Shown here one piece after another: positions 1 to 43,453 of a DNA stretch of 43,453 bases. The stretch is from an uncultured Acetobacteraceae bacterium. GTDB lineage: Bacteria > Pseudomonadota > Alphaproteobacteria > Acetobacterales > Acetobacteraceae. Position 1 is the first letter of the stretch; each line of letters begins with the position of its first letter. The stretch spans positions 1-43,453 of the forward strand of contig CAXSER010000001.1 in NCBI GenBank assembly GCA_964236315.1, read 5' to 3'. A model generated the notes under the pieces. The model saw only the letters and a program-made list of their open reading frames with translations. It ran no database searches and was not told where the DNA came from. The translations under genes were made by a program, and so were the position numbers.

Positions 1-99
1 GACGCAGGCCTCGGATACAAGGACATCGTCACAACCGTCATGACAGCTCTCGGCCGCGGCGCCGATCATCCGGGCACGCTGGAGGGTGCGCGCGCCTGA
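1..99 (+). CDS. Possible 3' end of an upstream gene, perhaps 1-deoxy-D-xylulose-5-phosphate synthase (partial, cut by window edge)
   Basis: Frame 1 is open from the window edge to TGA at 97-99 (…DAGLGYKDIVTTVMTALGRG…). The tail resembles Dxs C-termini, and dxs next to tlyA is a common alphaproteobacterial synteny. Only 32 codons are visible. Confidence 0.3.
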   Translation, partial: DAGLGYKDIVTTVMTALGRGADHPGTLEGARA

Positions 100-111
100 G
101 AGGGCGGTCCG

Positions 112-852
112 ATGGCACGTCGGCGAGCAGACCAGCTGCTGATGGACAGGGGTCTGGTGGAAAGCCGGACCCGCGGGCAGGCGCTGATTCTGGCGGGCAA
201 GGTGTTCAGCGGCGAGATGCGGGTCGAGAAGGCCGGCGACCTGATCCGCGAGGACGCACCGCTCCAGGTGAGGGGGCAGGACCATCCGTGGGTGTCGCGC
301 GGCGGCCTCAAGCTCGACCATGCGCTGACGGAGTTCGGGCTTTCGCCGAGGGGGCGGGTCTGTCTCGACGTCGGCGCGTCGACGGGCGGGTTCACCGACG
401 TGCTGCTGTATCACGGGGCGGAGCGAGTGCATGCGGTCGACGTCGGGCATGGGCAGCTCGCCTGGTCGCTGCGGCAGGATCCCAGGGTGGTGGTGCACGA
501 GAAGACGAATGCGCGGCACCTGACCCGCGACATGCTGGGCGAGGAGATGGACGCGCTGGTGTGCGACGCGAGCTTCATCGGGCTGCGCACGCTGCTGCCG
601 CTGCCGCTGCAGCTCTGCCGGCCGGGAAGCTGGGCCGTGATGCTGATCAAGCCGCAGTTCGAGGCGGGTCCCGGCCAGGTCGGGGCCAAAGGCGTGGTGC
701 GTGATCCCGAGGTGCATCGTGCGGTGTGCGAGCAGGTCGTCGCCTGGCTGCGCACTGCGGAGGGCTGGACGGTGCTAGGCGTGACGGAGAGTCCGATCCG
801 CGGGCCGGAGGGCAACGTCGAGTTCCTGCTCGCGGCGGAGAAGCCGCGCTAG
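112..852 (+). CDS. tlyA: TlyA-family rRNA 2'-O-methyltransferase (hemolysin A-like)
   Basis: N-terminal S4-like 'RADQLLMDRGLVESRTRGQALILAGKV', then an FtsJ-type SAM motif 'CLDVGASTGGFTDVLL'. Full 246-aa ORF. Confidence 0.85.
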   Translation: MARRRADQLLMDRGLVESRTRGQALILAGKVFSGEMRVEKAGDLIREDAPLQVRGQDHPWVSRGGLKLDHALTEFGLSPRGRVCLDVGASTGGFTDVLLYHGAERVHAVDVGHGQLAWSLRQDPRVVVHEKTNARHLTRDMLGEEMDALVCDASFIGLRTLLPLPLQLCRPGSWAVMLIKPQFEAGPGQVGAKGVVRDPEVHRAVCEQVVAWLRTAEGWTVLGVTESPIRGPEGNVEFLLAAEKPR

Positions 853-1165
853 GTCATGCAACCCGCCGACGCAGGTGTGTCGCGGACCTGGGCGAGGGCG
901 TGCCTGGCAGGTGTTGTCAGGGGGGAGCGGTAGACGGTGGCCTGGGTCGTACGGAGCAGGGGATGCCTGCTCCGCGCCGGGCCGCGGCGGCGGATCCTTG
1001 CGCCTGACCATCGATGCTCTCGCCGTATCGTGACGCGGTTCGGTTTGCCTTGTGCCGCCCGGTGGTGGATGTGACCCGGGACGCAGGACCCTTCCGCCGC
1101 GTGTCGCGGCGGGCGACGAACTCGCAGGCTCCTGCCTCGTGACACAGCCCAGGAACCTGCCTGCC

Positions 1166-2392
1166 ATGGACCCGATCTCGCGCCGCACCATCCTTGCCGC
1201 AACCGCCGGCGGGCTTGCGCTCGGCGCCAACGCCGCGCTCGCCCAGACGGACGGAGCCGGCGCGGATGCCGCGCAGCCGATCCGCGGGGGCGATGGCGCC
1301 ACTGTGCTCGGCCCGCGCAATCTTCCGGTCGCCGCAGAGAACCCCGACCTGCAGCACCCCCCCGCCACCGACCACGGCGACAGCCCGAACCTGAAATGGT
1401 CGTTCGCGGACAGCCACATGCGCCTGGAGGACGGCGGCTGGGCGCGGCAGACCACGGTGCGCGAGCTGCCGGTGTCCAAGTCGATGGCCGGGGTGGACAT
1501 GCGCCTCAAGCCGGGCGCGATCCGCGAGATGCACTGGCACAAGGAGGCCGAGTGGCAGATCATGCTCAAGGGTAGCGCCCGCATCAGCGCGATCGACGCG
1601 GATGGCCGCAGCACCACCGCCGACATCGGCGAGGGCGACCTCTGGTATTTCCCCTCCGGCCTGCCGCACTCGATCCAGGCGCTGCAGGACGGCTGCGAGT
1701 TCCTCCTCGTGTTCGACGACGGCGCGTTCTCCGAGGACAGCACCTTCCTCATCACTGACTGGTTCGCCCACACCCCGAAGGAGGTGCTCGCGAAGAACTT
1801 CGGCGTGGCGGAGTCCGCCTTCGCGCAGATCCCGCCGAAAGAGCTCTACATCTTCCAGGAGCCGGTACCCGGGCCGCTCGAGGCGGACGCAGTGGTCAAC
1901 CCGCAGGGCCAGATCCCCAGCCCGTTCACCCACCGGCTGATGGCGCAGACGCCGACACAGGCCAGCGGCGGCACGGTGCGCATCGTCGACAGCCGCAACT
2001 TCCCCGCGTCGAAGACCATCGCCGCCGCCCTGATCGAGGTGAACCCCGGCGCGATGCGCGAGATGCACTGGCACCCCAACGCGGACGAGTGGCAGTACTA
2101 CATCGAGGGCCAGGGCCGCATGACGGTGTTCGGCGCCGAGTCCCGCGCCCGCACCTTCGACTACCAGGCGGGCGACGTCGGCTACGTGCCCCGCTCGATG
2201 GGGCATTTCATCGAGAACACCGGCGACACCCCGCTGCGCTTCCTGGAGATGTTCCGCTCCGATCGCTACGCCGACGTGTCGCTGAGCCAGTGGATGGCGC
2301 TCACCCCCACCCACCTCATCAAGCAGCACCTCAACCTCGACGACGCCACCATCGCGAAGCTGCGCAAGCAGAAGGACCTCGTGGTGGGCTGA
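1166..2392 (+). CDS. Tat-exported bicupin, oxalate decarboxylase/oxidase family
   Basis: Two cupin Mn motifs ('REMHWHKEAEW' and 'REMHWHPNADEW'). Twin-arginine leader 'MDPISRRTILAATAGGLALGANAALAQ' starts at the internal ATG at 1166. The track ORF begins earlier, at 1052. Confidence 0.8.
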   Translation: MDPISRRTILAATAGGLALGANAALAQTDGAGADAAQPIRGGDGATVLGPRNLPVAAENPDLQHPPATDHGDSPNLKWSFADSHMRLEDGGWARQTTVRELPVSKSMAGVDMRLKPGAIREMHWHKEAEWQIMLKGSARISAIDADGRSTTADIGEGDLWYFPSGLPHSIQALQDGCEFLLVFDDGAFSEDSTFLITDWFAHTPKEVLAKNFGVAESAFAQIPPKELYIFQEPVPGPLEADAVVNPQGQIPSPFTHRLMAQTPTQASGGTVRIVDSRNFPASKTIAAALIEVNPGAMREMHWHPNADEWQYYIEGQGRMTVFGAESRARTFDYQAGDVGYVPRSMGHFIENTGDTPLRFLEMFRSDRYADVSLSQWMALTPTHLIKQHLNLDDATIAKLRKQKDLVVG

Positions 2393-2443
2393 AGGCGGCG
2401 GGATGCTCCTGCCGGCAGGCCCTGGGTTCGGGCTGGCAGGCAG

Positions 2444-2562
2444 GCAAGGTTGAGGCTCTGCCTCAAACTCCGCCAAGGGCTGGGCCCTTGGATCGCCTTC
2501 TTAAAGGATGGGTTTCCAAAGACCCCTGGCCTTTGGCGGGTCTGGGCAGAGCCCGGCCTTGC
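2444..2562 (+). repeat. Copy A of a ~120-bp nested-palindromic intergenic element (MITE/Correia-like)
   Basis: GCAAGGTTGAGGCTCTGCCTCAAACTCCGCC … GGCGGGTCTGGGCAGAGCCCGGCCTTGC. The termini are imperfect inverted repeats, with internal hairpin CCAAGGGC/GCCCTTGG. Lies between the convergent bicupin and ABC genes; its right end is 11 nt from the ABC stop codon. Confidence 0.85.
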
Positions 2563-2573
2563 CTGCTTCCGGT

Positions 2574-4361
2574 CTAGGGCAGGGTCGTGTCGAACTGCAG
2601 GGCGGCGAGCCGGGCGTAGAGGCCGCCCTGCCGCACCAGGTCGTCGTGCGTCCCCGTGGCCACGATGCGCCCTGCGTCCATCACCACGATTCGGTCCGCC
2701 CTGCGCACCGTTGCGAGCCGGTGGGCGATCACCAGCGTGGTGCGCGACGCGAGCCTGGCCAGGGCGTGCTGCACGGCGGCCTCGCTCTCGGCATCGAGCG
2801 CGCTGGTGGCTTCGTCGAGCAGCAGGACCGGGGCGTCGCGCAGGATGGCGCGCGCGATCGCCAAGCGCTGCCGCTGCCCGCCGGACAGCCGCACGCCGCG
2901 TTCGCCCAGGAAGGTGTCGTAGCCCTGCGGCAGTGCGTCGAGGAACCCGCACGAGGCCACGGCCGCCGCGTCACGCACCTCGGCGTCCGTGGCGTCTGGC
3001 CGGCCGAGGCGCAGGTTGGTCCAGACGTCGGCGCCGAACACCACCGGCTCCTGCGCCACCAGGCCGAGGCGGGCGCGCACTGCCGAGGGGTCCGCGTCGC
3101 GCAGGTCGATGCCGTCGAGGCGGATCGTGCCGGCCGTGGGGTCGTGGAAGCGCAGCAGGAGCTGGAACACCGTCGTCTTCCCCGCACCGGACGGGCCGAC
3201 CAGGGCCACCGTCTCGCCGGGCGTCACCGACAGGGAGAAGTCGCGCAATGCCGGCTGTCCGGCGCGCGCGGGGTAGGCGAAGTCGACGGCCTCGAAGGCG
3301 ATGCTGCCCTTTGGCGGGGTCGGCAGCGCGCATGGCAGGGCCGGGATGGTGATCGTGGGGCGCACCGACAGCAGCTCGGCGAGGCGGTCGGCGGCGCCGG
3401 CCGCACGCTGCAGCTCGCCCCACAGCTCGCTCAGGCCGGCGCCGGAGGTCGCGACGATCACGGCGTAGAACACGAACGCGGAGAGCGCGCCCGCGGTCAT
3501 CCTGCCGGCGAGCACCTCGCGGCCGCCAACCCACAGCGACAGGGTGATCGCCCCGAAGCCGAGTAGAATCACGCCGCCGATCACCAGTGCCCGCGAGCGG
3601 ATGCGCGAGCGGGCGGCGGCCACCGCGTGCTCCGTGGCCTGGCCGAAACGCGCGCGGGCCTGCGGCTCGTGGGTGAAGGCCTGCACGGTGCGCAACGCGG
3701 AGACAGTCTCCTCGGCCAGCGCCGCGAGGTCGGCCACGCGCTCCTGCGCCACGCGGGACAGGGCGCGCTCGCGCCGCGAGAACAGCACCAGCGGCACCAC
3801 CACGAACGGCACCACCGCCAGGACCACCAGCGACAGCGCCGGGCTGGTGGCGACCAGCATCGCGAACGCGCCGACCAGCAGCACCGCGCTGCGCAGCCAC
3901 TGGCTCAGCGCCGAGCCGGCGAGCGCCTGCAGCACCGCCGTGTCGGCGACCAGGCGCGACAGCACGTCGCCGGTGCGCGCGGTCTCGAACCAGGCGGGGG
4001 AGAGCGTGGTGACGTGGTCGAACACGGCGCGGCGCAGGTCGGCGCCGACGCGCTCGCCCAGCCAGGAGACAAGGGCGAAGCGGCACGACGTCGCGACGGC
4101 AAGCCCGGCGATCACGGCCGTCACGCCGAGCGCGGTGGCGTCGAGGCGGGCCTGGCTTCCGGTGGCGAGGCCGCCGTCGACCAGGCGGCGCACCGCCTGG
4201 CCCAGCAGCAGCACGAGCCCGGACGCGGCGAGCAGGCAGAGGGCGGCGGCCAGTCCCTGCCAGATGTAGCGCCGCAGGAACGGCAGCAGCAGGCCTAGGG
4301 CAGAGGGAGAGCGGCCGATCATCTGCCGCGGGTTCAGCAAACGCGGGGTGATGGCCGGCAT
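2574..4361 (-). CDS. ABC exporter, fused permease/ATPase (ABCB type, MsbA/Atm1-like)
   Basis: N-terminal transmembrane domain of about 300 aa. Walker A 'GPSGAGKTT', signature 'LSGGQRQR', Walker B 'LLLDEATSALD'. Confidence 0.85.
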   Translation of the reverse strand: MPAITPRLLNPRQMIGRSPSALGLLLPFLRRYIWQGLAAALCLLAASGLVLLLGQAVRRLVDGGLATGSQARLDATALGVTAVIAGLAVATSCRFALVSWLGERVGADLRRAVFDHVTTLSPAWFETARTGDVLSRLVADTAVLQALAGSALSQWLRSAVLLVGAFAMLVATSPALSLVVLAVVPFVVVPLVLFSRRERALSRVAQERVADLAALAEETVSALRTVQAFTHEPQARARFGQATEHAVAAARSRIRSRALVIGGVILLGFGAITLSLWVGGREVLAGRMTAGALSAFVFYAVIVATSGAGLSELWGELQRAAGAADRLAELLSVRPTITIPALPCALPTPPKGSIAFEAVDFAYPARAGQPALRDFSLSVTPGETVALVGPSGAGKTTVFQLLLRFHDPTAGTIRLDGIDLRDADPSAVRARLGLVAQEPVVFGADVWTNLRLGRPDATDAEVRDAAAVASCGFLDALPQGYDTFLGERGVRLSGGQRQRLAIARAILRDAPVLLLDEATSALDAESEAAVQHALARLASRTTLVIAHRLATVRRADRIVVMDAGRIVATGTHDDLVRQGGLYARLAALQFDTTLP

Positions 4362-4587
4362 GCCGGGGTTCTAGCGCCCGCATGCCCTCACTGTCGTCTC
4401 CCGTCTCGCTACTGGCAGCCCGGGAGACGACATCCGCCTGCACGGCGCCAGGGACGGCCGGCTTGTGATGGCTTCCCGGTATGCGTGAGGCGGGACGCGA
4501 TGGTTGCCGGCCGAGGGGGGCTGCAAGCCACCGTGCGCCAAGTCACTGCGCGTGCCGCCTGACCCGAAGGCGGGTTCATTTGAGAGT

Positions 4588-5793
4588 CTAGCTCGACGAC
4601 TGGACCGCCGCGGCAAGGGCGGCGAGTTTCGCCGCGGGATGAGCCGGGTTGCGGAAGCGCAGTTCCCCGTCGCCGGCACCGTCGGGCTTGCCGATGCCGA
4701 ACAGCTCGACTCGGGAACTGCACGTGACCGCCACGACCGGGCGGGCCTCGCGGTTGGTGAGGAACTGGCGGGCCTCGCCCTCCAGGTCGAGGCGATCGCG
4801 CAGCAGCCGCCACTCGTTGCGGTCCGTGTCCTCGATGAACATGGCGAGGATGCCAGGGCGGGTGCCGGTCAGCCGGGCCGGAGCGACGGCGGCCATGCGG
4901 CGACGCAGGGCGACGGCGATCTCGTTCTCGCGTCCGGCGCGGGCGGCCATCACGAACACCGCGTTGCCGGCAGACGTCACGGACAGGTGCGCCTCGGGGC
5001 CGAATTCCTGGCGCAGGTGCGAGGCGAGGCCGCGCTCCTCGGCCTGCGCGGCCGCCAGCAGGAGCGGGTCGAGACGAAGCACCGCAGCCTCGTCCTGGTC
5101 GGCGCGGCGGTGCTCGGTCAGCAGGGTGCTGATGCGCTGGTGCAGCGAGGCGAGGCTGGTGTCGTCCGGGCTGCAGGCGCTCTTGAGGCCCTGGGGCAGC
5201 GTCATCTTGAGCAGGTAGCGACCGGGGTGGGCGGCGAGCCAGGTCTGCAGCTCCGGGTCGACACGGTCGACGAGGTTGAACCAGGCGCCGCGGTGCACGT
5301 CCCGTCCTTCCTCGGCGGACATGACGTCGCAGGCGATCTCCGCCTCGACGCCGTCTCGCTCGATCAGCAGGTCGAACACGTCGCCCTGCTCGATGCCGGA
5401 AAAGCTCACCTGGAAGCCGCGTGCGCGCTGGAGAGCTGCGGTGCGCATGACGTGGAAGAAGGGCACCAGGGTCTGGCCACTCTGCATGGCGCCGGCCAGC
5501 GTGTCGGCGAGGCGCTGCTTGGCCTCCACGGGAATGCGACGCGACAGGGCCACCGTGTCCGCCACCAGGATGGCGATCCCGCGTTCCGCCTGAGTCGGGA
5601 CGGCCTCCCGGCACCGGCGCAGGCGCTCGATCATCAGCTCGATGGCGTGCCGCTGCAGGAGCGCGCGGCCCGACCAGCCGGCCGCGGGCATGCCGCCCAG
5701 GCTCGCGAGACGCGCTTTCCAGCGTTCTCCGCCGACCAGCGCGACGAAGGCGTTGAGCGTCGAGAGAGGCGGTCGTGCGATTGCGCTGGACAT
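4588..5793 (-). CDS. Hypothetical protein (no domain recognised)
   Basis: Long ORF with GC3-rich codon usage and a realistic amino-acid composition, unlike the overlapping Arg/Pro-rich and Gly/Ala/Val-rich shadow frames. Start taken at the ATG at 5793; an alternative start is 5853. Follows aroC on the same strand. Confidence 0.65.
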   Translation of the reverse strand: MSSAIARPPLSTLNAFVALVGGERWKARLASLGGMPAAGWSGRALLQRHAIELMIERLRRCREAVPTQAERGIAILVADTVALSRRIPVEAKQRLADTLAGAMQSGQTLVPFFHVMRTAALQRARGFQVSFSGIEQGDVFDLLIERDGVEAEIACDVMSAEEGRDVHRGAWFNLVDRVDPELQTWLAAHPGRYLLKMTLPQGLKSACSPDDTSLASLHQRISTLLTEHRRADQDEAAVLRLDPLLLAAAQAEERGLASHLRQEFGPEAHLSVTSAGNAVFVMAARAGRENEIAVALRRRMAAVAPARLTGTRPGILAMFIEDTDRNEWRLLRDRLDLEGEARQFLTNREARPVVAVTCSSRVELFGIGKPDGAGDGELRFRNPAHPAAKLAALAAAVQSSS

Positions 5794-5882
5794 TGCATCA
5801 TCAATGTAATGGATCCGGACGAAGTCACCATCACACCGGCGTGACATCCGCATTTGTGGCCGCCGACGCGGATACCGCCCGG

Positions 5883-6965
5883 TCAGCCGGGGGATGGCGG
5901 GTTCTGGGCGCGGTGGCGGAGCAGGTGATCGGCAAGCACGCAGGCCAGCATGGCCTCGCCCACCGGGACCGCGCGCAGGCCGACGCAGGGGTCGTGGCGG
6001 CCCCGTGTGGCGACCTCCACCTCGCGGCCGTCGCGGGTCACGGAGCGGCGCGGCGTCAGGATCGAGCTGGTGGGCTTGACCGCGAATCGTGCGGTGACGC
6101 TCTGGCCGGTGGAGATGCCACCCAGGATGCCGCCGGCGTGGTTGGAGCCGAACTGCAGCACGCCGTCGCGAACCGACATCTCGTCGGCGTTGTCCTCGCC
6201 GCTGAGCCCGGCGGCGGCGAACCCGTCGCCGATCTCCACGCCTTTGACCGCGTTGATCGACATCAGCGCCCCGGCGAGGTCGGCGTCGAGCTTGCCGTAG
6301 ACGGGCGCGCCCAAGCCGGGGGGCACGCCGTCGGCCGCCAGACCGATCACCGCGCCCACCGACGAGCCGGCCTTGCGCACCGCCTCCAGCTGCCCGGCCC
6401 AGCGCTCTGCCGCGACGGCGTCCGGGCAGAAGAACGGGTTGCGCCCGACCTCCGCCCAGTCCCAGCGGCCAGGGTCAATGCGGTCCGTGCCCAGCTGCAC
6501 CAGGGCGCCGCGGACCTGCACGGCCTCGCCCAAGACCAGTCGGGCGATCGCCCCCGCCGCGACCCGGCACGCGGTCTCGCGCGCGGAGGAACGGCCGCCG
6601 CCGCGCGGGTCGCGGATGCCGTACTTCAGCTCGTAGGTCAGGTCGGCGTGGCCGGGGCGGAAGCGTTCCGCGATGTCGCCGTAGTCGCGCGAGCGCTGGT
6701 CGGTGTTGTCGATCATCAGCGAGATCGGGGTGCCCGTGGTCAGGCCCTCGAAGGTGCCGGACAGGATGCGGACCTGGTCGGCCTCCTGGCGCTGTGTGGT
6801 GAAGCGCGACTGGCCGGGGCGGCGGCGGTCGAGCCAGGGCTGGATGTCGGCCTCCGACAGCGGCAGTCGGGGCGGGCAGCCGTCGACAACGCAGCCGATC
6901 GCCGGGCCGTGGCTCTCGCCCCAGGTGGTCACGCGGAACAGGTGGCCGAAGCTGTTGTGCGACAT
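5883..6965 (-). CDS. aroC: Chorismate synthase
   Basis: '[32 protein letters not shown]…', '…[10 protein letters not shown]…', and a typical length of 360 aa. Confidence 0.93.
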
Positions 6966-7022
6966 CAGGCGGACACGTCGGAGGCGAGGCCGGGGCGGGC
7001 GGTCATCGGGCCATGCGCGGGG

Positions 7023-7862
7023 TCAGTCGCCGACCACGGCGATGTCCGGCGCGTTGGGGTTCTTCATGCCGACGACGTGGTAGCCAGCGTCGACGTGGTG
7101 GATCTCGCCGGTGACGCCGCCGGACAGGGTGGACAGCAGGTAGAGCCCGGCGCCGCCGACCTCCTCGATGTTGGTGTTGCGCTCGAGCGGCGCGTTGAGC
7201 TGGTTCCAGCGCAGGATGTAGCGGAAGTCGCCGATGCCGCTGGCGGCCAGGGTCTTGATCGGCCCGGCGCTGATGGCGTTCACCCGGATGCCGGCGGGGC
7301 CGAGGTCGGCGGCGAGGTAGCGCACCGAGGCCTCCAGGGCAGCCTTGGCGATGCCCATGACGTTGTAGTGGGGCATCACCCGCTCTGCGCCGAGGTAGGA
7401 CAGGGTCAGCAGCGAGCCGCCCGGGCGCATCATCGCGCTGGCGTGACGGCACACCGCGGTGAACGAGTAGCAGGAGATGTCGAGCGCCTGCAGGAAGGCC
7501 GCGCGCGGGGTGTCGCAATAGCGGCCGCGCAGGTAGTTCTTGTCGGCCCAGCCGATGGCATGGACGACGAAGTCGATCTCGCCCCAGGTCTCGGCAAGAC
7601 GGACGAACAGGGCCTCGATCGCGGCGTCGTCGCCGACGTCGCAGGGCAGCACGATCGAGGAGCCGACGCTGGCGGCGAGCGGGCGCACCCGCTTCTCCAG
7701 CGCCTCGCCCTGGTAGCTGAAGGCGAGGTCGGCGCCCTGGGCCGCGCAGGCGGCAGCGATGCCCCAGGCGATCGAGCGGTCGTTCGCGACGCCCATGACC
7801 AGGCCGCGTCGGCCCTGCATGAGCGTGCCCCTTGCAGGAAGGCTCCGCTCGGCATCCGGCAT
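7023..7862 (-). CDS. fabI: Enoyl-[acyl-carrier-protein] reductase (NADH), FabI
   Basis: 'LMQGRRGLVMGVANDRSIAWGIA', 'SYLGAERVMPHYNVMGIAKAALE', 'IRVNAISAGPIKTLAAS'. Start chosen at the ATG at 7862, which is preceded by GGAGG. The ATG at 7820 is an alternative. Confidence 0.9.
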   Translation of the reverse strand: MPDAERSLPARGTLMQGRRGLVMGVANDRSIAWGIAAACAAQGADLAFSYQGEALEKRVRPLAASVGSSIVLPCDVGDDAAIEALFVRLAETWGEIDFVVHAIGWADKNYLRGRYCDTPRAAFLQALDISCYSFTAVCRHASAMMRPGGSLLTLSYLGAERVMPHYNVMGIAKAALEASVRYLAADLGPAGIRVNAISAGPIKTLAASGIGDFRYILRWNQLNAPLERNTNIEEVGGAGLYLLSTLSGGVTGEIHHVDAGYHVVGMKNPNAPDIAVVGD

Positions 7863-8092
7863 GGGCAACCTCCAGCGACTTCGGCGGGGATCGGTGGTGA
7901 CACACGGGGAGCAGGCAGGCAAGCTTACGCGCCGGCGTCGGGGGAGCCTGGCGCGGCTTGCGGAATCCGGGATCAATCCCTGCTCTGTTGGCACTCCGCG
8001 GCATGCGTGTGACGACGCGGGCATGGCATCCCAAGGCGTGTTCCAGGGGTGATGCCCGGCCGAGGTGTCACGGATGCGGGACCTGGCAGGGA

Positions 8093-8686
8093 ATGGACAT
8101 CGACATCATGGCCGAAGATCCGATTGCGCTGTTCGAGGCCTGGCTTGCGGAGGCGTCGCGCCTGGAGATCAACGATCCCAATGCGATGACCGTGGCCACC
8201 TGCACGCCGGAAGGAAGGCCGTCGGCGAGGATCGTGCTGCTCAAGGGCGTCGATCCGCGCGGCTTCGTATTCTACACCAACAAGGACGGCCGCAAGGGCG
8301 AAGAGCTGCGGGCCAACCCGAAAGCGGCGTTGCTGTTCCACTGGAAGACCCTGCAGCGCCAGGTCCGGGTGGAGGGCAAGGTGGAGGACGTGACAGAGGC
8401 GGAGGCCGACGCGTATTTCGCCTCGCGTGCCAGGGTGTCGCGCCTGGGAGCCTGGGCGTCGACGCAGTCGCGCCCGCTCGCGGACCGTGCGGAGCTGGAG
8501 CGCAGGGTGGCGGAAGCGGAGCGGCGTTTCCCGGGCGAGACGATCGAACGGCCGCCGCACTGGTCTGGGTTCCGCGTGCTGCCGCAGGTGATGGAGTTCT
8601 GGCAGGAGATGCCGTTCCGCCTCCACGACCGGATGGTCTACACGCGGGGCGAGGCGGGATGGTCGCAGGGCAGGCTGTATCCCTGA
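8093..8686 (+). CDS. pdxH: Pyridoxamine 5'-phosphate oxidase
   Basis: '…NAMTVATCTPEGRPSARIVLLKGVDPRGFVFYTNKDGRKGEEL…', '…WSGFRVLPQVMEFWQEMPFRLHDRMVY…'. Internal ATG at 8093. Confidence 0.9.
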   Translation: MDIDIMAEDPIALFEAWLAEASRLEINDPNAMTVATCTPEGRPSARIVLLKGVDPRGFVFYTNKDGRKGEELRANPKAALLFHWKTLQRQVRVEGKVEDVTEAEADAYFASRARVSRLGAWASTQSRPLADRAELERRVAEAERRFPGETIERPPHWSGFRVLPQVMEFWQEMPFRLHDRMVYTRGEAGWSQGRLYP

Positions 8687-8745
8687 GCGCCGGCGCTCAG
8701 GGCCTTCCTGTTCCCCATCGAGACTGCATCCTGCCCGAGGACCCC

Positions 8746-9609
8746 ATGACGATACGCAAGATTGTTGTCCCTCTGGCCGGCGCCGTCTCGGACGAGACGG
8801 CGCTCGCGACGGCGCTGATCGCGGCCGAGCGGTTCGGGGCGCACGTGGCCGGGGTGCATGTCCGTGCGGACAGCCGCGACGTCGCGCCGCTGGCGGGGGA
8901 GGGGCTATCCGGTGCGATGATTGAGGAGATGATGGCGGCCACTGACCGGGAGGGCGCCAGACGTTCCGAGGCGGTCAGGGCCATGTTCGAGCGGGTCGTG
9001 GCGAAGCACGGGGTCAGGTCTGCGCCGTCCGCGACCGGCGCGAGAGAGGCGAGCGCCGGCTTCTCGGTGCTGGTCGGGCGGGAGGAGGACATGGTGGCGC
9101 GGCTGGCGCGTCTTGCGGACCTCACTGTCGTGCCGCATCCGTCCACGGCAGACGTCGCGTCCTCCGACGCGCTGCACGCCGTGCTGTTCGACAGCGGCCG
9201 GCCGGTGCTGGTGGCACCCCGCGCTTGCCCGCCCGGCATCGGCATCCGGGTGTGCGTGGCCTGGAACGGCACGGCGGAGGCATCGGCGGCCATCATGGGG
9301 CTCATGCCGTGGCTTCGCGGGGTGCAGGCGGTGCAGGTGCTGCACGCGGACGAGTACCAGCGGCGAGGCCCTGCCGCGGCCGAGGTGATCGACTACCTGG
9401 CGCTGCACGACGTGCGCGCGGAGCTTGCCCTGTTCCGGCCGGTGAACCGGGAGGTGGGAGCGGGCATGCTCGCGGCCGCTGCGGATTTCGGCGCGGACCT
9501 GCTCTGCATGGGAGCCTACTCGCACTCACGGCTGCGCCAGCTCGTGCTGGGCGGCGTCACCCGACACGTCCTGGAGCACGCCACCCTGGCCGTCCTGATG
9601 AGCCGCTAG
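8746..9609 (+). CDS. Universal stress protein family (tandem USP domains)
   Basis: 'MTIRKIVVPLAGAVSDETAL…' and C-terminal '…DLLCMGAYSHSRLRQLVLGGVTRHVLEHATLAVLMSR', the typical USP C-terminal motif. Confidence 0.75.
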   Translation: MTIRKIVVPLAGAVSDETALATALIAAERFGAHVAGVHVRADSRDVAPLAGEGLSGAMIEEMMAATDREGARRSEAVRAMFERVVAKHGVRSAPSATGAREASAGFSVLVGREEDMVARLARLADLTVVPHPSTADVASSDALHAVLFDSGRPVLVAPRACPPGIGIRVCVAWNGTAEASAAIMGLMPWLRGVQAVQVLHADEYQRRGPAAAEVIDYLALHDVRAELALFRPVNREVGAGMLAAAADFGADLLCMGAYSHSRLRQLVLGGVTRHVLEHATLAVLMSR

Positions 9610-9646
9610 CGGCCGGCAGGCTCAGCGCCGCCCGATGGCGGCGTCC

Positions 9647-10363
9647 TCAGACCGGGGCGGGCAGGCCGAGCGGGTCCAGCCGGTAGCCGCCGCCTTCGGT
9701 CACGAGCAGCCGTGCGTTGGACGGGTCGGGCTCGATCTTCTGGCGCAGTCGGTAGATGTGGGTCTCGAGCGTGTGGGTCGTCACGGCGGCGTTGTAGCCC
9801 CAGACCTCGTTGAGCAGGATCTGCCGCGGCACCGGCTTTGTGCCGGCGCGGTAGAGGAACTTCAGGATCGCGGCCTCCTTCTCAGTAAGGCGGATGCGTC
9901 GGTTGCGCGGCGGCTCCTGCAGCAGCTTGGCGCTCGGGCGAAAGGTGTAGGGCCCGATGGTGAATACCGCGTCCTCGCTGTTCTCAAAGATGCGCAGCTG
10001 GGCCCGCAGTCGGGCGAGCAGCTCGTTCAGCCTGAACGGCTTGGCGATGTAGTCGTTGGCGCCGGAGTCCAGGCCGCGCACCACGTCCGCCTCGTCGTCG
10101 GAGCCGGTGAGCATGATGATGGGCATGCGCTGGCCCTGGCGGCGCAGATCGGCGCACAGGTCGCGGCCGTCGCCGTCGGGCAGGCCGACGTCCAGGATGA
10201 GGGCGTCGAAGCGTGCGCCCTGCGCCGTGACCAGGGCGGAGGCTTCCGCAAGGCTGGATGCCTCGGAGGCGGCGAACTCGCCGTCCTGCTGGAGCTGGCT
10301 GACGAGTTCCTCCCGCAGGACGCGATCATCGTCGACGATCAGAACAGGACGCTCGGCCACCAT
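9647..10363 (-). CDS. OmpR/PhoB-family response regulator (no kinase gene adjacent)
   Basis: Receiver 'VLIVDDD…DALILDVGLPDGDG…MPIIMLTG…DDYIAKPF'. Winged-helix C-terminus '…LTEKEAAILKFLY…THTLETHIYRLRQKIE'. GGAGAA lies upstream of the ATG at 10363. Confidence 0.85.
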   Translation of the reverse strand: MVAERPVLIVDDDRVLREELVSQLQQDGEFAASEASSLAEASALVTAQGARFDALILDVGLPDGDGRDLCADLRRQGQRMPIIMLTGSDDEADVVRGLDSGANDYIAKPFRLNELLARLRAQLRIFENSEDAVFTIGPYTFRPSAKLLQEPPRNRRIRLTEKEAAILKFLYRAGTKPVPRQILLNEVWGYNAAVTTHTLETHIYRLRQKIEPDPSNARLLVTEGGGYRLDPLGLPAPV

Positions 10364-10631
10364 GGTCTTTCTCCAAATGACGCCTCCAGCAGGGATGGCC
10401 GGGGGGAGGGCGGTCGTGCCCCTTTCGAGGCAGGCGAGTGGCCTCGTGGCTGCCGGTGCCTTGCGGGCACCAGCAGCCCGACAGGGACTCGCACGGATTC
10501 GAGAGCCAAACGCGACATGCCGGTGTCGGTTCATTGCCCGTCGGCAGAGCATAGCTTGTTTGCCGGCCGAAGCATCCGACCTTATCAACCCGTCAGCCCT
10601 CCGTGCTGAGCGAGTTCGCGATGTGCCGTTC

Positions 10632-11807
10632 ATGACCGATGCCACCGATCCCCTCGTGCCGCCCGCCCCGGAGATGGCGTTCTCCGCCGCGGCGGCCACG
10701 GCGCGGGTGGAGCCGGTCGCGGCCGCGGGTCCGGGCCTTTCCTTCCGCCAGGTGCATCGCGCGATCGCCGAGCTGCGGCGCGGCGTGCCGGTGATTGTGG
10801 AGGGCGACGGCCCGCTGCTGGTCCTGGCGGCGGAAGGTGCGTCGATGGCGGGGTTGCGGGAGATGGCGGCGCTGGCGGCAGACGACGGCTGCCTGGTGCT
10901 GGCCGGCCGTCGCGCCGCCGACATTTCCGGACGTTCCGTGCTCGACGAGGCGCTGCTTGCCTTCTCTCTGCCCGACGGCAGCCTCGACCCCGGCAGGATC
11001 CGCGGCATCGCCGACCCCACGGCGGAGCAGCTCGCGGCGGAGCCCCTGGTCGAGGTGGGGCTGCCAGGGCTGGCCGGCGCCGGGCTACTGCTGGCCAAGC
11101 TGGCAAGGCTGCTGCCGGCCGTGGTGGCGGCGCCGCTGGGAGCGGTCGGGGCAGGAGCCTCCGCGCTGGTCCGCGTGTCGGCGTCCGACATCCTGCACTA
11201 CCCGCTGGAGTCGGCGTCGCGGCTGGTGCGGGTGGCCGAGGCGCAGGTGCCGCTCGAGGACGCGCCCGATGCGCGCCTGGTGGCGTTCCGCTCGCCCGAT
11301 GCCGGCATCGAGCACCTCGCGCTGCTGGTGGGGCGGCCCGAGGAAACCGAGGCGCCGCTGGTGCGCCTGCATTCTGAGTGCTTCACCGGCGACTTCCTGG
11401 GCAGCCTGCGCTGCGACTGCGGGCCGCAGCTGCGCGGGGCGATCCAGCGCATGGCGGCGGAGGGAAGCGGGGTGCTGCTCTATCTCGCCCAGGAGGGGCG
11501 CGGGATCGGGCTCGTCAACAAGCTTCGGGCGTATGCGCTGCAGGACCGTGGGCTGGACACGCTGGACGCCAACCTGGCGCTGGGCTGGGGGGTGGACGAG
11601 CGGAGCTTCCTGGCGGCGGCGACGATGCTGGAGGCGCTGGGCGTACGACGCATCCGCCTGCTGACCAACAACCCGGCCAAGGTCGCGGCTCTGCAGGCCT
11701 GCGGGATCACCGTATCCTCACGGCTGAGCCACCTGGTCGCAGCCAACGGGGTGGACGACGGCTACCTTGCTGCCAAGGTGCAGCGGCTCGGGCATCTTCC
11801 AGGCTGA
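10632..11807 (+). CDS. ribA: GTP cyclohydrolase II with N-terminal extension domain
   Basis: 'LVRLHSECFTGDFLGSLRCDCGPQL…LYLAQEGRGIGLVNKLRAYALQDRGLDTLDANLALG…RIRLLTNNPAKV'. Confidence 0.88.
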   Translation: MTDATDPLVPPAPEMAFSAAAATARVEPVAAAGPGLSFRQVHRAIAELRRGVPVIVEGDGPLLVLAAEGASMAGLREMAALAADDGCLVLAGRRAADISGRSVLDEALLAFSLPDGSLDPGRIRGIADPTAEQLAAEPLVEVGLPGLAGAGLLLAKLARLLPAVVAAPLGAVGAGASALVRVSASDILHYPLESASRLVRVAEAQVPLEDAPDARLVAFRSPDAGIEHLALLVGRPEETEAPLVRLHSECFTGDFLGSLRCDCGPQLRGAIQRMAAEGSGVLLYLAQEGRGIGLVNKLRAYALQDRGLDTLDANLALGWGVDERSFLAAATMLEALGVRRIRLLTNNPAKVAALQACGITVSSRLSHLVAANGVDDGYLAAKVQRLGHLPG

Positions 11808-11850
11808 CGGGAGCTGGCGGCAAGGGGCGGGCTTGGCCGGGGGGGAGCCG

Positions 11851-12363
11851 ATGCTGGCGGTCGTGGAGCGGTTCGGCGGGTCGGCTGTCCTGCAGGCCAG
11901 GGGGATCAGGGTCCCGATCGCCCTGGGACGTGGCGGGGCGGGCAACGACAAGCGCGAGGGGGACGGCATGACGCCGCTGGGCATCCTGCCGCTGCGGCGG
12001 GTCCTGGTTCGCGCCGACCGGCTTGGGGCCAGGGAGCTGCCTGCGCTGGCCGATGGCGTCGGAGGCGGGCGGATCGCCCCGCTCGACGGCTGGTGCGACG
12101 ATCCCGGGCACGTCGACTACAACATCGCCGTGACGCTGCCGCACGCCGGGCGCCACGAGCGGCTCTGGCGGGAGGACGGGGTCTACGACATCGTCGGCGT
12201 TCTCGGCTGGAACGACGCCCCGGTGGTGCGCGGGCGCGGTTCGGCGATCTTCCTGCACGTCGCCGGCCCTGAGTTCGGGCCGACGGAGGGGTGCATCGCC
12301 ATGGCGCGGGCCGATCTCGTGTCGCTGCTCAGCGCCGGGCTGACCGGGATCAGGGTGGTCTGA
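11851..12363 (+). CDS. L,D-transpeptidase (YkuD) family protein
   Basis: Catalytic motif 'GSAIFLHVAGPEFGPTEGCIAM' (His … Gly-Cys). GGGGGAG precedes the ATG at 11851. Confidence 0.7.
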   Translation: MLAVVERFGGSAVLQARGIRVPIALGRGGAGNDKREGDGMTPLGILPLRRVLVRADRLGARELPALADGVGGGRIAPLDGWCDDPGHVDYNIAVTLPHAGRHERLWREDGVYDIVGVLGWNDAPVVRGRGSAIFLHVAGPEFGPTEGCIAMARADLVSLLSAGLTGIRVV

Positions 12364-12491
12364 CGCATGGCCGGGACGCGAAGGTCGCGTGGCGCGGGCA
12401 GGGACCGGTGAACCACGTTGTGCTTGCGCCTTCGGTTGTTCACAACATCTAACGGCACTGGCGCCGACGCGACGGCGGCCGCGAGGAAGAC

Positions 12492-13448
12492 ATGATGGAC
12501 CTGATCATCGGGCAAACGCCCAAGGCAGAACCGACGCTGCAGGACACCGCCGGTCGCGACGTGGTCATCCTCGATGGCGACCAGCAGAGCTTCATGGCGG
12601 ACGTGATCGAGGCGTCGCGCACCGTGCCGGTCCTGGTGGATTTCTGGGCGACCTGGTGCGGTCCGTGCAAGCAGCTGACCCCGGCGCTGGAGCGGGTGAC
12701 GCGCGCGGCCGGCGGGCGGGTGCGGCTCGTCAAGATCGACATCGACAAGAACCGCTCGCTCGTCGCGCAGCTGAGCCAGCTGGGCCTGCCGCTGCAGTCG
12801 GTGCCCACGGTGGCGGCGTTCTGGCAGGGGCAGATTGCAGACCTGTTCCAGGGCGCGCTGCCGGAGTCCGAGATCAAGCGTTTCGTCGAGGCTCTGCTGA
12901 AGCTGGCCGGGGGCAGCATGCCGTCGGCCGATCTCCTGGCGGAGGCTAGGGCGGCGATGGAGGACGGGCAGGCCGAACTGGCCGCGGATGCGTTCAGCGC
13001 GCTGATCCAGGAGGAGCCGGAGAACGCCGAGGCCTGGGGCGGTCTGGTCCGGGCGCTGATGGCGCTGGGTCAGGACGAGGAGGCCGAGGCGGCGCTCGCG
13101 CAGGTGCCGCCGGCGGTTGCCGGGCACGCCGAGGTCGTGGGGGCGGCCAGCGCACTGGCCCTCGCCAGGGAGGGCCGCGCGGCGGCCCTGCAGCTCGGCG
13201 AGTTCGAGGCGCGGCTGCGCGCCGATCCGGACGACCACGCCGCGCGCCACGACCTTGCGACGGCGCTGAACGGGATGGATCGCCGCAGCGAGGCCAGCGA
13301 GGCACTGCTGGAGATCGTCAGGCGTGACCGGTCGTGGAACGAGGATGGCGGCCGGCGTCAGCTGCTGAAGTTCTTCGAGGCGTGGGGGTTCGACGATCCT
13401 GCGACGCTGTCGGCGCGGCGCAGGCTGTCGGCACTGCTGTTCAGCTGA
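12492..13448 (+). CDS. Thioredoxin-domain plus TPR co-chaperone (YbbN/CnoX-like)
   Basis: 'VLVDFWATWCGPCKQL' thioredoxin motif, followed by an Ala/Glu-rich TPR-like C-terminal half. Confidence 0.85.
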   Translation: MMDLIIGQTPKAEPTLQDTAGRDVVILDGDQQSFMADVIEASRTVPVLVDFWATWCGPCKQLTPALERVTRAAGGRVRLVKIDIDKNRSLVAQLSQLGLPLQSVPTVAAFWQGQIADLFQGALPESEIKRFVEALLKLAGGSMPSADLLAEARAAMEDGQAELAADAFSALIQEEPENAEAWGGLVRALMALGQDEEAEAALAQVPPAVAGHAEVVGAASALALAREGRAAALQLGEFEARLRADPDDHAARHDLATALNGMDRRSEASEALLEIVRRDRSWNEDGGRRQLLKFFEAWGFDDPATLSARRRLSALLFS

Positions 13449-13455
13449 TCCAGGG

Positions 13456-14109
13456 ATGGATATGACCGTCTCGCGCGAGGACTATCCGGAACAGCTCGCG
13501 ATCTTCCCCTTGAACGGTGCCCTGCTGCTGCCTGGGGGTCGCCTGCCGCTGCACATCTTCGAGCCGCGCTATGTCGCCATGGTCGAGGACGCGCTGGCCA
13601 CGGGACGCGCCTTCGGCATGATCCAGGAGGATCGTGTCGGAGCCGACGAGGATTGGAGCCTTTACCGGGTGGGATGTCTCGGTCGCATCTCCTCGTTCAG
13701 CGAGACCGAGGATGGCCGGTATCTGGTGACGCTGACCGGCGTGATCCGCTTCGACGTGGTGCGCGAGCTGCTCTCGCACCGGGGCTACCGCCGTGTGGTC
13801 GCCGACTACAGCAGGTTCGCGGGTGACGTGGCGGGTGACATGCAGGCCGACGTCCTGTCCGGCCGCGAGGATCTTCTGGGTGCGTTGCGGGCGTATTTCC
13901 AGTTTCGTGGCTTCGAGGCGAACTGGGATGCGATCGAGCAGATGCCGGACGATATGCTGGTGGTGACGCTGGCGATGGTGTGCCCGTTCGAGCCCGCCGA
14001 GAAGCAGGCTCTGCTTGAGGCCTCCACCCCGGCGGACCGGGCGCAGGCGTTGCTGGCCCTGCTGACGATGGGAGCACACGAGAATGGCGATGCCCAGCTT
14101 CGAAGCTGA
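13456..14109 (+). CDS. LON N-terminal substrate-binding domain protein
   Basis: '[34 protein letters not shown]' is the classic Lon N-domain opening. Confidence 0.8.
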
Positions 14110-14116
14110 AGGCGGC

Positions 14117-14293
14117 ATGCTCGACGGGCTTGACCCGCGGCTGCTGGAGATTCTGGTGTGTCCGGTGACGCGGTCCGCGCTGGAGTACGACCGTGGGGCG
14201 GGCGAGCTGATCAGCCGGGCGGCAGGCCTCGCATTCCCGATTCGTGACGGCATCCCGATCATGCTGCCCGACGAAGCTCGGGTGCTGGACTAG
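14117..14293 (+). CDS. Trm112-family small protein
   Basis: '[17 protein letters not shown]…[17 protein letters not shown]'. The ATG at 14117 avoids overlap with the preceding gene; the track ORF starts at 14084. Confidence 0.8.
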
Positions 14294-14294
14294 C

Positions 14295-14648
14295 ATGGCG
14301 GTCCCGCTGGAAATCCGTCTGGTCAAGGCAGACCGGACGCTGCACGTGTCGTTCGACGACGGCAACCGTTTTGCCTTCCCGGCAGAGTATCTGCGGGTTG
14401 AGAGTCCCAGTGCGGAAGTCCAGGGACACGGGCCGTCCCAGCGCGTCACTGTTCCCGGCCGCCGCCACGTCGGCATCATGTCGATAGAGCCGGTCGGCCA
14501 CTACGCCGTCCGGCTGCTGTTCGACGACATGCATGACACCGGGATCTTCTCCTGGGATTACCTGCACCAGATCGGGATCGAGCAGGTAAGCCGGTGGCGC
14601 GACTATCTGGACGCACTGGCGGAGAAGGGCCTGAGCCGGGATCCCTGA
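14295..14648 (+). CDS. DUF971 (gamma-butyrobetaine hydroxylase N-terminal-like) protein
   Basis: '…FPAEYLRVESPSAEVQGHG…GHYAVRLLFDDMHDTGIFSWDYL'. The ATG is 1 nt after the Trm112 stop. Confidence 0.7.
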   Translation: MAVPLEIRLVKADRTLHVSFDDGNRFAFPAEYLRVESPSAEVQGHGPSQRVTVPGRRHVGIMSIEPVGHYAVRLLFDDMHDTGIFSWDYLHQIGIEQVSRWRDYLDALAEKGLSRDP

Positions 14649-14926
14649 CCGGCTCCGCGGGTGATGGCCGGCGGGCCCTGGCTGCGTGCGGCGCAGCGAT
14701 CGCGGCCGGCATCCGTGCTGTCGTGCGTTTGGTGCCAGGCCGAACAAGGACAGGTCGGCAGCGTGGCTGCTTGCCCAAACATGGCACCAGACGTTATCCA
14801 CTTCGTTAGTAAGACTGACGTGCTCGTTCCGACATGCGACGCGTTGTGGACGCAAATCATCCGCGCCGAACCACCCCATGCGGATTGCCTGCGGGCGTGG
14901 CGCGCGATCTGTCCGGGGGATCAACC

Positions 14927-17900
14927 ATGCCGACCATTCAACAGCTGCCCGCCGCGGTCCAGCCGAGCGCGGATGACGAGCTGCCGGTGAGCCAGGGCGG
15001 CGTGACCCGGGCCGTCTCGGTGGGCGAGCTGCTCGCGGCGACGCAGGCCGCGATCACAACCGCGAGCAACACACTGCTGGGCCGTGTCTCGCTGGGGCCT
15101 GGCGGTCCGGAGCCGGTGCCGATGGGGCCGGGGGTGGCGATCAGCAGCGGGGCGCTGAGCGCGAACGGAGGCGACCACGCCGGGTTCGTGCAGCGCGCCG
15201 TGCTGACGCTGAGCGATGAGATCGTGCTGAACAGCTCGGGCACGCCGTCACGCATGCCCCTGCCGATGCTGCGCGGCCTGTTCGCCGCCGGCACGAACGT
15301 CAGCATCGACGGGTCGGGCATGATCTCCGCCACGACCGACCCGGCCATCGTCGCGACCCTGGGCACGGTGGGCGCGCAGGCGACGGCGGCACAGAGCGCG
15401 TCCGGTTCGGCGACGGCCGCGGCAGGAACGCTGGCTGCCACGGTGTCCACGCTGGGCAGCCAGGTCGGGACCCTCGCAGGCACGGTGGCGCCGCTGGGCG
15501 GGCAGATCGGCACGCTGTCGGCGACGGTGTCCTCCGTCGGGATCACGGTCGCGGGGCAGACGGCGCAGCTCGGCACGCTGAGCGCCGGGGTGTCGGCGGC
15601 TGGCAGCTTGGCGGCGGCGGCGTCGAGTGCCGCGACCTCGGCAGGCAGCTCCGTGTCCACGCTGGGCAGCACGGTGGGGACGCTGTCGAGCGTGGTGGCG
15701 CCGCTGAGCGGGCAGATCGGCACGCTGTCGGCGACGGTGTCCTCGGTCGGGAGCACGGTCGCCGGGCAGGCGGCGCAGCTCGGCACGCTGAGCGCCGGGG
15801 TGTCGGCGGCTGGCAGCTTGGCGGCGGCGGCGTCGAGTGCCGCGACCTCGGCAGGCAGCTCCGTGTCCACGCTGGGCAGCACGGTGGGGACGCTGTCGAG
15901 CGTGGTGGCGCCGCTGAGCGGGCAGATCGGCACGCTGTCGGCGACGGTGTCCTCGGTCGGGAGCACGGTGGCGGCGCAGTCGGCGCAGCTGGGGACGCTC
16001 GGCACGAACGTGTCCGCGGCGGGCAGCCTGGCGGTGGCGGCATCGAGTGCGGCGGCGTCGGCGGGCAGCTCCGTGTCCACGCTGGGCAGCCAGGTGGGGA
16101 CGCTGTCGAGCGCGGTGGCGAGCGGCGTCATCGCGGCGTCGAGCACGTCGGGCTCGACGACCACGCTGACCAACGCATCGGGCGGGACGATCGTGACGAT
16201 CGTGGCGCCGGCCGGGCCGCCGGGGACGCTGGGCAACGGTTCGGTGCGGGCGAACACGGCCTCCGGGGTCATGGGCGGACCGGAGCGTACGCTGCAGGCG
16301 ATCCACAGCGACCGCCTGCGGCTGAGAATGTTCGGGGCGCAGCAGAACGGCACCACGGCGCAGGGGCTGCTCGGCGTCACGACACGCGCGCAGCTGGCGG
16401 CGTGGACGAACTCGGCAGGGGGGAAGCCCTACGCCTTTGCTGCGACGCAGCCGTTCACCATGGGCGACGACTACTGGGTCAGGCTGCCGGCGTCGGTGGC
16501 GTCAGGGTCTACGGTGAACCTTGCGATCACGCTGACGCTGGGCTCGGCGGTGTACCAGGGGCAGGACGGCCACTGGTACCTGCCGGCGCCGAACGCGTCC
16601 TCGACCTACTACGACGACATGGTGGTGACCGGGGGCAACCTGGCGTCGGGCACGAAGGTGGTGGCGACCCAGGGTGCGACGATCCGCATCACCGACCAGC
16701 CGGCGGGGACGCAGGTGCCCTCGGGCACCGTGCTGACGATCGGCGCGGACATGAGCCGCGTGAAGGTCGGGCAGCAGGTCTGGGCGACCAAGGGGCTGGC
16801 GCCGCTGTCCACGATCACGCAGGTGTCGGGCACCACGGTCACGCTGAGCGCGGCGCTGGCCTCGGGCGGGCTGTTCACGCTGCAGACGCTCAACATCTAC
16901 ACGCCGATGGCAGAGAACACGCTGACGAACAGCGTGACGATGGACCTGCTGGCGTTCTGCGCGGCGTACTACGCGGCGCCGTATGGCGGGTCCGTGGAGT
17001 GCGACCCGGGCGGCTACATCTTCAGCCCGCACGCCATCCTGGGAGGCGGCAACGTCAAGTTCCTCGGCGCGGGGCGGCACTGCTGCACCATCAGCGGCAC
17101 CGACAATGCGCCGCTGATCAAGATGTTCCCGCAGGCGGGCGCGGAGACCGGCATGACCGGGCTGAACTTCGGCAACTACAACGGGCTGATGCAGAGCTTC
17201 GTCGAGATCGACGGCGGCGGTTTCGGCGCGGTGGCACCCAACGGCGCCGGGTGCGGGGCCGTGCTCGACGACATCTCGGGCAACTGCAGCCCCGGCCCGA
17301 TCGGAGCCTACGAGCTGATCCGGCTGCGCAACCTGGGCAACGTCAGGTTCGACAACATCGACTTCATCGGGCTGGGCAAGACCACCGTGGGCACGTGCAC
17401 GCTCAACATCGGCAGCGTCATCCTGATGATCTCGCGCAACATCACCTCGCACTACTGCTGGAGGGCGGCGATCCAGCAGGGCTACATCGAGGACCCGATC
17501 TGCGAGCACTGGGCCCAGGACCAGTGCGGCGGCGCCTGGGACGCCAGCCGGGCCAACGTGTTCAACGGCCTGTGCGGGCTGCTGTTCAAGTGGGTCGGCG
17601 GCGACAACGACATCACCGACTTCATCCTCAACCTGCCGTCGTTCCTCAACGTCAACATCTCCGACGCCTGCGTGATCTTCAACGGGCAGAACGGCGGCGC
17701 CTGCTACATCCTGGCCGGGTGCCAGACCGGGGTGATCTCCGGGGTGCAGGGCGGCACGGCGGCGCCGGGGGTGGTGGACTGCATCCACCTGACCAGCGCC
17801 ATGGTCGACGGGGGCTACTACCCGACCACGCAGATCCTGGTGACCGGAGTTGCGGTCAGCGGGTTCGACTGCGCGGTGCGCATCGACAAGGGGTGCAGCG

Positions 17901-18025
17901 GCAACGACGTCACCGCGACGCTGTGGAGCAGCGGGGCGGGCAGCACCAACGGCATCTCGCCCACCCCGGTGATCGACAGCGACGGGCGCAACCGGATCAA
18001 CGGCGTGATGGGAACGGCCCACTGA
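14927..18025 (+). CDS. Large phage tail-fibre/tailspike-like protein: N-terminal anchor-like region, repeat-built coiled-coil stalk, Cys-rich C-terminal half (possibly beta-helical)
   Basis: GGGGGA lies 7 nt before the ATG at 14927. The N-terminus 'MPTIQQLPAAVQPSADDELPVSQGGVTRAVSVGELLAAT' carries no signal peptide. Residues ~176-400 are 70-aa repeats with a clean heptad a/d pattern. The C-terminal ~450 aa is Gly/Asn/Cys-rich with about 20 Cys. Two strong hairpins follow the stop. Confidence 0.7.
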   Translation: MPTIQQLPAAVQPSADDELPVSQGGVTRAVSVGELLAATQAAITTASNTLLGRVSLGPGGPEPVPMGPGVAISSGALSANGGDHAGFVQRAVLTLSDEIVLNSSGTPSRMPLPMLRGLFAAGTNVSIDGSGMISATTDPAIVATLGTVGAQATAAQSASGSATAAAGTLAATVSTLGSQVGTLAGTVAPLGGQIGTLSATVSSVGITVAGQTAQLGTLSAGVSAAGSLAAAASSAATSAGSSVSTLGSTVGTLSSVVAPLSGQIGTLSATVSSVGSTVAGQAAQLGTLSAGVSAAGSLAAAASSAATSAGSSVSTLGSTVGTLSSVVAPLSGQIGTLSATVSSVGSTVAAQSAQLGTLGTNVSAAGSLAVAASSAAASAGSSVSTLGSQVGTLSSAVASGVIAASSTSGSTTTLTNASGGTIVTIVAPAGPPGTLGNGSVRANTASGVMGGPERTLQAIHSDRLRLRMFGAQQNGTTAQGLLGVTTRAQLAAWTNSAGGKPYAFAATQPFTMGDDYWVRLPASVASGSTVNLAITLTLGSAVYQGQDGHWYLPAPNASSTYYDDMVVTGGNLASGTKVVATQGATIRITDQPAGTQVPSGTVLTIGADMSRVKVGQQVWATKGLAPLSTITQVSGTTVTLSAALASGGLFTLQTLNIYTPMAENTLTNSVTMDLLAFCAAYYAAPYGGSVECDPGGYIFSPHAILGGGNVKFLGAGRHCCTISGTDNAPLIKMFPQAGAETGMTGLNFGNYNGLMQSFVEIDGGGFGAVAPNGAGCGAVLDDISGNCSPGPIGAYELIRLRNLGNVRFDNIDFIGLGKTTVGTCTLNIGSVILMISRNITSHYCWRAAIQQGYIEDPICEHWAQDQCGGAWDASRANVFNGLCGLLFKWVGGDNDITDFILNLPSFLNVNISDACVIFNGQNGGACYILAGCQTGVISGVQGGTAAPGVVDCIHLTSAMVDGGYYPTTQILVTGVAVSGFDCAVRIDKGCSGNDVTATLWSSGAGSTNGISPTPVIDSDGRNRINGVMGTAH
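15452..16126 (+). repeat. In-frame tandem repeat, 210-bp unit x ~3.2 copies, inside the tail-fibre-like CDS
   Basis: Units start at 15452, 15662, 15872 and 16082. By eye, 15562-15759 is essentially identical to 15772-15969. Each unit encodes 70 aa, which is 10 heptads. Confidence 0.9.
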
Positions 18026-18028
18026 GCG

Positions 18029-18055
18029 GTCCGTCGGCGTGAGTCGCCGACGGAC
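18029..18055 (+). terminator. Stem-loop (11-bp perfect GC-rich stem) directly after the tail-fibre-like gene
   Basis: GTCCGTCGGCG-tgagt-CGCCGACGGAC begins 4 nt after the stop. No U-tract follows. Confidence 0.5.
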
Positions 18056-18063
18056 AACGTGCT

Positions 18064-18095
18064 CCCGGGCAGGGACAAATCGGTCCCTGCCCGGG
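18064..18095 (+). terminator. Second stem-loop (13-bp perfect stem)
   Basis: CCCGGGCAGGGAC-aaatcg-GTCCCTGCCCGGG. Tandem to the first hairpin. Confidence 0.5.
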
Positions 18096-18386
18096 GATGA
18101 CGGCGAAGAGCTTCGGTCAGGAAGGGTGGGCCATGCCCAGGCCCATGCCCGGGCTCGCGTAGGGTCTCGAGGCCCTCTGTTTCGCGATCAGGCCAGGATC
18201 TCCTGAGGCTGGCCCTGTGTGGAGGCCGAGGGCAGAGCCCCTGCCCCACCTCGCGCCTCCGTCCTGGGCGCGGTGATGCTTTGCAGGGCACAGGCGCGAT
18301 GTCCATCGCGCCGCGGATCGATGGTCTGGGGCGGGAGGCGTGCAACCTGCTTGCCTTGCGCTGGTCGGGACAGTACCCCTGGTCGA

Positions 18387-19787
18387 ATGCAAGGGTGCGA
18401 GACGGACGTCGGGGCTCCCGACGCGGAGCTGACCGACGCGATACGCCGCCTGTCCCGCGCCAGCGTCATGGTGGTGGGCGACGTCATGCTCGACCGCTAT
18501 GTCTATGGCAGCGTGTCACGGATCAGCAAGGAAGCGCCCACCCCGGTGCTGGCGGTGAAACGCGAGCTGGCGATGGCGGGCGGCGCGGGCAACGTGGTGC
18601 GCAACCTGACCGGGCTGGGAGCGGCCGTGGCGTTCGTCTCCGTGGTGGGCGACGACCAGGCGGGGTCGGACCTGACTGGGCTGATCGGCGGGCAGCCCAA
18701 CGTCGAGCCATGGCTGCTGGTGCAGGGGTCGCGCTGCACCACGCAGAAGACGCGCTACATGGCGCGCGGCCAGCAGCTGCTCCGCTCGGATCGCGAGGAC
18801 GCCTCGCCGGTGCACCCGAAGCTGGTGGAGCGGATGCTGCGCATCACGGGCGACGCGATGGCCGCGACGTCGGTCAGCGTGCTGTCGGACTATGGCAAGG
18901 GCGTGCTGGCGGGGGGCATCGCCAGCTCGATCATCGCCGCCGCCAGGCAGGCAGGACGGCCGGTGGTGGTCGATCCGCAGGGTTCGGAGTACGAGCGCTA
19001 CGAGGGTGCCGATCTGGTGTGCCCGACCCTTGACGAGCTGGCCGAGGTGATGGGCGAGCCGGTGCTGACGGAGGCCGCCTGCGAGGCGGCCGCGTCGCGT
19101 CTGCGCACGAAGTACGGGCTCGGGGCTGTCGCGGTGAACCGGGCGTCGCGCGGCCTGACCCTGGTGGACGGCGACGGCGTGCTGCACCTGCCCTCGCACG
19201 CGGCGGAGGCCTTCGAGGCGGCGGCGGCGAACGACACCCTGGTGGCGGCGATGGCGGCAGGGCTTGCGATCGGCCTGCCGCTCAGGGTCGCGGCGAGGGT
19301 GGCGAACCTGGCAGCCGGCGTCGTGCTGGCGCAGGCCGGGCTCGCGGTGGCGCAGGAGGCCGACCTGCTCGCGGCTTTGGCGCCACAGGGCGTGGTGCCG
19401 AAGAAGGTGGTCTCGCCCCAGCTCGCCACGGAGCAGGTCGAGCGCTGGCGGCGCATGGGATGGCGCACCGGCTTCGCGCCCGGTTCCGACACCGGCGGGC
19501 TTGATGCCCGTCGCGGCGGCGACATGCGGCTGATGGAGCAGGCACGGACGGCGTGCGACCGGCTGATCGTGGGGCTGTTTCATGATCCGGCACGTGACGG
19601 CGATGTCCCGCCCGCGGCCGTGGCGCTTGCCGGCCTGCGCGAGGTCGATCTGGTGTGCCTGTACCCGGCGCACTCCGCGGACGACACGCTGCGGGCATTG
19701 CGGCCGGAGCTTCTTGTCGAGCGCGAGCCGAGCCCCGCTGCCGCGATGCTGAGAAGCTGGGGCGGCGAGATCCTGGTCGTCGAGTAG
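18387..19787 (+). CDS. hldE: HldE/RfaE-like bifunctional heptose kinase/adenylyltransferase homologue, with divergent catalytic motifs
   Basis: The N-terminus 'VMVVGDVMLDRYVYGSVSRISKEAPTPVL…GGAGNVVRNL' is unmistakably HldE domain I. The C-terminal domain keeps 'DRLIVG…' but lacks HxGH. Start at the ATG at 18387 is tentative. Confidence 0.75.
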   Translation: MQGCETDVGAPDAELTDAIRRLSRASVMVVGDVMLDRYVYGSVSRISKEAPTPVLAVKRELAMAGGAGNVVRNLTGLGAAVAFVSVVGDDQAGSDLTGLIGGQPNVEPWLLVQGSRCTTQKTRYMARGQQLLRSDREDASPVHPKLVERMLRITGDAMAATSVSVLSDYGKGVLAGGIASSIIAAARQAGRPVVVDPQGSEYERYEGADLVCPTLDELAEVMGEPVLTEAACEAAASRLRTKYGLGAVAVNRASRGLTLVDGDGVLHLPSHAAEAFEAAAANDTLVAAMAAGLAIGLPLRVAARVANLAAGVVLAQAGLAVAQEADLLAALAPQGVVPKKVVSPQLATEQVERWRRMGWRTGFAPGSDTGGLDARRGGDMRLMEQARTACDRLIVGLFHDPARDGDVPPAAVALAGLREVDLVCLYPAHSADDTLRALRPELLVEREPSPAAAMLRSWGGEILVVE

Positions 19788-19866
19788 GGCGGACCGGCGA
19801 GAGCTCCCCTGGTCGGGTCATGGGTCGACCGGGTGCCGGCTGGCGTGATGCCCGGCGGTCCGACAG

Positions 19867-20364
19867 CTACTCCACCCGCAGCGCCGCCCTGAGCGACGAG
19901 GTGATGGCCGGATCGTCGAGCCGGGCCAGCCGCCGTGCGGCGATCGTGGCGAAGCGCTGCAGCAGGGCGCGCCGACGGGCGGTGGCGAGGGCGTGCCGGG
20001 GCGCCGGGCGGATCAGCTCGGCCTCGCCCTGCTCTGCCACGATCAGCCCGACCTCCTCGGGCAGGATGTCGCGGGGAAAATCGCCGTCCACCGCGAAGAA
20101 CAGCTCGTCGCTGTAGTCGCGGTACTCCGGCCACTTCGAGTCGACCAGGAAGTCGCGGGCGCCCGACTTCACCTCGATGCACACGAAGCCGCCGTCCGGG
20201 CGCAGGGCGAGGATGTCCGCGCGCCGCGAGTTCGGCAGCGGCACCTCGTGCAGCACGACCCAGGACAGCATCTCGCACAGCCGGCTGGTGGCGCGCCGGA
20301 TCGCCAGCGCGCGTTCCGGCAGCAGCGGCGGCGGCAGGTCGGCAACCGGCGGCGCGTCATCCAT
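19867..20364 (-). CDS. mmcB: MmcB-family DNA repair protein (PD-(D/E)xK nuclease fold)
   Basis: '…RRADILALRPDGGFVCIEVKSGARDFLVDSKWPEYRDYSDELFFAV' shows the D…E-x-K core. The start overlaps the UDG stop by 8 nt. Confidence 0.7.
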   Translation of the reverse strand: MDDAPPVADLPPPLLPERALAIRRATSRLCEMLSWVVLHEVPLPNSRRADILALRPDGGFVCIEVKSGARDFLVDSKWPEYRDYSDELFFAVDGDFPRDILPEEVGLIVAEQGEAELIRPAPRHALATARRRALLQRFATIAARRLARLDDPAITSSLRAALRVE

Positions 20365-21019
20365 CGGCGAGCGTCTCCTGCACGCGGCGGCGCAGCTCCG
20401 GCAGCACCTCGTCGGTGAACCAGGGGTTGCGGGTCTCCCAGATGCCGGTGCGCCACGAGGGGTGGGGCAGGGGAAGGCGGTCCGGCAGGAAGCTGCGGAA
20501 CGCGCGAACGCGCTCGGTCATGGCACCGGGGCCGAGCGCCCAGCGCTGGGCGTGGCTTCCGACCAGAAGCGTGAGCCGGACCCGTGGCATGGCGGCGAGC
20601 AGGGGCGTGCGCCAGATCGGCGCGCACTCCGGGCGCGGCGGGGCGTCGCCGCCGTTCGGCAGGCGGCCGGGGTAGCAGAAGCCCATCGGCAGGATGGCGA
20701 CCTGCGCCGGGTCGTAGAACACGTCCTTGCCGAGGCCGAGCCAGTCGCGCAGCCGATCGCCCGAAGCATCCCAGAACGACAGGCCGGCGAGGTGGACCCT
20801 GGTGCCGGGCGCCTGGCTCGCGATCAGCAGGCGGGCAGTGGCGGAGACGTGCAGGATCGGCCGCGGACCCAGCGGCAGGTGAGGGGCGCACACCCGGCAG
20901 GCACGCGCCTCCGCGGCGAGCCGGTCGATGCCGGCACCGGGCGTCGGGCCAACGGCTGCATCCGCGGCGTCGGGCGGCGCCGGGACAGGGCCGGGCGGTG
21001 CGATCGGGTGGTCCGGCAC
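20357..21019 (-). CDS. Uracil-DNA glycosylase superfamily protein
   Basis: '…CRVCAPHLPLGPRPILHVSATARLLIASQAPGTRVHLAGLSFWDASGDRLRDWLG…ILPMGFCYPG…LLVGSHAQ'. Confidence 0.7.
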   Translation of the reverse strand: MPDHPIAPPGPVPAPPDAADAAVGPTPGAGIDRLAAEARACRVCAPHLPLGPRPILHVSATARLLIASQAPGTRVHLAGLSFWDASGDRLRDWLGLGKDVFYDPAQVAILPMGFCYPGRLPNGGDAPPRPECAPIWRTPLLAAMPRVRLTLLVGSHAQRWALGPGAMTERVRAFRSFLPDRLPLPHPSWRTGIWETRNPWFTDEVLPELRRRVQETLADG

Positions 21020-21022
21020 GGG

Positions 21023-21466
21023 CTAGGGAGCGCCCTCCTGCACCCCGACCTGCACGATCTGCTCGCCGGACAGCTGGAAGGTGACGGTGCAGGGCAGCAC
21101 GTCGCTGGCCGCGACGGCGCGCCCGAGGTCGTGCAGCACGATCTGCCAGCCACCGCCCTTGAGGACGATGGCCTTGCGGGCGGGAACCTCGAAGCCCTCG
21201 ACCTGGTGCAGCTCGGCCGAGCCTTCCTGCGCGGGAGCCTCGAAGGTGACGGAGGCGGCGTCCGGGCAGGCGGCGCGGATCAGGTGGTCGGTGACGTCGC
21301 CGTTGTTGGTCACCGTCATCGACAGGACAGTGGTGCCACCTTTCGGCTGCGGCGCAGCGAACGGATCGGACACCATGATCGGCCCGACGATGGGGCCGGC
21401 CGCGCGCGCGGGCAGGACGAGCCCGGCAAGGGCCAGGGCAGTCAGGGCTGTGTCACGCAAGCGCAT
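21023..21466 (-). CDS. PCu(A)C (DUF461)-like periplasmic protein lacking the canonical His/Met copper ligands
   Basis: Signal peptide 'MRLRDTALTALALAGLVLPARAAGP'. The body aligns by eye to PCuAC ('LSMTVTNNGDVTDHL…VEGFEVPARKAIVLKGGGWQIVLHDL…LPCTVTF'), but the ligand positions read E, P/L, Q and V. Confidence 0.55.
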   Translation of the reverse strand: MRLRDTALTALALAGLVLPARAAGPIVGPIMVSDPFAAPQPKGGTTVLSMTVTNNGDVTDHLIRAACPDAASVTFEAPAQEGSAELHQVEGFEVPARKAIVLKGGGWQIVLHDLGRAVAASDVLPCTVTFQLSGEQIVQVGVQEGAP

Positions 21467-21986
21467 ACTCGACCTCGGGGGTGTAGGCGGACTGCTCCTT
21501 GCCCAGGCGGGAGCTGAAGAGGGTGAAGTGCGCCACGGGCACGGGGTCGGCGCGGAACAGGTTGTGCGCGGCGATCCAGCCCGCAAGCTCGTCGGGCGAG
21601 GTATTGTGGATGCGCCCCAGCGTGATGTGCGGCGAGAAGCGCCGCCGCTCCGGCTCCAGCCCGGCCCGCTGCAGCGCGGTCTCGATCCTGGCCTGCAGGT
21701 GATCCAGCGCCGGGTTGCGCTCCACCGCCGCCCACAGCGAGGCGGGCTTGCCGGGCCTGGCGAACACGCCGACGCCGCGCACCACCAGGTCGAAGCCGCG
21801 CGCCTGCACCCCGGCGAGCGCCACGTCGGCGTCCTCCGCCATGTAGCGCGGCAGCTCGCCGAGGAAGCGCAGCGTCAGGTGGTGGTTCTCCGGCGGCTGC
21901 CAGCGCGCGGCCTTGAGCCCGCCGGCGAGGCCGGTCAGGCGCTCGCGCAGCGTCCACGGCAGGTCGATGGCGACGAACAGCCTCAC
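21453..21986 (-). CDS. thpR: RNA 2',3'-cyclic phosphodiesterase (2H family, ThpR/LigT)
   Basis: Two HxTx motifs ('HHLTLRFLG' and 'PHITLGR') and the opening 'VRLFVAIDLP'. A GTG start at 21986 is assumed; the track ORF extends to 22100. Confidence 0.8.
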   Translation of the reverse strand: MRLFVAIDLPWTLRERLTGLAGGLKAARWQPPENHHLTLRFLGELPRYMAEDADVALAGVQARGFDLVVRGVGVFARPGKPASLWAAVERNPALDHLQARIETALQRAGLEPERRRFSPHITLGRIHNTSPDELAGWIAAHNLFRADPVPVAHFTLFSSRLGKEQSAYTPEVEYALA

Positions 21987-22029
21987 GGCGCGGGCGTGGC
22001 CCCGAGCCGCGCACCCCGGGCAAGGCAGG

Positions 22030-22686
22030 TCATTGCGCGGGCACCTCGGCCAGCAGCCGCTCGACCAGCGGCAGCAGGCGGGCGACGATGATCGCGACAC
22101 CCTTCGCCGTGGGGTGCAGGCCGTCGGCCTGCTTCAGGGACGGGTCGAGCGCCACGTCCTGCAGGAAGAACGGATCGTAGAGCAGGCCGGGCCGCCGGCT
22201 GAGCGTGTCGAAGACCGCGCGGAACGCGTCGTCGTAAGCGCGGCCCAGGTTCGGCGGCGCATACATGCCGGAGAGCAGGGTCGGGATGTGGCGCGCTGCC
22301 AGCCGGTCGAGGATCGCCGCCAGGCTGGCCTGCATCGCCGCCGGGTCGAGGCCGCGCAGGCCGTCGTTGGCGCCAAGCTCGACCAGCGCGCAGTCCGGGT
22401 TGTCGGCCAGCGACCAGTCGAGTCGGGCCGCGCCGCCGGCGGAGGTGTCGCCGGAGACGCCGCCGTCGAGGATGGTCACGTCGTGCCCCGCCTTGCGCAG
22501 CGCCGCGCCGAGCTGCGCCTCGAAGCCGTCGTCGTGGGGCAGACCGTATCCGGCGGTCAACGAGTCGCCGAAGGCGAGCAGGCGGAGCGGCCGGGCGGAT
22601 GCGAGGCCGCACGAGAGCGCCAGCAGCACGAAACCGGCCGCCGCGGCCTTCGCCAGCCGGGGACGGGCGCCATATGCTGCACCCAT
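22030..22686 (-). CDS. SGNH/GDSL arylesterase-lysophospholipase (TesA-like), secreted
   Basis: Signal peptide, then block I 'LLAFGDSLTAGYG', 'GVSGDTS', 'ELGANDGLRG', and 'DGLHPTAKG' (block V D-x-x-H). Confidence 0.85.
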   Translation of the reverse strand: MGAAYGARPRLAKAAAAGFVLLALSCGLASARPLRLLAFGDSLTAGYGLPHDDGFEAQLGAALRKAGHDVTILDGGVSGDTSAGGAARLDWSLADNPDCALVELGANDGLRGLDPAAMQASLAAILDRLAARHIPTLLSGMYAPPNLGRAYDDAFRAVFDTLSRRPGLLYDPFFLQDVALDPSLKQADGLHPTAKGVAIIVARLLPLVERLLAEVPAQ

Positions 22687-23398
22687 GGACACAGCCACCG
22701 CCTCCCTCGTTTCCGCCCCTGCCCCCGCGGAGGCGCCGCTGGTGCAGGTCCGTGACCTGAGGCTGACGGTGCCTTCGGCGGCGGGACCGGTCAACATCCT
22801 CAACGGCGTCACCATGGACGTGGCGGCAGGCGAGGCTTTGGGCATCGTGGGACCTTCCGGCTCTGGCAAGACGAGCCTGCTGATGGTGCTGGCGGGGCTG
22901 GAACGCGCGAGCGGCGGCGAGGTGCGCATCGCCGGCACCACGATCACCGGCATGGGCGAGGATGCGCTGGCGCGGTTCCGCCGCGACACCGTGGGCATCG
23001 TGTTCCAGGCCTTCCACCTGATCCCGGCGATGACCGCGCTGGAGAACGTGGCGGTGCCGCTGGAGCTGGCCGGAGCACGCGACGCGACGGCGCGCGCACG
23101 CGACAGCCTGTGCGCCGTCGGCCTCGGCCACCGGCTGACGCATCTGCCCGGGCAGCTCTCCGGCGGCGAGCAGCAGCGCGTGGCGCTGGCGCGTGCCTTC
23201 GCGCCGCGGCCGCGCCTGCTGCTGGCGGACGAGCCGACCGGCAACCTCGACCAGGCGACCGGGCAGGTGGTGATGGACCTGCTGTTCGACATGCAGGCCC
23301 GCCTGGGCACCACGCTGATGCTCATCACCCACGACCCCGGGCTGGCGGCGCGCTGCGGGCGGCAGGTCCGCGTCGCCGACGGGCGGGTGTCGGCGTGA
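22685..23398 (+). CDS. ABC transporter ATP-binding protein (YbbA/LolD-like)
   Basis: 'GPSGSGKTSLL', 'LSGGEQQRVALARA', 'LLADEPTGNLD'. Divergent from the tesA-like gene, as in the E. coli tesA-ybbA-ybbP arrangement. Confidence 0.88.
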   Translation: MDTATASLVSAPAPAEAPLVQVRDLRLTVPSAAGPVNILNGVTMDVAAGEALGIVGPSGSGKTSLLMVLAGLERASGGEVRIAGTTITGMGEDALARFRRDTVGIVFQAFHLIPAMTALENVAVPLELAGARDATARARDSLCAVGLGHRLTHLPGQLSGGEQQRVALARAFAPRPRLLLADEPTGNLDQATGQVVMDLLFDMQARLGTTLMLITHDPGLAARCGRQVRVADGRVSA

Positions 23399-23420
23399 GC
23401 AACGGCGCCGGGGTGCGGCG

Positions 23421-25928
23421 GTGATGCTGGCGCTGCGGCTGGCGGCGCGCGAGCTGCGCACCGGCACGCGCGGCCTGCGCATCGTGCTGGCCTGCCTGGC
23501 GCTGGGTGTCGCGTCGATCGGCGCGGTCGGCGGGCTGCGGGTGGCGATCGAGCGCGGGCTGTCGGACCGGGGCCGCGACATCCTCGGCGGCGATCTGGCG
23601 GTCAACGGCGGGGCGGAGGCGCTGCCGGACACGCTGCGCGCCTTCCTGCGCGAGCGGGGCGCGCGGCTGTCCGACATCGTGCAGATGCGCTCGATGCTGG
23701 TGGCGGCCAACGGCGAGCGGGCGCTGATCGAGCTCAAGGCCGTGGACGCGGCATACCCTCTGGTGGGCACGCTCGATCTGTCGCCGCCGGGCGCGCTGCA
23801 GCCGGCGCTGGCCGGGCAGGGCCTGGTCGGCGAGCCGGTGATCCTGGACCGGCTGGGGGTGAAGGCGGGCGACAGCCTGCGGGTCGGGCAGGCGCAGTTC
23901 GTGCTGAGGGGCTCGGTGGCGGCGGAGCCGGACGGTGCCGCGACGCCCGGGCTGCTCGGGCCCGGCGCGGTGATCGCGCTCGCCGACCTGCCCGCAACCG
24001 GCCTGGTGCAGCCCGGCTCGCTGCTGCGCTACGAGCTGCGCGCGGCCCTCCCGCCCGGCACTGACGTGGCGGCGGTGGAGGCCGCGGTGCGCACGGAGTT
24101 CGGCGACCGGGGCTGGCGCATCCGCGACTCCCACGACGCGGCACCCGGCGTGGTGCGGTTCATCGACCAGACCAGCCGATTCATGACGCTGGTCGGGCTG
24201 ACCGCGCTGCTGGTCGGCGGCATCGGCGTGGCGACCGGCGTGCGGGCCTGGCTGGAGGCGAGAGCACGCGGCATCGCGGTGCTGCGCTGCCTCGGCGCCT
24301 CGTCGCGCCTGGTGTTCGCGACGTACCTGATCCAGGTGGCGGCACTGTCCGTGGTCGGCGTGGCCGCGGGCGTGGCGGCAGGGGCGGCGCTGCCGGCGCT
24401 GGGCATCTGGCTGTTCGGCAGCCTGCTGCCGGTGCCGCCGCGCGTGGGGATCTACTGGGGGCCGCTGGGACTCGCGGCCCTGTACGGGCTGCTCACCGCA
24501 GGCGCGTTCTCGCTGTGGCCGCTGGGCCGGGCGGCACGCATCCCGGGCGCGGCGCTGTTCCGCGACGCCGTGCTGCCGGGCGACGCGCGGCCGTCGGCGG
24601 GCGTGGCGGCCGCCAACGTCGTGCTCGTGCTGGTGCTGGTCGGGCTGACGGTCGCGACCGCGCCGCAGCGTGGCTTCGCCCTGTGGTTCTGCGGGGCGGC
24701 CGCGGCGACACTGCTGCTGTTCCGGGCGGGAGGCTGGGCGCTGATGCGCGGCGTCGTGCTGCTGCCGGCGCCGCGCTGGGCCTGGGCGCGGCTCGGGCTC
24801 GGCAACCTGCACCGGCCGGGGGCCGCGACGCCGCTGATGATGGTCGCCCTCGGGCTCGGGCTGTCGACGCTGTGCTCGGTGGCGATGATCGAGGCCAACA
24901 TCCGGCGTGCGGTGCTGGACCAGATCCCGGCCGACGCGCCGACCTTCTTCTTCATCGACATCCAGCCCGATCAGCTCGCCCGCTTCGACGACATGGTGCA
25001 CGCCGCACCCGGCACCGCGGACGTGGACCAGGTGCCGAGCCTGCGCGCGCGGATGGTGGCCGTGAACGGCGTGCCGGTCGAGCAGGTGCATGCCACGCCG
25101 GACACGCAGTGGGCGTTGCGCGGCGACCGTGGCCTGACCTTCGCCGCCGCCGAGCCCGAGGACACGCGGCTCGTGGCCGGGCAGTGGTGGCCGGCGGACT
25201 ATGCGGGCCCGCCGCTGGTGTCGTTCGACGCCAAGCTGGCGCAGGGCTGGGGCGTGAAGGTCGGCGACACCCTGCGCATCAACGTGCTGGGCCGCGACCT
25301 CGATCTGGGTGTCGCCAGTCTGCGCGACATCAACTGGCGCACCCTGTCGCTGAACTTCACCATGGTCGCCTCGCCGGGGCTGCTGTCGCAGGCGCCGCAC
25401 TCCGAGATCGCCACCGTGTACATGGACGACGACCCGCATCACCAGGGCGCACTGCTGCGCCAGGTCACGGACGCCCTGCCCAACGTCACCGGCATCCGCG
25501 TCGCCGACGTGCTCGACGCGGTGGCTTCCCTGGTGCGCAAGGTCGCGGCCGCGCTGGCGGCGACGGGGTCGCTGGCGCTGGCGGCGGGCGCCCTGGTGCT
25601 GGCCGGCACGGTGGCGGCGGGGCAGCGCCGGCGCATCGCGGAGGCGGTGGTGCTCAAGAGCCTGGGCGCGACCCGGCGGCAGATCCGCGCGGCGTGGCTG
25701 GTGGAGTTCGGAGTGATCGGGCTCGCGGCGGGGCTGCTCGCGGCGCTCGTGGGGACGGCGGCAAGCTGGGGCGTGGTGCGGTTCCTGATGGACTCGGACT
25801 GGACGTTCCTGCCGGGCGTGCTGGCGGCCACGGTGTGCGGCTGCGTGGCCCTGATGCTGGGCTTCGGCTACGCCGGCACTGCCGTGGCGCTGCGGGCGCC
25901 GGCTGCGGCCTACCTGCGCAATGAATGA
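23421..25928 (+). CDS. FtsX-family ABC permease, duplicated (YbbP-like)
   Basis: 835 aa with two FtsX-like 4-TM modules separated by large loops. Immediately downstream of the YbbA-like ATPase. Confidence 0.82.
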   Translation: MMLALRLAARELRTGTRGLRIVLACLALGVASIGAVGGLRVAIERGLSDRGRDILGGDLAVNGGAEALPDTLRAFLRERGARLSDIVQMRSMLVAANGERALIELKAVDAAYPLVGTLDLSPPGALQPALAGQGLVGEPVILDRLGVKAGDSLRVGQAQFVLRGSVAAEPDGAATPGLLGPGAVIALADLPATGLVQPGSLLRYELRAALPPGTDVAAVEAAVRTEFGDRGWRIRDSHDAAPGVVRFIDQTSRFMTLVGLTALLVGGIGVATGVRAWLEARARGIAVLRCLGASSRLVFATYLIQVAALSVVGVAAGVAAGAALPALGIWLFGSLLPVPPRVGIYWGPLGLAALYGLLTAGAFSLWPLGRAARIPGAALFRDAVLPGDARPSAGVAAANVVLVLVLVGLTVATAPQRGFALWFCGAAAATLLLFRAGGWALMRGVVLLPAPRWAWARLGLGNLHRPGAATPLMMVALGLGLSTLCSVAMIEANIRRAVLDQIPADAPTFFFIDIQPDQLARFDDMVHAAPGTADVDQVPSLRARMVAVNGVPVEQVHATPDTQWALRGDRGLTFAAAEPEDTRLVAGQWWPADYAGPPLVSFDAKLAQGWGVKVGDTLRINVLGRDLDLGVASLRDINWRTLSLNFTMVASPGLLSQAPHSEIATVYMDDDPHHQGALLRQVTDALPNVTGIRVADVLDAVASLVRKVAAALAATGSLALAAGALVLAGTVAAGQRRRIAEAVVLKSLGATRRQIRAAWLVEFGVIGLAAGLLAALVGTAASWGVVRFLMDSDWTFLPGVLAATVCGCVALMLGFGYAGTAVALRAPAAAYLRNE

Positions 25929-25943
25929 ACGGCGGGTGAGCCG

Positions 25944-25958
25944 ATATTTATCAAATAT
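25944..25958. promoter_or_regulatory. AT-rich perfect palindrome ATATTT-ATC-AAATAT (possible operator or promoter element)
   Basis: A conspicuous AT island in GC-rich DNA. It lies 16 nt after the ybbP-like stop and about 105 nt upstream of the BI-1 family gene. Confidence 0.3.
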
Positions 25959-26063
25959 TTAGCTATGGACGGCGACCCGGGCGGCCGCCGGATTTCGCTT
26001 GAACGCGGGCCGGCTCCTGCCAAGATAGCAGCCTTGGGCACCATGCCCCCTGAGGAACCTTCC

Positions 26064-26843
26064 ATGGCCTTCCGCCCCGATACCCGAACCTATCCGGCGC
26101 CGGCCGGCTTCGCGCAGGACGGCGCGCTCGACGCAGGCCTGCGCACCTACATGCTGCACGTCTACAACTGGATGACGTCGGGCCTGGCGCTGACCGGCAT
26201 CGTGGCCTACCTCGTGGCCAACGTGCCCGCGGTGCGCGAGGCGTTCTACCAGCCCGTTCGCACCCAGGGCGGCGGCCTCGCGCTGCACCCGACCCTGCTC
26301 GGCTACGCGGCGATGTTCGCCCCCCTGGCCTTCGTGCTGGTGCTGAGCATGGGCGTGAACCGCCTGTCGCGGCAGTCGGCGCAGGCGCTGTACTGGGCGT
26401 TCTGCGCGGCGATGGGCGCCAGCCTCGCCAACATCTTCTGGGTCTACACCGGCGACAGCATCACCCGCGTGTTCTTCATCACCGCAGGCACCTTCGCGGT
26501 GATGTCGGCCTGGGGCTACACGACGAAGACCGATCTGAGCCGCTTCGGCAGCTTCCTGATGATGGGCCTGATCGGCATCATCCTCGCCAGCGTGGTCAAC
26601 ATCTTCGTCGGCAGCAGCCAGCTGCAGTTCCTGGTCAGCATCGTCGGCGTGCTGGTGTTCACCGGCCTCACCGCCTTCGACACCCAGCGCATCAAGGCGT
26701 CCTACCTGCAGTATTCCTACGCCGAGGGCTCGGACGTTGCGTCCAAGCGCAGCGTCTACGACGCCCTGAGCCTCTACCTGAACTTCATCAACCTGTTCAT
26801 GCTCCTGCTCCAGCTGACCGGCACCCGCAGCAACAACAACTGA
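26064..26843 (+). CDS. Bax inhibitor-1/YccA family membrane protein
   Basis: '…GLRTYMLHVYNWMTSGLALTGIVAY…', seven hydrophobic segments, and C-terminal 'ALSLYLNFINLFMLLLQL'. GAGGA precedes the ATG at 26064. Confidence 0.85.
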   Translation: MAFRPDTRTYPAPAGFAQDGALDAGLRTYMLHVYNWMTSGLALTGIVAYLVANVPAVREAFYQPVRTQGGGLALHPTLLGYAAMFAPLAFVLVLSMGVNRLSRQSAQALYWAFCAAMGASLANIFWVYTGDSITRVFFITAGTFAVMSAWGYTTKTDLSRFGSFLMMGLIGIILASVVNIFVGSSQLQFLVSIVGVLVFTGLTAFDTQRIKASYLQYSYAEGSDVASKRSVYDALSLYLNFINLFMLLLQLTGTRSNNN

Positions 26844-26860
26844 TCGGCTGCGCATCCACG

Positions 26861-26892
26861 AAAGCCCTGGCTCCCCGCGGAGCCGGGGCTTT
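26861..26892 (+). terminator. Rho-independent terminator after the BI-1 family gene
   Basis: AAAGCCCTGGCTCC-ccgc-GGAGCCGGGGCTTT forms a 14-bp stem with one G·U pair. It runs into TTTCT and begins 18 nt after the stop. Confidence 0.7.
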
Positions 26893-27052
26893 CTGCTGTC
26901 CGCCGTCCGGCCGCAAACCCGGCGGGCGAGAGGACAAAGGCCGGGGCAGCCCCATGTCACGGCCAGAGTGGCGCCACGCGAGCCGTGTGCCCGCCTCGCC
27001 CGGAGCGCGTGCCGGGCACGAGGGACCTCCTTTTGCCCGGGCAGTGCTGCGC

Positions 27053-27841
27053 ATGGATGCACCGATGACTCCCCGGGGCGAGACCGTCAGCCCGGTGCCC
27101 GTGATCGAGGTGGCCGGACTGTCGAAGCGGTTCGGCCAGACGCTCGCGGTCGGCGGCATCGACGTGGTCATCGGGGCCGGCGAGACGGTCGGGCTGCTCG
27201 GCGGCAACGGCGCCGGCAAGACCACCACCATCGCCATGCTGCTCGGCCTGCTGGTGCCGACGTCGGGCAGCATCCGTATCCTCGGCCACGACATGGCGCG
27301 CGACCGCTTCTCCGCGCTCGCCCGGATGAACTTCTCCTCCCCCTACGTCGCCCTGCCGAGCCGGCTCAGCGTGGCCGAGAACCTGCGCGTGTACGGCCAC
27401 CTCTACGGCGTCAGGCGGATCGGACGCCGCATCGAGGAGCTGGCGGTCCAGCTCGACCTCGGCGACCTGCTGGCCCGCCCCGCCGGCCAGTTGTCCGCCG
27501 GGCAGAAGACGCGGGTCGCGCTGGCCAAGTCGCTGATCAACCGCCCCGACGTGCTGCTGCTCGACGAGCCGACCGCGAGCCTGGACCCCGACACCGGCGA
27601 CCTGATCCGCGGCTGGCTGGAGCGCTACCGGGCGGAGTCGGGCTGCACGATCCTGCTGGCCTCGCACAACATGGCCGAGGTGGAGCGGCTCTGCGGCCAG
27701 GTGCTGATGATGAAGCAGGGCCGCATCGTCGACCGCGGCACGCCGGCGGCGCTGCTGGAGCGCTACCACCGCGACGACCTCGAGGAGGTGTTCCTCGACA
27801 TCGCCCGCGACCGCACTGCCGCGGCAGAAGTCGCGGCATGA
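27053..27841 (+). CDS. ABC transporter ATP-binding protein (ABC-2 type exporter)
   Basis: 'GGNGAGKTT', 'LSAGQKTRVALAKS', 'LLLDEPTASLD'. Start is tentative; the ATGs at 27053 and 27065 are both possible. Confidence 0.85.
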   Translation: MDAPMTPRGETVSPVPVIEVAGLSKRFGQTLAVGGIDVVIGAGETVGLLGGNGAGKTTTIAMLLGLLVPTSGSIRILGHDMARDRFSALARMNFSSPYVALPSRLSVAENLRVYGHLYGVRRIGRRIEELAVQLDLGDLLARPAGQLSAGQKTRVALAKSLINRPDVLLLDEPTASLDPDTGDLIRGWLERYRAESGCTILLASHNMAEVERLCGQVLMMKQGRIVDRGTPAALLERYHRDDLEEVFLDIARDRTAAAEVAA

Positions 27842-28641
27842 GCGGGCCGGCAGGCCGGATCTGGGGCCTCGTCTACCGCCATCTCGCGCTCTACCGCGGC
27901 TCCTGGCCGCGGCTGCTGGAGCTGAGCTACTGGCCGATCCTGCAGATGTGCATCTGGGGCTTCACCTCGACGTATTTCGCGGGCCGCATGTCCGGCTCGG
28001 CCGCGGCGATGACGGTCTCGGCCCTGCTCGGCGGCGTGCTGCTCTGGGAGGTGACGCTGCGCACCCAGATGGGCCTGTCGGCCACGTTCCTGGAGGAGCT
28101 GTGGTCGCGCAACCTCGGCCACGTGTTCGTAAGCCCTCTGCGGCCCTGGGAGATGATGGCGGCGCTCACCGTGATGTCGGTGCTGCGCATGCTGGCCGGC
28201 GTGCTGCCCGCGGTGCTGCTAGCCTGGGCGATCTACCGTTTCGACCTGTTCTCCATCGGCGCGCCGCTCGTCCTGTTCGTCGCGGCCTTGATGCTGATGG
28301 GGTGGTGCGTGGGGCTGGGCGTGATGTCGCTGATCCTGCGCCACGGGCTCGGCGCCGAGGCGCTGGCCTGGTCGGTGACCTTCGGCCTGGCGCCGTTCTC
28401 CTGCGTGTTCTACCCGGTCTCCGCCCTGCCCGAGGTGCTGCGGCCGGTGGCGTTCGCCCTGCCGTCCAGCCACGTGTTCGAGGGGCTGCGCGCGATCATG
28501 GCCCAGGGCGTGGTGCGCTGGGACCAGCTGGGGTGGGCGTTCGGCCTGGACGGCGTATGGCTCGCGGCCGCGGTGCTGCTGTTCCTGCGCCAGTTCCAGT
28601 CCGCGCGGGTGCGCGGCGCCCTGCTGAGCATCGGCGAGTAG
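27838..28641 (+). CDS. ABC-2 family transporter permease
   Basis: ATGA start/stop overlap with the ATPase gene. About six hydrophobic helices. Confidence 0.8.
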   Translation: MSGPAGRIWGLVYRHLALYRGSWPRLLELSYWPILQMCIWGFTSTYFAGRMSGSAAAMTVSALLGGVLLWEVTLRTQMGLSATFLEELWSRNLGHVFVSPLRPWEMMAALTVMSVLRMLAGVLPAVLLAWAIYRFDLFSIGAPLVLFVAALMLMGWCVGLGVMSLILRHGLGAEALAWSVTFGLAPFSCVFYPVSALPEVLRPVAFALPSSHVFEGLRAIMAQGVVRWDQLGWAFGLDGVWLAAAVLLFLRQFQSARVRGALLSIGE

Positions 28642-28653
28642 CAGCGAAAGCCA

Positions 28654-28773
28654 GCAAGGTTGAGGCTCTGCCTCAAACTCCGCCAAAGGCTCGCCTTTGG
28701 AATCCACTTTTTTAAGGAAAGGGTTTCCAAAGGGCTCGGCCCTTTGGCGGGTCCGGGCAGAGCCCGGCCTTGC
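28654..28773 (+). repeat. Copy B of the ~120-bp nested-palindromic element
   Basis: This is the best-preserved copy. It starts 12 nt after the permease stop. Internal hairpins are CCAAAGGC-tc-GCCTTTGG and CCAAAGGGC-tcg-GCCCTTTGG. Confidence 0.88.
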
Positions 28774-28856
28774 TTTCCGAAGAGTCACGTCTCGGGCTGG
28801 ACAGGGATCGGCGCCCGGACCTACCCCCTTCGCGACGCCTGCCAGGAGAATATCCG

Positions 28857-29483
28857 ATGACCCGCTTCCACCTCATCCGCCACGCCCTGGTGGAGGAGAG
28901 CGCGCGCCTGGTGCTGTACGGCACCATGGACGTCCCGCTCTGCCCGGAGACCCTGGCGGCGCAGTCCGGCCAGTACGCCGCGCTCGCCGGGCGCCTGCCG
29001 CGCGACGCCGCCTGGTACGTCACCCCGCTGCAGCGCACCCTCAGTACCGCGCAGGCGATCCAGCGCGCCGGCTACCCCGCGGTGGTGCCCGGCGTGGAGC
29101 CCGACCTCGTGGAGCAGCACCTCGGCGACTGGCAGGGCCTTGTCCACGCCGAGCTGCCGCCGCTGCTGGCGCGGCCTGCCCACACCTTCTGGCCGCTGGC
29201 CGGGGACGAGCGCCCGCCCGGCGGCGAGAGCATGCAGGAGGTGATCGGGCGCGTCGGCCCGGTGCTGGAGCGCCTGGCGAAGGCGCACCCCGGCGAGGAG
29301 CTGGTGGTGGTCTGCCACGGCGGCGTGATCCGCGCCGCGATCGCCCACGCCATGGGCATTCCCGCCGACGCCGCGCTGCACCTGTCGGTGCAGAACCTGT
29401 CGGTGAGCGTGCTGGAGCGCCACCCGCGCGCCTGGAGGGTGGTCTGCGTGAACGAGGTGCCCGGCTACTTCGGTGTCAGGTAG
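28857..29483 (+). CDS. Histidine phosphatase (phosphoglycerate mutase-like/CobC-like) family protein
   Basis: 'FHLIRHA' (RHG-type motif) and '…VVCHGGVIRA'. AGGAGA precedes the ATG at 28857. Confidence 0.8.
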   Translation: MTRFHLIRHALVEESARLVLYGTMDVPLCPETLAAQSGQYAALAGRLPRDAAWYVTPLQRTLSTAQAIQRAGYPAVVPGVEPDLVEQHLGDWQGLVHAELPPLLARPAHTFWPLAGDERPPGGESMQEVIGRVGPVLERLAKAHPGEELVVVCHGGVIRAAIAHAMGIPADAALHLSVQNLSVSVLERHPRAWRVVCVNEVPGYFGVR

Positions 29484-29637
29484 GCCTTACGCCGACCCCG
29501 CCCGGCTCGCGGCCCGGTCGCGACGGCGGTTCGCAGGAGGCATACCGGTTGCCGTCACCTCACGTCGCGCGTGAGAGCTTCTTGGTATCGCCATGTTTCG
29601 TCGCTACAAAGCCGGCATACGATGGGGAGAGGCCGCA

Positions 29638-30459
29638 ATGGTCCGCAGGCTTGTGGCCGCTACGATGACCGTGCTGTGCGCCCTGTCGCTCGGCGGGTGC
29701 GAGACGGGCGCGCCGGACCAGGTCCGCGCGCAGCAGCAGCAGGAGCTGGTGGACCGCGCGACGCTTGCCGCGCAGGACCTGCTCAACCCCGTCACCGGCA
29801 AGGTCGCGGCACGGACGCTGCGCAAGGCGCGCGCGGTGATGATCTGCCCGCGCGTGTTCCGCGTGGGCTTCCTGTTCGGCGGCGAGGGCGGCGGCTGCGT
29901 CCTGCTGGCGCGCGGCGGCAACGGCTCATGGTCGGCGCCTGCGTTCTACAGCCTGGGCAACGGCAGCTTCGGCCTGCAGGCGGGCATGCAGGACGCCGAG
30001 CTGATGATGATGATCATGACCAACCGCGGCCTCGACGCGGTGATGGACAGCCAGTTCAAGATCGGGGCCGGCGCCTCGGTGGCGCTGATCACGCTGGGCG
30101 GCGGGGTCGGGGGCGATACCACTGCGGCGCTGAACGCCGACATCATCGCGTTCGAGCGCACCCGCGGGCTGTACGCCGGCATCTCCCTGGAGGGCGGGGT
30201 GATGACCGCCGACAGCATCGGCGACCGCGCCTACTACAACCAGGACATCGGCTCGCGCGGCATCGTGATGGCGATGCACGCCAACAACCCCGGCGCGGAC
30301 CCGCTGCGCGCCGTCCTGATGCGGTTCGGCAACCAGGAGCCCGCCCCCGCCGCCATGCCGTACGGCGCGGCGCCGTACGGGCAGTTCCAGGACCCCGGGC
30401 CGATGTCGACGGCGCCGCGCGGCGCCGTGCAGCAGCAGATGCTTCCCCCGCCGCGCTGA
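29638..30459 (+). CDS. SYLF (DUF500/Ysc84-like) lipid-binding domain lipoprotein
   Basis: Lipobox 'LSLGGC', '…GGEGGGCVLLARGGNGSWSAPAFYSLGNGSFGLQAG…', '…GLYAGISLEGGV…'. The C-terminal tail is Pro/Gln-rich. Confidence 0.75.
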   Translation: MVRRLVAATMTVLCALSLGGCETGAPDQVRAQQQQELVDRATLAAQDLLNPVTGKVAARTLRKARAVMICPRVFRVGFLFGGEGGGCVLLARGGNGSWSAPAFYSLGNGSFGLQAGMQDAELMMMIMTNRGLDAVMDSQFKIGAGASVALITLGGGVGGDTTAALNADIIAFERTRGLYAGISLEGGVMTADSIGDRAYYNQDIGSRGIVMAMHANNPGADPLRAVLMRFGNQEPAPAAMPYGAAPYGQFQDPGPMSTAPRGAVQQQMLPPPR

Positions 30460-30521
30460 ACCCGGACGGGCGGCGGACACGCCAGGCAAGGCGGCGTCCT
30501 CGGGGCAGGCGGGCGTTCCTG

Positions 30522-30551
30522 TTGGACACAGGGCGGTGCGGGCGGTATTAT
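30522..30551 (+). promoter_or_regulatory. Candidate sigma70-type promoter for the MFS gene
   Basis: TTGGAC-N18-TATTAT, about 60 nt upstream of the ATG at 30614. Confidence 0.3.
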
Positions 30552-30613
30552 GCTGCAGTGCACAATAAGCGCCCGTGGTCAATTCGGTGCCTTGTGCCCG
30601 TCCGGAGAACGCC

Positions 30614-31831
30614 ATGCGCCTCGCCCTCCTGGCCCTCGCGGCCGCCTCGTTCGGCATCGGCACCACCGAGTTCGTCATCATGGGCCTGCTTCCCGACGTG
30701 GCGCGCGACCTCTCGGTCAGCATCCCTCGGGCCGGGCTGCTGGTGTCGGGCTACGCGATCGCGGTCACGGTGGGCGCGCCGCTGGTGGCCATCGCGACCG
30801 CGCGCCTGCCGCGCAAGCGGACCCTGCTCCTGCTCATGGCGATCTTCGTCGCTGGCAACGCCTGCTGCGCGCTGTCGCCCAGCTACGGGCTGCTGATGGT
30901 CTCGCGCGTGTTCACCGCCTTCGCGCACGGCTCGTTCTTCGGCATCGGCGCCGTGGTGGCGGCCGACCTCGTGCCACGCGACCGACGGGCGCAGGCGATC
31001 TCGCTGATGTTCGCCGGCCTGACGCTGGCCAACGTCTTGGGGGTGCCGGTCGGCACCATCCTCGGCCAGGCGTTCGGCTGGCGGGCGACCTTCTGGGCGG
31101 TGGTGGTCATCGGCCTGCTCGCGGCCGTCGCCCTGGCGCGCTGGGTGCCCGACCTGGCCACCGATCGCTCCGCCCGCCTCGCCCGTGAGTTCCGCACCCT
31201 GCGCCGGCCGCAGGTGCTGCTCGCCATGCTGATCAGCGCGCTGTCCTCGGTCAGCCTGTTCAGCGTGTTCACCTACATCACGCCGCTGCTGGAGCAGGTC
31301 TCCGGCTTCACGCCGCACGGGGTGAGCGTCGCGCTGCTGCTGTTCGGGGTCGGCCTCACGGTCGGCAACATGGTGGGCGGGCGGCTCGCGGACTGGCGGC
31401 TGATGCCGGCGGCGATCGGCTGCCTCGTGGCGCTGGTCGCCGTGCTCGTCCTGTTCGGCGAAACCCAGCACTCGGCGGTGCCGGCGCTGATGACCCTCGT
31501 GCTGTGGGGCGCGATCGCGTTCGCGGTCGTCTCGCCGCTGCAGATGCGGGTGCTCGACCAGGCGTTCGAGGCGCCGAACATGGCCTCGATCCTCAACCAG
31601 GGCGCCTTCAATCTTGGCAACGCCAGCGGCGCCTGGCTGGGCGCCGCGGCGATCGCCGGCGGCGTGCACTACGCCACCCTGCCCTGGATCGGCGCCGCCG
31701 CCGCGGCAGTGGCGCTGGGGTTCGCGGTGCTGTCGCTGATGCTGGAGCAGCGGAGCGGAGCGGCGCGGCGCTTGCCCGGCCGTGACGGCCGGTGTCCCGC
31801 AGCCCCGGCTGTCCCGGGAGGCCTGGGTTGA
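30614..31831 (+). CDS. MFS transporter (DHA1-type efflux permease)
   Basis: 'FGIGTTEFVIMGLLPDVARDL…' and 12 predicted TM segments. Confidence 0.85.
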   Translation: MRLALLALAAASFGIGTTEFVIMGLLPDVARDLSVSIPRAGLLVSGYAIAVTVGAPLVAIATARLPRKRTLLLLMAIFVAGNACCALSPSYGLLMVSRVFTAFAHGSFFGIGAVVAADLVPRDRRAQAISLMFAGLTLANVLGVPVGTILGQAFGWRATFWAVVVIGLLAAVALARWVPDLATDRSARLAREFRTLRRPQVLLAMLISALSSVSLFSVFTYITPLLEQVSGFTPHGVSVALLLFGVGLTVGNMVGGRLADWRLMPAAIGCLVALVAVLVLFGETQHSAVPALMTLVLWGAIAFAVVSPLQMRVLDQAFEAPNMASILNQGAFNLGNASGAWLGAAAIAGGVHYATLPWIGAAAAAVALGFAVLSLMLEQRSGAARRLPGRDGRCPAAPAVPGGLG

Positions 31832-31987
31832 TCCCTGTCTGCGGCCCGGCAGGCGGGTTCGCGGCGCTGCCTGAACGGAGCCAGCGGCGGGACTTGCGGG
31901 CCTGTCTGCGCCCGTGCCGACACCGGGCCGCGTGCATCGTGCCGGTCCGAGGCTGACGCCGGGCTCGCGGCACCCTATCTTGCGGCC

Positions 31988-32575
31988 ATGCCGAATGAGC
32001 CGTTCTGGACCACCAAGACGCTTGCCGAGATGAGCACGGCCGAGTGGGAGTCGCTGTGCGACGGCTGCGGGCGCTGCTGCCTGCACAAGCTGCGCGACGA
32101 GGACACCGACGCGCTCGCCTACACCGACGTGTCATGCCGCCTGCTGGATCGCACCAGCTGCCGCTGCTCGGACTACGCGCGGCGGCAGCGTCGGGTGCCG
32201 GACTGCGTGTCGCTCACGCCGGCGGCGCTCGCGGAGATCGACTGGCTGCCGCCGAGCTGCGGCTACCGCCGTGTCGCGGAGGGCAGGGGTCTCGCCTGGT
32301 GGCACTGGCTGGTGTCGGGAAGCGCCGACACCGTGCACGAGGCCGGGATCTCCGTCCGCGGCCGGGTGATCGACGAGCGGGTCGCGGGCGCCCTGGAGGA
32401 CCACGTCGTGTCGTGGCCGGACCGCGAGCCGCGCACCCGCCGGCCCGCGACGCCGCCGCGTGTGAGCAGGCGTCCCGCGGGGGGCGTCGTGTCCGCGGTT
32501 CGCCAGCCCGGCGAGGCAGGAGCTGTCGCCGAGGCCGCCGCGGGCGTCGTCGATCCCGAGGACAACCCGGGATAG
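31988..32575 (+). CDS. ycgN: YcgN-family cysteine-cluster protein (UPF0260) with a low-complexity C-terminal extension
   Basis: '[30 protein letters not shown]…[14 protein letters not shown]…'. Confidence 0.8.
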
Positions 32576-32767
32576 GGCGACCCGGCTGGACGGGCCGCGA
32601 GGTCCCGCCGCGCATCCTGCCCGCACCTCCTCAGACAGTGTTGCGCAATCCGGGCATGCGCTGGCGGGCAGGGAGAGTCGTCCCGAGGTCCTGCCGTGCC
32701 TGCCGCTCCTGCGCCGGACGATCCACGCCCGCTGGCGAGACGATCCCGGCCGGTCCGTCAGGCGATC

Positions 32768-33184
32768 CTATTCGCCGATGACATGGAGCGCGATCTCCCG
32801 GCGGTGCGGCGCGGAACGGTGCTCGAAAAGGTAGAGGCCCTGCCAGGTGCCGAGCACCATCCGCCCTGCCTCCACCGGGATGCTCAGTTGCACCGCAGTC
32901 AGTGCCGAGCGGATATGGGCGGGCATGTCGTCCGCGCCCTCGGAGCTGTGGCGGTAGTCGGCATCCTCCGGGGCGAAGGCGGCGAACGCGTCCAGCAGGT
33001 CGGCCCGCACGTCGGGATCGGCGTTCTCCTGCACCAGGAGGGACGCCGAGGTGTGCCGGCACCACAGCGTCAGGAGCCCGGCGTCGATCGCCTGCTCCGC
33101 CAGCCAGCGCGCGACCGGAACCGTGATCGGCCAGAGGCCCTGCCCGCGGGTGGTCACGACGAGTCGGTGCTGCGCCTGTCTCAT
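32768..33184 (-). CDS. yjbQ: YjbQ/UPF0047 family (secondary thiamine-phosphate synthase) protein
   Basis: '…LLTLWCRHTSASLLVQENADPDVRADL…DDMPAHIRSALT…GTWQGLYLFEHR'. Confidence 0.85.
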   Translation of the reverse strand: MRQAQHRLVVTTRGQGLWPITVPVARWLAEQAIDAGLLTLWCRHTSASLLVQENADPDVRADLLDAFAAFAPEDADYRHSSEGADDMPAHIRSALTAVQLSIPVEAGRMVLGTWQGLYLFEHRSAPHRREIALHVIGE

Positions 33185-33423
33185 GACGCCGCAACGCCCC
33201 GGAGCGCGCAACGTTCTCGCACGTCAGCCGTCGAGGGGCAATGCGGCGTCCCCGAACCGCAAGCGATCATCCCGCACGCGGCCTCGAGGCTTGCCCGGAA
33301 GACCTGGAGCCTGCCGCCGCTCCAGGTCCGCGCGCCCCGGGCGGCAGGGCCGGCGCGGGACGCACGCCGCCGCAGGCCGTGGCGGCCCGGCCGGAGTCCT
33401 GTCCCGCCACGGCGACCTGCGCC

Positions 33424-34233
33424 CTACTCCTGGACCTCGTCGGTGACCACCTTGAAGCCGGTCAGCGTGTTCTTGCCGAACGTGTTGCTGATCGCGACGT
33501 CGGAGGCGTCCCGGCCGTGGCCGATGAGGATGCGGCCGATGCGGCGACGGTTGTGGCGCGCGTCGAAGGTGTACCAGCGGCCGCCGAGATAGGCCTCGAA
33601 CCAGCCCGACCAGTCCATGGGGTCCGGCGAGACGGGCACGCCGATGTCGCCGAGGTAGCCGGTGCAGTAGCGCGCGGGGATGTTCATGCAGCGGCACAGC
33701 GTGGTCGCCAGGTGTGCGAAGTCGCGGCACACCCCGCGCTTCTCCTCGAACGCCTCGTAGGCGGTCTTGGTCGCGCGGGCGTACTGGTAGCCGAAGGTGA
33801 CGTGCTCGTTGACCCACTTGACGATGCCGGCCACGCGCGCCCAGCCCAGCGGCAGGTGGCCGAAGGTGTTCCAGGCGAAGTCCGACAGCCGGTCGGTCTC
33901 GCAGTAGCGGCTGCCCAGCAGGTAGACCAGCACCTCGTCCGGCAGCTCCTCCACCGGATGCTGCACGGCGTCGGGCGCCTCCTCGTCGAGCTCGCCCGTG
34001 TCCGTGACCAGGGCGTCGGCGCGCAGCGTGATCGGGCCCTTCGGCGCCACGAGGCGCAGGCAGATGTTGTCGAACACGTCGCGGTACGAGGTGATCGGCA
34101 CCGCCGGCTCGGTGGTCATGGTGTCGTCGGACAGCAGGTCGTGCGCGCGGGAGGGATGGACGTTCAGCATAAGCATCATGGGCGTCGGCTGCGCACAGTC
34201 GAATGTCAGCTCGTAGCCGATGCGGATCTGCAT
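33424..34233 (-). CDS. Transglutaminase-like cysteine protease family protein
   Basis: '…GVCRDFAHLATTLCRCMNIPARYCTGYL…WFEAYLGGRWYTFDARHN' gives the Cys-His-Asp core. ATG at 34233. Confidence 0.85.
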   Translation of the reverse strand: MQIRIGYELTFDCAQPTPMMLMLNVHPSRAHDLLSDDTMTTEPAVPITSYRDVFDNICLRLVAPKGPITLRADALVTDTGELDEEAPDAVQHPVEELPDEVLVYLLGSRYCETDRLSDFAWNTFGHLPLGWARVAGIVKWVNEHVTFGYQYARATKTAYEAFEEKRGVCRDFAHLATTLCRCMNIPARYCTGYLGDIGVPVSPDPMDWSGWFEAYLGGRWYTFDARHNRRRIGRILIGHGRDASDVAISNTFGKNTLTGFKVVTDEVQE

Positions 34234-34467
34234 ACCCCGGATTCCTTCCTGCCCTGACCGGATGCGGGACCTGCCTGCGGCGTCCCGACCCCGGCGCCCC
34301 CATGCACATCGCACGCCACTGGCAGGCCCGACCTCGCATCCTGGCCGCCGCGCGTCAACGCCGCCGGCACGCGAACGCAACGGTCAAGACCGCATCGAGT
34401 GGTGCCGCACCCCTCCGGCGCCGCGGGCGGGAGGCGAGGTCCCGGGCCGGGCAGGAGGCCCGGGGCG

Positions 34468-34605
34468 CTACTTCCTCAGTATCCGCAGCGTGCGCTGCCA
34501 CCAGTAGCGCTTGCGCAGCCAGTTCCTGATGTCGCCCTGGAAGTACCAGCCGAAGGAGCCGAACCAGGCCGCCACGCACAGGACGCCGAGGATCCAGTTG
34601 AGCAT
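34468..34605 (-). CDS. Candidate 45-aa small membrane protein (below the ORF-track size cut-off)
   Basis: My own translation is MLNWILGVLCVAAWFGSFGWYFQGDIRNWLRKRYWWQRTLRILRK. It has one hydrophobic helix and a basic, Trp-rich tail. GAAGGAA lies 7 nt upstream of the ATG. Codons are GC3-rich. Confidence 0.4.
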   Translation of the reverse strand: MLNWILGVLCVAAWFGSFGWYFQGDIRNWLRKRYWWQRTLRILRK

Positions 34606-34852
34606 GTCTCGCGTTCCTTCGCGCCAGTGGTGTCGCCGCCCCGTCGGCGCCGCTCCGGCCTGATCCGGGATGGCGTCGTCGTCGTCCTGCCCGCGCGGCC
34701 CGGGCGTTCCGGGTGGCGGGCCGTCACGCGAGCCTGTCGCCGATCCGCGAGCGGACCTCGCGCCGCTGGCCGATCAGCCGCATCCGTTTCCTGCGCCCTG
34801 GCATCCAGCGTGCCGCCCCGGAGACAGGGACGGGTGCGCCGGCCGGGATTCA

Positions 34853-34881
34853 TTGCAGGTTGCGTATCCCGCCGCTATCCT
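34853..34881 (+). promoter_or_regulatory. Candidate promoter for cspA
   Basis: TTGCAG-N17-TATCCT. This would give a ~120-nt 5' UTR, as is typical for cold-shock genes. Confidence 0.3.
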
Positions 34882-35008
34882 CCGGACAACGCGAGATCGG
34901 CGGCATCAACGAGACCGGTTGCGCGTGGGAGAGGGTCCGGACACCGGGCCTGACGTTCAACATGGCTGCCGGCACCGACCCGGCCGCCTCCGCACGGAAG
35001 GCATTTTC

Positions 35009-35221
35009 ATGTCCAACGGGACAGTGAAGTGGTTCAACCCCACGAAAGGCTACGGCTTCATCGCGCCGGACACCGGCGGCAAGGACATCTTCGTGCACAT
35101 TAGCGCCGTGCAGAAGGCGGGGCTGGGCGCCCTCAACGAGGGCCAGAAGGTCGGCTTCGAGGTGGAGCACCAGCAGAACGGCCGGGCGGCCGCGGTGAAC
35201 CTCTCCGGTGCCGCCTCATAG
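35009..35221 (+). CDS. cspA: Cold-shock protein (CspA family)
   Basis: '[34 protein letters not shown]' contains the RNP1 and RNP2 motifs. Confidence 0.93.
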
Positions 35222-35253
35222 GACACGGCCACGAGGCGACCCGGCCGCCGTTC

Positions 35254-35466
35254 TCAGCGCCGCGCGACCTCCGCACGGATCGCTGCCGCCAGCACCGGGT
35301 TCGCCCGCCTGATCTGCCCGACACGCAACGCGAAGCCGCTCCCCCACTTCGGGTCCCGCTCCCAGGCCTCCAGGAACATCAGGTCGGCGACCACAGGCGG
35401 ATCGCTGACCTGATCGAGGGCCTCCCGCAACGCGGCGGTCATCATCGGGGTGGTAACGGCACTCAT
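35254..35466 (-). CDS. Hypothetical 70-aa protein
   Basis: AGGAGA lies 6 nt upstream of the ATG at 35466. The composition is realistic (MSAVTTPMMTAALREALDQVSDPPVVADLMFLEAWERDPKWG…). The longer track ORF (to 36051) is the ahcY shadow frame. Confidence 0.45.
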   Translation of the reverse strand: MSAVTTPMMTAALREALDQVSDPPVVADLMFLEAWERDPKWGSGFALRVGQIRRANPVLAAAIRAEVARR

Positions 35467-35636
35467 CACGCTCTCCTGCAGCCCAGTGGGGTGCAATCTG
35501 GTCGCGCTTGGTCTCACAAACAGGCGAAGATTTCGTGAACGCCGGGCGAGGGCGCTGCGGCCCCGCATCCCGGTGTCGGCAGTTCCTGCGACACCCTGCG
35601 TCGGGGCTGGCCGGCCCCGACACAGGTGCCGTCTTC

Positions 35637-36956
35637 TCAGTAGCGGTAGAGGTCGTGCTTGAACGGGCCGTTCGACCCGGGCAGGCCGATGTAGGCCGCC
35701 TGCGCCGCCGTCAGCTTGGTCAGCTTGGCGCCGACCTTGGCGAGGTGCAGGGCGGCGACCTTCTCGTCGAGCGACTTCGGCAGGGTGTAGACCTCGCCGG
35801 TGCCATACTTGCCGGCGGGCGCCGTCCACAGCTCGATCTGCGCCAGCGTCTGGTTGGTGAAGGACGCCGACATCACGAACGACGGGTGGCCGGTGGCGTT
35901 GCCGAGGTTCACGAGGCGCCCCTCGGACAGCACGATCAGGCGCTTCTTGTCGGGGAACACCACCTCGTCGACCTGCGGCTTGACGTTCTCCCAGGTGTAG
36001 TTGCGCAGCGCCTCGATCTGGATCTCGCTGTCGAAGTGGCCGATGTTGCACACGATCGCGCGGTTCTTCATCGCGCGCATGTGGTCAATGGTGATGACGT
36101 CGACGTTGCCGGTCGCGGTGACGAAGATGTCGCCGCGAGGTGCGGCGTCCTCCATGGTGACGACCTCGTAGCCCTCCATCGCCGCCTGCAGCGCGCAGAT
36201 CGGGTCGGCCTCGGTCACCAGCACGCGGCAGCCGCCGTTCTTCAGCGAGGCGGCCGAGCCCTTGCCCACGTCGCCGAAGCCCGCGACCACGGCGACCTTG
36301 CCGGCCATCATCACGTCGGTGCCGCGGCGGATCGCGTCGACCAGGCTCTCGCGGCAGCCGTACAGGTTGTCGAACTTGGACTTCGTCACGCTGTCGTTGA
36401 CGTTGATCGCGGGCACCTTGAGCGTGCCGGCCTTGGCCATCTCCCACAGGCGGTGCACGCCGGTGGTGGTCTCCTCGGAGATACCGCGCACGTCGGCCAG
36501 CATCTCGGGATACTTGTCGTGCATCAGCACGGTCAGGTCGCCGCCGTCGTCGAGGATCATGTTCGGAGTCCAGCCGTCAGGCCCGCGCACCGTCTGCTCG
36601 ATGCACCACCAGAACTCCTCCTCGGACAGGCCCTTCCACGCGAACACCGGGGTGCCGGCCGCTGCGACGCCGGCCGCCGCATGGTCCTGCGTCGAGAAGA
36701 TGTTGCACGACGACCAGCGCACCGTGGCGCCCAGCGCGGTCAGCGTCTCGATCAGCACGGCGGTCTGGATGGTCATGTGCAGGCAGCCCGCGATGCGCGC
36801 GCCGGCCAGCGGCTTGCTCTCGCCGTACTCCTCGCGCAGCGCCATCAGGCCGGGCATCTCGTCCTCGGCCATCAGGATCTCCTTGCGGCCCCACGCGGCC
36901 AGGGAGATGTCGGCGACCTTGTAGTCGTGGTCCGAGGTGACGTTGGTGTCGGGCAT
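35637..36956 (-). CDS. ahcY: Adenosylhomocysteinase (short type, without the usual bacterial insertion)
   Basis: '…[39 protein letters not shown]…', '…[12 protein letters not shown]…', and C-terminal '…[10 protein letters not shown]'. Confidence 0.93.
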
Positions 36957-36976
36957 AGTGGCTCCTGCGCTGCGGC

Positions 36977-36994
36977 AAACATAAGGATATGTTT
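36977..36994. promoter_or_regulatory. AT-rich palindrome AAACATA-AGGA-TATGTTT in the ahcY leader
   Basis: Perfect 7-bp arms, located 21-38 nt upstream of the ahcY ATG. It lies in the divergent ahcY / cytochrome b561 intergenic region. Confidence 0.3.
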
Positions 36995-37195
36995 ATGAGT
37001 GCTGCCTAGCACGGCCGGCAGTCGGAAAGGAAGGCCGGATTTCGCCATGCCAGCCGCATCGCGGACCGGGCGCGTCGGCCGGCAAATGCCCTGCTTGTCG
37101 ATCAGCGGTCCAGCGGGGGGCGCGGGATTACGGGTGGACGCCCGAGGACTGGGACGCGAGAGTGCGGCGCAGAAACGGTGGGGACGCGGCACGCA

Positions 37196-37798
37196 ATGGC
37201 AGACATGGCACGACGGATTGGGCTGCGACCGACCACGCTGACAGACCGCTTCCCGCCGCCCGGCGGCCGCTACACCGCGACCGCCCAGGCCCTGCACTGG
37301 ATCGTCGCCGTCCTGTTCATCGCCCAGGTGGTCATCGCCTGGACCCTCGTGGTGCGTGCCGACGGCGACCCTGGCGCCGCGTTCTGGCTCACCCTGCACA
37401 AGTCGATCGGCGTGACCATCCTGGCGCTGGTCGCGATCCGCCTGGCCTGGCGTGCCTCGCATCCCGCGCCGCCGCTGCCGCCGCGCATGCCGCTGTGGGA
37501 GAAGATCCTCGCCCGCGTGAACCACTGGGTGCTGTACGCGATCCTGCTCGTCATGCCGATCAGCGGCTACCTGTCCTCCGCCGCGGCAGGACACACCATC
37601 CACTACTTCTGGCTGTTCGACCTGCCCAACCTGCCGCAGTCCAAGGAGCTGGCGCACAACGCCATCGTCGTCCACGTCGTCGGGCAGTGGTTCATCTACG
37701 CCGCGGTCGTCCTGCACCTGAGCGGCACCGCCTGGAACCTCGTGGTCCGCCGCGACGGCTCGCTGAACCGCATGCTGCCGGAGCAGACCGAGGCCTGA
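37196..37798 (+). CDS. Cytochrome b561 (CybB-like) family membrane protein
   Basis: '…YTATAQALHWIVAVLFIAQVV…TLHKSIGVTIL…HWVLYAILLVMPISGY…HVVGQWFIYAAVVLHL' shows the conserved His pattern. Start is ambiguous among 37178, 37196 and 37205. Confidence 0.8.
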   Translation: MADMARRIGLRPTTLTDRFPPPGGRYTATAQALHWIVAVLFIAQVVIAWTLVVRADGDPGAAFWLTLHKSIGVTILALVAIRLAWRASHPAPPLPPRMPLWEKILARVNHWVLYAILLVMPISGYLSSAAAGHTIHYFWLFDLPNLPQSKELAHNAIVVHVVGQWFIYAAVVLHLSGTAWNLVVRRDGSLNRMLPEQTEA

Positions 37799-37883
37799 TC
37801 CCGCCGGGCGCGGACCAGGAAGCAAGCCCGGGCTCTCCCTCCGCTGCCCATTCCGCCGACCCAAGCGGGTCGTCAGAACCTTT

Positions 37884-37999
37884 GGGCAGCTACGCCCAGA
37901 CCCGCCAGGGGCGAGCCGCCCCGTGACCGGCCTTGCTTAAGTAAAGCCAGTCCGGGGCGGCTCGCCCTGGCGGAGTTTGAGGCAGAGCCTCAACCTTGC
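37884..37999 (-). repeat. Copy C of the ~120-bp element (inverted orientation, one terminus degenerate)
   Basis: The reverse complement starts GCAAGGTTGAGGCTCTGCCTCAAACTCCGCCAGGG…. That end is 13 nt from the epoxide hydrolase stop. Confidence 0.8.
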
Positions 38000-38012
38000 T
38001 TCCTGCCGGCTT

Positions 38013-39146
38013 TCAGGCGCCCCGTGCCCACTCCCGCAGGTCCTGCACCAGCGGCCCGGGGTTCTCCAGCGCGGCGAAGTGCCCGCCGTGCGCCATCCCG
38101 GTCCATCGCGACACGTTGAAGCCCTTCTCGGCATATCCCCGCGGCGGCCACGGGTGCAGCGGATCCGGGAACCGCGCGAACGCGGTCGGCACCTCCACCC
38201 GGCAGCCCGGCGGCAGCGAGCGCAGCCCGGCCTCCATCGCCGCCGCGTAGAACCGGATCGACGGGTGGAAGGCCCCGGTCATCACGTAGATCATCACCGT
38301 GTCGAGCAGCTCCTCGCGGCTGAACACCGCCTCGAACGGACGCTCCGTCAGGTCGGACCAGTCGTGGTAGCGCTCCACGATCCACGCCGCCTGCGCCACC
38401 GGCTCCTCGCCCACCGCCCAGGACAGGCTCTGCGGCCGGCTGCCCTGCAGGTGGCGGTAGCCGCCCATGGACTGCTCGATCCCCTGCATCGCCGACGCCC
38501 ACAGCAGCTCGTCCGGTGTCTCCGGCGCCGCCGCCGGCCTGGGAAACAGCATCGTCAGGTGGATCGACGTGACGTGGTCCGCATGGTGCAGCCCCAGCAT
38601 CGCGGTCACCAGCGCGCCCCAGTCGCCGCCATGCGCCAGGTAGCGTCCGTAGCCCAGCACCTCGGTCATCAGCCCGTCCAGGAGGTCGGCGCAGCGGCGC
38701 TGGTCGATCGTGCGCGCAGGCTTGGCGGAGAAGCCGAAGTTGGGCAGCGACGGGATCACCAGGTCGAACGCGTCGCCTGCGTCGCCGCCATGCCGCGACG
38801 GGAACGCCAGCGCCTCGGCCACCTTCCAGAACTCGCGGTGCGACCCCGGCCACCCGTGGGTGAGCAGCAGCGGGCGCCGGCCCCCGGCCTCGCCGACGAC
38901 GTGCACGAAGTGCAGCTCCACCCCGTCCACCGTGGCCAGGAACTGCGGGAAGCGGTTCAGCCGCTCCACCGCCGCCCGCCAGTCGTACCCGCCGGCCCAG
39001 TAGGCGCAGAGCCCTCGGAGGAACGCGGCATCGCAGCCGTAGCGCCAGCCCTCGCCTTCCGGGACGGGGGGAAAGCGGTAGGCACGGACGCGGTCGAGCA
39101 CGGGCTCGACGGCGTCGGCGGTCCAGTCCACGCGGAAGGGGGTCAC
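38013..39146 (-). CDS. Epoxide hydrolase (EHN N-terminal domain plus alpha/beta hydrolase)
   Basis: '…FLATVDGVELHFVHV…PLLLTHGWPGSHREFWKV…', nucleophile region 'YLAHGGDWGALV'. A GTG start at 39146 with CAGGAG upstream is assumed. Confidence 0.82.
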   Translation of the reverse strand: MTPFRVDWTADAVEPVLDRVRAYRFPPVPEGEGWRYGCDAAFLRGLCAYWAGGYDWRAAVERLNRFPQFLATVDGVELHFVHVVGEAGGRRPLLLTHGWPGSHREFWKVAEALAFPSRHGGDAGDAFDLVIPSLPNFGFSAKPARTIDQRRCADLLDGLMTEVLGYGRYLAHGGDWGALVTAMLGLHHADHVTSIHLTMLFPRPAAAPETPDELLWASAMQGIEQSMGGYRHLQGSRPQSLSWAVGEEPVAQAAWIVERYHDWSDLTERPFEAVFSREELLDTVMIYVMTGAFHPSIRFYAAAMEAGLRSLPPGCRVEVPTAFARFPDPLHPWPPRGYAEKGFNVSRWTGMAHGGHFAALENPGPLVQDLREWARGA

Positions 39147-39209
39147 GGCGGGCTCCTGCTGGCGGCTCCGTAGAACCGCCCGGGGATCGCCGGAGTTGCC
39201 GCCCGGGAA

Positions 39210-39360
39210 GCAAGGCCAAAGGCTCTGCCTCTGGACTCCGCCAAAGGCTCGCCTTCGGAAACCTCGACGGGCCCTGCAGCACAGCCCCTTGCGTGTGCGG
39301 GTCCAGGGGCGCCTGCCCCCGGCGGGTCCCACCTTCAGGCATGGGGCGGAGCCCTGGCCT
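39210..39360 (+). repeat. Copy D of the element (degenerate, with insertion)
   Basis: GCAAGGCCAAAGGCTCTGCCTCTGGACTCCGCCAAAGGCTCGCCTTCGG … GGCGGGTCCC…GGCCTT. It ends directly at the mbfA stop codon. Confidence 0.6.
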
Positions 39361-40317
39361 TCAGCTCACCCCGATCACCACGCCGGTCGCGAACACCAGC
39401 GCGCCCCCGAACATCACCTGGAACGTCGCCGACACCCACGGCGTGTCCATGTAGCGCCAGCGTATCCACGAGATCGCCGCCAGCTCGACCACCACGACCA
39501 CCATCGCGACCGCCAGCGCGGTGCGGAAGTCGTGGATCAGGAACGGCAGCGTGTGTCCGATGCCGCCGAGCGTGGTCATCAGCCCGCAGATCAGGCCGCG
39601 CAGCAGCGGCGCACCGCGGCCGGACAGCTTGCCGTCGTCGGACAGCGCCTCGGCGAACCCCATCGAGATGCCGGCGCCGAGCGAGGCCGCCAGCCCGACC
39701 AGGAAGGCGTTCCACGGCAGGTGCGTGGCGAAGGCGGCGGCGAACACCGGCGCCAGTGTGGACACCGAGCCGTCCATCAGCCCGACCAGCGCCGGCTGCA
39801 CGATCTGCAGCACGAAGCGGCGGCGGCCGTTGTCGTCCTCCGCCTCGCGCCGGCCCTCGTCGAGGTGCCTCTCCTCGATGATCCCGGCCATGTGCTCGTG
39901 CGAGGCCTCCGCCTCCGCCAGGTCGCCCAGCAGCCGGCGGATCGAGGCGTCCGTGCTCAGCTCCGCCGCCTGTCGGTAGAAGCGGGCGGCCGAGAACTCC
40001 ATCTCGCGCGCCTGCCTGCGCACGGCGTCGATGCCGAGCGGGCGGAAGTGCGTCACCGGCCTGCGCTGCACGAAGCCGCGCACGTCCTGGCGCCGCACCA
40101 GCGGGATGTGCTCGCCGAACCGGGTCACGTACAGGTCGAGCAGCTGGCGGCGGTGCTGGCCTTCCTCGGCGGCCATGTCGTCGAACACCCCCGCGCTGTC
40201 TGGGTAATCCGACCGCAGGTTGTCGGCGAAGTCGGCGTAGATGCGCCCGTCCTCCTCCTCGCTGCAGATGGCAAGGGCGAGGATCTCGCGTTCGGTCAGG
40301 TCTGTGAAGTTGCGCAT
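39361..40317 (-). CDS. mbfA: Membrane-bound ferritin-like/VIT1-CCC1 iron exporter (MbfA)
   Basis: N-terminal erythrin/ferritin-like domain ('[23 protein letters not shown]…EEGQHR…[10 protein letters not shown]…EAEASHE'). C-terminal VIT1 membrane domain ('[17 protein letters not shown]…'). Confidence 0.85.
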
Positions 40318-40363
40318 GCCGGCAATGTGCCAGCCCTGACAGCTTTTGCAAGTAGAGACGGGA

Positions 40364-40384
40364 ATCTGAGAATGCTTCTCAGAT
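40364..40384. promoter_or_regulatory. ICE-like (iron control element, Irr-type) palindrome upstream of mbfA
   Basis: ATCTGAGAA-TGC-TTCTCAGAT has perfect 9-bp arms and an AGAA-N3-TTCT core identical to the ICE consensus TTTAGAA-N3-TTCTAAA. It lies 47-67 nt upstream of the mbfA ATG. Confidence 0.6.
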
Positions 40385-40432
40385 GCGTTCGCGTCCTGAC
40401 GAAGTAATGGTCGACGTCGTGTCGGGCCGGCT

Positions 40433-42034
40433 TCAGTGCCGGAAGTGACGCATCCCCGTGAACACCATCGCAAGCCCGGCGGCGTCGGCGGCCGCGATCA
40501 CCTCGGCGTCGCGCACGGAGCCGCCCGGCTGGATCACCGCGGTGGCGCCGGCGTCGACCGCCGCCTGCAGCCCGTCGGCGAACGGGAAGAAGGCGTCCGA
40601 CGCCACCACCGAGCCCTGCGTCAGGCGCTCCCCCAGCCCGGCCGCCTGCGCCGCCGCCTCGCCCTTCAGCACCGCGACGCGTGCGGAGTCGACGCGGCTC
40701 ATCTGCCCGGCGCCGATGCCCACCGTGGCGCCGCCGCGGGCGTAGACGATGGCGTTGGACTTGACGTGCTTGCACACCCGGAACGCGAACAGCAGGTCCG
40801 CCAGCTCCGCCGCATCCGGCGCGCGGCGGGTCACGACACGCAGCTCCGCCTCGCCCACCCGCCCGGCGTCGCGCGTCTGCACCAGCAGGCCGCCGGCCAG
40901 GCTGCGCAGCATCAGCCCGCCGGTCCCCGGCTGCTGCGCGGCCGGGTCCGGCACGGCGCCGGTCAGCAGCAGGCGCAGCGCGGTCCTGCGCGACAGCACG
41001 GCCAGCGCGGCCTCGCTGGCGTCGGGCGCCACGATCACCTCGGTGAAGATCGTGGCGATTCGCGCCGCCGTCTCCTCGTCGAGCGTGCGGTTGAGCGCCA
41101 CGATGCCGCCGAACGCGGAGGACGGGTCGCAGCGCAGGGCCAGGTCCCAGGCCTGCGGCAGGCTGTGCGCCACCGCCACGCCGCACGGGTTGGCGTGCTT
41201 GACGATGACCACGGCGGGCCCTTCGAACTCGGCCACGCACTCGAAGGCGGCGTCGGTGTCGTTGAGGTTGTTGTAGCTGAGCGCCTTGCCCTGCACCTGG
41301 CGCGCCGTGGCCACCCCGGGCCGGGCGGGGCCGGCGCCGCCGAGGCCGTAGAACGCGGCCTGCTGGTGCGGATTCTCCCCGTAGCGCATCGGCTGGACGA
41401 GAGTGGCCGCGACCGTCAGCCGCGCGGGGAACAGCGTGCCGGACCGCCCGGCGAACCAGGCCGCGATCGCCGCGTCGTAGGCGGCCGTGCGGGCGTAGGC
41501 CTGCGCCGCCATCTCGCGCCGCAGCGCCAGGGGGGGGCCGCCGTCCTGGCCGACTGCCTCGATCAGCGCCGCGTACTGCGCCGGCTCGGTGAGCACGAGG
41601 ACGTGCGCATGGTTCTTCGCCGCGGCGCGAATCAGCGCCGGGCCGCCGATGTCGATCTGCTCCACGCAGTCGTCAAAGCCGGCGCCCGCGGCCACGGTGG
41701 TCTCGAACGGGTAGAGGTTGACCACCACGAGGTCGATCGGCGCGATGCCATGTTCTGCGAGCTGCGCCATGTGCGCGGCATCGTCGCGCCGCGCCAGGAT
41801 GCCGCCGTGGATCTGCGGCACCAGGGTCTTCACCCGCCCGTCGAGCATCTCCGGCACGCCGGTGTGGTCGGACACCTCGACCACGGGGAGGCCGGCCTCG
41901 CGCAGGGTGCGCGCCGTGCCGCCGGTGGACAGCAGCTCGACCCCGGCGGCGACAAGCGCCTGCGCCAGGGCCACGAGGCCGGTCTTGTCGGACACGGAGA
42001 GCAGGGCGCGTCGGATCGCAACGATGTCTGTCAT
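40433..42034 (-). CDS. purH: Bifunctional AICAR transformylase / IMP cyclohydrolase
   Basis: '[20 protein letters not shown]…LLSTGGTA…[18 protein letters not shown]…', C-terminal '…[11 protein letters not shown]'. Confidence 0.93.
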
Positions 42035-42096
42035 GGCGGGCGCATAGCCCCGCGGCAGGGCCGTGCGCAAGCGGAACGGCCCCGGCCTGGAAGAAA

Positions 42097-42214
42097 GCAA
42101 GGCCGGGCTCTGCCCGGACCCGCCAGGGCGAGCCGCCCTGGACCGGCTTTCCCCAGGGAAGGCGATCCAAGGGCCCGGCCCTTGGCGGAATTTGAGGCAG
42201 AGCCTCGACCTTGC
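42097..42214 (-). repeat. Copy E of the ~120-bp element (inverted orientation)
   Basis: The reverse complement starts GCAAGGTCGAGGCTCTGCCTCAAATTCCGCCAAGGGCCGGGCCCTTGG…. It abuts the stop codon of the hydrolase gene at 42215. Confidence 0.85.
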
Positions 42215-43309
42215 TCAGCGCGCCGCCTGTCGCCAGCTCGGCAGGCTGTCGAGGAAGTCGCCCAGGGTGTTGGTCCAGGCCTCCGCCTGGAAGATCGTGG
42301 CATGGCCGTAGCCCTTGCCGCCGCTGTCGAGCAGCACGAACCGCCCGTGCGGCAGGTGCTCCACGGTCGCGCGCGGCTGCGGCAGCGTGTCCGGGTTGAC
42401 CAGGTCGTCGGCGAAGTTGATCGCCAGCAGCGGCGCCCGGATCCTGCCGACGTCCGGCGCCGGGTCGTAGTCGGCCGAGCTGCGGTAGTCGTACAGCGTG
42501 TCGTTGGCGTCGCGCCCCTGGTACTTGGCGATCAGCGAGTCGTACTGCGCCAGCGTCTTCTCCCGGTCCGAGCCTGTGGTTTGCAGCCGGTCGGCGTTGC
42601 CCACCATGATCGCGAACAGCGGCGCCGCGAGCTTCGTCCACTGGGTCGGCGGGTGCGCGGGGTCGTACTCCCCGCCGTGGAAGTCGGGGTCGTTCTCGAT
42701 GGCGTGGATGGCGATCAGCCGCCACAGCAGGTTGCGGCCGCTGATCTGCATCGGCATCGAGGCGACCGGCGCCAGGGCGTCCATCGCGTCCGGGTAGCGC
42801 TCGCCCCACAGCCAGGTCTGCATGCCCCCCTGCGAGATGCCGCTCACCAGCTTCAGGTGGGTGATGCCCAGGCCGTCGAGCATGGCGTGCTGCGCCTCGA
42901 CCTGGTCGATGTAGCCGTAGTGCGGGAAGCGGCCGCGCAGGCCGTCGGACGGCTTGGTGGAGCCGCCGGCACCGATGCCGTCGGCCAGCACCGAGTAGGT
43001 GCGGGCTGCGTCGAGCGGCTGCCCCGGGCCGAACAGGTTGTCGGCGAGGCTGGGCTGCAGGAAGTTGCGGGCGTTGCCGGTGGTGCCATGCAGCAGCAGC
43101 ACGGCGTTGTCGATGCGCCCGTCCGCGTCGCGGTGCGGCGTGCCGACCGCGACGTAGTGCAGGCGCAGCGGCAGGTGCTCGCCGCTGCGGAAGGCGAAGT
43201 CCGCGACGTCGACGTCGCCCTCGGCGACCGGCAGCGACGCCGCATGGGCCGCGCAGAGGCCGGCGCCCAGCAGCACCCCGGCCAGCCAAAGTCCCGTCCG
43301 CCGTCGCAT
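42215..43309 (-). CDS. Secreted alpha/beta-fold hydrolase
   Basis: Signal peptide 'MRRRTGLWLAGVLLGAGLCAAHAA', 'LLLHGTTG', and nucleophile elbow 'GISQGG'. Confidence 0.75.
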   Translation of the reverse strand: MRRRTGLWLAGVLLGAGLCAAHAASLPVAEGDVDVADFAFRSGEHLPLRLHYVAVGTPHRDADGRIDNAVLLLHGTTGNARNFLQPSLADNLFGPGQPLDAARTYSVLADGIGAGGSTKPSDGLRGRFPHYGYIDQVEAQHAMLDGLGITHLKLVSGISQGGMQTWLWGERYPDAMDALAPVASMPMQISGRNLLWRLIAIHAIENDPDFHGGEYDPAHPPTQWTKLAAPLFAIMVGNADRLQTTGSDREKTLAQYDSLIAKYQGRDANDTLYDYRSSADYDPAPDVGRIRAPLLAINFADDLVNPDTLPQPRATVEHLPHGRFVLLDSGGKGYGHATIFQAEAWTNTLGDFLDSLPSWRQAAR

Positions 43310-43340
43310 CGTGCTCTCCCGTCCGTTGCCGATGAAGCAA

Positions 43341-43453
43341 GCAAGGTTGAGGCTCCGCCTCAAACTCCGCCAGGGGGAGCCCCCCTGGACTGGCTCCCCT
43401 TAGAAAGCGCCGGTCCAGGGGCGGCTCGCCCCTGGCGGGTCCGGGCAGAGCCC
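43341..43453 (+). repeat. Copy F of the ~120-bp element (truncated by window end)
   Basis: GCAAGGTTGAGGCTCCGCCTCAAACTCCGCCAGGGGGAGCCCCCCTGG…GGCGGGTCCGGGCAGAGCCC. It starts 32 nt upstream of the hydrolase start codon. Confidence 0.8.

What the first reader, a model, noticed from the sequence alone, without database searches (positions are those of the whole stretch)
14927..18025. Orphan phage tail-fibre/tailspike-like giant ORF embedded among housekeeping genes
A 1032-aa ORF sits alone between Trm112/DUF971 and an hldE-like gene. No integrase, tRNA, capsid, portal or terminase gene is visible anywhere in the window.

Its architecture reads like a phage or GTA receptor-binding fibre:
- A non-secretory N-terminus, 'MPTIQQLPAAV…DELPVSQGGVTRAVSVGELL'. 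From memory, similar openings occur on alphaproteobacterial phage fibre/tailspike proteins.
- A ~225-aa Ala/Ser/Gly/Thr/Leu/Val stalk with an unbroken heptad pattern.
- A ~580-aa C-terminal half rich in Gly/Asn, with about 20 cysteines (HCCTISG, HYCWRAA, PICEHWAQDQCGG, GGACYILAGCQTG, GFDCAVRIDKGCSG). That many cysteines is unusual for a cytoplasmic protein and suggests an extracellular, disulfide-stabilised domain. A beta-helical fold is only a guess.

The gene has its own lower-GC upstream region and two strong hairpins downstream, so it looks like a self-contained single-gene module. Candidate roles are a dispersed gene-transfer-agent or tailocin fibre locus, a domesticated phage receptor-binding protein, or a non-classically exported adhesin or polysaccharide depolymerase.
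Basis: partly seen in the sequence, partly recalled or inferred. Interest (0 to 1): 0.72.

Follow-up and report, generated by a model that had tools for sequence, protein, structure and literature searches.

The report
Stand-alone phage tailspike gene among housekeeping genes
A 1032-residue gene sitting alone among housekeeping genes of an uncultured Acetobacteraceae bacterium is a real, selectively maintained phage receptor-binding protein (baseplate anchor, coiled-coil stalk, sugar-cutting beta-helix), and its relatives otherwise sit at the end of contractile-tail prophage gene clusters.

Summary
ORF 14927-18025(+) encodes 1032 aa, with an unbroken heptad stalk built partly from 210-bp tandem repeats, 17 cysteines in the C-terminal third, and two strong downstream hairpins. 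The other window ORFs that were scanned, most of the 43-kb contig, are housekeeping genes.

The phage-fibre interpretation is supported by independent evidence.
- **N-terminus:** residues 1-147 are 45-67% identical to the N-termini of fibres with unrelated C-termini (pectate-lyase, collagen plus FN3, phi29 head-fibre-like). In about 40 Acetobacteraceae genomes and 60 IMG/VR contigs these lie just downstream of a contractile-tail baseplate module. Portal, capsid and sheath genes lie upstream in the one contig walked.
- **C-terminus:** it folds with high confidence (pLDDT 88) as a right-handed beta-helix. It matches tailspikes and depolymerases and is profile-homologous to PF12708 fibres (hhalign 98%).
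- **C-terminal relatives:** its few distant relatives also sit in fibre position, one directly after baseplate genes and two upstream of endolysin genes.

The gene lies at the same DUF971/hldE locus in at least seven related contigs. Its dS resembles that of its neighbours. dN/dS is 0.05-0.18 in the anchor and 0.2-0.46 in the C-terminus.

Whether a partner particle exists in the same genome could not be tested. The disulfide idea is not supported. Verdict: a new member of a known kind in an unusual orphan setting; moderate interest.

The parts
14927..18025 (+). Complete orphan receptor-binding-protein (tailspike-type fibre) gene, 1032 aa plus stop
   Evidence: ORF. Start fixed by homologue N-termini. 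Orthologues are 73-90% identical at the same locus. dN/dS is below 0.5 in all domains.
14927..15367 (+). N-terminal conserved domain (aa 1-147), inferred baseplate-anchor/adaptor module
   Evidence: 45-67% identical to the N-termini of fibres with unrelated C-termini. Those genes lie just downstream of GPD/V/gp25/Baseplate_J/UCP028438/Gly_rich_2/Gp77. It has the lowest dN/dS of the gene, 0.05-0.18. No Pfam, PHROG or PDB match.
15368..16135 (+). Ala/Ser/Gly/Thr-rich heptad stalk (aa ~148-403), probable trimeric coiled coil of variable length
   Evidence: Unbroken a/d heptad register. Weak sequence matches to reovirus sigma-1 and P22 gp26 coiled coils. Orthologue lengths range from 1032 to 1182 aa.
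15443..16120 (+). 210-bp (70-aa, 10-heptad) tandem repeat, 3.2 copies, inside the stalk
   Evidence: Tandem Repeats Finder: period 210, 91% matches, score 1083.
16334..16912 (+). Beta-rich domain (aa 470-662) inserted ahead of the beta-helix cap helix
   Evidence: AlphaFold model m476fed387ee5, block pLDDT 86-96. Conserved in all members of the C-terminal family.
16913..17896 (+). Right-handed parallel beta-helix (aa ~663-990), pectate-lyase-3-like. Candidate polysaccharide-binding/depolymerase domain with conserved Y853, E855, D893 (also D673; E663 and D961 at 90% or more)
   Evidence: hhalign against PF12708-bearing fibres gives probability 98.2%, E 3e-14. AF2 mean pLDDT 87.9. Foldseek PDB and BFVD matches are beta-helix CAZymes and phage tailspikes.
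14770..14926 (+). Conserved upstream region: motif CTTGCCCAA (14770), near-palindrome GTTAGTAAGACTGAC (14805) and a conserved ~110-nt leader
   Evidence: Alignment of orthologous upstream regions. No sigma-70 consensus. Weak covariation, 3 compensated pairs. The function is inferred only.
18029..18101 (+). Two GC-rich hairpins just after the stop codon, a probable transcript end or stabiliser
   Evidence: RNA fold -58.5 kcal/mol, z = -6.7, 0 of 200 shuffles as stable. No T-tract. No Rfam family.

Best explanation
The gene encodes a functional, phage-derived receptor-binding protein of the tailspike-fibre type.

**Architecture**
- An N-terminal ~147-residue adaptor, homologous to the one that fibres of a myovirus-like prophage lineage of Acetobacteraceae carry at the position next to their baseplate genes.
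- A long heptad stalk, probably a trimeric coiled coil, whose length changes by gain and loss of 70-residue repeats.
- A C-terminal right-handed beta-helix, which probably binds and cleaves a surface polysaccharide.

**History and setting (shown)**
- The gene became separated from any tail gene cluster.
- It has been inherited vertically at the DUF971/hldE locus in a small clade.
- It is under purifying selection, strongest on the adaptor.

**Proposed mechanism (inferred, not shown)**
The protein has no export signal. It is probably made in the cytoplasm and loaded in trans, through its adaptor, onto baseplates of contractile-tail particles. These particles would be encoded elsewhere in the genome or brought by a related infecting phage. 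The added fibre would give those particles an additional or alternative surface-glycan specificity.
For: **Anchor homology and context**
- 43 of 55 protein hits share only the first ~140-240 residues. Their C-termini are different: PF12708, beta-helix, collagen plus FN3, phi29 head-fibre-like.
- In the genome scan, 38 of 49 loci have the homologue 7-10 kb downstream of GPD/V/gp25/J/UCP028438/Gly_rich_2/Gp77, and several more have partial clusters cut by contig ends. The same holds for L003-L007.
- 60 IMG/VR contigs carry the domain. The one contig walked upstream has portal, major head and tail sheath genes.
- Clusters often carry two consecutive fibres with this N-terminus.

**C-terminal module**
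- hhalign 98.2% to PF12708 fibres.
- AF2 pLDDT 87.9, pTM 0.88.
- Foldseek: 22 PDB hits and 69 BFVD hits at E<=1e-3. Those listed are almost all beta-helix depolymerases, epimerases or tailspikes.
- The distant relative P0012 sits in fibre position after Baseplate_J/UCP028438/Gly_rich_2. P0012 and P0011 both lie upstream of endolysin genes. One IMG/VR contig also carries the module.

**Function retained**
- dN/dS is 0.05-0.18 (anchor), 0.13-0.31 (stalk) and 0.19-0.46 (C-terminal half). dS is 0.22-0.6, against 0.35-1.0 for flanking Trx/Lon/DUF971/hldE.
- The gene keeps all invariant residues of the anchor family.
- Seven syntenic contigs were found.

**Precedent**
The RcGTA tail fibre and head spikes are encoded away from the structural cluster (PMC5026251, PMC10218006).
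Against: - No tail or head gene lies on this 43-kb contig.
- In the two GTDB species-representative MAGs that carry the orphan (L008, L009), the pattern scan found no second gene with this N-terminus. The MAGs may be incomplete and the two patterns do not cover every family member.
- No fibre in a tail cluster has an anchor more than 67% identical to the orphan's. A co-evolving partner in the same genome is therefore not visible.
- The conserved upstream motifs were not found next to the prophage clusters.
- Trimerisation, virion incorporation and enzymatic activity are all untested.
Confidence: 0.5

Rival explanations
1. Co-opted relic. The gene is the only survivor of a decayed prophage or of a translocation. 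It is now kept as a cell-autonomous polysaccharide lyase or hydrolase (for example remodelling capsule, EPS or LPS glycan), released by lysis or an unknown route, with no phage particle involved.
For: - It sits alone with its own conserved upstream region and terminator-like hairpins.
- GC3 is host-like and dS resembles that of the neighbours.
- No partner cluster was detected in the L008 and L009 MAGs.
- It lies next to an hldE-like heptose-activation gene.
- The beta-helix most resembles CAZymes such as GH87 and AlgE epimerases as well as tailspikes.
Against: - The anchor domain is the most constrained part of the protein (dN/dS 0.05-0.18). That is not expected if docking to a baseplate no longer mattered.
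- There is no signal peptide or secretion-system domain (sequence inspection).
- The long stalk is retained and still turns over by repeat gain and loss, as in fibres.
Confidence: 0.25
2. Decoy or defence. The orphan fibre is incorporated into baseplates of incoming phages of this lineage. Progeny then carry the wrong specificity, which lowers phage spread (assembly poisoning or retargeting for the host's benefit).
For: The anchor is conserved and compatible with a widespread prophage lineage in the family. The gene is host-fixed and vertically inherited. There is no cognate cluster nearby.
Against: There is no direct evidence and, to my knowledge, no precedent. PADLOC was not searched. The C-terminal domain is itself under purifying selection, which a pure poison would not need.
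Confidence: 0.07
3. Recently stranded, functionless fragment of a prophage that has not yet decayed.
For: An IS630-like transposase lies upstream of hldE in one relative (L131). IS elements also separate a related fibre from its cluster (L057). This shows rearrangement around such genes.
Against: The reading frame is intact in more than 10 orthologues across dS ~0.2-0.6, with dN/dS well below 1 in every domain.
Confidence: 0.05
4. Ordinary cellular surface protein (S-layer, adhesin or autotransporter-like) that only resembles phage fibres by convergence.
For: There are no Pfam, PHROG or NCBIfam hits and no BLAST match in 50,697 phage genomes.
Against: Both terminal modules have homologues in fibre position of phage structural clusters. 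There is no signal peptide, barrel, RTX or SLH domain.
Confidence: 0.02

Closest known systems
Phage tailspike/depolymerase proteins with a pectate-lyase-3-like beta-helix (Pfam PF12708/PF13229 class; e.g. phi29 gp12, Det7/Dettilon tailspikes, Klebsiella phage depolymerases)
   Same: Modular build: N-terminal particle adaptor, stalk, then right-handed beta-helix. It shows profile homology to PF12708 fibres and structural matches to these proteins. Acidic residues on the helix are conserved.
   Different: It does not reach any Pfam threshold. It carries an extra ~190-residue beta domain ahead of the helix cap. The C-terminal family is very rare, 15 clusters among 1.84 billion representatives. 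The gene is not in a phage genome or cluster.
Tail fibres of the myovirus-like prophage lineage of Acetobacteraceae found here (e.g. P0021/P0034/P0040 in L003-L007, Acidocella aquatica L035, A. aromatica L046)
   Same: The same N-terminal ~147-aa domain (45-67% identity), with all invariant residues kept.
   Different: Those genes follow Baseplate_J...Gp77 in a head-tail cluster. This one lies between DUF971 and hldE, with no phage gene on the 43-kb contig.
Multilocus gene transfer agent of Rhodobacter capsulatus (RcGTA: tail fibre rcc00171 and head spikes encoded away from the main cluster)
   Same: A receptor-binding protein of a phage-like particle is encoded at a separate chromosomal locus, is vertically inherited, and binds an extracellular polysaccharide (PMC5026251, PMC10218006).
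   Different: RcGTA is siphovirus-like. The relatives here have sheath and baseplate genes. No sequence comparison with RcGTA proteins was run. Whether any particle is produced by this organism is unknown.
Side-tail-fibre genes in cryptic prophage remnants (e.g. E. coli stf/tfa remnants; from my own knowledge)
   Same: Fibre genes survive in chromosomes outside intact prophages and can be used by, or recombine with, related phages.
   Different: Those remnants usually sit within recognisable defective prophages and decay. Here a single gene sits in a housekeeping context, with purifying selection as strong as on its neighbours.

Membership tests
Phage tailspike / tail-fibre receptor-binding proteins (pectate-lyase-3-like beta-helix class) | C-terminal right-handed parallel beta-helix fold | tested here: met
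   AF2 pLDDT 87.9. Foldseek PDB and BFVD hits to beta-helix depolymerases and tailspikes. hhalign 98.2% to PF12708 fibres.
Phage tailspike / tail-fibre receptor-binding proteins (pectate-lyase-3-like beta-helix class) | Passes the curated Pfam model (PF12708 or PF13229) | tested here: not met
   No such hit even at E<=1. Only a remote relative, P0080, gives a sub-threshold PF12708 hit.
Phage tailspike / tail-fibre receptor-binding proteins (pectate-lyase-3-like beta-helix class) | N-terminal module shared with fibres encoded in tail gene clusters (particle adaptor) | tested here: met
   (sequence). (context).
Phage tailspike / tail-fibre receptor-binding proteins (pectate-lyase-3-like beta-helix class) | Gene located within a phage or prophage structural module | tested here: not met
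   Housekeeping neighbours in the window and in seven syntenic contigs.
Phage tailspike / tail-fibre receptor-binding proteins (pectate-lyase-3-like beta-helix class) | Homotrimer incorporated into virions; glycan binding or cleavage | not testable with these tools
   Only indirect evidence: heptad stalk and conserved Y853/E855/D893.
RcGTA-type gene transfer agent accessory locus | Sequence homology to RcGTA fibre or head-spike proteins | not tested
   No RcGTA sequences were compared. PHROG and Pfam gave nothing.
RcGTA-type gene transfer agent accessory locus | Associated particle is siphovirus-like, with the conserved RcGTA head-tail cluster | tested here: not met
   Related clusters encode a tail sheath, gp25-like protein and Baseplate_J, i.e. 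a contractile tail.
RcGTA-type gene transfer agent accessory locus | Structural cluster present elsewhere in the same genome | not testable with these tools
   Only this 43-kb contig is available. The pattern scan of the L008 and L009 MAGs found only the orphan.
R-type tailocin fibre | Partner cluster is a headless contractile tail | tested here: not met
   The one related cluster walked upstream carries portal and major head genes.
Secreted cellular beta-helix proteins (autotransporters, T1SS AlgE-type epimerases, S-layer proteins) | Signal peptide, autotransporter barrel, RTX or SLH modules | tested here: not met
   No such Pfam or NCBIfam domains. The N-terminus MPTIQQLPAAV... has no hydrophobic signal sequence.

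The most novel reading that the evidence does not exclude
The orphan fibre is a host-fixed, trans-acting specificity module for a contractile-tail, head-containing phage-like element that is widespread in Acetobacteraceae, often next to a conserved LexA-like S24 gene. This would be a myovirus-type analogue of the multilocus RcGTA arrangement, in which the host rather than the element owns a receptor-binding protein. Alternatively, the host uses it as a decoy that mis-targets progeny of infecting phages.
Probability: 0.2. Interest if true: 0.7.

Novelty: new member of a known kind. Interest (0 to 1): 0.45.

Why it matters
**What the work defines**
- A previously unannotated N-terminal adaptor domain. 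It has no Pfam, PHROG or PDB match, and it marks the tail fibres of a myovirus-like prophage lineage across Acetobacteraceae, including Acidocella, Acidisphaera and MAGs whose names suggest a lichen origin.
- A rare, diverged branch of the pectate-lyase-like tailspike fold.

**Why the orphan setting matters**
A single fibre gene has been inherited with its housekeeping neighbours, and its adaptor is as constrained as they are. If it is indeed loaded in trans onto particles, it would be a clean natural case of a host-encoded host-range determinant. That bears on how GTAs, tailocins and prophages are domesticated, and on engineering receptor-binding proteins by module swapping.

If the gene instead acts alone, it is an example of a phage depolymerase co-opted by its host.

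Tried and rejected
- **Family libraries:** Pfam, PHROG and NCBIfam scans of the whole protein gave only weak coiled-coil noise.
- **Cultured phages:** tblastn against 50,697 phage genomes found no match.
- **First AlphaFold run:** it used only close orthologues plus two distant sequences, with unaligned N-terminal rows. The model was unusable (pLDDT 51.5), and its Foldseek matches (TM about 0.1) were discarded. The second run, with a trimmed and more diverse alignment, succeeded.
- **Word-indexed homologue searches:** searches with the C-terminal piece and with its profile returned only orthologues. The exhaustive HMMER search was needed to find distant relatives.
- **Empty-site test:** this failed. 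The next relatives in metagenomes (hldE 58% identical or less) have no Trx-Lon-DUF971 synteny upstream, so no clean insertion boundary could be defined. L131 has an IS630-like element there instead.
- **Shared regulatory motif:** the orphan's conserved upstream motifs are not found next to prophage clusters.
- **RNA and signal scans:** Rfam found nothing and the promoter/terminator scan gave no consensus sites.
- **S24 gene:** the idea that the S24 gene next to the clusters is LexA itself was rejected (34 bits against a cut-off of 111).
- **Disulfide-stabilised domain:** rejected, because most cysteines are not conserved.
- **IMG/VR:** it holds no close relative of the C-terminal domain. One relative at 31% identity was found.
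Full report
**1. The observation**

The six-frame ORF list shows an ORF at 14834-18025(+). All homologues start with MPTI..., and nucleotide conservation among orthologous loci rises just upstream of the ATG at 14927.

- Residues ~145-403 keep one heptad register without a break. Positions a and d are 67% and 56% V/I/L, and the other positions are 12% or less.
- The stalk is 22% Ala, 21% Ser, 14% Gly and 13% Thr.
- Part of the stalk is a 210-bp (70-residue, ten-heptad) tandem repeat with 3.2 copies and 91% matches (15443-16120).
- There are 17 cysteines, all between residues 678 and 990.
- Two GC-rich hairpins follow the stop codon (-58.5 kcal/mol, z = -6.7). They have no T-tract.
- The window is an entire 43,453-bp contig.
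- The 29 other ORFs of at least 147 aa picked by GC3 and scanned are housekeeping genes or have no hit: FtsJ, chorismate synthase, FabI, a YkuD transpeptidase, Trx-TPR, Lon N-domain, DUF971, an hldE-like heptose kinase/adenylyltransferase, MmcB, UDG, LigT, an FtsX-type ABC system, AdoHcyase, AICARFT and others. Shorter ORFs and a few stretches were not scanned.
- No baseplate marker matches the window.
- The one ARAGORN call is a 101-nt 'tRNA-Thr' inside an ABC-transporter ORF and is probably false.

The gene's GC3 (0.94) is like that of its neighbours (0.88-0.98).

**2. Library searches**

Pfam, PHROGs and NCBIfam give only sub-threshold coiled-coil matches. tblastn finds nothing in 50,697 deposited phage genomes. 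PDB sequence search finds only weak similarity of the stalk to trimeric coiled coils (reovirus sigma-1, P22 gp26). By annotation alone the protein is an orphan.

**3. The N-terminal module**

The large protein search returned three classes of hit.
- Ten full-length orthologues, 73-90% identical.
- Two proteins about 30% identical over the stalk and C-terminus (P0011, P0012).
- 43 proteins that share only the first ~140-240 residues, at 45-67% identity.

An alignment shows a sharply bounded conserved domain, residues 1-147. It has 21 invariant positions, and similarity disappears after it. The partners' C-termini are unrelated to each other: PF12708 pectate-lyase-like, PF13229 beta-helix, collagen plus three FN3 domains, DUF5907 repeats, and phi29 head-fibre-like. 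A constant N-terminus joined to interchangeable C-termini is the pattern expected of a virion-attachment adaptor on receptor-binding proteins.

**4. Gene context of the N-terminal relatives**

- P0034, P0021 and P0040 (the last from Acidisphaera rubrifaciens) each lie directly downstream of this gene order: Phage_GPD-like, Phage_base_V, a gp25-like sheath initiator, Baseplate_J, UCP028438, Gly_rich_2, Gp77.
- A scan of 185,579 species-representative genomes found 49 loci, nearly all in Acetobacteraceae (Acidocella aquatica, A. aromatica and many MAGs).
- tblastn of marker proteins showed a full or nearly full baseplate set 7-10 kb upstream of the match in 38 of the 49. Several more are partial clusters cut by contig ends, and a few contigs are too short to judge.
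- Only L008 and L009, the orthologues, lie at the Trx-Lon-DUF971 locus.
- The gene just upstream in many clusters carries the same N-terminus, so clusters often encode two such fibres.
- IMG/VR holds 60 predicted viral contigs with the domain, at 63% identity or less.
- Walking upstream on one 33-kb contig shows portal, major head protein and tail sheath.

The partner element is therefore a head-containing contractile-tail (myovirus-type) prophage-like element. It is neither a headless tailocin nor an RcGTA-type siphovirus-like cluster. In several loci a conserved S24-family gene lies a few kb downstream. It is not canonical LexA (34 bits against a cut-off of 111).

**5. The C-terminal module**

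An exhaustive HMMER search of 1.84 billion representatives, using a profile of residues 470-1032, found only 15 clusters. The family is rare. Its distant members have other N-termini and collagen-like or CBM5/12 inserts, which again points to module shuffling.

- P0012 sits immediately after Baseplate_J/UCP028438/Gly_rich_2 and upstream of a phage lysozyme gene. P0011 lies upstream of a GH108 endolysin gene.
- One IMG/VR contig carries a relative at 31% identity.
- Profile-profile comparison of the family with the PF12708-bearing fibres of the tail clusters gives 98.2% probability and E 3e-14 over ~260 columns.
- A first AlphaFold run was unusable (pLDDT 51.5). With a trimmed, diverse alignment the model reached mean pLDDT 87.9 and pTM 0.88.
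- The model shows a ~190-residue beta domain, a cap helix, and a right-handed beta-helix from about residue 663 to 990.
- Foldseek gave 22 PDB matches at E<=1e-3. All are beta-helix carbohydrate-active proteins or tailspikes: GH87 glucanases, AlgE4/AlgE6 epimerases (TM up to 0.66 on the target), Dettilon gp208, Klebsiella phage P560 depolymerase, phi29 gp12, LKA1 gp49, Vibrio RbmB.
- Foldseek gave 69 BFVD matches at E<=1e-3. Those carrying a name are mostly 'pectate lyase superfamily protein' of uncultured caudoviruses and named tailspikes.
- Y853, E855 and D893 are invariant across the family. D673 is also invariant, and E663 and D961 are at least 90% conserved (numbering shifted by 469). They are candidate catalytic or substrate-binding residues. 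This is an inference.
- Only two cysteines are invariant across the five sequences, and no cysteine column reaches 90% conservation in the 12-sequence alignment. Some orthologues replace GRHCCT by SARSVY. The disulfide argument therefore does not hold.

**6. Evolutionary status of the orphan**

- The gene lies between DUF971 (GBBH-like_N) and the hldE-like gene in L001, L002, L008, L009, L129 and L130, and directly upstream of hldE in L132.
- Synonymous divergence of the fibre (0.22-0.6) is comparable to that of the flanking Trx, Lon-N, DUF971 and hldE genes (0.35-1.0). This is consistent with vertical co-inheritance.
- dN/dS is 0.05-0.18 for the adaptor, 0.13-0.31 for the stalk and 0.19-0.46 for the C-terminal half. 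The flanking genes are at 0.06-0.16.
- The gene is thus functional, and its most constrained part is the one that would dock to a baseplate.
- Orthologue lengths range from 1032 to 1182 aa. The differences lie mainly in the stalk, as expected for a tandem repeat, and L001 also carries a 10-residue insert in the C-terminal domain.
- Only two of the ~47 genomes carrying the adaptor have the orphan arrangement. In JGI and NCBI metagenomes only hldE relatives at 93% identity carry it.
- It is not a family-wide core gene. A clean empty site could not be found, because upstream synteny is lost in the next relatives (hldE 58% identical or less).
- Fibres detached from the baseplate module also occur elsewhere in this lineage. 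P0015 follows an S24 gene and a 76-aa gene with no baseplate genes within 6 kb. P0018 is separated from Gp77 by IS elements. These two have the adaptor closest to the orphan's (about 60-67%).

**7. Regulation**

The upstream 160 bp is conserved among orthologues. It contains CTTGCCCAA, a near-palindromic GTTAGTA-N-CTGAC, and a ~110-nt leader with a weakly supported fold (3 compensated pairs). No sigma-70 consensus is present. The motifs were not found beside the prophage clusters. How the gene is controlled is unknown.

**8. Mechanism: shown and inferred**

*Shown*
- Both terminal modules are homologous to modules of fibres encoded in myovirus-type structural clusters.
- The C-terminal domain has the beta-helix fold.
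- The stalk has a heptad repeat and a variable repeat number.
- The gene is in an orphan location, vertically inherited and under purifying selection.

*Inferred*
- The protein trimerises.
- Residues 1-147 dock to a baseplate.
- The beta-helix binds and probably cleaves a surface polysaccharide.
- The protein is supplied in trans to particles encoded elsewhere or by incoming related phages.

The last step is the weakest. I could not examine the rest of the genome. The pattern scan found no second adaptor-bearing gene in the two species-representative MAGs with the orphan. No cluster-borne fibre has an adaptor more than 67% identical to it.

The main rival is a co-opted, particle-independent depolymerase. 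The strong constraint on the adaptor argues against it. A decoy or defence role is possible but has no direct support.

**9. Comparison with known systems**

By fold and architecture it works like a phage tailspike or depolymerase. It fails the Pfam threshold and the 'located in a phage module' criterion, so it is best described as a diverged, stand-alone member of that kind. The closest functional analogy is the multilocus RcGTA 'genome', whose tail fibre and head spikes are encoded away from the structural cluster and bind capsule polysaccharide (PMC5026251, PMC10218006). The relatives here are contractile-tail elements, and no homology to RcGTA proteins was tested.

**10. Verdict**

It is a new member of a known kind, a phage receptor-binding protein, in an unusual and stably inherited orphan setting. 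It also yields a new adaptor domain that defines an Acetobacteraceae prophage lineage. Interest is moderate (0.45). It would rise to about 0.7 if the protein proves to be a host-owned, trans-acting host-range module or an anti-phage decoy.

Noticed in passing
L003-L007, L010-L056 (e.g. L004:1702-12268); IMG/VR L058-L117, L120: A conserved myovirus-like structural module recurs in many Acetobacteraceae genomes. Its gene order is portal, major head, sheath, then GPD-like, V, gp25-like, Baseplate_J, UCP028438, Gly_rich_2, Gp77, then one or two fibres. In several loci a highly conserved (77-86% identical) non-LexA S24-family gene lies a few kb downstream. Whether this is an active prophage lineage with a preferred integration site or a domesticated element was not resolved.
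   Followed up: partly
L128:4629-8294 and L057:9581-12088: The fibres with the adaptor closest to the orphan's (P0015, P0018) are also detached from baseplate genes. P0015 directly follows a divergent S24 gene and a 76-aa gene. P0018 is separated from Gp77 by about 9 kb of IS elements.
   Followed up: partly
window 14770-14926: The region upstream of the fibre gene is conserved among orthologues. It holds CTTGCCCAA, a near-palindrome GTTAGTA-N-CTGAC, and a ~110-nt leader with a possible stem structure (weak covariation). No sigma-70 consensus is present, and the motifs are not shared with prophage clusters.
   Followed up: partly
window 3742-3842 (-): ARAGORN calls a 101-nt tRNA-Thr(CGT) inside the ABC-transporter ORF 2574-4361(-). 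It is probably a false positive.
   Followed up: no
L131:152-1231 (-): In one close relative (hldE 93% identical), an IS630-like transposase lies about 640 bp upstream of the point where homology to the window resumes (window 18339). The contig ends there, so it is unclear whether the fibre gene is lost, displaced or just beyond the IS.
   Followed up: partly
P0008 vs window 16124-18025: P0008 (656 aa, a fragment from another assembly) is 99.5% identical over 631 aligned residues but continues 25 residues past the window protein's C-terminus. This suggests a stop-codon or frame difference at the 3' end in that assembly.
   Followed up: no
window 4588-5853 (-): A 421-aa ORF with host-like GC3 (0.88), between the ABC transporter and chorismate synthase, has no Pfam match. 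A 401-aa gene without Pfam hits sits at the same position in L001.
   Followed up: no
window 18026-18479: A 455-bp non-coding gap separates the fibre stop from the likely hldE start at 18480. It is 400-600 bp in orthologous loci. Beyond the two hairpins it has no Rfam match above threshold, and homology to L131 resumes only at 18339.
   Followed up: partly
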